Made by a program: the position numbers and the translations under genes. A stretch of DNA of 16,102 bases, taken from positions 1 to 16,102 of IMG/VR virus record IMGVR_UViG_2778261646_000017. One strand, given 5' to 3'. How positions within the stretch are numbered: position 1 is the stretch's first letter; every line of letters begins with the position of its first letter. Positions 1 to 16,102 of this stretch are shown here, in pieces. The stretch is from a virus (lineage: Duplodnaviria; Heunggongvirae; Uroviricota; Caudoviricetes). A model generated the notes under the pieces. The model saw only the letters and a program-made list of their open reading frames with translations, was not told the origin of the DNA and searched no databases.

Positions 1-1461
1 ATGAAAAAATTACTGCGTCTTTTTTTCCCGCTCTCGCTGCGGGTACGTTTTCTGTTGGCAACGGCAGCGGTAGTACTGGTGCTTTCGCTTGCCTACGGAA
101 TGGTCGCGCTGATCGGTTATAGCGTCAGTTTCGATAAAACTACGTTTCGGCTGTTACGTGGCGAGAGCAATCTGTTCTATACCCTTGCGAAGTGGGAAAA
201 CAATAAGTTGCATGTCGAGTTACCCGAAAATATCGACAAGCAAAGCCCCACCATGACGCTAATTTATGATGAGAACGGGCAGCTTTTATGGGCGCAACGT
301 GACGTGCCCTGGCTGATGAAGATGATCCAGCCTGACTGGCTGAAATCGAATGGTTTTCATGAAATTGAAGCGGATGTTAACGATACCAGCCTCTTGCTGA
401 GTGGAGATCATTCGATACAGCAACAGTTGCAGGAAGTGCGGGAAGATGATGACGACGCGGAGATGACCCACTCGGTAGCGGTAAACGTCTACCCGGCAAC
501 ATCGCGGATGCCAAAGTTAACCATTGTGGTGGTGGATACCATTCCGGTGGAGCTAAAAAGTTCCTATATGGTCTGGAGCTGGTTTATCTATGTGCTCTCA
601 GCCAATCTGCTGTTAGTGATCCCGCTGCTGTGGGTCGCCGCCTGGTGGAGTTTACGCCCCATCGAAGCCCTGGCAAAAGAAGTCCGCGAACTGGAAGAAC
701 ATAACCGCGAATTGCTCAATCCTGCCACAACGCGAGAACTGACCAGTCTGGTACGAAACCTGAACCGACTGTTAAAAAGTGAACGCGAACGTTACGACAA
801 ATATCGTACGACGCTCACCGACCTGACCCATAGTCTGAAAACGCCACTGGCGGTGCTGCAAAGTACGCTGCGTTCTCTGCGTAGTGAGAAGATGAGCGTC
901 AGTGATGCTGAGCCGGTAATGCTGGAGCAAATCAGCCGCATTTCACAGCAAATTGGCTACTACCTGCATCGTGCCAGTATGCGCGGCGGGACATTGCTTA
1001 GCCGCGAGCTGCATCCGGTCGCCCCACTGTTGGACAATCTCACCTCGGCGCTGAACAAAGTGTATCAACGCAAAGGGGTCAATATCTCTCTCGATATTTC
1101 GCCAGAGATCAGCTTTGTTGGTGAGCAGAACGATTTTGTCGAGGTGATGGGCAATGTGCTGGATAATGCCTGTAAATATTGCCTCGAGTTTGTCGAAATT
1201 TCTGCAAGGCAAACCGACGAGCATCTCTATATTGTGGTCGAGGATGATGGCCCCGGTATTCCATTAAGCAAGCGAGAGGTCATTTTCGACCGTGGTCAAC
1301 GGGTTGATACTTTACGCCCTGGGCAAGGTGTGGGGCTGGCGGTAGCCCGCGAAATCACCGAGCAATATGAGGGTAAAATCGTCGCCGGAGAGAGCATGCT
1401 GGGCGGTGCGCGGATGGAGGTGATTTTTGGTCGCCAGCATTCTGCGCCGAAAGATGAATAA
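1..1461 (+). CDS. phoQ: Two-component sensor histidine kinase PhoQ (complete, 486 aa)
   Basis: 486-aa ORF starting [33 protein letters not shown]; periplasmic acidic patch [12 protein letters not shown] region, H-box [10 protein letters not shown], ATPase G-boxes DDGPGI and GQGVGL; recognised as E. coli PhoQ. Confidence 0.97.
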
Positions 1462-1583
1462 ATATGTCCTTTTATCACCACAGCAAGGCAACCCATTGAT
1501 TTAATTAAACAACCCACACTGCAAAAAGTGCTAAAAACAGCAAATTGACTACACCATTAACTACACCGTTCGGTGCACTGTAT

Positions 1584-1610
1584 GAAACAACGTGGAACAA
1601 ATAGACACAA
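1584..1610. promoter_or_regulatory. Partial third copy of the phased GAACAA element (gaAACAAcgtgGAACAAatagacacaag)
   Basis: 17 nt (gaaacaacgtggaacaa) identical to the start of the reverse complement of 14781-14810; lies 123 bp after the phoQ stop. Confidence 0.4.
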
Positions 1611-1900
1611 GAAATATACAGGCGGGTAATCTTTCCAGGGGGAAGCGCACCAATTCATGAGGGGCGTTAATGTCGATATGGGGATCCCCATAACGGGGCT
1701 ACCGGATTTTTTTTCCGGTTAACTGTTAATCAGGCTGGTGGGTTTTACCTGTTCGGTAGGTGTTATGATTATCGTAATACCTTTCCCCCAGTGGGGTAAA
1801 AGCTCCAACCGTAACGATGTTCGTTGTGGTTGCCTTGATGGTCTGCGTGGTCATTATGACCATTCCCAAAAACAACATATTCGTTGTTTTTCTGTGCCCC

Positions 1901-2330
1901 GACCTCCTCAAATTGAGGAGGTCGAAAGTATCAACCAGTTACCGCGCCGACTTCCTCAAATTGAGGTTCCCGAAAATATCAGCGGGTTAACGATCAAACT
2001 GGCGAGTAATTAAACTGCGAAAATTTCGCATGTGAGGGATGTAGTCGGCGCAATTTTGCGCTTTGCTTTAATCTCAGTAAGTTACCGCGCCAACTTCCAC
2101 AGTCTGTGGAAATTGGGAAGAATCAACGGTTTAGGCCTTAATCATCTGCGTAATCATAAGTAATCATAATGTTCATTCAGCCACGCAATTTTGCGTTATC
2201 GGGAATATCAGCAAGTTACCGCGCCGGATTCCGCCAATGGCTGTTTCCGAAAGAATCAACGGGTTAGGCTGGTTTCCCCGATGTTCGCCGCTGGCGAATT
2301 TCGAAAATATCAACCAGTTACCGCCGCAAC
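1901..2330. repeat. Array of seven copies of a degenerate 12-17 bp motif (ATCARC-NR-GTTA, four extended to AGTTACCGCGCC) interleaved with hairpins
   Basis: Motif copies at 1931-1948, 1976-1992, 2074-2091, 2121-2137, 2205-2225, 2254-2269, 2307-2327; perfect 11-bp-arm palindrome gacctcctcaa-a-ttgaggaggtc at 1901-1923 with a degenerate copy at 1949-1970; palindrome ttccacag-t-ctgtggaa at 2094-2110. Confidence 0.6.
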
Positions 2331-2599
2331 CGCTCCGGCTTCTTCCAGTGGTACGTTATTTTTTCTTTCTCCCGATGCAGTTCAACGCGGCGATTGTAGG
2401 CCAGCATTTCAAGAACGCGGATCCGTATGTTGCGCATATCAACATCATTAAGCTGGATACCATCACGGCGCATCACCTCAGCAACAACACGCGCATAATT
2501 TTCGGCTGTCACGCTGTCCGGCTGCGTGGTCTGTTCGTCAGCCTGCTGGTTGATTCCAGAGACGCGGCGGATTAATCGCAGTATTTCGGCTTCTGTCAT
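2318..2599 (-). CDS. Hypothetical protein, 93 aa (orphan gene after TerL; candidate accessory gene)
   Basis: ORF MTEAEILRLIRRVSGINQQADEQ...; GAGG Shine-Dalgarno 9 nt upstream of ATG at 2599; enteric-like codon usage; starts 14 bp after the TerL stop. No family recognised. Confidence 0.55.
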   Translation of the reverse strand: MTEAEILRLIRRVSGINQQADEQTTQPDSVTAENYARVVAEVMRRDGIQLNDVDMRNIRIRVLEMLAYNRRVELHREKEKITYHWKKPERLRR

Positions 2600-2612
2600 G
2601 CTGCTGACCTCA

Positions 2613-4274
2613 TTACACCCCGCTAAATTCTTCCAGTTTCTGGCGGTGGCTGTCGCTTATATCAAAAGCAAAATCCTCATGCTCTGCCTGAAATGTACCA
2701 AACGCCATCAGTGCCGCTACGCTCGGGTCTATCTTGTTCGGTGATTTTTTCTTGTTCGGCTTGATATTGGCGTTCGCGTCACTCTGCATCACGACGTTAC
2801 TCATCGACCAGGACAACACCGGATCGCCACGATGCACAATCACCCTGCGGTTAACAAAAACTTCGAACGATTTCGCCGCCGGACTGAATCTGAGGTAGGT
2901 TTGCGGGAACGGCTCCACCTCAAAGCCTGCCCCCTGTAATTGCGTTCTCAGGTGCGTGGCGTTCCACGTATCGAAGCCCACCCGCCTGATATTAAATTTC
3001 TCGGCGTCCTGCATGATGTCATCTCTGATCCGGTCGTAATCAATGCAGTCGCCAGGCGTTGTGCGTATCCAGCCCGCTTTAGCCCACTGGCGATAGACAG
3101 CGCGATTTTTATTGGCTGGGTTCTGTAGCTGGAACTCCGGCAGATAATGACGGGAAACCAGCATGATATTTTTACCGACCGGAAAGGCATAGCATACGCT
3201 GGAAATATCGCTGGTTGATGATAAGTCCAGCCCCGCGTAACACTCCTGACCGTGTAAATCTTCCTCCGTGAACGTTCCGGTACACTCAGCCCATGCACCA
3301 TTACCCATCCACGGGGTAGTCCCCTGACACCAGATATTAAATCGCTTTGTCATCATCTCCACCCACTGCGACGGAATACCCCGCGCTTTCTGGATGGTTG
3401 AGGCCAGTTTTTCACGATCCACGGAAACATCGATGTTAGGGTTAGCCTTTATCCACATCGCCGGATCATCAACCTCGTTTTCGTCGTCCAGTTCGTAAAT
3501 CAGTACAAAAATTGAATCGTTGACCTCTTCGCCGTCCAGGATCTGGCAGCAATAATCATAGTGCTGCTTACAGGCTGAAACGACGTTACTGCCCGATGTG
3601 GTAATGGCAAATAACAGCCCTTCGGGACGTGCGCCCATCCCCATATCAAGTGCGGAATAAACCCCGTTGTCTGGGTGCAGGTGATATTCATCCACAATGG
3701 CAAGACTCGGGTTTGTCCCCTCAATGGTTGCCGCTTTTGCTGCCAGTGGCTTTAACAGGCTGTTGGTTTTCGGGTGTATCACCTTATGCGCCTGAATATT
3801 CACCCGCCTGCGTAACGGTCGGGATAAAAGGCACATCTGACGCGCATCATCAAAGACGATCCGCGCCTGGTCACGGCTCACCGCTGCGGTGTAGATATCC
3901 TGCTGACCGTTCTCCATAATCAGAAACCAGTTAGCCAGAATCGCGGCGGTCGTGGATTTCGCATTTTTGCGCGGCACTTCGATAAAGGCGCTCGTGTATT
4001 TGCGCCGTCCGGTGGCCTTAACCTTAAAGCCGAGGATGCACGCAAAGGCGAACTGCTGCCACGGCTCCAGCTCAATGGGTCTGCCACGCATCGGTCCTTT
4101 TACGTGCGGGCACACCCTGGAAAAGGCAATAAACCGCTCCACAACCTCACGATCGAACGTGTAAAGGGGGCTTTTAAGGTCCGAAAAGTACCGTTTAACA
4201 GCCTGTTTTAACCGTTTACAGGCCGGAATTTTGCCCGTTTTTACGTCTTCTGCGTACTTATTCCAGGCGGTCAA
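2613..4274 (-). CDS. terL: Terminase large subunit (Terminase_1-type ATPase/nuclease), 553 aa
   Basis: N-terminus YAEDVKTGKIPACKRLKQAVKRYFSDL typical of TerL; Walker A VPRKNAKST; Walker B-like LAIVDEYH; apparent TTG start inside the TerS 3' end with AGAGGA SD (17-nt overlap with TerS). Confidence 0.93.
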   Translation of the reverse strand: MTAWNKYAEDVKTGKIPACKRLKQAVKRYFSDLKSPLYTFDREVVERFIAFSRVCPHVKGPMRGRPIELEPWQQFAFACILGFKVKATGRRKYTSAFIEVPRKNAKSTTAAILANWFLIMENGQQDIYTAAVSRDQARIVFDDARQMCLLSRPLRRRVNIQAHKVIHPKTNSLLKPLAAKAATIEGTNPSLAIVDEYHLHPDNGVYSALDMGMGARPEGLLFAITTSGSNVVSACKQHYDYCCQILDGEEVNDSIFVLIYELDDENEVDDPAMWIKANPNIDVSVDREKLASTIQKARGIPSQWVEMMTKRFNIWCQGTTPWMGNGAWAECTGTFTEEDLHGQECYAGLDLSSTSDISSVCYAFPVGKNIMLVSRHYLPEFQLQNPANKNRAVYRQWAKAGWIRTTPGDCIDYDRIRDDIMQDAEKFNIRRVGFDTWNATHLRTQLQGAGFEVEPFPQTYLRFSPAAKSFEVFVNRRVIVHRGDPVLSWSMSNVVMQSDANANIKPNKKKSPNKIDPSVAALMAFGTFQAEHEDFAFDISDSHRQKLEEFSGV

Positions 4275-4614
4275 GCTCGTCCTCTTCTTCTGTTTCCGGT
4301 GGATTTTTACGGCGGCTTATCGGGTCAAAACCGAGCAAGGAGGCCATTTTTATCATCACTCTTTCAGCGTCGGATTTTGCGCTTAATGCGGGGTTTCTGC
4401 TCTCGCCGCCCTGACTGTTAACAATGCTGAACCCGCGCGCCGCAAGGTCTGCAACGGCTTTCCGGTAAATGGAGTAGTTGACGCAATACAGTTCCAGATT
4501 GCTCCAGTCGGCGGGGGTCAGGTCTCCCCGTTCCGCAAGCTGCCGCGATTTTTCCCGCCACTGCTTCACGGCGATATCATCCAGGTAGGCGGGGGCTTTC
4601 GGTGGTCTTGCCAT
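4258..4614 (-). CDS. terS: Terminase small subunit, P27-family-like, 118 aa
   Basis: MARPPKAPAYLDDIAVKQWREKSRQLAERGDLTPADWSNLELYCVNYSIY...NPALSAKSDAERVMIKMASLLGFDP with acidic C-terminus; directly upstream of and overlapping TerL. Confidence 0.8.
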   Translation of the reverse strand: MARPPKAPAYLDDIAVKQWREKSRQLAERGDLTPADWSNLELYCVNYSIYRKAVADLAARGFSIVNSQGGESRNPALSAKSDAERVMIKMASLLGFDPISRRKNPPETEEEDELDRLE

Positions 4615-4665
4615 GCTTATTTTTCGTCAGATTATTTTTCAAAAAATTCCCGTGCATAAAAATTT

Positions 4666-4724
4666 GGGGAGGCGTTCGGTGCCCGGCGGGGTCGGGTTTG
4701 TCCTGAAAACGCCCCCCACCCCGT
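4666..4724. other. Putative cos (cohesive-end) site: GC-rich segment with partial dyad symmetry in the 288-bp HNH-TerS intergenic gap
   Basis: ggggaggcgttcggtgcccggcggggtcgggtttgtcctgaaaacgccccccacccc; it is the only long non-coding gap in an otherwise overlap-coupled operon; HK97-like cos phages place cos between the HNH gene and terS. Confidence 0.4.
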
Positions 4725-4902
4725 CATACAGCCTCATCAGCGATTGCGGAAACATTCCATAACCTCGCGGTCACGGTCGGTTAATCGCTTCGCTGTGATG
4801 CGTTCTGCGCGTCCTGACGCTTTATCTTTATGCCCTGTTTCCTGTGTCTTCCATGCGTCACGCTGCCTTATAAGTCCACGGATAAGGCGGTTTTGTTCCC
4901 GC

Positions 4903-5343
4903 TCATTCATCAGCGTCATACATCCAGTTATTGCGGTTAGCGGCCCGTTCTTCCTCTTCATGAAATCCACCTGCGGCACGCTTGCTTTTTGTTGCCGGAT
5001 CAAGCCATTTCGTTTTCTGGTTATGACACGCCTGGCACAATGGTTGATGGTTCCATTCGGGCCAGAAGAGAACATCATCACCGCCATTAATCGGGATAAT
5101 GTGATCCACCACCACGGCGGGCGTATATATCCCCTTCTCAAGGCATCGCACGCATAACGGGTTTTTACTCAGATACATGGCGCGGTATTTGTCCCACTGT
5201 CTGGAGTACCCACGCGCGCGGCGGTGTCCTCGTCTGGCATCCTCTGCACGCCATGCCGCCCGCCTGTGCTCCTCACACTTGCCGGACTTCACGCGCCTGT
5301 TACAGCCTGGTTCTGTGCATCGTCTTAATGGTTGCCACGGCAT
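4903..5343 (-). CDS. HNH endonuclease (packaging-associated), 146 aa
   Basis: Cys pairs CTEPGC...C and CVRC...C, HNH core VVDHIIPINGGDD...NHQPLCQACHNQKT; GGGGGTG SD; sits immediately upstream of the cos-like gap and terS. Confidence 0.88.
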   Translation of the reverse strand: MPWQPLRRCTEPGCNRRVKSGKCEEHRRAAWRAEDARRGHRRARGYSRQWDKYRAMYLSKNPLCVRCLEKGIYTPAVVVDHIIPINGGDDVLFWPEWNHQPLCQACHNQKTKWLDPATKSKRAAGGFHEEEERAANRNNWMYDADE

Positions 5344-5639
5344 CAGTACACCCCCACATCACGGTAAGCCGTCCAGAGCGCGCCAATCGTCATGGGTACG
5401 CGCGTTTTTGCGTTATCCGCTACCAGCTGGCGATTCTCGTACAGGTGAGCGATAAACATCATGCAGCCAATCTTTATGGCTGGCGTGAACTCCAGCCCGT
5501 CATCAAAGCGCCTGCCTATATGTATCTGGCACGCCTCAAGCGATGCGGCAATGTATCCGCTGATTAACTGGTCTTCCTCGTCGCCATCGATGCGGCAATG
5601 GAGTTTCACTTCTTCCAGGGTGATAAGTTCTTCTGTCAT
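5343..5639 (-). CDS. gp6-like head-tail connector protein, 98 aa
   Basis: N-terminal LITLEEVKLHCRIDGDEEDQLISGYIAASLEACQ matches the gp6-like connector signature; GAGGG SD; ATGA start-stop overlap with the upstream adaptor gene. Confidence 0.75.
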   Translation of the reverse strand: MTEELITLEEVKLHCRIDGDEEDQLISGYIAASLEACQIHIGRRFDDGLEFTPAIKIGCMMFIAHLYENRQLVADNAKTRVPMTIGALWTAYRDVGVY

Positions 5640-5974
5640 TTTTCCGCGCCCTCACGACAAAGAATTTCAAGGCGTGTCCTGGCGGCATCCGGCAGCGGCT
5701 GCCCGATGATATTCAGTACACGCCCCGCCAGCGGCCCCGTATTGACCTTTATCCGGCTGGTGGCGTTGATGTCCTTCCTGTAGCGTATCCATATCCTTAC
5801 CGTTCCAGTCGCCAGTTCTGCACCCGATGAAATGGCCTCCTTGCTGCTGATCATGTTCACGCTTGCCCAGAGTGTGTGACCGTCCACCCACGTTTCGAGT
5901 ATTTCGCCGGTTATATCCCTGGTCTGTTTCAGGGTCTGAATCGTTACCCTGTCACGCAGTCGCCCTATGTTCAT
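5636..5974 (-). CDS. Head-tail adaptor / head-closure (joining) protein, about 112 aa
   Basis: GRLRDRVTIQ...TGEILETW...LWASV...RIWIRYR pattern of the phage head-tail joining family; start chosen at ATG 5974, which forms an ATGA overlap with the portal stop (the ORF track's longer start at 6016 has no SD). Confidence 0.75.
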   Translation of the reverse strand: MNIGRLRDRVTIQTLKQTRDITGEILETWVDGHTLWASVNMISSKEAISSGAELATGTVRIWIRYRKDINATSRIKVNTGPLAGRVLNIIGQPLPDAARTRLEILCREGAEK

Positions 5975-7182
5975 TCCGGTTTTTCTCCCTCGCTGATTTT
6001 TACTTCCTGTTTCCATGCCTGGCTGAACTCATCACCACCATCACGCGGGGACAGCCCTTCACGTTCGCGGGCTTCGTTCGGGCACATAACGCCGGATTTG
6101 ATGCCGCGTTCATAGGTGGCAAAGCGTTCGCCAGGTGTGGCCCGTAACAGGTCCGCGCTGTCAAACTCCACCTGATACCGGATACCAGGTACAGGTGAGG
6201 CCACCAGCAGGGCGTTTTTTATCTGCTGCTCAAAGTTCGCCAGCCACGGGCGCATCGTCATGGTGAGAAATGCGCGGCTTGCCTCGCTGAAATTGCTGTA
6301 GGTGCTGTTGCTGTATTCCTGCAAAAAAATCGGCGAGACGTTGAACATTCGGGCGATGTCTTCAATGGTGAAGCGACGGGAGGCCAGCCATTCAGCATCC
6401 TGATTACTCATGCCCAGCTGCTGATAGCTCATACCCCCTTCAAGGATGGGCGTTTTTCCGGCGTTTCTGGCCCCTTTGTAGCGTTCCAGTGCGGCTAATG
6501 CCTGTTTGCCCTTCACGCCGTCCAGCCATTCGCCTGACGTGATAACCCCTGCCGCCATCATGCCATCACGCATCACGCTCGCGCCGTGGCGTTGTTGGGC
6601 CAGCCCAAGCCCCAGCGATTCGCGGCAGATGGTTACAGGTGAGCGCCCCATAAAACCGTCATCCGTGGAGTAACGAAGGTGGAGAACCTCCCACGGTAAA
6701 TAGTTGCGGGTGTTTCCGGTGTAGGCGTCAGTGATGCAGTAGCGCCAGTTATGCTCACCTGTCTGCTCCACGTTCACCGACTGCGGCGGGTAAGGATGTA
6801 AAGCCACCGGAAAACCATCACGCCCCCACCGAATCACCGCATAAGCATTACCGTTTAACAGGCAGTGGCGGATCATCATTCGCTTAAACTGGTAGGGGGT
6901 TTGCCACGCGTTCGGGCGCTCGTTGAGGATGTGATCGACCGGATGAGAATCAAGCCACTCGCGGGCCTCCTTCCCCTTCTCATTGCGTACCAGGTACAGG
7001 TAACACGGCATGGTAGCCACCGCCTCAGAGATGACCGTCACGGCGTTCATGACGGCGGGCAGTGATTCCGCTGTCCCCGATGATACGTACTCACCCGCCC
7101 CCGTGTTCGATGTGCCGGCCAGCGCCATAAACTCATCAAGCGTCATGCTGCGCTGCTCTTTTTTTCTTCTGAAAGGCCACAT
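5971..7182 (-). CDS. Portal protein (HK97-family-like), 403 aa
   Basis: 403-aa ORF between protease and adaptor with portal-like features (…FNVSPIFLQEYSNSTYSNFSEASRAFLTMTMRPW…); GGGGGTG SD; start 1 nt after the protease stop. Confidence 0.9.
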   Translation of the reverse strand: MWPFRRKKEQRSMTLDEFMALAGTSNTGAGEYVSSGTAESLPAVMNAVTVISEAVATMPCYLYLVRNEKGKEAREWLDSHPVDHILNERPNAWQTPYQFKRMMIRHCLLNGNAYAVIRWGRDGFPVALHPYPPQSVNVEQTGEHNWRYCITDAYTGNTRNYLPWEVLHLRYSTDDGFMGRSPVTICRESLGLGLAQQRHGASVMRDGMMAAGVITSGEWLDGVKGKQALAALERYKGARNAGKTPILEGGMSYQQLGMSNQDAEWLASRRFTIEDIARMFNVSPIFLQEYSNSTYSNFSEASRAFLTMTMRPWLANFEQQIKNALLVASPVPGIRYQVEFDSADLLRATPGERFATYERGIKSGVMCPNEAREREGLSPRDGGDEFSQAWKQEVKISEGEKPE

Positions 7183-7183
7183 A

Positions 7184-7741
7184 TCACACCCCCGCTAAAT
7201 CCGCCCACCAGCGGCGATTATCCGCACGCGGCATTTTTTCGGGGTGCTGCTCGTACAGGGAGCGGCGGGCCAGCTCCACGCCAGAATCAGGGTAAGCCGG
7301 TACGGATGTAACGGTAATTTCGTACAGTTCCGCCACCAGCACGGTGCGCACGCATGGATCTGTTGTGGTATCCCATACATCCTTACGGGAGCGAAAGCCA
7401 AAGCTCATGCCGGATATATCACCTCGTTTAACCAGTTCGATAACGTCCCGCCCTGTACTGGTATCCGGTGGGGTCAGTTCAAAGCGTAACCCTGTGTCGT
7501 CCTCTTCCAGTTTCAGCGTGCCGGAACGGGTGCGCCCCAGTAACATGCTGTGGTCATGCTCATACAGGCCGCGAACGTCATTACCCGCTGCAAGCCATTC
7601 AGTAAACGCTCCCCGCTGGAATTTTTCGTAAAACTCCCCCCATAGCAGCTCTGAAAGGTTATCCCAGCGAACAACGTAGCCTGTAAGCGTGTTGCTGGCG
7701 CTGGTGGTGATTTCCGATGACCGGATTTCCATACTCTTCAT
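7184..7741 (-). CDS. Prohead maturation protease (HK97-family-like), about 185 aa
   Basis: MKSMEIRSSEITT...GYVVRWDNLSE...DHS..LLGRTRSGTL...GDISGMSFGF motifs; start placed at ATG 7741 (GGTGA SD) because the longer start at 7756 lies directly on the tail of the upstream terminator. Confidence 0.85.
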   Translation of the reverse strand: MKSMEIRSSEITTSASNTLTGYVVRWDNLSELLWGEFYEKFQRGAFTEWLAAGNDVRGLYEHDHSMLLGRTRSGTLKLEEDDTGLRFELTPPDTSTGRDVIELVKRGDISGMSFGFRSRKDVWDTTTDPCVRTVLVAELYEITVTSVPAYPDSGVELARRSLYEQHPEKMPRADNRRWWADLAGV

Positions 7742-7756
7742 AATTTTTTCACCCAT

Positions 7757-7786
7757 AAAACACTAAAGGGGCTTTTAAGCCCCTTC
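7757..7786 (-). terminator. Rho-independent terminator between the capsid and protease genes
   Basis: On the - strand: AAGGGGCT-TAAA-AGCCCCTT stem-loop followed by TTAGTGTTTT, 10 nt after the capsid stop. Confidence 0.6.
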
Positions 7787-7795
7787 TGTATGCTG

Positions 7796-8953
7796 TTAAT
7801 CGTCGTCCTGTGGCAGTTCCAGAATCTTGATCGCGTTCGAATCCACCACGCCACCGCCTAAATATTTCTGCGTGAAAATTTTGATGAAGCCCGGCTCTGT
7901 GAGGTTGTCCGGTCTGGTGCGAACACCTGTTTCGTGATCAACAATGTAGTAACCGCGTTTGAAGTCACCCAGGGCAATAACGTTATCAGGCATAAACTCC
8001 AGATATTCGACCGGAAGGCCCAGCAACGTATCAGGATCACCCGCCTGTAAACGGTCGCGCCAGATGTAATCACCGTTCGCGTTCTTCACCTTCTGAAGTT
8101 TTGCGGCCGTCGTGGAGTTAACCACCCAGACCGCGTTTTTGCGATATTTTTTATGTAATGCAAATTTCAGGTCGATCAGCGGGTCCGCAGATGTCCACGC
8201 CAGAGATTCGGAAGGTTTAATTACCTGTAACGTACCAAAATCACGCTCTTTGTCGTTCTTCTCTGCACGGGGTACGGATAAAAAGCCTTTTGCTTTTTTG
8301 TCACCGTCGCCCACAACCAGATCGCTTTCTTCGGTTTCCGTGAAGGTGTCGCCAATCTCACCCGTCAGCCATGAAAGGATGTCCACATCGGAAAAATCCA
8401 CGATTTCCTGTGTGGTGCGCGGGTACGCATAGACCGGATACAGCTTAATGCTCACCTCGTTAATCTGCGGGGTGCTGGTCTGTTCGCGTGCCTTACCCTC
8501 TTCACCGTGGTTAACGGTCGCACCGCCAGCGGAAACAAGCTGCTTAAACTCGTTGCTGCTGATTTTCTTCACGGTACAGATGCGGCGCATGGTGGATTCA
8601 TCCGCCAGCATTCGCATGATTTCGGTGTTCAGCTCGGGGATAACGGTATAACCACCATCAGCGGGAACGCCTGTACTTAATGCGCGGGTTTCACCTGTCA
8701 GGATGTAGTTTCGTAGTTCTGCGGGGTCAGTGGTCTGACTGCTTTTACCTGGCTTGCTGCGCTCTTCGTCTGCAATGGCTTCAAGGCGGGAAATGTCTTT
8801 ATCGAGGGATTCAGCTTTAGCGCGTAATTCGTCAAATTTTGCGCCCTCAGCATCGTTAAGACTGCGGTTTTCTTTTTCCGCGTTCTCCAGCATGTCGCGC
8901 ATCTGATTTTTAATGGCGGTTTTCTGCTGGCGTAATTCGATTATTCTCGGCAT
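7796..8953 (-). CDS. Major capsid protein, HK97-fold with N-terminal coiled-coil scaffold (delta) domain, 385 aa
   Basis: N-terminal 60 aa heptad-rich (LRQQKTAIKNQMRDMLENAEKENRSLNDAEGAKFDELRAKAESLDKDISRLEA); C-terminal body with capsid-like features (…GYYIVDHETGV…); followed by a terminator. Confidence 0.93.
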   Translation of the reverse strand: MPRIIELRQQKTAIKNQMRDMLENAEKENRSLNDAEGAKFDELRAKAESLDKDISRLEAIADEERSKPGKSSQTTDPAELRNYILTGETRALSTGVPADGGYTVIPELNTEIMRMLADESTMRRICTVKKISSNEFKQLVSAGGATVNHGEEGKAREQTSTPQINEVSIKLYPVYAYPRTTQEIVDFSDVDILSWLTGEIGDTFTETEESDLVVGDGDKKAKGFLSVPRAEKNDKERDFGTLQVIKPSESLAWTSADPLIDLKFALHKKYRKNAVWVVNSTTAAKLQKVKNANGDYIWRDRLQAGDPDTLLGLPVEYLEFMPDNVIALGDFKRGYYIVDHETGVRTRPDNLTEPGFIKIFTQKYLGGGVVDSNAIKILELPQDDD

Positions 8954-8960
8954 AAAAAAA

Positions 8961-8990
8961 GTCCTGGGGTTAAGTAAGGAACTCCAGGAC
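8961..8990 (-). promoter_or_regulatory. Stem-loop plus U7 tract immediately 5' of the capsid ATG; the stem contains the AGGA Shine-Dalgarno
   Basis: - strand reads GTCCTGG-(16-nt loop)-CCAGGAC-TTTTTTT-ATG; the only SD-like sequence (AGGA, 8 nt before ATG) is in the 3' arm of the 7-bp stem. Confidence 0.5.
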
Positions 8991-9167
8991 GCGGCAAAAA
9001 CTCAACCGTTTTTCATAAGGAAATCAGCAATCGCACCGATCGTTTTCCCGCCTGGTAATGAATATTGGCGAGAACATTAACAGGCGGAAAAGTGGCCCCA
9101 GCGTCCTGGCACCACGGGCGAGAATAATCATGATTCAGTTCGGGTAAAATATGCCGATCCGGTCAGC

Positions 9168-9193
9168 GAACAACGTGGAACAACCACGAACAA
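9168..9193. promoter_or_regulatory. Phased hexamer element GAACAA-cgtg-GAACAA-ccac-GAACAA, about 215 bp upstream of the capsid gene
   Basis: Three perfect GAACAA hexamers at 10-bp spacing; 9169-9193 is identical to the reverse complement of 14781-14805. Confidence 0.5.
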
Positions 9194-9210
9194 ATAATTT
9201 ACAAAACATG

Positions 9211-9235
9211 ACAAAAAGCCGGATTGCTCCGGCTG
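9211..9235 (-). terminator. Rho-independent terminator after the PerC-like gene (end of the early operon)
   Basis: - strand: AGCCGGA-GCAA-TCCGGCT followed by TTTTTGT, 6 nt after the stop. Confidence 0.6.
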
Positions 9236-9240
9236 TGTGA

Positions 9241-9513
9241 TTATCTGTCCTGGTAATTTCGCCATATTTCATCACCAGCACCATCCATACCCATTTCGGC
9301 ATAAGTGCGATCGACCGCCTTTTTCAGGTCTCCGTAATTATCCGGCGGCTCCGGTGGCCTCTGTGCCTTCCTGGAACATTCCAGCCGTCGCATCGTGATG
9401 TGATGCCGTTCCTTGTCTGTCTCCACCAGTTGCATGACTTCACCCCATCGCGCCGACGCTCTCCGGTAAAAGCCTTTCGCCTCCAGTTCTTCCGCTATGC
9501 GGTCATGTACCAT
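9241..9513 (-). CDS. PerC-like small transcriptional activator (putative), 90 aa
   Basis: MVHDRIAEELEAKGFYRRASARWGEVM... resembles my recollection of the PerC-family N-terminal signature (LE..G.WRRAA.RW); strong GAGGGGGG SD; family assignment not verified. Confidence 0.55.
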   Translation of the reverse strand: MVHDRIAEELEAKGFYRRASARWGEVMQLVETDKERHHITMRRLECSRKAQRPPEPPDNYGDLKKAVDRTYAEMGMDGAGDEIWRNYQDR

Positions 9514-9522
9514 CGCCCCCCC

Positions 9523-9933
9523 TCAGAACGGAATATCATCACCGTAAGGGTCATCGCCTCCCGCTGGTGGCTGATTACCCTGTGTGCCTGTGGTCTTGCG
9601 CCGGCTCCCACCAGGTCGCGCCGTTCTGGCACTGATTACGCTGTCTGCAATAACCTGCCAGCCCTGCCGCGTTTCGCCGTTCTGGCCTGTCCACTGGCTT
9701 ACCTGCATGTTACCCGCCACGCTCACCAGCTCGCCTTTGTGGTGTTTTGCCAGTGCGTCGGCCTGTCTGCCAAACGCCAGGACGGATAACCACATCGTCG
9801 CCTGTCCGTCATCTGCCTGATTGCACGGCAGGGGGACCGCCATGCTTGCCATAGCCATTTGTGTGCCCTTGCTGGTGGTCTTTAACTGCGGGTCAGCCAC
9901 CAGCCGCCCGTAAGCGGCTATCTGTGCTGTCAT
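9523..9933 (-). CDS. ssb: Single-stranded DNA-binding protein, divergent, with canonical acidic DDIPF C-terminal tail, 136 aa
   Basis: OB-fold-like core (YGRLVADPQLK...WLSVLAFGRQAD...KGELVSVAGNMQVSQW), Gly/Pro-rich linker and C-terminal DDPYGDDIPF; ATGA overlap with the upstream gene. Confidence 0.8.
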   Translation of the reverse strand: MTAQIAAYGRLVADPQLKTTSKGTQMAMASMAVPLPCNQADDGQATMWLSVLAFGRQADALAKHHKGELVSVAGNMQVSQWTGQNGETRQGWQVIADSVISARTARPGGSRRKTTGTQGNQPPAGGDDPYGDDIPF

Positions 9934-10187
9934 GATTCCACCTCTCCGGTTTTAACGTTGATGGTTGTTACCTGTTCCGCTTCGGCAATCTCCCGTTCCG
10001 TCAGCGTGGCAAAGTTTGCCGCCGCCGTGGTCATGAATGCGCTTATCAGGTCGGGATGTGCTTTCGCGTATCCTTCCCCCGTGTTGCGGTCGATGATTTT
10101 TATCGCCACTCTCAGCCAGTGCTCTGTAAGGTCAATGGCGCGGTTATGCTGCTTCTTCTGATTATTAAGTTTTCCTGATGTGCGCAT
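9930..10187 (-). CDS. Hypothetical protein, 85 aa
   Basis: ORF MRTSGKLNNQKKQHNRAIDLTEHW...; GAGGGGG SD; translationally coupled to ssb. No family recognised. Confidence 0.55.
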   Translation of the reverse strand: MRTSGKLNNQKKQHNRAIDLTEHWLRVAIKIIDRNTGEGYAKAHPDLISAFMTTAAANFATLTEREIAEAEQVTTINVKTGEVES

Positions 10188-10229
10188 TTTTATTTTTACC
10201 CCCTCGTTTAAAAAGTTTTGAGTTGTGCC

Positions 10230-10465
10230 TCCCCTTGTCTACCTTATCTACCTTACTGGCTCTCATGCCAGTAATGGCGCGGCTTTCAGCGGGGTAGAGT
10301 GCTTTTATCCACTATCTACCCCGTATCTACCTCCCTGTCTGATTCAGGTAAAATCAGGTAGAGAGGGTAGATAGTAGGTAGACAGTGAAAAAAGGCTGTC
10401 TACCTAAGTTAATATACTGAATTAAATGTATTTTTCTTTACTCAGGTAGACAGGGTAGACAGCCA
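10230..10465. repeat. Iteron-type replication origin: at least 11 copies of GGTAGA / TCTACC in both orientations flanking an AT-rich core
   Basis: tgtctacc, tatctacc (x3), ggtagag, aggtagagagggtagatagtaggtagacag, gtctacct, then AT-rich taagttaatatactgaattaaatgtatttttctttac, then aggtagacagggtagacag; immediately 3' of the primase gene. Confidence 0.7.
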
Positions 10466-10475
10466 TTGCAAAAAA

Positions 10476-12224
10476 TTATAAAAACGCGTCGCAATCGTCT
10501 GTTGTTATTGCGTTAGTCTGCGTTACTCCCTTAACTTTCCGCGTAATATATTCATGTCCGTAAACTTTCGCGGCTGGCTTCATAGCCTTGCCAAAGTCAT
10601 TTACGTTTAGCGGTTTGCTCCTGCCTGCGTATGCCATAAACGCCAGATAGACGCGGTAAAGGCTGTTTCTGGTCGTGTACTTCACTGAATCGCCACCGCC
10701 ACCCATCATCAGGCCGCGCGCTTCCTCCAGAAAATTCAGGAACTGGCAAAACTCAATAACCGGATCCGTCTGTTGCTTTATTGCCAGTGCTTCATCACCG
10801 TCACGCTGTTCCAGTAGTAAAGCCCGTGCCTTCTCAGGGTCGGTAAAGTTCGCCAGCAAGCGGCGGATAATGACAGGGATTTCAGCCGCGATCTTTTCCG
10901 GTAGCTCCCTGTCTTTTTCTGCCTCGCTTACGATATTGTCGAAGCGGAAAATAACCCGACGACGTGACACGCCTCCGGCCCGTTCGGTGAATATCATCGG
11001 GTTGTTATTGGTCGCCAGCACCACCGCCCTGATTACCGTAGTGAAACGCTTTTCATATTTCGGGTTGATTTCCACGGGGTCGCCGCCCGTGATTTTCTTG
11101 ATGCCCGTGCCTTCGCCTGTATATTTCGGCTGGTCTGCCAGGACGATAAGACGACTCCCGACAACCTGCGCACGCCCACCAGCATCATCAAGCGATGTCA
11201 TTTCCGCGCTTACCGTGTTTTGTTTCCCCGCTAAAAGGCTGGCGATGTGGGTGAATGTACTTTTGCCGCTCCCGCCGTCTCCGGTGGCCTCAATAAACAT
11301 CTGCCAGTCGTACCGGTTCGCCATAATCATGTACAGCGCGGCACATATACGCATCATCTTGCGCTGGTCTTTTCCGGCTGCGTGATCAAGCCATTTATGA
11401 AAGTTTGGCGCGTTATCGCGGATGTTCTCCCCAGGTGCTGGTGGCGTGTACTCAATGCCGTTGTGCGTGGTGATCCAGTTCTCCGGCGTGTGCGGGGAAA
11501 ATTCCCCCGTTTTCAGGTCAAGCGCACCATTGGCGAACGGCAACAAATCGCCGGACGGCTCGCCCATTGGTTCGGCAATAACTTTTAACGCTTCCACGGC
11601 GTTATTGATTACGCGCTTGCTGAAAGTGGCCCTGTGCTCTGAATAGATCGCCACCATTTCGCGGCTAAGTTCCATTGTGCTGACCGGACACCATACCCCG
11701 CCGCGCCATACGTGAACGATTTCACTTTCCGGATGCACACAAACGCCATCAAATCGACCAGCAAGCATCTGTGCGCGCTCACTGTCTGCCATTTGTGCCA
11801 GTTGCGTATTTTTCTGCTCCGGCATGGTAAGCCCTGCGGCAATATTTTCACGCTCAGCATTCAGATAGCGCCGCCAGTTTTCACACTTCTGGACGTGCAT
11901 TCCTTCGGGGTAAAAATTTGCGTCCTGAATATCTGCCGCCGCCAGCTTCTGACCAATCTTTTTGGTCTCCACCAAATCCAGTTCTCCGGCCTGGTACAGC
12001 CTTACGCGCTTTTTCCCATCCGGAACAATTTTCAGCGCATCAAGTTCGGCAAGCTGATTTGGCCCAAGCCACACAGGCGGCACATTATCGCCGGATGCGG
12101 GGCCGTCCTGCTCCTGCCACTGTTTTGCATGTGACCACGCATCACTACCCGCGAAAATAATTACCTCTGTGTCTTTGTGTTTTATTCCGCGTGGCTGTTT
12201 TTTTACGTTCGGTGCCAGTTTCAT
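10476..12224 (-). CDS. Replication protein: primase / SF3-type helicase (P4 alpha-like, PICI Pri-Rep-like), 582 aa
   Basis: Walker A GDGGSGKST, Walker B-like RLIVLAD, N-terminal primase-like region; ATGA-coupled to the upstream small gene; iterons directly downstream. Confidence 0.88.
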   Translation of the reverse strand: MKLAPNVKKQPRGIKHKDTEVIIFAGSDAWSHAKQWQEQDGPASGDNVPPVWLGPNQLAELDALKIVPDGKKRVRLYQAGELDLVETKKIGQKLAAADIQDANFYPEGMHVQKCENWRRYLNAERENIAAGLTMPEQKNTQLAQMADSERAQMLAGRFDGVCVHPESEIVHVWRGGVWCPVSTMELSREMVAIYSEHRATFSKRVINNAVEALKVIAEPMGEPSGDLLPFANGALDLKTGEFSPHTPENWITTHNGIEYTPPAPGENIRDNAPNFHKWLDHAAGKDQRKMMRICAALYMIMANRYDWQMFIEATGDGGSGKSTFTHIASLLAGKQNTVSAEMTSLDDAGGRAQVVGSRLIVLADQPKYTGEGTGIKKITGGDPVEINPKYEKRFTTVIRAVVLATNNNPMIFTERAGGVSRRRVIFRFDNIVSEAEKDRELPEKIAAEIPVIIRRLLANFTDPEKARALLLEQRDGDEALAIKQQTDPVIEFCQFLNFLEEARGLMMGGGGDSVKYTTRNSLYRVYLAFMAYAGRSKPLNVNDFGKAMKPAAKVYGHEYITRKVKGVTQTNAITTDDCDAFL

Positions 12225-12520
12225 TTTTTACCCCTGAATACGTTAAGCATCTTTTTTATTTCCTGAATATTGGCGCGTGCTTTCTCCCTGCTGGTTGGTT
12301 TACTGCGGGGCGCTGCCTGTACCAGAGAAAAATCACGCCGAAACTGATAAACAGGCATCACGCAATCATATTCGTAGCCTTCACGACGGTAGGTGATGCG
12401 CCGTTCTGCCACGCCTTTAATCGTTACCATGCCGCCATATTTATCGCGGTAAATATCGCCGTTCATAAATTCAGGACGAGCGGGGCCGCTGGCAGTAACG
12501 CCAGAATTTTTATTTTTCAT
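12221..12520 (-). CDS. Hypothetical protein, 99 aa
   Basis: ORF MKNKNSGVTASGPARPEFMNGDIYRDKYGGMVTIKGVAERRITYRREGYEYDCVMPVYQF...; basic C-terminus; no family assigned with confidence. Confidence 0.55.
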   Translation of the reverse strand: MKNKNSGVTASGPARPEFMNGDIYRDKYGGMVTIKGVAERRITYRREGYEYDCVMPVYQFRRDFSLVQAAPRSKPTSREKARANIQEIKKMLNVFRGKK

Positions 12521-12525
12521 GTTTT

Positions 12526-12753
12526 TTATTCTCCGGTGTGCTGCGCTTTATTATTCTCGTGAATTGCCATCACTGTATTTAATTCATTAATAACAGGCGT
12601 TAATAGCGTACGCACGGCAGAAAACATCATTGAATCAGATTCATCGCCACTTTCCGGCACATCAATTAACTTAAGTAGTAATGCGTCCATTTCCTTTGCG
12701 CGGATTAATGCGTTTTCAGAATGAACAAGAACATCAAAGGGTATTTTATGCAT
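12526..12753 (-). CDS. Hypothetical protein, 75 aa (start at the internal ATG with AGGGGGGAG SD)
   Basis: MHKIPFDVLVHSENALIRAKEMDALLLKLIDVPESGDESD...; the longer start offered by the ORF track (12855) has no SD and overlaps the upstream gene. Confidence 0.5.
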   Translation of the reverse strand: MHKIPFDVLVHSENALIRAKEMDALLLKLIDVPESGDESDSMMFSAVRTLLTPVINELNTVMAIHENNKAQHTGE

Positions 12754-12916
12754 GACTCCCCCCCTGGCGAATACGGGCGACAAAAATAAGATGTGCGTGC
12801 GGCAGCTGTGCACGTGCTTCGCGCTCAGTGGCAGCGGTAACGGTGAATATTGCAATACTGTCTGTCAGGCACTGCATAAAGCGCCAGACAAAATAAGGGC
12901 GTGCGAATACAGCCAT
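12746..12916 (-). CDS. Small protein, 56 aa, paralog of the gene at 13203-13406 (possibly the Icd-like cell-division-inhibitor family; unverified)
   Basis: MAVFARPYFVWRFMQCLTDSIAIFTVTAATEREARAQLPHAHLIFVARIRQGGSHA aligns with the C-terminal 50 aa of the upstream paralog (WRF...EARxQ.P......F.ARIRQG.SHA). The reading frame stays open upstream to 13210, so the N-terminus is uncertain. Confidence 0.5.
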   Translation of the reverse strand: MAVFARPYFVWRFMQCLTDSIAIFTVTAATEREARAQLPHAHLIFVARIRQGGSHA

Positions 12917-13202
12917 GTGAAAGGCTCCCAGATGAATTTTAAGGAGTCTCGCTACTACGCTGCTAAACATGGTGGCGAGACGTAACAGGGTTAGCAGACT
13001 GGTCATCTGGAAACCAGCGAGCACAAAGGCTCCCCCGTTACGCCCCGCCATAATGCGGGTATGGGTAGGTTTACGGACACAAAAAAACCGCTTATCGGAT
13101 GTGGGCGGCTGTCCGCCAGATGTATTCAGGCTGCTAAACCCGGTCGCCATGTGGGCGACGGGGGAAGCATACAGCCCCGTGATAATTTTTTGCAAGCGGT
13201 TT

Positions 13203-13406
13203 TTACGCATGATGTGACCCCTGACGAATACGGGCGGCGAATACCATCACGCAGCCAGCCGGGGATTGCTGGCGTGCCTCCTGTTCGCTGGTGGCCTCAA
13301 TGGTAATCACGCGCGGTTGTGCCGTGCTCAGGGCGATAAAACGCCAGATGTATTTATTCAGGTTGTGCGAGTCCCGCCCTTGCGGGTGTGTGGTATGATT
13401 TCTCAT
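13203..13406 (-). CDS. Small protein, 67 aa, paralog of the gene at 12746-12916 (possibly Icd-like; unverified)
   Basis: MRNHTTHPQGRDSHNLNKYIWRFIALSTAQPRVITIEATSEQEARQQSPAGCVMVFAARIRQGSHHA; GAGG SD 6 nt upstream of ATG at 13406; it is the C-terminal part of a 352-aa track ORF whose remainder I reject. Confidence 0.55.
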   Translation of the reverse strand: MRNHTTHPQGRDSHNLNKYIWRFIALSTAQPRVITIEATSEQEARQQSPAGCVMVFAARIRQGSHHA

Positions 13407-13501
13407 AGCTACCTCGATACTTTCGCTATCGTTGGTGGTTAGAGGCTGCGAAAGGACGGCAATCCTTTTCAGCCTCGTTTGCATTGAGTGATAGTTACTC
13501 A

Positions 13502-13582
13502 ACTGGATTCCAGTATAATCATCAAGTGGAATCCACTTCAAGCATTTTGTTTTGGTCTTTTTCGTGTATACTGGATTCCAGT
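13502..13582. promoter_or_regulatory. Three palindromic operators with core TGGAWTCCA, plus -10-like hexamers, in the divergent control region
   Basis: ACTGGA-T-TCCAGT at 13502-13514, AAGTGGA-A-TCCACTT at 13524-13538, ACTGGA-T-TCCAGT at 13570-13582; TATAAT at 13514-13519. Confidence 0.6.
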
Positions 13583-13602
13583 AATCACAAAGGAAACCGG
13601 AA

Positions 13603-13782
13603 ATGGAAAGAGACCATATCAATAACAAATCACAAAAATTACAGGCTCGCGCCCCGCATGAAGTTGTTGAGGCAATGGAGCAAGTCAAAGAAACAGGCGA
13701 GAGCACTGCGCAATTTATCGTTACAGCCATGCGCGGCGAGATCAAACGCCGCCAGCGTCGCAAAGCCAAAGAATCAGAATAA
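13603..13782 (+). CDS. Small ribbon-helix-helix-like DNA-binding protein (putative regulator), 59 aa; not in the ORF track because it is under 60 aa
   Basis: MERDHINNKSQKLQARAPHEVVEAMEQVKETGESTAQFIVTAMRGEIKRRQRRKAKESE; AGGAAA SD 8 nt upstream; predicted strand-helix-helix pattern; operators directly upstream. Confidence 0.5.
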   Translation: MERDHINNKSQKLQARAPHEVVEAMEQVKETGESTAQFIVTAMRGEIKRRQRRKAKESE

Positions 13783-13839
13783 TCACTATCAGCGCCGTGG
13801 CGTGAGGTACTCCGGCGCATTGCTTTACAGGTCAGTACT

Positions 13840-14049
13840 ATGAGCAAAAAACACCGATCAGCAGATGAGATTTTTGCAGAACAACGAAGATTGCTTTTGC
13901 AAAGTATCATTTCACGCCAGCAAGAGAAGGCGCGAGCTAAACAAATGCCACCAAATACAGAACCAGCGCCTACAAGATTTGCGCTTGATGACTTTCTCGA
14001 TAAACACCCCAGGGTAATGAAAGCAAACAAAAACCGCCCACCAGGCTGA
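13840..14049 (+). CDS. Hypothetical protein, 69 aa
   Basis: MSKKHRSADEIFAEQRRLLLQSIISRQQEKARAKQ...; weak AGGT SD; followed by a + strand terminator. No family recognised. Confidence 0.4.
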   Translation: MSKKHRSADEIFAEQRRLLLQSIISRQQEKARAKQMPPNTEPAPTRFALDDFLDKHPRVMKANKNRPPG

Positions 14050-14140
14050 TCACATTGCCCACCAGCCTGATAGCGGCTATCATCCCCGTGCTTATGTTTG
14101 AGATCACACACACAAACGGCGCAGCGGGTTATCTGTTCAG

Positions 14141-14173
14141 AAAGGCGGCTCCATTTCAGGGCCGCTTTTTTTA
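14141..14173 (+). terminator. Rho-independent terminator for the two small + strand genes
   Basis: AAAGGCGGC-(11-nt loop)-GCCGC followed by TTTTTTT on the + strand. Confidence 0.55.
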
Positions 14174-14318
14174 TTCCTGAAAAACCCCAATTTTGTTGTT
14201 TTTCAGTTTCACCAGGGCGAACGAATCCCCGCCCACGTTCTGGCGTATATTCAATCTTCATGGTTATAGCTCTGTGTTCAGATGATTGATGTGTGGCGGC
14301 TGCGTGCCGCCAGCGTGA

Positions 14319-14507
14319 TTAATGAACTGCCTTGCAGCTATCCTTCCAGGCCAGAACCTCGGATAAAGACCAGCCAACGGAACGACCGCCAAGTTTACGA
14401 CGTGATGGGAATTGTCCGGCCTTTTCCAGGCGGTAGCGACACGTACGGCTAAGGCCGGTTAGTTTTTCGCATTCTTTTTCACGTATAAACCGATCAGTGC
14501 TTAACAC
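14319..14507 (-). CDS. alpA: AlpA-family transcriptional regulator / excisionase-like HTH protein (62 aa from GTG; track ORF extends to a TTG at 14588)
   Basis: DRFIREKECEKLTGLSRTCRYRLEKAGQFPSRRKLGGRSVGWSLSEVLAWK matches the AlpA HTH signature (TGLSRST.YR....G.FP...KLG.R.V.W); GTG at 14507 has a strong AAAGGGGGG SD 5 nt upstream. Confidence 0.8.
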   Translation of the reverse strand: MLSTDRFIREKECEKLTGLSRTCRYRLEKAGQFPSRRKLGGRSVGWSLSEVLAWKDSCKAVH

Positions 14508-14780
14508 TATTGCCCCCCTTTCGTTTCTTAAAGAGTCATCAGGTGTCTTATTGTGTCGTATTGTTCCCGCTAGAGTGATGAATGGCAAATATTGAGGATG
14601 TATGATTTACAGAAAATGAAACAGTAAGAATAAAATCTTTTAAATTCATGTTAATACAAAGGCATAAAATATTGTTTCATGCCTTTTTTCTCACGCGTTA
14701 AAGCGTTATTCGCTAATGTATAAAAAAACAGTCACACAAATAAAATCAGTCACTTATAAACCTGTGTGCTTTTTCGCCTC

Positions 14781-14826
14781 TTGTTCGTGGTTGTTCCACG
14801 TTGTTTCACATTGTTCTCCGTTGTAT
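14781..14826. promoter_or_regulatory. Phased hexamer element: five TTGTTY hexamers at exact 10-bp spacing, between int and alpA
   Basis: + strand TTGTTC-gtgg-TTGTTC-cacg-TTGTTT-caca-TTGTTC-tccg-TTGTAT; the first 25 nt are the exact reverse complement of 9169-9193. Confidence 0.55.
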
Positions 14827-14872
14827 CTGTGTGCTTATCCAGTATGCGCATACTGAAAAAACACGAAAAAAA

Positions 14873-16102
14873 TTATTTTCTTCTGGCTGCTGGTAGTGCG
14901 GTTACGTTTTCATGTGTTCCCGCCAGTATCCCTAACCGCTCCATCCACATATCCAGCGCATTGCGTTTAGCATCCAGATAACGGGAATGATTATAAACTC
15001 GCTGCATTCCTGGCATCTGGTGGCCTGTAAGCTGCTCCACGACGTGAGGATCCACGCCTAAATCGCTCAGCATCGTTGTAAAGGTGCGCCGGATGTCATG
15101 TAGTGACCAGTGAGGGTGATTTAGCCTCCTGTGCGCTAATCTGCCGTACTGCGACACGCTTGTTTCCTGTTTCACTTCCCCCAGCAATAAGCCCGTGTGC
15201 CTGTTCTGCTCCACCAGCTGCGTGACGAACGGCAGTATTGCTTCCGGTATGGGCCGGAATATTGCCACCTTCGTTTTGCTGTGTTCTTTCGGCACGGTCC
15301 AGAGCATTTCGGTAAAATCCCACTCGCTGATCTCCGATAACCTCAGTTCTACCGTCCGGCATCCGAACACAATCAGGAGGCGGATTAACGCGATGTAGTA
15401 GGGGGAGAATATTTTTTTGTCCAGTGCCTGCAATAATTCGCCCAGTTCTTTGGTGCTTAAGACACGCTCGCTTATATCCAGTTTTTTCCCAACGTCCGCC
15501 ACACTCATATCATCAAGAACGTTGCTGATTGCATAGCGCCGCCTCCGGCAGAACTTAAGCGCCTGTTTGCACGTCTGTAGCAAGAATCCGGCAGTAACAG
15601 GCGTTCGCTTTGCCACCTGGTCAAAACAGGCCAGCCAGTGCCGTAGCTCGCATTTATCCAGCGGCATAGCACCAATGTGCTGTATTACGTGATTATTAAG
15701 GCGCTTTTTCAGGGCGGCATAATCCACGCGGTTTTCCTTTGCGTACGACTCAAGCCAGTAGGTGAGCGCATCGCCAACCGTTACCGGCTTTAACGCTTCC
15801 TGTACGGTGTAATTAAGCTCATGACGTGGATTTTTCCCCTCTGCCAGCCATGCGCGACACTGGGCGGCTTTTTCCCTGGCTGATTTCAGGCTCAGATCAG
15901 GATAATTTCCCAGCTTAATGCGTTCCGGTGGTGCCCCCCTTCCCGTTCCGGCCCTGTAAGTGAAATACCAGGTTAAAAGGCCACTGGTTGAATGCCTGAC
16001 GCTCAGGTTTCCACCGTCATTAAGAAAGGCTGTTTTTTGGGCGGGTGTGCCGTTGATTTTCCTCAGCTGTGTATCGCTCAGTTTGTTAAGTGCTCTGCTC
16101 AT
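14873..16102 (-). CDS. int: Tyrosine recombinase / integrase, P4-type (409 aa; start codon at the window edge, could extend further)
   Basis: N-terminal arm-binding-like domain (LSDTQLRKI...GLLTWYFTYRAG), catalytic region with HDIRRTF...LGHQ-like...RVYNHSRY (R-H-R-Y residues). Confidence 0.92.
   Translation of the reverse strand: MSRALNKLSDTQLRKINGTPAQKTAFLNDGGNLSVRHSTSGLLTWYFTYRAGTGRGAPPERIKLGNYPDLSLKSAREKAAQCRAWLAEGKNPRHELNYTVQEALKPVTVGDALTYWLESYAKENRVDYAALKKRLNNHVIQHIGAMPLDKCELRHWLACFDQVAKRTPVTAGFLLQTCKQALKFCRRRRYAISNVLDDMSVADVGKKLDISERVLSTKELGELLQALDKKIFSPYYIALIRLLIVFGCRTVELRLSEISEWDFTEMLWTVPKEHSKTKVAIFRPIPEAILPFVTQLVEQNRHTGLLLGEVKQETSVSQYGRLAHRRLNHPHWSLHDIRRTFTTMLSDLGVDPHVVEQLTGHQMPGMQRVYNHSRYLDAKRNALDMWMERLGILAGTHENVTALPAARRK

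What the first reader, a model, noticed from the sequence alone, without database searches (positions are those of the whole stretch)
12746..13406. Tandem paralogous small proteins separated by a 286-bp structured spacer with an open frame
Two small ORFs (67 aa and 56 aa) share a conserved C-terminal half (WRF...EARxQ.P...F.ARIRQG.SHA). In both, the C-terminal codons (CAG GGG ...) form the SD for the next gene, overlapping its ATG. The interval between them (12917-13202) stays open in frame with the downstream paralog, giving a possible 154-aa fusion, yet it contains T-runs and several hairpins and near-palindromes (GTCGCC-cacat-GGCGAC, GGCGG-acag-CCGCC, gctgctaaac...ggttagcag). It may therefore be a structured RNA or leader rather than coding sequence. 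P4-type satellites use a processed small RNA in the equivalent early region for immunity, so an RNA regulator here is worth testing. The paralogs may be Icd-like cell-division inhibitors, but I cannot verify that.
Basis: partly seen in the sequence, partly recalled or inferred. Interest (0 to 1): 0.5.

Follow-up and report, generated by a model that had tools for sequence, protein, structure and literature searches.

The report
P4-type antisense-RNA immunity switch
The "spacer" between the two small genes encodes a well-known kind of phage antisense RNA (C4/CI) together with its target sites, sitting in front of an Icd/Kil-like gene and the replication genes of an E. coli phage satellite, so this is an ordinary, mis-annotated member of the P4/P1 immunity system and not a new one.

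Summary
All genes are on the minus strand. Both small ORFs (67 aa and 56 aa) match the Icd-like domain NF033153. The 286-bp interval holds a full-length Rfam C4 antisense RNA (13055..12968, 72.7 bits). Upstream lie a promoter that aligns with P1 P1c4/P51b, the a1/b1 (seqA/IsrK-like) targets and a terminator-like hairpin with a U7 run. Downstream lie the a2/b2 targets, and b2 runs into the Shine-Dalgarno of the 56-aa gene. The interval is 76% identical to phage P1 immI. In 52 of 64 related loci, exact complements of both variable C4 segments sit at all four target positions. P4 has the same layout: seqA, CI, and Kil, which I find to be Icd-like, nested in-frame inside the long ORF eta. The 154-aa ORF is therefore best read as an eta analogue whose translation, not its product, matters; its amino-acid sequence is not conserved. 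The module precedes the primase operon of a capsid-forming PICI. It is a new member of a known kind. RefSeq annotates no RNA here. C4/isrK hits in Gram-negative PICIs have already been reported.

The parts
13203..13406 (-). icd-1, a 67-aa Icd/Kil-like small protein and the upstream paralogue. It has no C4 module of its own in this island.
   Evidence: NF033153 69.8 bits. RefSeq WP_015674632.1 'Icd-like'. No C4-like hit upstream of it. In the relatives L207, L240, L243 and L237 the equivalent gene has its own isrK+C4.
13203..13210 (-). Coupling junction ATGCGTAA: the ATG of the 154-aa ORF (13210-13208) overlaps the icd-1 stop (13205-13203), with CAGGGG just upstream.
   Evidence: Sequence. The same junction is kept in 10 IMG/VR relatives and 5 E. 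coli genomes. In P4 the eta ATG overlaps the stop of the upstream gene in the same way.
13166..13195 (-). Candidate constitutive promoter inside the long ORF (P4 PLE / P1 P1c4=P51b analogue): TTGCAA (13195..13190), 18 nt, TATGCT (13171..13166).
   Evidence: Aligns hexamer for hexamer with the annotated P1 promoter P1c4 (TTGACC-17-TATAGT). It scores 8/12 and so falls below the consensus scan's threshold. Relatives have TTGACT or TATGAT at the same positions. Inferred, not shown.
13081..13172 (-). a1/b1 element (P4 seqA / Gifsy-1 IsrK analogue). It comprises hairpin 1 (13159..13143), a1 UUAGCAG (13137..13131), b1 CAUCUGG (13122..13116), the GGCGG/CCGCC hairpin (13117..13104), and a terminator-like hairpin AGCCGC...GCGGUU with U7 (13110..13081).
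   Evidence: Rfam c4-a1b1 45.5 bits (gathering 46.7) and isrK 36.8 bits (gathering 50). Exact 7-mers complementary to the RNA. Hairpin 1 covaries in the L139 group. Positions match P1 a1/b1.
12968..13055 (-). C4/CI-type antisense RNA. The predicted mature RNA is 13049..12971 (79 nt). The b' segment CCAGAUG (13010..13004) lies in the loop of hairpin 2. The a' segment CUGCUAA (12997..12991) is single-stranded.
   Evidence: RF01695 72.7 bits, E 7.6e-13, full model. MFE -45.9 kcal/mol with the family fold. 7 of 23 pairs show compensatory changes across 13 homologues. Mature ends are inferred from the annotated P1 misc_RNA.
12925..12966 (-). a2/b2 target region (P4 seqC analogue): a2 UUAGCAG (12966..12960), b2 CAUCUGG (12934..12928), overlapping the Shine-Dalgarno GGGAG (12929..12925), 8 nt before ATG 12916.
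   Evidence: The b' loop pairs with b2+SD over 13 bp, -22.0 kcal/mol (0 of 500 shuffles reach it). Same position as P1 a2/b2, annotated 'repression of icd ant translation'.
12746..12916 (-). icd-2, a 56-aa Icd/Kil-like protein (P4 kil / P1 icd analogue), whose start is under C4 control.
   Evidence: NF033153 53.7 bits. SD+ATG conserved in all relatives. Aligns with the P1 icd start and with the P1 Icd 12-51 core.
12746..13210 (-). 154-aa ORF (P4 eta analogue) spanning the promoter, a1b1, C4 and a2b2, in frame with icd-2. RefSeq WP_001230911.1 'Icd-like protein'.
   Evidence: Open in all 14 satellite-type IMG/VR loci that kept a long open frame (that property was part of how they were selected) and in 5/5 unfiltered divergent E. 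coli loci. The amino-acid sequence is not conserved: about 37 codons are read in another frame in L140, L162, L222 and L183. No protein family matches the first 98 aa. P4 eta/kil precedent.
10476..12753 (-). Downstream operon presumed to be controlled by the switch: 75-aa ORF (12753..12526, start overlaps the icd-2 stop), DUF4222 (12520..12221) and a primase-family protein (12224..10476).
   Evidence: The same order (icd-like, small ORFs, DUF4222, primase/RepA/toprim) is found in relatives.
13203..14261 (-). 352-aa ORF running from just after alpA into icd-1 (a candidate second eta-like 'translated leader'). It is antisense to the YlcI/YnfO gene (13603-13782 +) and a 69-aa ORF (13840-14049 +).
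   Evidence: 0 stops in this frame over 13206..14318, against 26 and 25 in the other two minus-strand frames. The alpA-to-icd-1 interval is likewise free of stops in L239, L241 and L242, which share little sequence with the window. No clear SD at ATG 14261. Interpretation inferred.
13502..13583 (.). Divergent control region between icd-1 and the YlcI/YnfO gene. It holds a candidate upstream promoter for icd-1 (13541..13512, TTGAAG-18-TATACT) and palindromic operator-like repeats ACTGGATTCCAGTA (13502-13515, 13570-13583) and TGGAATCCA (13527-13538).
   Evidence: Function not tested.

Best explanation
The locus is the immunity and early-control region of an E. coli capsid-forming PICI. It is homologous to the P4 seqA-cI-seqC-kil/eta region and to the P1/P7 c4-icd region.

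Shown here by sequence:
- A full-length C4/CI-type RNA lies between two Icd/Kil-like genes.
- Its two variable segments, a' CUGCUAA and b' CCAGAUG, have exact complements upstream (a1, b1) and downstream (a2, b2).
- b2 runs into the Shine-Dalgarno of the 56-aa gene.

Inferred from the P1, P4 and Gifsy-1 systems:
- A weak constitutive promoter inside the long ORF (around 13195..13166) makes a leader. Part of it stops at the hairpin-U7 after b1, giving an IsrK/seqA-like short RNA. Part reads through.
- The C4 RNA (about 79 nt, 13049..12971) is cut out of the read-through transcript by RNase P.
- C4 pairs with a2/b2 and blocks translation of icd-2. Loss of translation and of translational coupling then exposes the transcript to premature termination, which is Rho-dependent in P1 and P4. 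The downstream 75-aa gene, DUF4222 and the primase stay off while the island is quiescent.
- C4 pairing with a1/b1 gives autoregulation or termination, as with P4 seqA.
- Transcripts from the upstream promoter or promoters (before icd-1, possibly from alpA) are translated. Ribosomes ending icd-1 restart at the overlapping ATG 13210 and read the 154-aa frame through the whole RNA module. As with P4 eta, this makes those transcripts insensitive to the antisense RNA and lets the replication genes be expressed on induction.

The 56-aa and 67-aa proteins probably act like P1 Icd / P4 Kil, that is as division inhibitors or toxic proteins. This is untested.

Confidence is about 0.9 for the identity of the module (C4-type RNA, its targets, Icd-like genes) and about 0.5 for the eta-like role of the 154-aa frame. 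The single figure given is a blend of the two.
For: RNA and targets:
- Rfam C4 72.7 bits, full length; c4-a1b1 45.5 and isrK 36.8 bits at the expected upstream position.
- 76% column identity with P1 immI, whose promoter, a1, b1, C4, a2, b2 and icd are annotated.
- Exact a and b complements at the four expected places; the b'-b2/SD duplex is -22 kcal/mol, reached by 0 of 500 shuffles.
- In 64 distinct related loci there are 2 real a' types (3 further 'types' are single loci with no matching targets) and about 18 real b' types. 52 have exact 7-mer complements at all four sites. Foreign b 7-mers occur in 4 of 1280 tests.
- The C4 fold shows compensatory pairs.

Proteins and context:
- Icd-like domain in both proteins. 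The P1 Icd active core, residues 12-51, lies inside the aligned region.
- P4: seqA/isrK, CI/C4, Kil matching NF033153 at 73.9 bits, and a long in-frame ORF whose ATG overlaps the stop of vis/alpA. The P4 mechanism is summarised in PMC10111431.
- Gifsy-1: isrK, C4, and the experimentally translated orf45, which starts at the same AUG and in the same frame.
- The long frame is open in every relative of this clade examined.
- Operon context with primase/RepA.
Against: - No expression data of any kind. The promoter scores 8/12 and was not called by the consensus scan.
- c4-a1b1 and isrK fall below their gathering scores in this window.
- The terminator-like stem is weak, and folding does not clearly favour a switch (-27.3 vs -26.0 kcal/mol).
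- The a'-a2 duplex taken alone is not better than shuffles.
- The open 154-aa frame could be inherited chance. The spacers are very similar to one another, and P1-like phages and three other lineages (L208/L235, L215, L145/L216) have stops there.
- Four relatives keep the open frame without an upstream icd gene or an evident SD.
- The role of icd-1, which has no RNA control here, is unexplained.
Confidence: 0.8

Rival explanations
1. Only the 56-aa gene is translated. The 154-aa frame is open by descent and chance, and the RefSeq 154-aa CDS is an annotation artefact laid over a purely non-coding RNA leader, as in P1.
For: - P1-like phages have a stop 33-42 nt upstream of icd, and the system still works there.
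- Three other lineages are also closed.
- Spacers of the clade are nearly identical outside the a/b sites, so openness is largely inherited.
- The shuffle probability of 0.02 is not extreme once several lineages have been looked at.
- The first 98 aa match no family.
Against: - The frame stays open through at least 10 different b types at three sites each, three different 5' variants, and two sets of compensating +1/-1 indels.
- An ATG overlaps the stop of the upstream gene exactly as in P4 eta.
- The homologous frames are translated in P4 and Gifsy-1.
Confidence: 0.3
2. The 154-aa ORF encodes a genuine two-domain protein whose N-terminal 98 residues have a function as protein.
For: RefSeq annotates it in every sampled E. 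coli genome that carries the spacer. The frame is open in all clade members.
Against: - In L140, L162, L222 and L183 about 37 codons are read in a different frame and give an unrelated peptide.
- Variation is concentrated at the RNA's a/b sites and changes in step at three places.
- Nucleotide conservation extends to P1, with indels that are not multiples of three.
- No Pfam, NCBIfam or PHROG match.
Confidence: 0.04
3. The main regulator is the short a1b1 RNA acting in trans as an activator, as with Gifsy-1 IsrK. It would pair with the C4 part of the read-through transcript and open it for translation. A processed C4 repressor would not be the key player.
For: - Same architecture as isrK-orf45-anrP.
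- The hairpin with U7 is placed as the IsrK terminator is.
- The AUG at 13051, in the conserved UUAUGG, is in frame with icd-2, like orf45.
- IsrK activates translation in trans in Salmonella.
Against: - The isrK model scores only 36.8 bits here (gathering 50).
- icd-2 has its own conserved SD overlapped by b2, as in P1.
- There is no SD before AUG 13051.
- The two modes are not mutually exclusive.
Confidence: 0.2
4. The module is an inactive relic of recombination between islands.
For: The island is a mosaic. icd-1 has lost the isrK+C4 module that its homologues carry. A truncated 'Icd-like' pseudogene is annotated at 14261..14039.
Against: - The RNA match is full length.
- All four target sites are exact.
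- SD and ATG are intact.
- The spacer is present in 121 of 5426 complete E. coli genomes at 87-100% identity.
Confidence: 0.04

Closest known systems
Satellite phage P4 immunity region (PLE - seqA - cI RNA - seqC - kil nested in eta - ... - alpha primase)
   Same: - Same Rfam families in the same order: isrK/seqA, then C4/CI.
- The short gene after the RNA is Icd-like in both. P4 Kil, 65 aa, scores 73.9 bits against NF033153.
- A long ORF spans the RNA in frame with the short gene, and its ATG overlaps the stop of the upstream gene.
- A primase gene lies downstream.
- Both are integrated satellites with a P4-type integrase and an AlpA/Vis homologue.
   Different: - The upstream gene coupled to the long ORF is a second Icd-like gene, not the alpA homologue.
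- No epsilon, orf151, sid, delta or psu. The element instead carries its own capsid, portal and terminase genes (a cf-PICI).
- The RNA sequence is closer to P1/P7 (75-79% identity by blastn) than to P4.
- The a/b specificity differs.
Phage P1/P7 immI operon (P1c4 promoter - a1 b1 - C4 RNA - a2 b2 - icd - ant)
   Same: - 76% nucleotide column identity over the promoter, a1, b1, hairpin-U run, C4, a2 and b2/SD.
- The a type is that of P7-like phages.
- An Icd-like gene with an overlapping downstream start.
   Different: - No antirepressor (ant) downstream; replication genes instead.
- The Icd-like proteins lack the C-terminal 20 residues of P1 Icd.
- The frame through the RNA is open here and closed in P1.
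- The b specificity CCAGAUG was found only in satellites.
- No C1 operator was looked for.
Salmonella Gifsy-1 isrK - orf45 (STnc1160) - anrP locus
   Same: - Gifsy-1 has the same isrK/a1b1 and C4 matches and a2/b2 at an SD.
- orf45 starts at the AUG of the conserved UUAUGG at the 5' end of C4 and is 45 codons long. The window has exactly 45 codons in the same frame from AUG 13051 to the icd-2 ATG.
- In that locus nucleotides are conserved but the peptide is not.
   Different: In Gifsy-1 the frame stops at the start of an antirepressor gene and there is no Icd-like gene. Activation by the short RNA has been shown there and is only a possibility here.

Membership tests
Rfam RF01695 C4 antisense RNA (includes P1/P7 C4 and P4 CI) | Covariance-model score at or above the curated gathering score, over the full model | tested here: met
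   72.7 bits against 45, model positions 1-87 of 87.
Rfam RF01695 C4 antisense RNA (includes P1/P7 C4 and P4 CI) | Long closing stem enclosing two hairpins, supported by compensatory changes | tested here: met
   The MFE structure has this fold. 7 of 23 pairs show double changes in 13 homologues.
Rfam RF01695 C4 antisense RNA (includes P1/P7 C4 and P4 CI) | Two exposed segments (a', b') complementary to sites upstream and downstream in the same transcript | tested here: met
   Exact 7-mers at 13137..13131, 13122..13116, 12966..12960 and 12934..12928. 52 of 64 relatives have all four.
Rfam RF01695 C4 antisense RNA (includes P1/P7 C4 and P4 CI) | Stable RNA of about 77 nt released from a longer transcript by RNase P | not testable with these tools
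   The ends 13049 and 12971 are inferred from the P1 annotation only.
Rfam RF03163 c4-a1b1 / RF01394 isrK (P4 seqA) | Score at or above the gathering score | tested here: not met
   c4-a1b1 45.5 against 46.7; isrK 36.8 against 50. The position, both hairpins and the a1/b1 sites agree with the family, and relatives pass: L207, L237, L139, P4 and Gifsy-1.
NCBIfam NF033153 host cell division inhibitor Icd-like | Domain score above the curated cut-off | tested here: met
   69.8 bits (67 aa) and 53.7 bits (56 aa), cut-off 25.
NCBIfam NF033153 host cell division inhibitor Icd-like | Inhibits cell division (P1 Icd binds FtsZ; active core residues 12-51) | not tested
   The core region aligns.
P4-type immunity region (kil nested in eta) | Short gene after the RNA nested in frame within a long ORF that spans seqA, CI and seqC | tested here: met
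   56-aa gene inside the 154-aa ORF. P4 comparison.
P4-type immunity region (kil nested in eta) | [quoted passage not shown] | tested here: inconclusive
   An ATG/stop overlap is present, but with icd-1 and not alpA. A further open frame links alpA to icd-1.
P4-type immunity region (kil nested in eta) | Constitutive promoter internal to the long ORF; a Rho-dependent terminator downstream; translation of the long ORF prevents termination | not testable with these tools
   The promoter is inferred only by alignment to P1. Terminator and translation effects need experiments.
P1/P7 immI operon | C4-controlled icd is followed by the antirepressor gene ant | tested here: not met
   Downstream are a 75-aa ORF, DUF4222 and primase.
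Capsid-forming PICI (cf-PICI) | Integrase, alpA and primase plus own capsid, protease, portal, head-tail connector, TerS and TerL; no tail or lysis genes | tested here: met
   RefSeq annotation of the identical region in NZ_CP032204, between roxA and phoQ.

The most novel reading that the evidence does not exclude
The island keeps a continuous chain of translated frames from alpA to the primase gene. The chain is the 352-aa ORF (14261..13203, antisense to two annotated genes), then the 154-aa ORF across the RNA module, then the overlapping starts downstream. The intervening 'proteins' would be selected only for being translatable, so that ribosomes shield induced transcripts from the antisense RNA and from Rho. 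That would generalise the P4 eta principle to more than 1.4 kb, and to sequence that also codes on the other strand.
Probability: 0.3. Interest if true: 0.55.

Novelty: new member of a known kind. Interest (0 to 1): 0.3.

Why it matters
- Annotation. In 121 of 5426 complete E. coli genomes this RNA module lies under a CDS called 'Icd-like protein'. In related islands it lies under 'ash family protein' pseudogenes. PHROGs label the Icd/Kil family 'transcriptional repressor', probably a legacy of the old P4 'cI' CDS. No RNA is annotated. Anyone studying how PICIs and cf-PICIs stay quiescent or are induced should know that many carry a P4/P1-type antisense-RNA switch in front of their replication genes.
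- Specificity. The survey shows that the two specificity determinants are shuffled freely among P1-like phages and satellites (2 a types and about 18 b types). This bears on cross-immunity between co-resident elements.
- P4 Kil. P4 Kil belongs to the Icd-like family. That links Kil's killing phenotype to the FtsZ inhibition recently shown for P1 Icd.
- None of this is a new kind of system.

Tried and rejected
- The genome-contig scan with the 16-mer TTTGTGTCCGTAAACC returned 115 loci, almost all chance matches.
- Weak Rfam hits were rejected as noise: the R1162-like antisense RNA (13477..13405, 24.7 bits against 55) and STnc50 (14226..14133, 22.6 against 55).
- I looked for a second C4 upstream of icd-1 and found none.
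- I tested whether C4 pairing at b1 flips an antiterminator (GGCGG/CCGCC) into the terminator hairpin. Blocking b1 does change the predicted fold, but the energies are too close to claim a switch (-27.3 vs -26.0 kcal/mol).
- The consensus promoter scan did not call the P1c4-like promoter.
- Pfam, NCBIfam and PHROGs gave nothing for the first 98 aa of the 154-aa ORF.
- The original P4 eta/kil paper (PMC94026) is not held, so I relied on its summary in PMC10111431 and on the P4 sequence.
- My first set of 14 'satellite-type' loci was filtered on having a long open frame. I therefore checked the excluded lineages (closed frames) and 5 unfiltered divergent E. coli loci (all open) before drawing any conclusion on selection.
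Full report
**What is in the sequence**

The genes of the finding lie on the minus strand. ORF 13406..13203 encodes 67 aa and ORF 12916..12746 encodes 56 aa. A 154-aa ORF, 13210..12746, contains the second one in frame. The two small proteins are 43% identical over 49 residues, and both match NCBIfam NF033153 'host cell division inhibitor Icd-like' (69.8 and 53.7 bits, cut-off 25). Both genes end ...CAG GGG ... CAT GCN TAA, so an ATG overlaps each stop codon (13210 and 12753).

**Where the window comes from**

The region is 100% identical to E. coli AR_0013 (NZ_CP032204). There it lies in an island inserted between roxA and phoQ. The island carries integrase, an AlpA-type regulator, the two Icd-like genes, DUF4222, a primase-family gene, SSB, PerC, major capsid, prohead protease, portal, head-closure and connector proteins, HNH, TerS and TerL, and has no tail or lysis genes. 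That is the gene set of a capsid-forming PICI. RefSeq annotates the 154-aa ORF as an 'Icd-like protein' and annotates no RNA.

**The spacer is an RNA module**

A scan of the window against Rfam gives one hit above threshold. It is C4 antisense RNA (RF01695) at 13055..12968 on the minus strand, at 72.7 bits (gathering 45), E 7.6e-13, covering the full model.

A more permissive scan adds two hits just upstream. These are c4-a1b1, the known upstream targets of C4 (13172..13123, 45.5 bits, gathering 46.7), and isrK (13159..13081, 36.8 bits, gathering 50). The isrK match ends in a hairpin followed by seven U.

The whole interval aligns with the immI region of phage P1 at 76% column identity. In P1 the GenBank record marks the promoter P1c4 (P51b), the sites a1 and b1, the 77-nt C4 RNA, the sites a2 and b2 ('repression of icd ant translation') and icd. 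Transferring these features gives the following map:

- -35 TTGCAA 13195..13190 and -10 TATGCT 13171..13166
- hairpin 1, 13159..13143
- a1 UUAGCAG 13137..13131 and b1 CAUCUGG 13122..13116
- hairpin plus U7, 13110..13081
- mature C4, about 13049..12971, with b' CCAGAUG in the loop of its second hairpin (13010..13004) and a' CUGCUAA in the single-stranded stretch (12997..12991)
- a2 UUAGCAG 12966..12960 and b2 CAUCUGG 12934..12928, the latter running into the Shine-Dalgarno GGGAG (12929..12925), 8 nt before ATG 12916

The b' loop can pair with b2 plus the SD over 13 bp at -22.0 kcal/mol. None of 500 shuffled loops reaches that value.

**Comparative evidence**

A pattern scan of IMG/VR for the conserved part of the RNA returned 119 loci. 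After removing duplicates, 64 have full flanks. They carry 2 real a' types and about 18 real b' types in 28 combinations. In 52 of the 64, exact 7-nt complements of both a' and b' are present at all four expected positions. A b sequence of a foreign type is found in a flank in only 4 of 1280 tests.

So the RNA and both target pairs change together, which is what a base-pairing regulator predicts. The window's a type is that of P7-like phages. Its b type occurs only in satellite-type loci (L228, L133, L161). The fold of the RNA is supported by compensatory changes in 7 of 23 pairs among 13 diverse homologues.

**Protein domain or RNA?**

Among 14 satellite-type IMG/VR loci and 5 divergent E. 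coli loci, the spacer is almost invariant at the nucleotide level. The exceptions are the a and b sites, which change in step, and one 5' segment. L140, L162, L222 and L183 have one base fewer at b1 and one more in the b' loop. About 37 codons are therefore read in another frame and give an unrelated peptide. Against P1 the indels are not multiples of three. The first 98 residues match nothing in Pfam, NCBIfam or PHROGs. The N-terminal part is not a conserved protein domain.

**Why the frame is nevertheless open**

Within this clade the frame is open in all 14 IMG/VR loci and in all 5 unfiltered E. coli loci. This holds despite many b types, three 5' variants and compensating single-base indels. 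The other two frames carry 1-9 stops each. The first 14 loci had been selected partly on this property. P1-like phages and three other lineages are closed, so chance plus inheritance cannot be excluded.

P4 offers a specific explanation:

- P4 has isrK/seqA (8692..8615, 60.8 bits) and C4/CI (8507..8420, 74.9 bits).
- The old 'cI' CDS of the P4 record matches the Icd-like domain at its C-terminus (73.9 bits).
- The 65-aa gene starting at 8365 is therefore Icd-like and has the length of P4 kil.
- A 214-aa frame, 8812..8168, is open across promoter, seqA, CI and kil, and its ATGs overlap the stop of the alpA homologue vis.

PMC10111431 summarises the experimental work of Forti et al. 1999 as follows. 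A constitutive promoter inside eta gives a transcript that is quickly terminated through the CI and seqA interactions and yields CI. Kil is a truncated Eta translated on read-through. Full-length Eta is translated only from an upstream late promoter, coupled to the alpA homologue, and its translation prevents termination.

The window has the same nested pair, 56 aa inside 154 aa, and the same overlapping start. Here, however, the upstream gene is a second Icd-like gene.

In Gifsy-1 the translated orf45 starts at the AUG of the conserved UUAUGG at the 5' end of C4 and has 45 codons. The window has exactly 45 codons in that frame between AUG 13051 and the icd-2 ATG. By the P1 annotation the RNase P cut falls inside that AUG. 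Processing and translation of one molecule should therefore exclude each other; this is an inference.

**Mechanism proposed**

Shown by sequence:
- the RNA
- its four exact targets
- the overlap of b2 with the SD of icd-2
- the overlapping starts down to the primase gene (75-aa ORF 12753..12526, DUF4222 12520..12221, primase 12224..10476)

Inferred from P1, P4 and Gifsy-1:
- The internal promoter makes a leader. Part of it ends at the hairpin-U7 as a short seqA/IsrK-like RNA, and part reads through and is processed to C4.
- C4 blocks icd-2 translation at a2/b2. The untranslated message is then terminated, which keeps replication genes silent in the resident island.
- Pairing at a1/b1 gives feedback.
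- Transcripts from upstream are translated through the module via the 154-aa frame and escape control when the island is induced.

A candidate upstream promoter (13541..13512) sits among palindromic repeats in the region shared with the divergent YlcI/YnfO gene.

The Icd-like proteins contain the region equivalent to residues 12-51 of P1 Icd, which is sufficient for division inhibition through FtsZ (PMC11897509; alignment). Their activity is untested.

**Origin of the tandem paralogues**

In L207, L240, L243 and L237 the icd-1-type gene is preceded by its own isrK plus C4, of a different a/b type. The ancestral state is thus two complete, heteroimmune modules in tandem. In this window, and in L239, L241 and L242, the first module has been replaced by a segment carrying oppositely oriented genes. 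In other islands there is a single icd and no C4 at all (L238). The module always lies just upstream of the replication genes, which may be primase, RepA helicase or a toprim protein.

**An extension seen on the way**

The frame of icd-1 has no stop from the alpA stop codon (14321-14319) to 13203. That is 371 codons. The other two minus-strand frames have 26 and 25 stops, even though this frame runs antisense through two annotated genes. The alpA-to-icd-1 intervals of L239, L241 and L242 are also free of stops (0 against 9-23), and they share little sequence with the window. This looks like a second eta-like translated leader. I found no clear ribosome-binding site at its first ATG, 14261, and did not test it further.

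**Comparison with what is known, and novelty**

The locus works like, and is homologous to, the P4 immunity region. At the nucleotide level it is closer to P1/P7 immI. It is not an immI operon in the strict sense, because no antirepressor gene follows. The presence of C4 and isrK matches in Gram-negative PICIs, and their reading as immunity RNAs inside eta-like genes, has been published (PMC10111431). A search for papers joining PICIs and C4 antisense RNA found nothing further, and a recent satellite survey treats Icd and 'ash' simply as proteins.

The finding is therefore a new member of a known kind. Its useful by-products are a corrected annotation for 121 of 5426 complete E. coli genomes, the assignment of P4 Kil to the Icd-like family, and a catalogue of specificity types.

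**Verdict**

Interest is low to moderate.

Noticed in passing
window 13203-14318 (minus strand): The icd-1 frame has 0 stop codons over 371 codons, from the alpA stop to the icd-1 stop. The other two minus-strand frames have 26 and 25. The frame runs antisense through the YlcI/YnfO gene (13603-13782 +) and a 69-aa ORF (13840-14049 +). The equivalent intervals in L239, L241 and L242 are also stop-free although largely non-homologous. RefSeq calls 14261..14039 an 'Icd-like' pseudogene.
   Followed up: partly
window 13502-13515, 13570-13583, 13527-13538: Two exact copies of the palindromic ACTGGATTCCAGTA, plus a related TGGAATCCA, lie in the divergent region between icd-1 and the YlcI/YnfO gene, around a promoter-like site (13541..13512). 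They look like operators for an unidentified repressor.
   Followed up: no
window 13354..13342 and 13126..13114 (minus strand): The 13-mer AATACATCTGGCG occurs both at the b1 target and inside icd-1, where it covers the conserved Y-I-W-R codons. The b' loop of C4 could therefore also pair within the icd-1 coding sequence. There is no a-type site nearby.
   Followed up: no
L207 2801-3467; L240 about 1000-1290; L243 about 960-1290: Related islands carry two complete isrK/a1b1 + C4 + icd modules in tandem with different a/b specificities. For example, L207 has a' GUGGUAA in the first module and a' CUGUCAA in the second.
   Followed up: partly
L245 (phage P4) 8168-8584 and 8168-8365: The legacy P4 'cI gene product, transcriptional repressor' CDS overlies the CI RNA, and its C-terminus is an Icd-like domain (73.9 bits). 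P4 Kil (65 aa) is thus an Icd-family protein. PHROGs 6196 and 1743, which match the window's Icd-like proteins, are labelled 'transcriptional repressor', probably by propagation of that label.
   Followed up: partly
L237 2226-2855; L240 930-1256: RefSeq 'ash family protein' pseudogenes in related E. coli islands lie directly over isrK + C4 RNA matches (L237: isrK 2646-2722, C4 2744-2831). At least some 'ash family' calls are therefore translations of this RNA module.
   Followed up: partly
IMG/VR loci L118-L236: Among P1-like phages and satellites the two specificity segments of C4 occur in 28 combinations (2 real a types, about 18 real b types). The same b type is found with either a type, which suggests recombination between the determinants.
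   Followed up: partly
window 13110..13075 (minus strand); P1 L002 1571-1620: CGGACA upstream of the terminator-like hairpin can pair with UGUCCG just after the U-run. That would enclose the hairpin and turn the U7 into an internal bulge. Both halves are identical in P1 and the window. No role is known to me.
   Followed up: no

What the first reader, a model, noticed from the sequence alone, without database searches (positions are those of the whole stretch)
13480..13782. Three-operator palindromic switch plus an unannotated 59-aa RHH-like gene
The divergent region between the - strand early operon and the + strand small genes holds three near-identical dyad sites with core TGGAWTCCA (13502-13514, 13524-13538, 13570-13582), two of them the perfect 13-mer ACTGGATTCCAGT, with a TATAAT hexamer overlapping the first. 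Immediately downstream on the + strand is a 59-aa ORF with a good SD and a strand-helix-helix pattern (KLQARAP / HEVVEAMEQVKETG / STAQFIVTAMRGEIKRR). It is absent from the ORF track only because it is under 60 aa. A triple operator next to a tiny RHH protein looks like an autoregulated repressor switch, which would be a candidate master repressor keeping the satellite silent. No repressor is generally assigned for AlpA-type Gram-negative PICIs as far as I recall.
Basis: partly seen in the sequence, partly recalled or inferred. Interest (0 to 1): 0.65.

Follow-up and report, generated by a model that had tools for sequence, protein, structure and literature searches.

The report
Swappable repressor-operator switch of phage satellites
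A 59-residue DNA-binding protein and three matching 11-bp sites on two back-to-back promoters form a conserved, exchangeable specificity ("immunity") cassette in Gram-negative phage satellites, including the laboratory prototype EcCICFT073, which makes it the best candidate so far for the repressor these elements were thought to lack.

Summary
TGGAWTCCA occurs exactly three times in the 16-kb window, all within 13504-13580 (0.11 expected). The 59-aa ORF is real: dN/dS is 0.03-0.13, and RefSeq already annotates it as a YlcI/YnfO family protein of unknown function.

The window is a capsid-forming PICI of E. coli CE10.

In 49 related satellites from about 20 enterobacterial genera the layout is fixed. 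An 11-mer [C/G]TG-N5-CA[C/G] sits on the -10/+1 of the rightward ylcI promoter. Two more sit on the leftward promoter that drives the icd/kil-like gene and the primase operon.

The N5 core is shared by the three sites of one element and differs between elements, giving at least 17 types. It tracks residues 12 and 14 of the protein, which align with Arc's base-contacting Gln9 and Asn11. It does not track AlpA, integrase, primase or the Icd-like neighbour.

The cassette lies antisense inside a P4 eta-like ORF downstream of alpA, and a C4/CI-type RNA lies 0.5 kb further on.

Binding and repression are inferred, not shown. I found no description of this in the searchable literature.

The parts
13502..13514 (.). 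Operator O1 (ACTGGATTCCAGT; 11-mer core CTGGATTCCAG). It overlaps the -10 and the predicted start site of the leftward promoter PL.
   Evidence: A third site of matching core is present in 50 of 50 elements with canonical geometry, 42 of them with 0 mismatches in 9.
13524..13538 (.). Operator O2 (AAGTGGAATCCACTT; core GTGGAATCCAC). It overlaps the spacer and the -35 of PL.
   Evidence: GTG...CAC.TCAA is at least 80% conserved at -77..-62 from the ylcI ATG.
13569..13583 (.). Operator O3 (TACTGGATTCCAGTA; core CTGGATTCCAG). It starts at base 5 of the PR -10 hexamer and covers the predicted start site of ylcI.
13512..13541 (-). PL, the leftward promoter: -35 TTGAAG (13541-13536), 18-nt spacer, -10 TATACT (13517-13512). 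It is the positional analogue of P4 PLE.
   Evidence: Consensus scan. The TCAA anchor sits at -65 in 49 loci. There is no transcript data.
13567..13572 (+). PR -10 hexamer TATACT for ylcI. No recognisable -35; the upstream stretch is T-rich.
   Evidence: GTATACTG is at least 80% conserved at -37..-30 in 46 distinct upstream sequences and is at -36 in 49 loci. It was not picked up by the two-hexamer scan.
13603..13782 (+). ylcI: a 59-aa YlcI/YnfO-family protein and putative RHH repressor. Strand about residues 11-17, helix 19-28, G-E-S turn, helix 35-58. K12, Q14 and R16 are the inferred base contacts.
13415..13476 (-). Structured leader of the PL transcript: hairpin 1 (13476-13442), conserved UCUAACCA (about 13443-13436), hairpin 2 (13431-13415) next to the Shine-Dalgarno sequence of the icd-like gene. 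Function unknown.
   Evidence: Alignment of 32 loci: 91% of cells paired, 13 of 16 pairs with compensatory changes, covariation 0.306 against 0.087 shuffled (0 of 500) and 0.02-0.11 for slid controls.
13203..13406 (-). The 67-aa Icd-like (P4 Kil-like) gene, first gene of the PL operon, nested in frame at the 3' end of the long ORF.
   Evidence: NF033153, 69.8 bits. RefSeq annotation. Family link to P4 Kil.
13203..14261 (-). The 352-codon eta-like open frame. It starts 57 nt below alpA and runs antisense through hyp69, ylcI and the operators into the icd-like gene.
   Evidence: The same register is open in 42 of 50 loci. It is a shadow frame within ylcI. The P4 eta/kil precedent is summarised in PMC10111431.
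13840..14049 (+). hyp69: a second small ORF downstream of ylcI, possibly co-transcribed from PR. Function unknown and not universal.
   Evidence: No Pfam or PHROG hit. A 57-aa counterpart exists in EcCICFT073. Absent from H6437.
14319..14507 (-). alpA (Phage_AlpA, E=5.4e-17). It lies upstream of PL and is co-oriented with it.
12968..13055 (-). C4/CI-type antisense (immunity) RNA, downstream of the first icd-like gene.
   Evidence: Rfam RF01695, 72.7 bits against a gathering score of 45, E=7.6e-13, full-length match.
12746..12916 (-). Probable true second icd/kil-like gene (56 aa, ATG 12916, GGGAG upstream). RefSeq extends it to 13210, across the C4 RNA.
   Evidence: The Icd-like domain is confined to residues 107-149 of the 154-aa ORF. 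Sequence read. PHROG hits.

Best explanation
The interval is the specificity (immunity) switch of a capsid-forming PICI.

Shown by sequence and comparison:
- ylcI encodes a conserved 59-aa protein under purifying selection.
- It is transcribed away from the replication operon.
- Three 11-bp sites of the form [C/G]TG-N5-CA[C/G] sit at fixed positions on two back-to-back promoters. O1 is on the -10/+1 of PL, O2 is on the -35/spacer of PL, and O3 is on the -10/+1 of PR.
- The N5 core is the same at the three sites of one element and differs between elements.
- The core co-varies with residues 12 and 14 of the protein.
- The protein plus its sites move between otherwise unrelated satellites as one cassette.

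Inferred:
- The protein is a ribbon-helix-helix dimer. Its two-stranded sheet reads each 11-mer: invariant R16 contacts the invariant outer TG/CA, and variable K12 and Q14 read the inner core.
- Occupancy of O1 and O2 shuts PL, the analogue of P4's internal promoter PLE. PL drives the icd/kil-like gene, the C4 RNA, the primase and probably everything downstream.
- Occupancy of O3 limits ylcI's own synthesis.

More speculative:
- Induction works as in P4. Helper-triggered, AlpA-dependent transcription from upstream of alpA reads and translates through the eta-like ORF, that is antisense across ylcI and over the operators.
- This both bypasses PL repression and opposes PR, flipping the switch.
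For: Gene reality:
- There are 108 homologues of 57-64 aa in Enterobacterales.
- dN/dS is 0.03-0.13.
- The ylcI frame has fewer replacements than the overlapping antisense frame in 85% of 1,638 pairs. Mean BLOSUM62 of replacements is +0.07 against -0.99.

Synteny:
- int(-) alpA(-) ylcI(+) | icd-like(-) ... primase(-) recurs across 60 loci.

Geometry:
- The PR -10 is at -36 and the PL -35 is at -65 from the ATG in 49 loci plus the window.
- All 50 have a third matching site.
- The consensus is shown.

Concerted change:
- The S2-S3 core distance is 0.13 within a locus and 0.51 between loci.

Specific covariation:
- Operator distance against the beta-segment gives r=0.72. The partial r is 0.55 (p<=0.0003) given the rest of the protein and the Icd-like neighbour.
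- Against the Icd-like protein r=0.10 and the partial r is -0.07 (p=0.94).
- By position, residue 14 (r=0.61) and residue 12 (r=0.59) rank first, R16 is invariant, and the hypervariable residues 23, 27, 30 and 31 give r<=0.16.
- hhalign aligns K12/Q14/R16/P18 with Arc Q9/N11/R13/P15, P=0.0013.

Natural swaps:
- Window against EcCICFT073: AlpA 94%, Int 96%, Icd 93%, primase 90% identical, but YlcI 68% and different operators (GTGTGGCCCAC).
- Window against the helper-embedded PICI of O157:H7 H6437: AlpA 19%, Int 23%, primase 48%, but YlcI 98% and identical operators.
- The sharp breakpoint is at about 13430.
- EcCICFT073's SQALKARVP strand with GTGTGGCCCAC reproduces the pairing seen in three other genera.

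Fold:
- AF2 pLDDT is 84.6, with helices 19-28 and 35-58.

Context:
- PMC6092414 states that a global repressor in Gram-negative PICIs is unclear.
- The P4 eta/kil/PLE design is summarised in PMC10111431.
Against: - There is no binding, expression or transcript-start data of any kind.
- The RHH assignment is weak. The monomer model shows helical turns rather than a strand at residues 8-16. Foldseek against the PDB finds nothing. hmmsearch against PDB sequences finds nothing meaningful. The only Pfam RHH-clan hit is below threshold (PSK_trans_fac, E=0.024; 7 of 36 members).
- The gene and its sites are 20-100 bp apart, so some covariation is simple co-inheritance. The permutation tests do not model the tree.
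- PR has no recognisable -35.
- AlpA over-expression alone induces EcCICFT073, which carries its own ylcI cassette. Repression, if real, can therefore be bypassed, and 'master' may overstate it.
- This element also has a C4/CI-type RNA, which is the sole immunity factor in P4.
Confidence: 0.68

Rival explanations
1. YlcI binds the sites but is not the silencer of the element. It would be a local autoregulator or fine-tuner, for example limiting the toxic Kil/Icd-like protein or setting the level of the leader/C4 RNA. Quiescence would then depend, as in P4, on RNA-mediated termination and on the absence of AlpA.
For: - A C4/CI-type RNA is present.
- P4 achieves immunity with CI RNA and no protein repressor (PMC10111431). 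P4 has no ylcI.
- AlpA alone induces EcCICFT073.
- The PL leader is a conserved structured RNA.
Against: - C4 is absent from 18 of 18 other ylcI loci scanned, so most elements would lack the RNA immunity.
- Two of the three sites lie on PL itself.
- The cassette shows diversification into at least 17 types and sharp recombination boundaries, as expected of an immunity determinant.
Confidence: 0.2
2. The dyads are binding sites for AlpA, the known activator of Gram-negative PICIs.
For: - AlpA is a DNA-binding regulator required for induction and activates downstream PICI genes.
- The sites lie between alpA and the operon it switches on.
Against: - The window and EcCICFT073 have 94% identical AlpA but unrelated operator cores.
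- The window and H6437 have 19% identical AlpA-like proteins but identical operators.
Confidence: 0.03
3. The adjacent Icd/Kil-like protein is the operator-binding repressor. PHROGs labels its family 'transcriptional repressor'.
For: - phrog_6196 and phrog_1743 carry the label 'transcriptional repressor'.
- The gene is always next to the sites.
Against: - There is no covariation: r=0.10, partial r=-0.07, p=0.94.
- 100 pairs have the same operators but very different Icd-like proteins, and 17 pairs have near-identical Icd-like proteins but different operators.
- The PHROG label most likely descends from P4's historical 'cI' ORF, still annotated 'transcriptional repressor', whose real product is the CI RNA.
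Confidence: 0.03
4. A host or helper-phage factor binds the sites, and ylcI is unrelated to them.
For: Helper phages do control induction of these elements.
Against: - At least 17 different cores occur among elements of the same host species, each repeated three times per element.
- The covariation with YlcI is position-specific.
- There is no ylcI homologue in 50,697 phage records.
Confidence: 0.03

Closest known systems
P22 immI repressors Arc and Mnt (ribbon-helix-helix)
   Same: - A repressor of about 50-80 aa with strand-helix-helix order.
- The strand motif aligns: YlcI K12/Q14/R16/P18 with Arc Q9/N11/R13/P15.
- Operators lie on divergent promoters, with autoregulation expected. The P22 biology is from my own knowledge.
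   Different: - No family-level sequence membership. The hhalign probability is 18% and nothing passes a Pfam threshold.
- Three separate 11-bp sites rather than one 21-bp tetramer operator.
- A long basic C-terminal helix (EIKRRQRR, invariant).
- Host element is a satellite, not a phage.
Satellite phage P4 immunity/early region (PLL-vis-eta/kil, internal promoter PLE, CI RNA)
   Same: - An alpA/vis homologue followed by a long ORF with an internal promoter and a nested kil/icd-like gene in the same frame.
- A C4/CI-family RNA.
- A downstream primase operon.
   Different: - P4 has no ylcI homologue and no protein repressor of PLE.
- Here a protein gene, its promoter and three operators are embedded antisense inside the eta-like ORF.
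- The CI-type RNA is optional.
Stl/Rpr master repressors of SaPIs and other Gram-positive PICIs
   Same: - Encoded by the element and element-specific.
- Divergently transcribed from the excision/replication operon.
- Located between the int side and the replication side (PMC6092414).
   Different: - Stl/Rpr genes lie on the same strand as int, whereas ylcI points towards alpA and int.
- No shared family was detected.
- YlcI is much smaller (59 aa).
- Derepression by helper proteins is shown for Stl. Nothing is known here.
E. coli K-12 YlcI (DLP12) and YnfO (Qin), DUF3950
   Same: - Same NCBIfam family, NF041551.
- Same R-x-P / helix / G-S-G / helix pattern, read directly.
- Function unknown in the searchable literature.
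   Different: - The K-12 gene lies beside cos/nohD of a lambdoid prophage.
- It is not next to alpA or icd-like genes.
- It has no TG-N5-CA triplet upstream.
Lambdoid immunity regions (imm-lambda, imm434, imm21), and omega repressor of pSM19035
   Same: - The repressor and its operators are exchanged as one cassette between otherwise near-identical genomes.
- Like omega, the short repeated sites work in either orientation.
- Both comparisons rest on my own knowledge of those systems.
   Different: - Different folds (HTH repressors in lambdoids).
- Different site numbers and lengths.
- No SOS-cleavable domain.

Membership tests
YlcI/YnfO family (NCBIfam NF041551) | Score above the curated cut-off of the family model | tested here: met
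   72.3 bits against a cut-off of 30, E=2.4e-20, residues 9-50 on model positions 1-42. RefSeq gives it the same name.
Ribbon-helix-helix (MetJ/Arc) superfamily | N-terminal strand of alternating polar and hydrophobic residues, followed by Pro and helix 1, a G-x-S/T turn and helix 2 | tested here: met
   The sequence KLQARAP-HEVVEAMEQVKE-TGES-TAQFIVTAM is read directly. AF2 gives helices 19-28 and 35-58. hhalign to Arc covers the strand plus helix 1, P=0.0013.
Ribbon-helix-helix (MetJ/Arc) superfamily | Significant match to a curated RHH family or to a solved RHH sequence | tested here: not met
   The best Pfam hit is PSK_trans_fac, 16 bits against a cut-off of 28.3, matched by only 7 of 36 members at E<=1. 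No RHH protein appears in the hmmsearch against PDB sequences.
Ribbon-helix-helix (MetJ/Arc) superfamily | Fold similarity to solved RHH structures | tested here: inconclusive
Ribbon-helix-helix (MetJ/Arc) superfamily | Homodimer with an antiparallel two-stranded sheet inserted in the major groove | not testable with these tools
   No multimer or DNA-complex prediction is available. Indirect support: the residues that track operator specificity are those aligned with Arc's sheet contacts.
PICI master repressor (Stl/Rpr type) | Divergent from the replication operon, and on the int side and strand | tested here: not met
   The gene is divergent from the icd-primase operon, which fits. However, it is on the opposite strand to int and alpA.
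PICI master repressor (Stl/Rpr type) | Represses the element's early operon and is relieved by a helper-phage protein | not testable with these tools
   This requires genetics or biochemistry.
P4-type early/immunity region | C4/CI-family RNA in the early leftward operon | tested here: met
   RF01695, 72.7 bits, at 12968-13055(-). Not general: 0 of 18 other loci have it.
P4-type early/immunity region | A long ORF after the alpA/vis gene with a nested in-frame kil-like gene and an internal promoter | tested here: met
   ORF 14261-13203 ends in the 67-aa icd-like gene. PL is inside it. The frame is open in 42 of 50 loci, and in phase with icd in 33. The promoter is predicted only.
Capsid-forming PICI (the element as a whole) | [quoted passage not shown] | tested here: met
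   The RefSeq features of the identical CE10 locus between phoQ and roxA show this set. The definition is taken from the cf-PICI preprint.

The most novel reading that the evidence does not exclude
The YlcI cassette is the missing primary repressor and immunity determinant of Gram-negative PICIs, cf-PICIs and helper-embedded PICIs. It has at least 17 orthogonal specificities that decide which satellites can coexist or be co-induced. Because it is written antisense inside the eta-like ORF, AlpA-driven read-through transcription and translation physically erases repression by sweeping the operators and colliding with PR. On this reading the helper needs only to switch on alpA.
Probability: 0.35. 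Interest if true: 0.82.

Novelty: new variant of a known kind. Interest (0 to 1): 0.7.

Why it matters
**The open question.** Since 2018 the accepted picture has been that Gram-negative PICIs have an activator (AlpA) and that a global repressor is 'unclear' (PMC6092414). Satellite-finding schemes list only AlpA, MerR or Stl as the regulation module (PMC10085698).

**What this adds.** A conserved repressor-like cassette is present in the experimental prototype EcCICFT073. That would explain how the toxic kil/icd-like gene and the replication genes stay off. It gives a concrete target for asking how helpers induce these elements. It also predicts immunity groups among satellites: this type is in 99 of 5,426 complete E. 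coli genomes, never twice in one genome.

**Practical use.** The family offers many natural pairs of a 59-aa repressor and an 11-bp operator, with an apparent two-residue specificity code. This could be useful for engineered PICI 'drones' and for synthetic circuits.

**Annotation.** It also gives a first functional hypothesis for DUF3950/YlcI/YnfO, a y-gene family of E. coli K-12.

Tried and rejected
- **Foldseek of the AF2 model against the PDB:** no hit with E<=0.001.
- **Profile search against PDB sequences:** only a spurious ribosomal S20 match at E=0.03.
- **Pfam:** nothing above threshold for ylcI, hyp69 or the long ORF pieces.
- **tblastn of YlcI against 50,697 phage records:** no match. 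The idea that helper phages carry a close paralogue that could poison the dimer has no support.
- **C4 RNA as a general partner of ylcI:** rejected, absent from 18 other loci.
- **PL leader as a known RNA:** the only hit is a sub-threshold R1162 antisense-RNA match (24.7 bits against 55, E=0.13), treated as not established.
- **RNAduplex scan of C4 against the PL and PR transcripts:** dominated by self and GC-rich pairings, so uninformative.
- **The long antisense ORF as the real gene and ylcI as its shadow:** rejected by replacement counts and conservativeness.
- **Locating EcCICFT073:** two fetches of CFT073 regions hit a lambdoid prophage and core genes before the element was found at roxA/phoQ.
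- **Forti et al. 1999 (PMC94026):** not held. The P4 eta/kil facts are cited through PMC10111431.
- **Literature searches for a function of YlcI/YnfO/DUF3950, or for an RHH repressor in PICIs:** nothing found. The library lacks most subscription journals, so absence there is not proof.
Full report
**1. What the window is**

A megablast of 13100-14300 finds identical DNA in E. coli O7:K1 CE10 and three other strains. The annotated CE10 locus shows a 14-kb island between phoQ and roxA. On the - strand of the window it carries, in order:
- integrase (14873-16102)
- an AlpA-type HTH gene (14319-14507; Pfam Phage_AlpA, E=5e-17)
- two Icd-like genes
- DUF4222
- primase (10476-12224)
- SSB
- a PerC-family gene
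- major capsid, prohead protease, portal, head closure and connector proteins
- HNH endonuclease
- small and large terminase

There are no tail or lysis genes. This is the gene set of a capsid-forming PICI as defined in the cf-PICI preprint.

**2. Checking the observation**

- TGGAWTCCA occurs three times in 16 kb, all within 77 bp. The expected count is 0.11, and 0 of 200 shuffles reach three.
- The outer two sites belong to a 16-nt inverted pair that includes TATA.
- The 59-aa ORF is present, with an AAGGA Shine-Dalgarno sequence 8 nt from the ATG.

The ORF is not unannotated in public records. RefSeq calls it a 'YlcI/YnfO family protein', and NCBIfam NF041551 scores 72 bits against a cut-off of 30. 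PHROGs places it in phrog_949, function unknown. No paper in the searchable library gives YlcI, YnfO or DUF3950 a function.

**3. The gene is real**

The 5.8-billion-protein search returned 108 homologues, nearly all 57-64 aa. They come from Escherichia, Salmonella, Klebsiella, Serratia, Yersinia, Xenorhabdus, Pantoea, Pectobacterium, Edwardsiella and others. Fifteen columns are invariant. dN/dS against homologues is 0.03-0.13, although synonymous sites are saturated.

One complication needed handling. The opposite strand is also open across the gene, in the register that shares wobble positions, so dN/dS alone cannot tell the two frames apart. The ylcI frame has fewer amino-acid changes in 85% of 1,638 pairs. 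Its replacements are also conservative (mean BLOSUM62 +0.07 against -0.99). ylcI is therefore the frame selected for its protein.

**4. Comparative anatomy of the switch**

A degenerate-pattern scan of one genome per species returned 60 loci.
- Synteny is constant: int(-), alpA(-), ylcI(+), then a divergent small icd-like gene and a primase operon.
- In 49 of 58 resolvable loci plus the window, a TATACT-like hexamer lies at -36 from the ylcI ATG and TCAA lies at -65. TCAA is the leftward TTGA of a -35.
- The position-wise consensus reads aaGTGaa...CAC.TCAAg, then a T-rich spacer, then gcGTATACTGaa...CAC, then ggaG, then ATG.

In the window, the consensus scan finds a leftward promoter: TTGAAG (13541-13536), 18 nt, TATACT (13517-13512). 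The sites then sit as follows:
- O2 covers the -35 and spacer of PL.
- O1 covers the -10 and start region of PL.
- O3 starts at base 5 of the rightward -10 and covers the ylcI start region.

PR has no recognisable -35. It rests on conservation only.

**5. The sites are element-specific and travel with the protein**

The general site is an 11-mer, [C/G]TG-N5-CA[C/G]. The outer bases are conserved. The inner bases are the same at the three sites of one locus and differ between loci: the mean 7-nt distance is 0.13 within a locus and 0.51 between loci. At least 17 core types are visible. All 50 canonical elements have the third site, 42 with 0 mismatches in 9. It lies about 22 or about 34 bp from O2, in either orientation. 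Perfect palindromy is a property of the window's type only, and many cores are asymmetric.

Operator distance correlates with distance in the segment S10-P18:

| Comparison with operator distance | r | Partial r | p |
|---|---|---|---|
| Beta-segment S10-P18 | 0.72 | 0.55 (given the rest of the protein and the Icd-like neighbour) | <=0.0003 |
| Icd-like protein | 0.10 | -0.07 | 0.94 |

There are 100 pairs with the same operators but very different Icd-like proteins. There are 17 pairs with near-identical Icd-like proteins but different operators.

Position by position, the two residues that best predict the core are 14 (r=0.61) and 12 (r=0.59). R16 is invariant. The most variable residues (23, 27, 30, 31; 9-12 states each) give r<=0.16. 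The signal is therefore not a general by-product of linkage.

**6. Three natural swap experiments**

EcCICFT073, the prototype E. coli PICI, sits at the same roxA/phoQ site and has the same layout, including an annotated YlcI/YnfO gene.

| Comparison | AlpA | Int | Icd-like | Primase | YlcI | Operators |
|---|---|---|---|---|---|---|
| Window vs EcCICFT073 | 94% | 96% | 93% | 90% | 68% | Different: GTGTGGCCCAC twice plus CTGTCCCCCAC |
| Window vs helper-embedded PICI in a terminase gene of O157:H7 H6437 | 19% | 23% | 90% | 48% | 98% | Identical, all three |

- In the window-CFT073 comparison, DNA identity falls from 97-100% to 40-60% at about 13430. It recovers only in the 3' half of ylcI.
- The EcCICFT073 strand SQALKARVP with GTGTGGCCCAC is the same pairing seen in Pseudocitrobacter, Enterobacter and Dryocola loci.
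- These comparisons exclude AlpA, integrase and primase as the specific partner of the sites. They show a cassette bounded on the left by the PL leader and on the right within ylcI.

**7. Fold**

- The AF2 monomer model (pLDDT 84.6) has helices 19-28 and 35-58, but no strand at the N-terminus.
- Foldseek finds nothing in the PDB.
This places K12, Q14, R16 and P18 on Arc Q9, N11, R13 and P15.
- In the Arc-operator structure, Q9, N11 and R13 make the base contacts. That is my knowledge and was not checked here.

The agreement between this alignment and the independent covariation ranking is the strongest argument for an RHH-type sheet reading the N5 core. Membership of the superfamily remains unproven by curated models.

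**8. The wider regulatory setting**

Three further features change how the switch should be read.

(a) C4/CI RNA. A full-length C4/CI-family antisense RNA lies at 12968-13055(-) (72.7 bits). It sits inside the RefSeq 154-aa 'Icd-like' CDS, whose Icd-like domain is confined to the last 48 residues. The real second gene probably starts at ATG 12916. C4 is absent from 18 other ylcI loci. C4 and isrK hits in some Gram-negative PICIs were already reported (PMC10111431).

(b) Structured PL leader. The PL leader carries two hairpins and an invariant UCUAACCA, with strong compensatory variation. Its function is unknown.

(c) Long open frame. The - strand is open for 352 codons, from 57 nt below alpA, through hyp69, ylcI and the operators, into the 67-aa icd-like gene.
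- The same register is open in 42 of 50 loci, and in phase with the icd-like ATG in 33. The other two frames close after a median of 1 and 10 codons.
- This matches P4 as summarised in PMC10111431. In P4, eta is a long ORF coupled to the alpA homologue vis. A constitutive promoter (PLE) lies inside it. kil is nested in the same frame. Translation of full-length eta from the late promoter prevents termination.
- P4's own frame map shows this arrangement. P4 Kil is recognisably related to the icd-like proteins of several loci.
- P4 has no ylcI.
- P4's old 'cI' ORF is still annotated 'transcriptional repressor'. This probably explains the PHROG label on the Icd-like family.

**9. Mechanism proposed**

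Shown:
- a conserved protein gene;
- three matching sites at fixed positions on two predicted promoters;
- concerted, protein-linked specificity;
- cassette exchange between elements.

Inferred:
- YlcI dimers bind the 11-mers through a two-stranded sheet.
- O1 and O2 repress PL, and hence the kil/icd-like gene, the primase and downstream genes.
- O3 gives negative autoregulation.

Speculative:
- Induction is P4-like.
- The helper activates alpA, as shown for EcCICFT073.
- AlpA-dependent transcription then reads and translates through the eta-like ORF.
- This crosses ylcI antisense and passes over the operators, so it bypasses PL and suppresses PR.
- It would reconcile a repressor with the finding that AlpA over-expression alone induces EcCICFT073.

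**10. Novelty and verdict**

RHH repressors on divergent promoters are classical. New here, relative to everything I could search, are:
- the family (DUF3950/YlcI/YnfO, no known function);
- its role in Gram-negative satellites;
- its many specificity types with an apparent two-residue code;
- its antisense embedding in an eta-like ORF.

PMC6092414 says a global repressor in these elements is 'unclear'. Later surveys list only AlpA, MerR or Stl homologues, or Bro-zone proteins and immunity RNAs. No binding or expression data exist, and the library lacks most subscription journals. I rate the finding as a new variant of a known kind with interest 0.7. Confidence is 0.68 in the operator-repressor reading overall. 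It is higher, about 0.8, for 'YlcI is the factor that recognises these sites'. It is lower, about 0.35, for 'it is the master repressor flipped by AlpA read-through'.

Noticed in passing
window 12968-13055 (-), within RefSeq CDS 12746-13210 (-): A full-length C4/CI-type antisense RNA (RF01695, 72.7 bits) lies inside the annotated 154-aa 'Icd-like' CDS. The Icd-like domain is only in the last ~48 residues, so the true gene probably starts at ATG 12916 (56 aa). RefSeq lists no ncRNA feature here. GUUUAGCAG, nearly complementary to the C4 segment CUGCUAAC, flanks the RNA on both sides (about 13139-13131 and 12968-12960, read by eye).
   Followed up: partly
window 13203-14261 (-): A 352-codon open frame runs antisense through hyp69, ylcI and the operators, in phase with the 67-aa icd-like gene. 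The same register is open in 42 of 50 related loci. It is best explained as the analogue of P4 eta with nested kil and an internal promoter. Whether it is translated is unknown.
   Followed up: partly
window 13415-13476 (-): The PL leader is a conserved structured RNA: two hairpins and an invariant UCUAACCA, with 13 of 16 pairs showing compensatory changes. It sits on the icd side of the cassette breakpoint (about 13430 cuts between the hairpins). There is a sub-threshold resemblance to the R1162 antisense RNA (E=0.13). Function unknown.
   Followed up: partly
window 13590-13600 (+) and 13019-13009 (-): The ylcI Shine-Dalgarno region AAGGAAACCGG is complementary to the C4 loop CUGGUUUCC (7 Watson-Crick pairs plus G-U and G-C), read by eye. 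C4 might therefore also damp ylcI translation. The duplex scan run was uninformative.
   Followed up: no
window 13840-14049 (+); L064 18243-18416 (-): hyp69 follows ylcI on the same strand. It has a 57-aa counterpart in EcCICFT073 sharing an RFA..FAL..FL motif. It has no Pfam or PHROG family and is absent from the H6437 element. A GC hairpin (GCGCCG...CGGCGC, about 13791-13818) lies between ylcI and hyp69.
   Followed up: partly
window 14039-14261 (-): RefSeq marks this stretch as an 'Icd-like' pseudogene missing its C-terminus. It is the N-terminal part of the long eta-like frame, so it is probably an annotation artefact of the nested-gene arrangement.
   Followed up: partly
L065 (E. coli O157:H7 H6437, NZ_CP038339.1 1885690-1895577): The same ylcI/operator cassette (98% protein identity, identical sites) sits in a satellite inserted in a prophage large-terminase gene (helper-embedded PICI). 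That element has an unrelated integrase and AlpA-like gene, and a BRO-N gene next to ylcI.
   Followed up: partly
E. coli complete genomes: This cassette type occurs in 99 of 5,426 genomes and never more than once per genome, as expected of an immunity type. At 1.8% prevalence, however, doubles would be rare anyway.
   Followed up: no
window 9241-9513 (-): A PerC-family regulator gene lies in the satellite, and one is also present in EcCICFT073. A PerC-like gene of EcCIMP1 was reported to repress LEE1 (PMC11773190).
   Followed up: no
L006, L011, L019, L023, L029, L033, L061 (between int and alpA): The Rfam int-alpA RNA motif (RF02996) is present in 7 of 18 related loci, but does not reach threshold in the window.
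   Followed up: no
L066 6252-6446 (E. coli K-12 ylcI): K-12 YlcI has the same strand-helix-helix pattern (RNIRFP...GSGNFSAWVIEACRRRL). It lies next to the DLP12 cos/nohD region and has a different upstream palindrome (ATGATAATAATTATCAT). It is a distant paralogue in another context.
   Followed up: partly

What the first reader, a model, noticed from the sequence alone, without database searches (positions are those of the whole stretch)
13603..14588. Convergent transcription of alpA against the two small + strand genes
alpA (- strand) is followed by a GC hairpin without a U-tract (14294-14312), so read-through would run antisense across the + strand genes 13840-14049 and 13603-13782, whose own transcript ends at a + strand terminator (14141-14173). 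The 352-aa - strand ORF offered by the track across this interval is not protein-like and is probably just the open antisense frame. The layout allows transcriptional interference or antisense control between alpA activation and the RHH-type regulator.
Basis: inference. Interest (0 to 1): 0.4.

Follow-up and report, generated by a model that had tools for sequence, protein, structure and literature searches.

The report
Hidden repressor cassette inside satellite-island bridging ORF
In this E. coli phage-satellite island, a small repressor cassette sits head-on to the activator gene alpA, and evolution keeps the strand opposite the cassette open as a reading frame, probably so that ribosomes can escort alpA transcripts through it as in satellite phage P4.

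Summary
alpA is at 14319-14507 (-), followed by a GC hairpin without a U-tract at 14294-14312. Two real + strand genes end at an intrinsic terminator at 14139-14172. A 352-aa - strand ORF lies over all of it.

The window is a capsid-forming PICI, 100% identical to E. coli CE10. The first + gene is a ribbon-helix-helix (Arc/CopG-like) protein. Three palindromic operators lie over a divergent promoter pair, and their sequence co-varies with the protein's beta-strand across alleles.

The 352-aa ORF is not a chance frame. In 51 sequence clusters from more than 12 genera, this one antisense frame is open for a median of 280 codons, against 17-42 in other frames. Indels preserve the frame, yet the parts outside known genes show no codon-type constraint.

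Its position (after alpA), its C-terminal Icd-like domain and its nested short gene (13203-13406) match P4 eta/kil. In P4, translation from the alpA homologue prevents termination in the immunity region. A C4/CI-type RNA lies just downstream (12968-13055).

I read the locus as a P4-like translation-coupled read-through with a convergent repressor cassette embedded in it. The prototype EcCICFT073 has the same layout, although published descriptions call these islands unidirectional and without a known repressor.

The parts
14319..14507 (-). alpA (AlpA/Vis-family activator, 62 aa).
   Evidence: Pfam PF05930 at E=5.4e-17. PGAP gives these coordinates.
14294..14312 (-). GC hairpin after the alpA stop: 7-bp stem, 5-nt loop, no U-tract. 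It is not a canonical intrinsic terminator.
   Evidence: Fold. The hairpin is conserved in EcCICFT073 and other alleles.
13203..14261 (-). Eta-like 'bridging' ORF of 352 aa. It starts 57 nt after the alpA stop. It runs antisense through the + terminator, both + genes and the operator/promoter region. It ends with an Icd-like domain, and its stop overlaps the ATG (13210) of the next - ORF.
   Evidence: The same frame is open in 49 of 51 clusters, median 280 codons. Indels preserve the frame. There is no codon-position bias outside the known genes. P4 eta shares the position and the C-terminal domain.
13203..13406 (-). Nested short icd/kil-like gene of 67 aa, in the same frame as the long ORF, with its own SD (GAGGT, 13411-15) and ATG.
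   Evidence: NF033153 at E=1.4e-19. pN/pS is 0.24 with a third-position excess of 67/84/223. PGAP annotates it.
13603..13782 (+). Ribbon-helix-helix (Arc/CopG-like) DNA-binding protein of the YlcI/YnfO family, 59 aa. It is the putative repressor.
13840..14049 (+). Second cassette gene, 69 aa, function unknown. It has a conserved FALExFLxxY motif and a basic N-terminus. In the E. coli-type alleles it lies 58 nt after gene 1 and in the same frame.
   Evidence: Alignment. Allelic forms hit phrog_21027. No Pfam, NCBIfam or PADLOC hit.
14139..14172 (+). Intrinsic terminator of the + cassette (GC stem plus U7). It lies inside the bridging ORF.
   Evidence: Fold. Compensatory stem changes between alleles. 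Present in 41 of 51 representative loci.
13502..13583 (.). Operator/promoter region. O1 is ACTGGATTCCAGT at 13502-13514. O2 is AAGTGGAATCCACTT at 13524-13538. O3 is TACTGGATTCCAGTA at 13569-13583. The leftward promoter for icd has its -35 at 13536-13541 and -10 at 13512-13517. The conserved rightward -10, TATACT, is at 13567-13572.
   Evidence: Repeats. Promoter scan. The three sites keep their positions but change sequence together with the RHH allele.
12746..13210 (-). Next - ORF (154 aa, the second Icd-like domain). It covers a C4/CI-type immunity RNA at 12968-13055 and its a1b1/seqA-like target at 13123-13172. The ORF, the targets, the C4 RNA and the Icd domain follow the same order as in P4 eta.
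   Evidence: Rfam C4 at 72.7 bits against a gathering score of 45, and c4-a1b1 at 45.5 bits. NF033153 at E=2e-13. P4 comparison.

Best explanation
This is the regulatory core of a Gram-negative phage-inducible chromosomal island, built on the P4 plan with one addition.

1. AlpA activates its own promoter. The resulting - strand transcript is not stopped by the U-less hairpin at 14294-14312.
2. Ribosomes start at the ATG at 14261 and translate a long ORF. That ORF crosses, in antisense, a convergent two-gene cassette, its terminator and its operator/promoter region. It ends in the Icd-like domain.
3. Its stop overlaps the start of the next ORF, which covers a C4/CI-type immunity RNA.
4. The frame is kept open so that translation stays coupled to transcription all the way from alpA into the replication and packaging operon. 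This avoids premature termination (Rho polarity, the + terminator hairpin read backwards, and C4-dependent termination). In P4, eta, coupled to the alpA homologue vis, does this job.
5. The cassette's first gene is a ribbon-helix-helix repressor. It binds three operators that overlap the internal leftward promoter (which makes the short nested Icd) and its own promoter. This keeps the island quiet.
6. On induction, head-on transcription and translation from alpA probably also shut the cassette down.

Shown here: the anatomy, the RHH fold, repressor/operator co-variation, selection for an open frame without amino-acid constraint, and the correspondence with P4.

Inferred: DNA binding, read-through, the anti-termination role of translation, and interference.
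For: Identity of the element: 100% match to the E. coli CE10 island between phoQ and roxA, with int, alpA, primase, capsid, portal and terminase genes.

Open frame:
- The antisense frame that shares wobble positions with both + genes is open for 371 codons here.
- Across 51 clusters from Escherichia, Serratia, Yokenella, Citrobacter, Pectobacterium, Cedecea, Rouxiella and others, it is open for a median of 280 codons. The other five frames have medians of 17-88.
- The spacer from the icd ATG to the ylcI ATG is 109, 163, 196, 199, 202 or 211 nt, all 1 mod 3, in 50 of 53 loci.
- T before His/Gln codons, which would make an antisense stop, occurs 2 times in 312 against about 20% expected. Tyr codons follow only A- or G-ending codons.
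- Substitutions in the non-overlapping parts show no codon periodicity (12/14/15 and 53/54/52). icd gives 67/84/223 and alpA 50/27/98.
- In many clusters the ATG of the bridging ORF overlaps the stop codon of an upstream - strand open frame by 1, 4 or 8 nt. In 39 of 48 clusters the gap is between -60 and +80 nt.
- ORFs of 564-588 aa span two tandem cassettes.

P4 correspondence:
- P4 eta (8168-8812) overlaps the end of vis, spans the isrK/seqA and C4/CI matches, and ends in the same NF033153 domain at E=1.4e-20.
- PMC10111431, section 20, summarising Forti et al. [quoted passage not shown]

RHH repressor. Operators and their co-variation.

EcCICFT073 has the same layout, with a 428-aa bridging ORF. 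AlpA-dependent expression of its ORF3 is reported in PMC6092414.
Against: - There are no expression data, so read-through, translation of the ORF and any Rho involvement are untested.
- The - strand RNA is not notably C-rich or G-poor, so no strong rut signal is evident.
- In this window alpA and the ORF are 57 nt apart rather than overlapping, and the SD before the ATG at 14261 is weak.
- The first ~16 residues (M..Y[ST]PE[RQ]GRGFVRP) are kept between this island and EcCICFT073 through several synonymous changes. Some homologues carry AntA- or Ash-type segments. Part of the product may therefore matter as a protein.
- Most cassette-bearing islands tested lack a C4 RNA at gathering score. C4-specific anti-termination cannot be the general reason for the open frame.
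- The sequence comparisons are phylogenetically non-independent.
Confidence: 0.55

Rival explanations
1. The long ORF is kept open because its product is needed as a protein. It would be an Eta/'Bro-network'-type long Icd isoform, made only from alpA transcripts, in which the segment antisense to the cassette is a tolerant linker.
For: A C-terminal Icd-like domain is always present. The N-terminal ~16 aa are conserved between the window and EcCICFT073 with synonymous differences. Some homologues carry AntA or Ash Pfam segments. Databases annotate hundreds of such 300-588-aa proteins.
Against: There is no third-position bias, and pN/pS is 0.63-0.84 in the parts not overlapping other genes. The composition is 6% Cys and Ser/Arg-rich, with 22% rare codons. 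The alpA-proximal parts of different islands are non-homologous. The Pfam Ash model on P4 eta covers the stretch that encodes the seqA/CI RNAs, so such 'domains' need not reflect protein function.
Confidence: 0.25
2. The + cassette is cargo unrelated to island control, for example an RHH-antitoxin/toxin pair or a defence module. On this reading the convergent layout has no regulatory meaning.
Against: Gene 2 has no toxin or defence-model hit and is absent from many loci, where the terminator follows the RHH gene directly. The operators overlap the conserved promoter of the island's own icd operon. The position between alpA and icd is fixed across genera.
Confidence: 0.1
3. One reading: the 352-aa ORF is an accidental open antisense frame, and the only feature of note is possible interference between convergent transcripts.
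For: The translation is not protein-like. Antisense frames that share wobble positions with a gene are easier to keep open. The same frame is open for 90 codons over K-12 ylcI.
Against: The openness extends hundreds of codons beyond the + genes, through intergenic DNA. It recurs in 49 of 51 diverged clusters, with frame-preserving indels and a stop density of 0.04-0.11 per codon in the other antisense frames. The chance of openness is about 1e-4 to 1e-15 per locus.
Confidence: 0.03

Closest known systems
Satellite phage P4 vis (alpA homologue) - eta/kil - CI RNA immunity region (Forti et al. 1999, as summarised in PMC10111431)
   Same: The alpA-family gene is followed in the same direction by a long ORF. 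That ORF contains an internal promoter and a nested in-frame shorter gene, and it ends in the same Icd-like domain (NF033153). A C4/CI RNA and its seqA/a1b1 target lie in the same transcript. In P4, translation of eta from the upstream promoter prevents termination.
   Different: Here the long ORF additionally runs antisense through a complete convergent transcription unit (RHH gene, second gene, terminator) and its operators. The C4 cassette sits in the next, start/stop-overlapping ORF rather than in the long ORF itself. alpA and the ORF are 57 nt apart instead of overlapping. P4 has no protein repressor at this position.
Phage P1/P7 immI operon (c4 antisense RNA - icd - ant)
   Same: The C4 RNA family (Rfam RF01695) with upstream a1b1 targets and a downstream icd-like gene. 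From my own knowledge (Biere, Citron and Schuster 1992): control of transcription through translational repression and Rho.
   Different: There is no ant gene here. The cassette is part of a satellite island driven by alpA. The region in the finding lies upstream of the C4 unit.
SaPI / Gram-positive PICI master repressor Stl (Rpr) with a divergent promoter pair
   Same: A small repressor gene is transcribed divergently from the island's replication/packaging operon, with operators between the two (described in PMC6092414).
   Different: The protein family differs (59-aa RHH against Stl). The repressor gene is convergent with alpA/int rather than co-directional with int. It lies underneath an ORF of the opposite strand. 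No evidence exists that a helper-phage protein inactivates it.
Arc/Mnt-type ribbon-helix-helix repressors (P22 immI) and CopG-type RHH regulators
   Different: No significant sequence homology (E=0.22). It belongs to the uncharacterised YlcI/YnfO family.

Membership tests
AlpA/Vis family (Pfam PF05930) | Match to the Phage_AlpA HTH model above the gathering score. | tested here: met
   61.8 bits against a cutoff of 21, E=5.4e-17.
Ribbon-helix-helix repressors (Arc/MetJ/CopG) | An N-terminal strand followed by two helices, the RHH fold. | tested here: met
Ribbon-helix-helix repressors (Arc/MetJ/CopG) | Binds repeated or palindromic operators through the beta-strand. | not testable with these tools
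   Indirect only. Three palindromes at fixed positions change their sequence together with the beta-strand residues across alleles.
YlcI/YnfO family (NCBIfam NF041551) | Match above the curated cutoff. | tested here: met
   72.3 bits against 30, E=2.4e-20. No function for the family was found in the literature searched.
P4-type eta/kil nested genes | A long ORF directly downstream of, and co-directional with, the alpA homologue. | tested here: met
   In the window the ATG at 14261 lies 57 nt after the alpA stop. In P4, eta overlaps the end of vis. Start/stop overlaps with an upstream - strand frame are common in related loci.
P4-type eta/kil nested genes | A C-terminal Icd/Kil-like domain and a nested in-frame short gene with its own start. 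| tested here: met
   NF033153 matches residues 304-347 of the long ORF and 19-62 of the 67-aa gene. The same domain is found in P4 eta at 161-208.
P4-type eta/kil nested genes | An internal promoter inside the long ORF. | tested here: inconclusive
   A consensus-like -35/-10 at 13541-13512, conserved across alleles. No transcript data.
P4-type eta/kil nested genes | The CI/C4 RNA and its seqA target are encoded within the long ORF. | tested here: not met
   In this window they lie in the next ORF, 12746-13210. In the related locus L035 they are inside the long open frame.
P4-type eta/kil nested genes | Translation of the long ORF suppresses transcription termination. | not testable with these tools
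   Only the evolutionary signature is available: the frame is kept open without amino-acid constraint.
Type II toxin-antitoxin pair | A recognisable toxin partner next to the RHH antitoxin. | tested here: not met
   Gene 2 has no Pfam, NCBIfam, PHROG-function or PADLOC match, and it is missing from many loci.
Capsid-forming PICI (cf-PICI) | int, alpA and primase together with the island's own capsid, protease, portal, connector, HNH and terminase genes, in about 15 kb at a PICI att site. | tested here: met
   PGAP annotation of the identical CE10 island between phoQ and roxA. The definition is in bioRxiv 10.1101/2022.09.08.507074.

The most novel reading that the evidence does not exclude
Gram-negative PICIs, including the prototype EcCICFT073, do have a master repressor. 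It is a 59-aa RHH protein of the uncharacterised YlcI/YnfO family, hidden on the opposite strand of what is annotated as one long 'Icd-like' gene. The long ORF over it is largely a 'translational bridge'. On this reading the frame is selected only to stay open, so that ribosomes escort AlpA-driven RNA polymerase head-on through the repressor cassette. That passage silences the cassette and commits the island to induction.
Probability: 0.35. Interest if true: 0.75.

Novelty: new variant of a known kind. Interest (0 to 1): 0.58.

Why it matters
Published descriptions say that Gram-negative PICIs are transcribed in one direction, and that whether they have a global repressor is unclear (PMC6092414). 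This locus, and the prototype EcCICFT073, carry a conserved, oppositely oriented RHH gene with co-evolving operators over the promoter of the replication operon. That gives a concrete candidate for the missing repressor, and simple experiments can test it.

The locus is also a clean natural case of a reading frame kept open without amino-acid constraint. This extends the P4 eta idea, translation as an anti-termination device, to a frame that must also share its DNA with two genes, a terminator and three operators on the other strand.

There is a practical consequence as well. Gene callers that accept the long ORF hide the cassette, and PGAP's 'Icd-like pseudogene' at 14039-14261 most likely comes from homology to long ORFs annotated in other genomes.

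Tried and rejected
- tblastn of the RHH protein against 50,697 phage records found no match.
- The search for related loci with the widest alignment failed for lack of a conserved block. A narrower alignment worked.
- C/G composition of the - strand RNA, as a proxy for Rho loading sites, gave no clear signal.
- Shuffling synonymous codons within each + gene was not a powerful test. 40-60% of shuffles also lack antisense stops, because codon usage is already shaped.
- Stop-codon read-through of alpA into the long ORF is rejected. They are in frame here, separated only by alpA's TAA. In EcCICFT073 the gap is 52 nt, so they are out of frame.
- A toxin-antitoxin or defence reading of the cassette found no support.
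- The Rfam hit to the R1162 antisense RNA at 13405-13477 (E=0.35) was dismissed as chance.
It was redone with database homologues.
- Forti et al. 1999 (PMC94026) is not held in the library. I cite it through PMC10111431.

Full report
**What the window is.** The 1.7 kb around the finding is 100% identical to E. coli CE10 and three other genomes. PGAP annotation of that record shows a roughly 15-kb island between phoQ and roxA. It carries int, alpA, Icd-like genes, DUF4222, primase, SSB, PerC, major capsid, prohead protease, portal, connectors, HNH and terminase small and large subunits. This is a capsid-forming phage-inducible chromosomal island (cf-PICI) as defined in bioRxiv 10.1101/2022.09.08.507074. 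Every island gene is on the - strand except two small + strand genes, at 13603-13782 and 13840-14049.

**Checking the observation.** alpA is at 14319-14507 (Pfam Phage_AlpA, E=5e-17). The hairpin at 14294-14312 folds as a 7-bp GC stem with a 5-nt loop and is followed by CACAUCAAUC, so there is no U-tract. The + strand terminator is a GC stem at 14139-14171 with seven U at 14166-14172. Other alleles keep that stem through compensatory changes, and 41 of 51 representative loci have such a + strand terminator right after the cassette. The 352-aa - ORF at 13203-14261 exists, and its first 285 residues are unlike normal protein: Ser, Leu and Arg are the commonest residues, Cys is 6%, and 22% of codons are rare. 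All coordinates stand.

**The + cassette is real and regulatory.**
- Gene 1 matches NCBIfam YlcI/YnfO (E=2e-20). Homologues occur across Enterobacterales.
- Upstream lie three palindromes: ACTGGATTCCAGT at 13502-13514, AAGTGGAATCCACTT at 13524-13538 and TACTGGATTCCAGTA at 13569-13583.
- They overlap a leftward promoter-like site (-35 at 13536-41, -10 at 13512-17) and a conserved rightward TATACT.
- In an alignment of 38 distinct versions of this spacer, the three sites keep their positions while their sequence changes with the allele of the protein. Beta-strand KSQKLQARAP goes with TGGAWTCCA, KSQKMSARVP with TGGCACCCA, KSQTVAARVP with GTGTTGAACAC, KSQQLNARFP with GTGAATCGCAC, and so on.
- That is the signature of a repressor and its operators. 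DNA binding itself is an inference.
- Gene 2 is a small conserved protein (FALExFLxxY motif, basic N-terminus) with no functional match. Many non-E. coli loci lack it.

**The 352-aa ORF is not an accident.**
- Both + genes are in one frame. The - ORF is the antisense frame whose third codon positions coincide with theirs.
- I collected 15 loci from genomes of a dozen genera and 80 loci from IMG/VR. In almost all of them the same antisense frame is open for hundreds of codons.
- After clustering into 51 groups (at least 90% identity over at least 70% of the shorter region), the median open length is 280 codons (range 54-568). The other antisense and sense frames have medians of 17-42, and the RHH frame itself 88. 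Given the stop density in the other antisense frames (0.04-0.11 per codon), the chance of such openness is about 1e-4 to 1e-15 per locus.
- The 'intergenic' spacer between the icd ATG and the RHH ATG is 109, 163, 196, 199, 202 or 211 nt, all 1 mod 3, in 50 of 53 loci.
- In the + genes, the base before a His/Gln codon is T in only 2 of 312 cases. A T there would create an antisense stop. Tyr codons follow only A- or G-ending codons.
- As a control, over the unrelated K-12 prophage gene ylcI the same frame is open for only 90 codons.
- A protein search finds 2126 relatives. Many are 300-588-aa 'Icd-like' proteins in other E. coli, including ORFs that span two tandem cassettes.

**Open, but not constrained as protein.** Against the window sequence, substitutions in the stretch 14050-14261 fall 12/14/15 on codon positions 1/2/3 (pN/pS 0.63). 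In 13407-13602 they fall 53/54/52 (pN/pS 0.84). The nested icd gene gives 67/84/223 (0.24) and alpA 50/27/98 (0.31). The samples are small and not phylogenetically independent, but the contrast is clear. Selection keeps the frame open rather than preserving the amino-acid sequence. One exception is the first ~16 residues, which are shared with EcCICFT073 through several synonymous changes.

**The P4 precedent.**
- The last 67 codons of the ORF are an annotated Icd-like gene with its own SD and ATG. It is therefore a short gene nested in frame within a long one.
- In P4, the ORF eta (8168-8812) starts inside the end of vis, the alpA homologue. It spans the matches to isrK/seqA, c4-a1b1 and C4/CI, and it ends in the same NF033153 domain.
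- PMC10111431, summarising Forti et al. 1999, describes the mechanism. Transcripts from the promoter internal to eta terminate early because of CI RNA. Full-length eta can only be translated from the upstream late promoter, coupled to the alpA homologue. [quoted passage not shown]
- In the window, the stop of the long ORF (13203-13205) overlaps the ATG (13210) of the next ORF. Inside that ORF, Rfam finds a C4 RNA at 12968-13055 (72.7 bits, gathering score 45) and an a1b1 target at 13123-13172 (45.5 bits).
- In related loci, the ATG of the bridging ORF often overlaps the stop of an upstream - strand open frame by 1, 4 or 8 nt.

**Best explanation.** The island uses the P4 logic. alpA-driven transcripts are translated almost without a gap from alpA into the replication genes. 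The long ORF is the part of that path that has to cross the embedded, convergent repressor cassette.

**Link to experimental work.**
- EcCICFT073, the prototype Gram-negative PICI, sits at the same att site and has the same layout: alpA, a 428-aa bridging ORF, and antisense YlcI/YnfO and gene-2 homologues.
- Fillol-Salom et al. [quoted passage not shown] They also report that AlpA activates itself and a reporter in 'ORF3'.
- ORF3 is most likely this bridging ORF. That is my inference from gene order.
- I found no paper that describes the RHH cassette.

**Limits.**
- There are no expression or binding data.
- No rut-like composition was found.
- Most cassette-bearing islands tested lack a C4 RNA at gathering score, so C4-specific anti-termination cannot be the general reason for the open frame. 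General avoidance of Rho polarity is the fallback, and it is an inference.
- A protein function for parts of the long ORF cannot be excluded.

**Verdict.** The locus is a new variant of the P4 vis-eta/kil design: a convergent RHH repressor cassette lies inside the bridging ORF.

Noticed in passing
window 12968-13172 (-): Rfam finds a C4 antisense RNA at 12968-13055 (72.7 bits), a c4-a1b1 target at 13123-13172 (45.5 bits, just under the gathering score) and a sub-threshold isrK match at 13081-13159. All lie inside the 154-aa 'Icd-like' ORF. This is a P4/P1-type RNA immunity cassette in a cf-PICI. Of 20 related loci, only L004 and L035 also have a C4 hit.
   Followed up: partly
window 13391-13486 (+): Candidate + strand sRNA of about 80 nt, antisense to the icd start codon and SD. 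It has a conserved extended -10 (TGnTATGAT, 13391-13399) inside icd codons 2-5, where amino-acid changes are tolerated but the -10 is kept or improved. It also has a conserved hairpin at 13442-13476 with many compensatory changes and with G.U pairs that work only on the + strand, followed by a T-rich tail.
   Followed up: partly
window 14039-14261 (-): PGAP's 'Icd-like pseudogene, missing C-terminus' is simply the N-terminal part of the long ORF. It was most likely flagged because full-length versions are annotated as Icd-like proteins in other genomes.
   Followed up: yes
L002 1886-3010 (E. coli JNEC-KY172): Here the cassette is tandemly duplicated, with two different RHH and gene-2 alleles. 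The second RHH copy hits the PHROG 'Arc-like repressor'. In this genome the antisense frame is split into 216-aa and 335-aa ORFs. Other genomes have single ORFs of 564-588 aa spanning two cassettes.
   Followed up: partly
L101 (phage P4) 8168-8812 (-): The Pfam family Phage_ASH matches residues 37-161 of P4 eta. That is the stretch of DNA that encodes the seqA and CI RNAs, so this protein family may largely model the translation of RNA genes.
   Followed up: no
window 14214-14261 (-) and L103 5767-5814 (+): The first ~16 residues of the bridging ORF (M..Y[ST]PE[RQ]GRGFVRP) are conserved between this island and EcCICFT073, with several synonymous differences. After that the sequences are unrelated. 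The same DNA also contains an inverted repeat (GAACG..GGGCG...CGTTCGCCC).
   Followed up: no
L012 4943-5011 and L016 4928-4993 (-): Rfam 'int-alpA RNA' (RF02996) matches above the gathering score in two related loci. No such match was reported in the part of the window searched.
   Followed up: no
window 10188-10475 and 8954-9240: These are the only long gaps (about 288 nt each) in an otherwise tightly packed or overlapping - strand gene series running from the bridging ORF to the terminase. They may hold the replication origin and a late promoter.
   Followed up: no

Follow-up and report, generated by a model that had tools for sequence, protein, structure and literature searches.

Apl, Cox, Xis, and Vis act at attachment sites and at promoters through direct repeats spaced one helical turn apart (PMC7498355). 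For Apl of phage 186 and Cox of phage P2, about three adjacent units are needed, a single recognition sequence serves both attP and a promoter region, and the binding is cooperative and head-to-tail (PMC7498355). TorI of KplE1 (CPS-53) in E. coli K-12 is a small winged-helix recombination directionality factor (RDF) whose sites have a GTTCG, GATCG, or GTCCG core; three of them stand in 10-bp phase and abut the -35 element of int, beside separate IntS arm-type sites and directly upstream of a P4-family int gene (PMC2951348). RdfS of ICEMlSymR7A, a winged helix-turn-helix RDF, forms head-to-tail filaments, binds attP upstream of intS as well as its own promoter, and coordinates excision with expression (PMC11963761). 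The satellite P4 encodes Vis, an AlpA-family protein annotated as "excisionase and transcriptional regulator", which is cited in two papers (PMC2951348, PMC6092414) as needed for P4 excision and as a regulator of late promoters.

Gram-negative PICIs and capsid-forming PICIs have AlpA as their master switch, and its published roles conflict. In EcCICFT073, AlpA activates PalpA (positive autoregulation), its overexpression triggers int-dependent excision, and the transcription of alpA is induced by helper phages by way of an inducing factor (PMC6092414). The induction of EcCIEDL933 requires alpA. In contrast, the AlpA of PICMIs acts as an excisionase, and in Vibrio PICMIs it has no transcriptional effect. 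No DNA target of AlpA was reported in the searched literature on EcCIMP1, CP4So, cf-PICI, PICMI, and GIsul2.

The window, which is the whole stretch of 16,102 nucleotides analysed here (IMG/VR record IMGVR_UViG_2778261646_000017), contains a capsid-forming PICI of the EcCIEDL933 type inserted at the phoQ stop codon. Its AlpA is of the same family as those of EcCICFT073 and EcCIEDL933, being 94% identical to the CFT073 protein and 100% identical to the protein of the O157 element. The features around the attachment site, alpA, and int are as follows.

1460-1469: junction of host and element with the crossover core AAATATGTCC, at the phoQ stop codon (from the empty site of K-12 and both junctions of locus L001)
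1544-1567, minus strand: tandem 12-mers GGTGTAGTTAAT / GGTGTAGTCAAT, proposed integrase arm-type sites of the P' arm
1585-1610, minus strand: array in the P' arm of the attachment site, TTGTGT ctat TTGTTC cacg TTGTTT
14319-14507, minus strand: alpA; its product, a 62-aa winged-helix protein of PF05930, is proposed to bind the hexamer arrays
14551-14566, plus strand: proximal pair of hexamers, TTGTGT cgta TTGTTC, which overlaps the putative -10 element of alpA
14560-14588, minus strand: putative alpA promoter, TTGCCA, 17 nt, AACAAT (from a consensus scan and an alignment)
14659-14690: conserved stem-loop that separates the alpA promoter from the distal array, with a T-run on the plus strand
14781-14826, plus strand: distal array between int and alpA, TTGTTC gtgg TTGTTC cacg TTGTTT caca TTGTTC tccg TTGTAT
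14873-16102, minus strand: int, a P4-family tyrosine integrase with an Arm-DNA-bind_3 domain

The first-pass annotation of this DNA had reported a 25-nt element present in two inverted copies. The match is real: 14781-14805 on the plus strand is the perfect reverse complement of 9169-9193 (25/25), and the chance expectation for such a match in 16 kb is about 2e-7. The distal array was described there as five TTGTTY hexamers one turn apart. Its units start at 14781, 14791, 14801, 14811, and 14821, in exact 10-bp phase, but four of them fit TTGTTY while the fifth reads TTGTAT. The array lies 47 bp past the int stop codon with its GAACAA orientation towards alpA. The start codon of alpA is most likely the GTG at 14507, which follows a GGGGGG Shine-Dalgarno sequence and is the start called by PGAP in L001; therefore, the distal array is 274 bp upstream of alpA. 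The distance becomes 193 bp if the TTG at 14588 is used, and the values of about 190 and about 270 bp given earlier had been swapped between the two start codons. Two copies had been reported, in two control regions; further copies were found at 1585-1610, at 14551-14566, and upstream of int. In total, there are five phased-hexamer sites, four in the window and the fifth beyond its end, upstream of int, as seen in L001. With respect to the gene downstream of them, the arrays on the alpA side have the opposite orientation to the capsid and int arrays.

The pattern TTGTTCN4TTGTTCN4TTGTT with up to three mismatches has six matches in the window against 0.07 expected, and runs of at least three phased units occur three times against none in 300 dinucleotide shuffles. 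Single hexamers are not enriched in the window (30 found, 24 expected), so the signal is the phasing. The 10-bp spacing is exact in all arrays except in the weak portion of the capsid array, where one step is 11 bp. The arrays have three or four units in the arms of the attachment site, five or six between int and alpA, three to five in the capsid leader, and two or three at the proximal alpA site. Could a protein of the host, such as an OmpR/PhoB-family response regulator or a nucleoid protein, recognise them? The element adjoins phoPQ, H-NS binds the alpA promoter in CP4So of Shewanella, and the units TGTTTC and TGTTCC resemble TGTTTA, the half-site of the PhoP box. However, response-regulator boxes are pairs of direct hexamer repeats bound by a dimer, and the PhoP box has a period of 11 bp, whereas the arrays consist of three to six units with a strict 10-bp period. 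They accompany the element into other integration sites and unrelated hosts, and their place beside the integrase arm sites points to a role in recombination. A host protein is thus a very unlikely binder. Of the protein types suggested in the first-pass annotation, a winged-helix protein bound to one face of the DNA fits these data, and a response regulator does not.

Both arms of the attachment site are built in the same way: a run of three or four hexamers, located some 80-150 bp from the core, is separated by about 16 bp from a tandem 12-mer (GGTGTAGTTAAT twice). The P arm, with its hexamers and 12-mers, is upstream of int, just outside the window, and was read in L001 (17505-17690). The P' arm array is kept at three different integration sites. 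A 21-bp direct repeat, ACTACACCATTAACTACACCG, was considered as the att core and rejected; the empty site of K-12 identified it as an arm module and placed the junction at the phoQ stop codon. The earlier view that the hexamers are unrelated to att therefore holds for the core and fails for the arms, both of which carry phased hexamers beside the 12-mers.

Which of the two repeats does the integrase bind? The hexamers might be the arm-type sites of its N-terminal Arm-DNA-bind_3 domain, with the copies at alpA and the capsid operon as extra Int sites. The integrase does have an arm-binding domain, direct-orientation hexamer triplets are present in both arms, and Int co-varies with the arrays in close relatives. 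On the other hand, each arm has a separate tandem 12-mer at the position and in the layout of the annotated Int arm repeats of P4. These are tandem 12-mers in both arms, just upstream of int, and 15 nt separate the last pair from the int ATG. By this analogy, the tandem 12-mers of the satellite are taken to be its Int arm sites, so the hexamers would need another binder. The GGTGTAGT 12-mers are restricted to the arms, and their sequence varies with the integrase lineage (TGGTCCAAA in L014, GTGTATTGCA in L035, AGGCCCA in CP4-57). In contrast, the hexamers occur at the arms and the promoters alike and persist in L014 with an Int only 24% identical. Confinement to the arms and covariation with the arm domain of Int, as expected of arm-type sites, are thus found for the 12-mers and not for the hexamers. 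Arm-type sites are not known to occur outside att. The probability that the hexamers are Int sites seems very low.

The capsid-side copy is accompanied by the following features.

9146-9151, minus strand: putative capsid -10 element TATTTT, 16 nt downstream of the last hexamer (a reading of the sequence)
9168-9214, minus strand: capsid-operon array, three perfect TTGTTC units (9193-9168) after two weaker units, TTGTCA and TTGTAA
9217-9234, minus strand: intrinsic terminator closing perC, directly upstream of the capsid array

The array is 215 bp upstream of the capsid ATG (8953), as had been noted, although the repeated block is 26 nt (9168-9193) instead of 25 nt and is extended by two weaker units to 9214. 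The last hexamer might, if the sequence is read in this way, act as a -35-like element. A consensus promoter scan found no canonical sigma-70 promoter downstream of the capsid array and none for int, and the putative -10 sequence is not conserved in type-B leaders. Type-B elements have a different hairpin at the position of the perC terminator. The block TTTTGTAAATTATTTGTTCGTGGTTGTTCCA(C/G)GTTGTTC is identical among diverged cf-PICIs, while its flanks differ; among the matches listed from IMG/VR, the array is kept about 220 bp upstream of capsid genes that are only 63-75% identical. In classical PICIs (CFT073 and L009), the array is absent before capsid-related genes. The location just after a terminator raised the idea of Q-type antitermination. 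This idea was rejected; the Pseudomonas protein named AlpA, whose N-terminal ring enters the RNA exit channel, is unrelated, longer than 140 aa, and 21Q-like, and it is absent among the PDB sequence matches to the window AlpA.

One of the binders proposed at first was the PerC-like protein. Its gene adjoins the capsid array in the window, on the upstream side, and PerC-family proteins are annotated as transcriptional activators. However, no PerC homologue was found in eight array-bearing loci (L009, L012, L014, L005, L035, L055, L056, and L090), and two of these, L035 and L056, keep an identical capsid array. L035 does so with an Int of 42% identity and other 12-mers. It is extremely unlikely that PerC binds the arrays, and its absence from these loci takes it off the list of candidates, on which AlpA is the best supported.

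The distribution of the arrays was then compared with that of the proteins. The array between int and alpA is kept in 838 E. coli genomes. The context of the 25-mer occurs in 443-838 of 5,426 E. coli genomes, and every matching locus inspected lies inside a satellite; among the matches listed, those of the int-alpA type abut an integrase gene. This distribution rules out a repetitive element scattered over the host genome. The search for the 25-mer that had been proposed found it in other satellites, but nothing like the array was found in any phage of a collection of 50,697 records. Elements of the CFT073, proX, and abgR types have five or six phased hexamers between int and alpA with differing spacers. 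In general, the hexamers and their phase persist, while the spacers, the att cores, the replication proteins, the presence of PerC, and the integrase vary. Selection acts on the unit and the phase and not on the overall sequence. AlpA is the sole candidate protein found in every locus covering that region. The claim that one factor recognises both control regions is very probably correct. The arrays are conserved and of a protein-binding type.

Distant loci separate AlpA from the integrase. In L014, a contig of 68% GC, the AlpA is 66% identical with a near-identical recognition helix, while the Int is 24% identical. There, cTGTTTCagacTGTTTC stands beside another tandem repeat, TGGTCCAAAC t TGGTCCAAAG, located 16 nt ahead of int; no second phased pair of this kind occurs in the 20 kb. 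A search of genome contigs with AlpA returned three loci, of which L004 and L005 are distant; L004, with no integrase nearby, was left out. In L005 (Geobacter, AlpA 52% identical), the only phased pair is likewise in the pre-int position. The site consists of just two units in each of the two most distant loci, L014 and L005. L012, whose AlpA is 68% identical, has its phased unit shifted towards ..TTCG, and its other arm showed no clear array. Int and AlpA co-vary in the closest relatives, so the uncoupling of the two rests on a few distant loci. In a degenerate-pattern scan of IMG/VR, 70 of the 80 loci, among the matches listed, have no homologue of AlpA, Int, or the capsid protein; these 70 loci are probably chance matches.

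The arrays could also be replication iterons, like those of P4 ori/crr, bound by the P4 alpha-like C-terminal winged helix of the primase/helicase. The C-terminus of the window primase matches the origin-binding domain of P4 alpha (1KA8, E = 1e-6), and the type I iterons of P4 (cTGTTCACC, 10-11 bp spacing), near vis and near attP, resemble TTGTTCCACG. However, a dense and separate iteron cluster lies directly 3' of each rep gene and covaries with the rep type: TGTCTACC (11 copies) in the window and CFT073, CTGTTCACC (nine copies) in L082, TGCGGGTTA in the DUF927 types, and AAAGTGAGG in the RepA type. L082 has its CTGTTCACC iterons plus separate TTGTTC arrays, one following alpA, one preceding the capsid gene, and one at the element's far end. 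Replication iterons were rejected because the true iterons covary with the rep type and the TTGTTY arrays, constant across all rep types, do not; the iteron reading retains next to no probability.

With a probability of roughly 0.7, the arrays are AlpA operators, predicted to serve excision, autoregulation, and activation of the late operon. The assignment rests on site architecture and covariation. The architecture is that of an RDF of the Xis/TorI/Apl/Cox/Vis type doubling as a regulator, and not that of a response regulator. The repeats are direct and one turn apart, with at least three adjacent units (two or three at the proximal alpA site). They lie in the arms of the attachment site beside putative Int arm sites, in an element that encodes a small winged helix-turn-helix RDF, and the same recognition unit is used at att and at promoter regions. 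AlpA itself is annotated in PHROG as "excisionase and transcriptional regulator". Its AF2 model (pLDDT 86) has the GIsul2 excisionase as the best PDB match (8c3t, TM 0.79/0.85) and also matches RdfS (8dgl, TM 0.68) and the Xis of Pukovnik. AlpA needs no helper to bring about excision and PalpA activation in EcCICFT073 (PMC6092414), so it must have sites of its own in these regions, where no other conserved repeat is present. The proposed link of AlpA with the att arms and the leader of the capsid operon is new.

The proposed sequence of events begins with a helper phage, which turns on alpA according to the literature on EcCICFT073 and EcCIEDL933. AlpA monomers would then assemble head-to-tail, one per helical turn, on the runs of TTGTTY, as the site architecture and the behaviour of the family suggest. 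In an arm of the attachment site, the AlpA filament may bend the DNA and help Int to build the excisive complex. At alpA, the distal array of five or six units and the proximal site of two or three units over the -10 element may together bring about autoregulation. In cf-PICIs, the array in the capsid leader would make the operon for capsid, protease, portal, and terminase dependent on AlpA. In this way, excision, the amplification of AlpA itself, and the expression of late genes would be tied together by a single small protein. Simple class I or class II activation does not explain the autoactivation of alpA, because more than 190 bp, including the stem-loop, separate the distal array from the putative promoter. 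The proximal pair has the same orientation as the distal array, and its counterpart in CFT073-type elements consists of three phased AC(A/C)CAA units. The -35 element of alpA is invariant across six diverged elements. In EcCICFT073, AlpA had no effect on a Pint-lacZ fusion (PMC6092414), despite the array upstream of int.

A defined operator, TTGTTY in 10-bp phase, could in principle reconcile the published roles of AlpA, with one RDF-type protein acting on one kind of site. The hexamers give precise mutation targets for the coupling of excision, autoactivation, and late expression. The capsid leader is a candidate AlpA-dependent late promoter for the engineering of PICI-based delivery vehicles. 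A hexamer run and a tandem 12-mer before int may serve as a signature to delimit the att arms of elements with a P4-type integrase.

How does this satellite differ from the described systems? TorI is 29% identical to AlpA over 42 aa (BLASTP E = 6e-5), and the hexamer TTGTTC contains GTTC of its core. However, TorI falls below the PF05930 threshold, unlike AlpA. Its sites are described in att only, where it represses int, whereas the satellite units are also upstream of alpA and the capsid operon, and AlpA is an activator. Apl and Cox differ from AlpA in protein subfamily and in motif. They repress early promoters of a complete phage, while AlpA is proposed to act on a regulator gene that activates itself and on the late morphogenesis operon of a satellite. 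For RdfS, which carries an additional N-terminal helix, no consensus motif can be recognised, in contrast to the sharp hexamer and strict 10-bp phase of the satellite. Vis is only remotely related to the AlpA of PICIs (PMC6092414). In the P4 sequence, no clear TTGTTY array was found, and P4 has no capsid operon of its own, unlike the satellite in the window.

P2 Cox binds three tandem 10-bp Cox boxes and thereby activates a late promoter of the satellite P4. A protein of the helper phage, either the PICI inducer or a Xis/Cox-type RDF of the helper, might likewise bind the arrays. P4 has three tandem TTAAAG.. 10-bp repeats just upstream of vis, which match the P2 Cox-box consensus. The induction of alpA by helper phages mentioned above would fit such a binder, excisionase cross-talk between mobile elements has been reported, and RDFs are relaxed in specificity (PMC7498355). 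Against this, the array-like sequence is missing from the phage collection, the activity of AlpA in EcCICFT073 is helper-free, and the arrays are kept despite different helpers and very different hosts (the 68%-GC L014 and the Geobacter L005). A helper protein as the binder is therefore unlikely.

A related idea keeps AlpA as the main binder and makes the distal array the entry point of the helper signal. A Xis/Cox-type RDF of the helper, or another protein of relaxed specificity, would nucleate on the array and fire alpA, and AlpA would then take over. This is rather unlikely. If true, PICI induction would be a form of excisionase cross-talk, parallel to the activation of P4 P_LL by P2 Cox via Cox boxes, and the operators of helper entry would also license excision and the satellite's own capsid operon.

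Two further observations concern the region between int and alpA. A plus-strand promoter leading out of the distal array into int antisense was considered and dropped because its geometry is not kept in CFT073-type elements. The stem-loop at 14659-14690 is retained there, its pairing being kept in CFT073-type sequences via changed bases.

The element in the window is inserted between phoQ and roxA and belongs to the same type as the one in O157:H7 (L006). It shares its integration site with EcCICFT073 (L007), and the published prototype of the capsid-forming PICIs (cf-PICIs) is EcCIEDL933. Every gene of the element lies on the minus strand.

Gene order of the element, with the host flank
16102-14873, minus: int (Arm-DNA-bind_3 and Phage_integrase)
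after int, minus: alpA (PF05930)
after alpA, minus: several unknowns, including Icd-like fragments and a DUF4222 protein
12224-10476, minus: primase-helicase (D5_N/DUF5906/Pox_D5)
between primase-helicase and PerC, minus: an 85-aa ORF, then SSB
9513-9241, minus: PerC
8953-7796, minus: capsid
capsid to TerL, minus, in this order: S78 protease, portal, two connector proteins, HNH, TerS
4274-2613, minus: TerL
1-1461, plus: host phoQ

As the first-pass annotation had claimed, a repeat search of the window found that 14781-14805 is the exact reverse complement of 9169-9193, and the match is indeed unlikely by chance (about 2e-7 such matches expected). The capsid-side copy is 26 nt long rather than 25, with two weaker units upstream. 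The five units described between int and alpA are exactly 10 bp apart, but the fifth is TTGTAT and not TTGTTY. The gapped hexamer pattern has six matches in the window against 0.07 expected, and runs of at least three phased units occur three times against none in 300 shuffles. No enrichment of single hexamers was found in the window; thus, the phasing is the special feature. The int-alpA array lies only 47 bp past the int stop codon. The alpA start is most likely the GTG at 14507, and the array therefore lies 274 bp from alpA, which favours the larger of the two distances proposed earlier (about 190 or 270 bp).

The repeat search paired the int-alpA array also with 1571-1612. Comparison with a near-identical element with both flanks (L001) and the empty K-12 site (L002) placed the host/element junction at the phoQ stop codon, AAATATGTCC. 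A 21-bp direct repeat was rejected as the att core; it belongs to the arms, lying within the element to either side of the true core. When the att arms are read as a joined attP on the coding strand, both show one shared, directly oriented composite some 80-150 bp away from the core: three or four hexamers in phase, then roughly 16 bp of spacer and a tandem 12-mer.

Hexamers and 12-mers at the att arms and at alpA
P' arm hexamers: TTGTGT ctat TTGTTC cacg TTGTTT
P arm hexamers: TTGTTC cagc TTGTTT cacg TTGTAG ccct TTGTGC
att-arm tandem 12-mer: GGTGTAGTTAAT GGTGTAGT(T/C)AAT
14551-14566, proximal hexamer pair: TTGTGT cgta TTGTTC

The P arm lies just past the window end, and its 12-mers stop 22 nt (TGTGATGACCGGAATCAAAATT) short of the int ATG. 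The earlier argument against att sites was half right: the true junction is elsewhere, but the hexamers are present in both att arms. The proximal pair overlaps a promoter-like site (TTGCCA-17-AACAAT) at its -10, and the TTGCCA -35 of that site is invariant in six diverged elements. The motif occupies five places in all: one in each att arm, a distal and a proximal one at alpA, and one ahead of the capsid operon. The int-alpA spacer also has a conserved stem-loop (14659-14690) with a T-run on the plus strand, and the plus-strand ORFs 13603-13782 and 13840-14049 (one YlcI/YnfO-like) converge on alpA; a plus-strand transcript terminating at this hairpin would be antisense to alpA.

Is the array a scattered host repeat, which would have undermined the first claim? 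Of 5,426 complete E. coli genomes, 838 have the int-alpA region (70-100% identity) and 443 the capsid leader, neither of them being a general host repeat. Five to six hexamers, phased at 10 bp but separated by quite different spacers, make up the int-alpA array of EcCICFT073 and of the elements at proX/ygaZ (L008) and smrA/abgR (L009). Crossover cores differ between elements, yet the att-arm modules are kept. TTTTGTAAATTAT and the three hexamers are identical in two classes of capsid leader, which have diverged on both sides of the array and have different upstream terminator hairpins. A scan of IMG/VR with a degenerate hexamer pattern gave at least 80 loci, and ten of the 80 listed are satellites. 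Among the listed matches from satellites, the capsid array lies about 220 bp upstream of the capsid gene wherever that gene is in the locus, even at 63-75% capsid identity. The classical PICIs CFT073 and L009 have no capsid-leader copy. As judged from these comparisons, the hexamer arrays are under selection as arrays.

Which protein binds them? The integrase was considered and rejected. In the GenBank annotation of P4 (L016), the attP arm repeats are tandem 12-mers on either side of the core, the final pair stopping 15 nt short of the int ATG; this is the layout of the paired GGTGTAGTTAAT in the window element, where these 12-mers are restricted to the att arms and fit arm sites. L014 has an Int with only 24% identity, while its AlpA reaches 66% and has a near-identical recognition helix. 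The sequence ahead of its int runs cTGTTTCagacTGTTTC, followed by TGGTCCAAAC t TGGTCCAAAG and a further 16 nt up to the ATG. Here the hexamer is retained and the tandem repeat replaced, and this is the sole such phased pair within 20 kb of 68%-GC DNA. The sole phased pair of Geobacter L005 (AlpA 52% identical), TTGTTTCatagTGTTTT, is directly upstream of int. In the diverged cf-PICI L035 (Int 42%), GTGTATTGCACT GTGTATTGCAAA precede int and the capsid array is identical. K-12 CP4-57, whose AlpA helix differs, has the same layout before int, built from other sequence words. P4-family integrase modules appear to have a general layout of phased short units, a tandem 12-mer pair, 15-40 nt, and the int ATG. 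CP4-57 (L137 480-660) has (G/A)TCCGAA units with TTAGGCCCATTG/ATAGGCCCAACG, and P4 (3940-4180) has a T-rich TTGTTG.. stretch adjoining the arm repeats.

A replication protein might bind the hexamers as iterons, since the C-terminus of the window primase (residues 486-574) is a match to 1KA8, the origin-binding domain of P4 alpha (E = 1e-6), and P4 type I iterons (cTGTTCACC) resemble the hexamer unit. However, a separate, dense cluster of iterons directly follows the 3' end of the rep gene in each element, and the iterons vary with rep type while the TTGTTY arrays stay constant, which rules this reading out.

Iteron words by rep type
window and CFT073 (x11), L012 (x4): TGTCTACC
L082 (x9): CTGTTCACC
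DUF927 types: TGCGGGTTA
RepA type: AAAGTGAGG

In the window, about eleven TGTCTACC/GGTAGAC iterons lie at 10190-10475, immediately 3' of the primase gene, and this is probably the satellite origin. The CTGTTCACC of L082 is the type I iteron of P4. At the N-terminus of the primase (10476-12224, minus), ~160 aa had no Pfam match and are 37-68% identical to otherwise different DUF927-type and RepA/AAA_25-type replication proteins; by this similarity they look like a portable module. Three tandem 10-bp units just upstream of P4 vis (9176-9205; TTAAAGtcat, TTAAAGccac, TTAAAGcaat) are annotated as "ori type 2 repeats"; they are better read as matches to the P2 Cox-box consensus than as origin elements.

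The two other candidates named at first fare less well. PerC is absent from eight array-bearing loci, two of them with an identical capsid array, and nothing similar to the array was found in 50,697 phage records, which speaks against a helper-phage activator. AlpA, also named then, is the sole candidate of those compared that is present in every locus covering the region. It has 62 aa (PF05930; "excisionase and transcriptional regulator" in PHROGs), and its AF2 model (pLDDT 86) folds as helix-helix-wing-helix. Among PDB structures the model is closest to the GIsul2 excisionase (8c3t; TM 0.79/0.85, 39% identity), with RdfS and Pukovnik Xis also among the matches. It is known that such winged-helix recombination directionality factors (RDFs) bind direct repeats one turn apart, head-to-tail, with about three adjacent sites needed and the DNA bent, and that several use the same sites at att and at promoters (PMC7498355). 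The nearest worked example is TorI of KplE1, whose sites have a GTTCG/GATCG/GTCCG core and include three at 10-bp phase abutting the int -35, beside separate IntS arm sites (PMC2951348); its similarity to the window AlpA is weak but detectable. The arrays have every sequence-testable feature that defines an RDF operator and match functionally the Apl/Cox/Vis/TorI/RdfS pattern of a dual-purpose RDF whose operators, direct repeats one turn apart, stand both at att and at promoters. The idea of a winged-helix protein or response regulator survives in its first half, AlpA having a winged fold; Int arm sites, replication iterons, response-regulator boxes, and Q-type antiterminator sites were all rejected. 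Pseudomonas AlpA is unrelated and has only the name in common.

The EcCICFT073 AlpA, 94% identical to that of the window, activates its own promoter and, over-expressed without a helper, causes int-dependent excision and replication (PMC6092414). EcCIEDL933 induction requires alpA, and AlpA acts as an excisionase in Vibrio PICMIs. Two AlpA paralogues with different roles have been reported in EcCIMP1; the IMG/VR contig L035 has two AlpA-like proteins in tandem after int, and its DNA upstream of int resembles coding sequence, as in helper-embedded PICIs.

A mechanism can be proposed from the sites observed, where they lie and how they are conserved, from the way they covary, from the kind of protein that AlpA is, and from the published phenotypes. 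Helper infection raises alpA transcription, and AlpA would then fill the arrays cooperatively. At the att arms, AlpA and Int on adjacent 12-mers would bring about excision, while AlpA on the arrays at alpA would feed back on that gene. The cf-PICI array that directly follows the perC terminator (9234-9217) may bring RNA polymerase to a weak promoter, in which the last hexamer would play the part of a -35, TATTTT lying 16 nt further downstream; AlpA there would turn on the capsid-to-terminase operon. Several points are difficult for this scheme. On the alpA side, the arrays have an inverted orientation with respect to the gene that follows; more than 190 bp, including the conserved stem-loop, separate the distal array from the putative alpA promoter; a Pint fusion of EcCICFT073 did not respond to AlpA (PMC6092414); the putative -10 after the capsid array varies in sequence; uncoupled loci carry two-unit sites only; and a unit is shifted in L012.

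Relative to the published work searched, what is new is a predicted concrete operator for the PICI master regulator, which is present in both att arms and has been captured before the satellite's own capsid operon. This reading reconciles the "activator" and "excisionase" views of AlpA and should help satellite researchers, although it is not a new principle.

Elsewhere in the window, an Rfam C4 antisense RNA (RF01695, the P1/P7 immunity-type RNA) matches 12968-13055 (minus) at 72.7 bits against a gathering score of 45, within the Icd-like region. This suggests a P1 c4-icd-like module within a PICI. A 48-nt direct repeat on either side (12737-12784 and 13194-13241, 75% identical) could hold the C4 target boxes. 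Between the att arm and the small ORF after terL, 1896-2334 contains four to five copies of a hairpin-containing unit of about 48 nt (GCCCCGACCTCCTCAAATTGAGGAGGTCGAAAGTATCAACCAGTTACC), which may be repeats for packaging or terminase recognition, or else a cluster of terminators.
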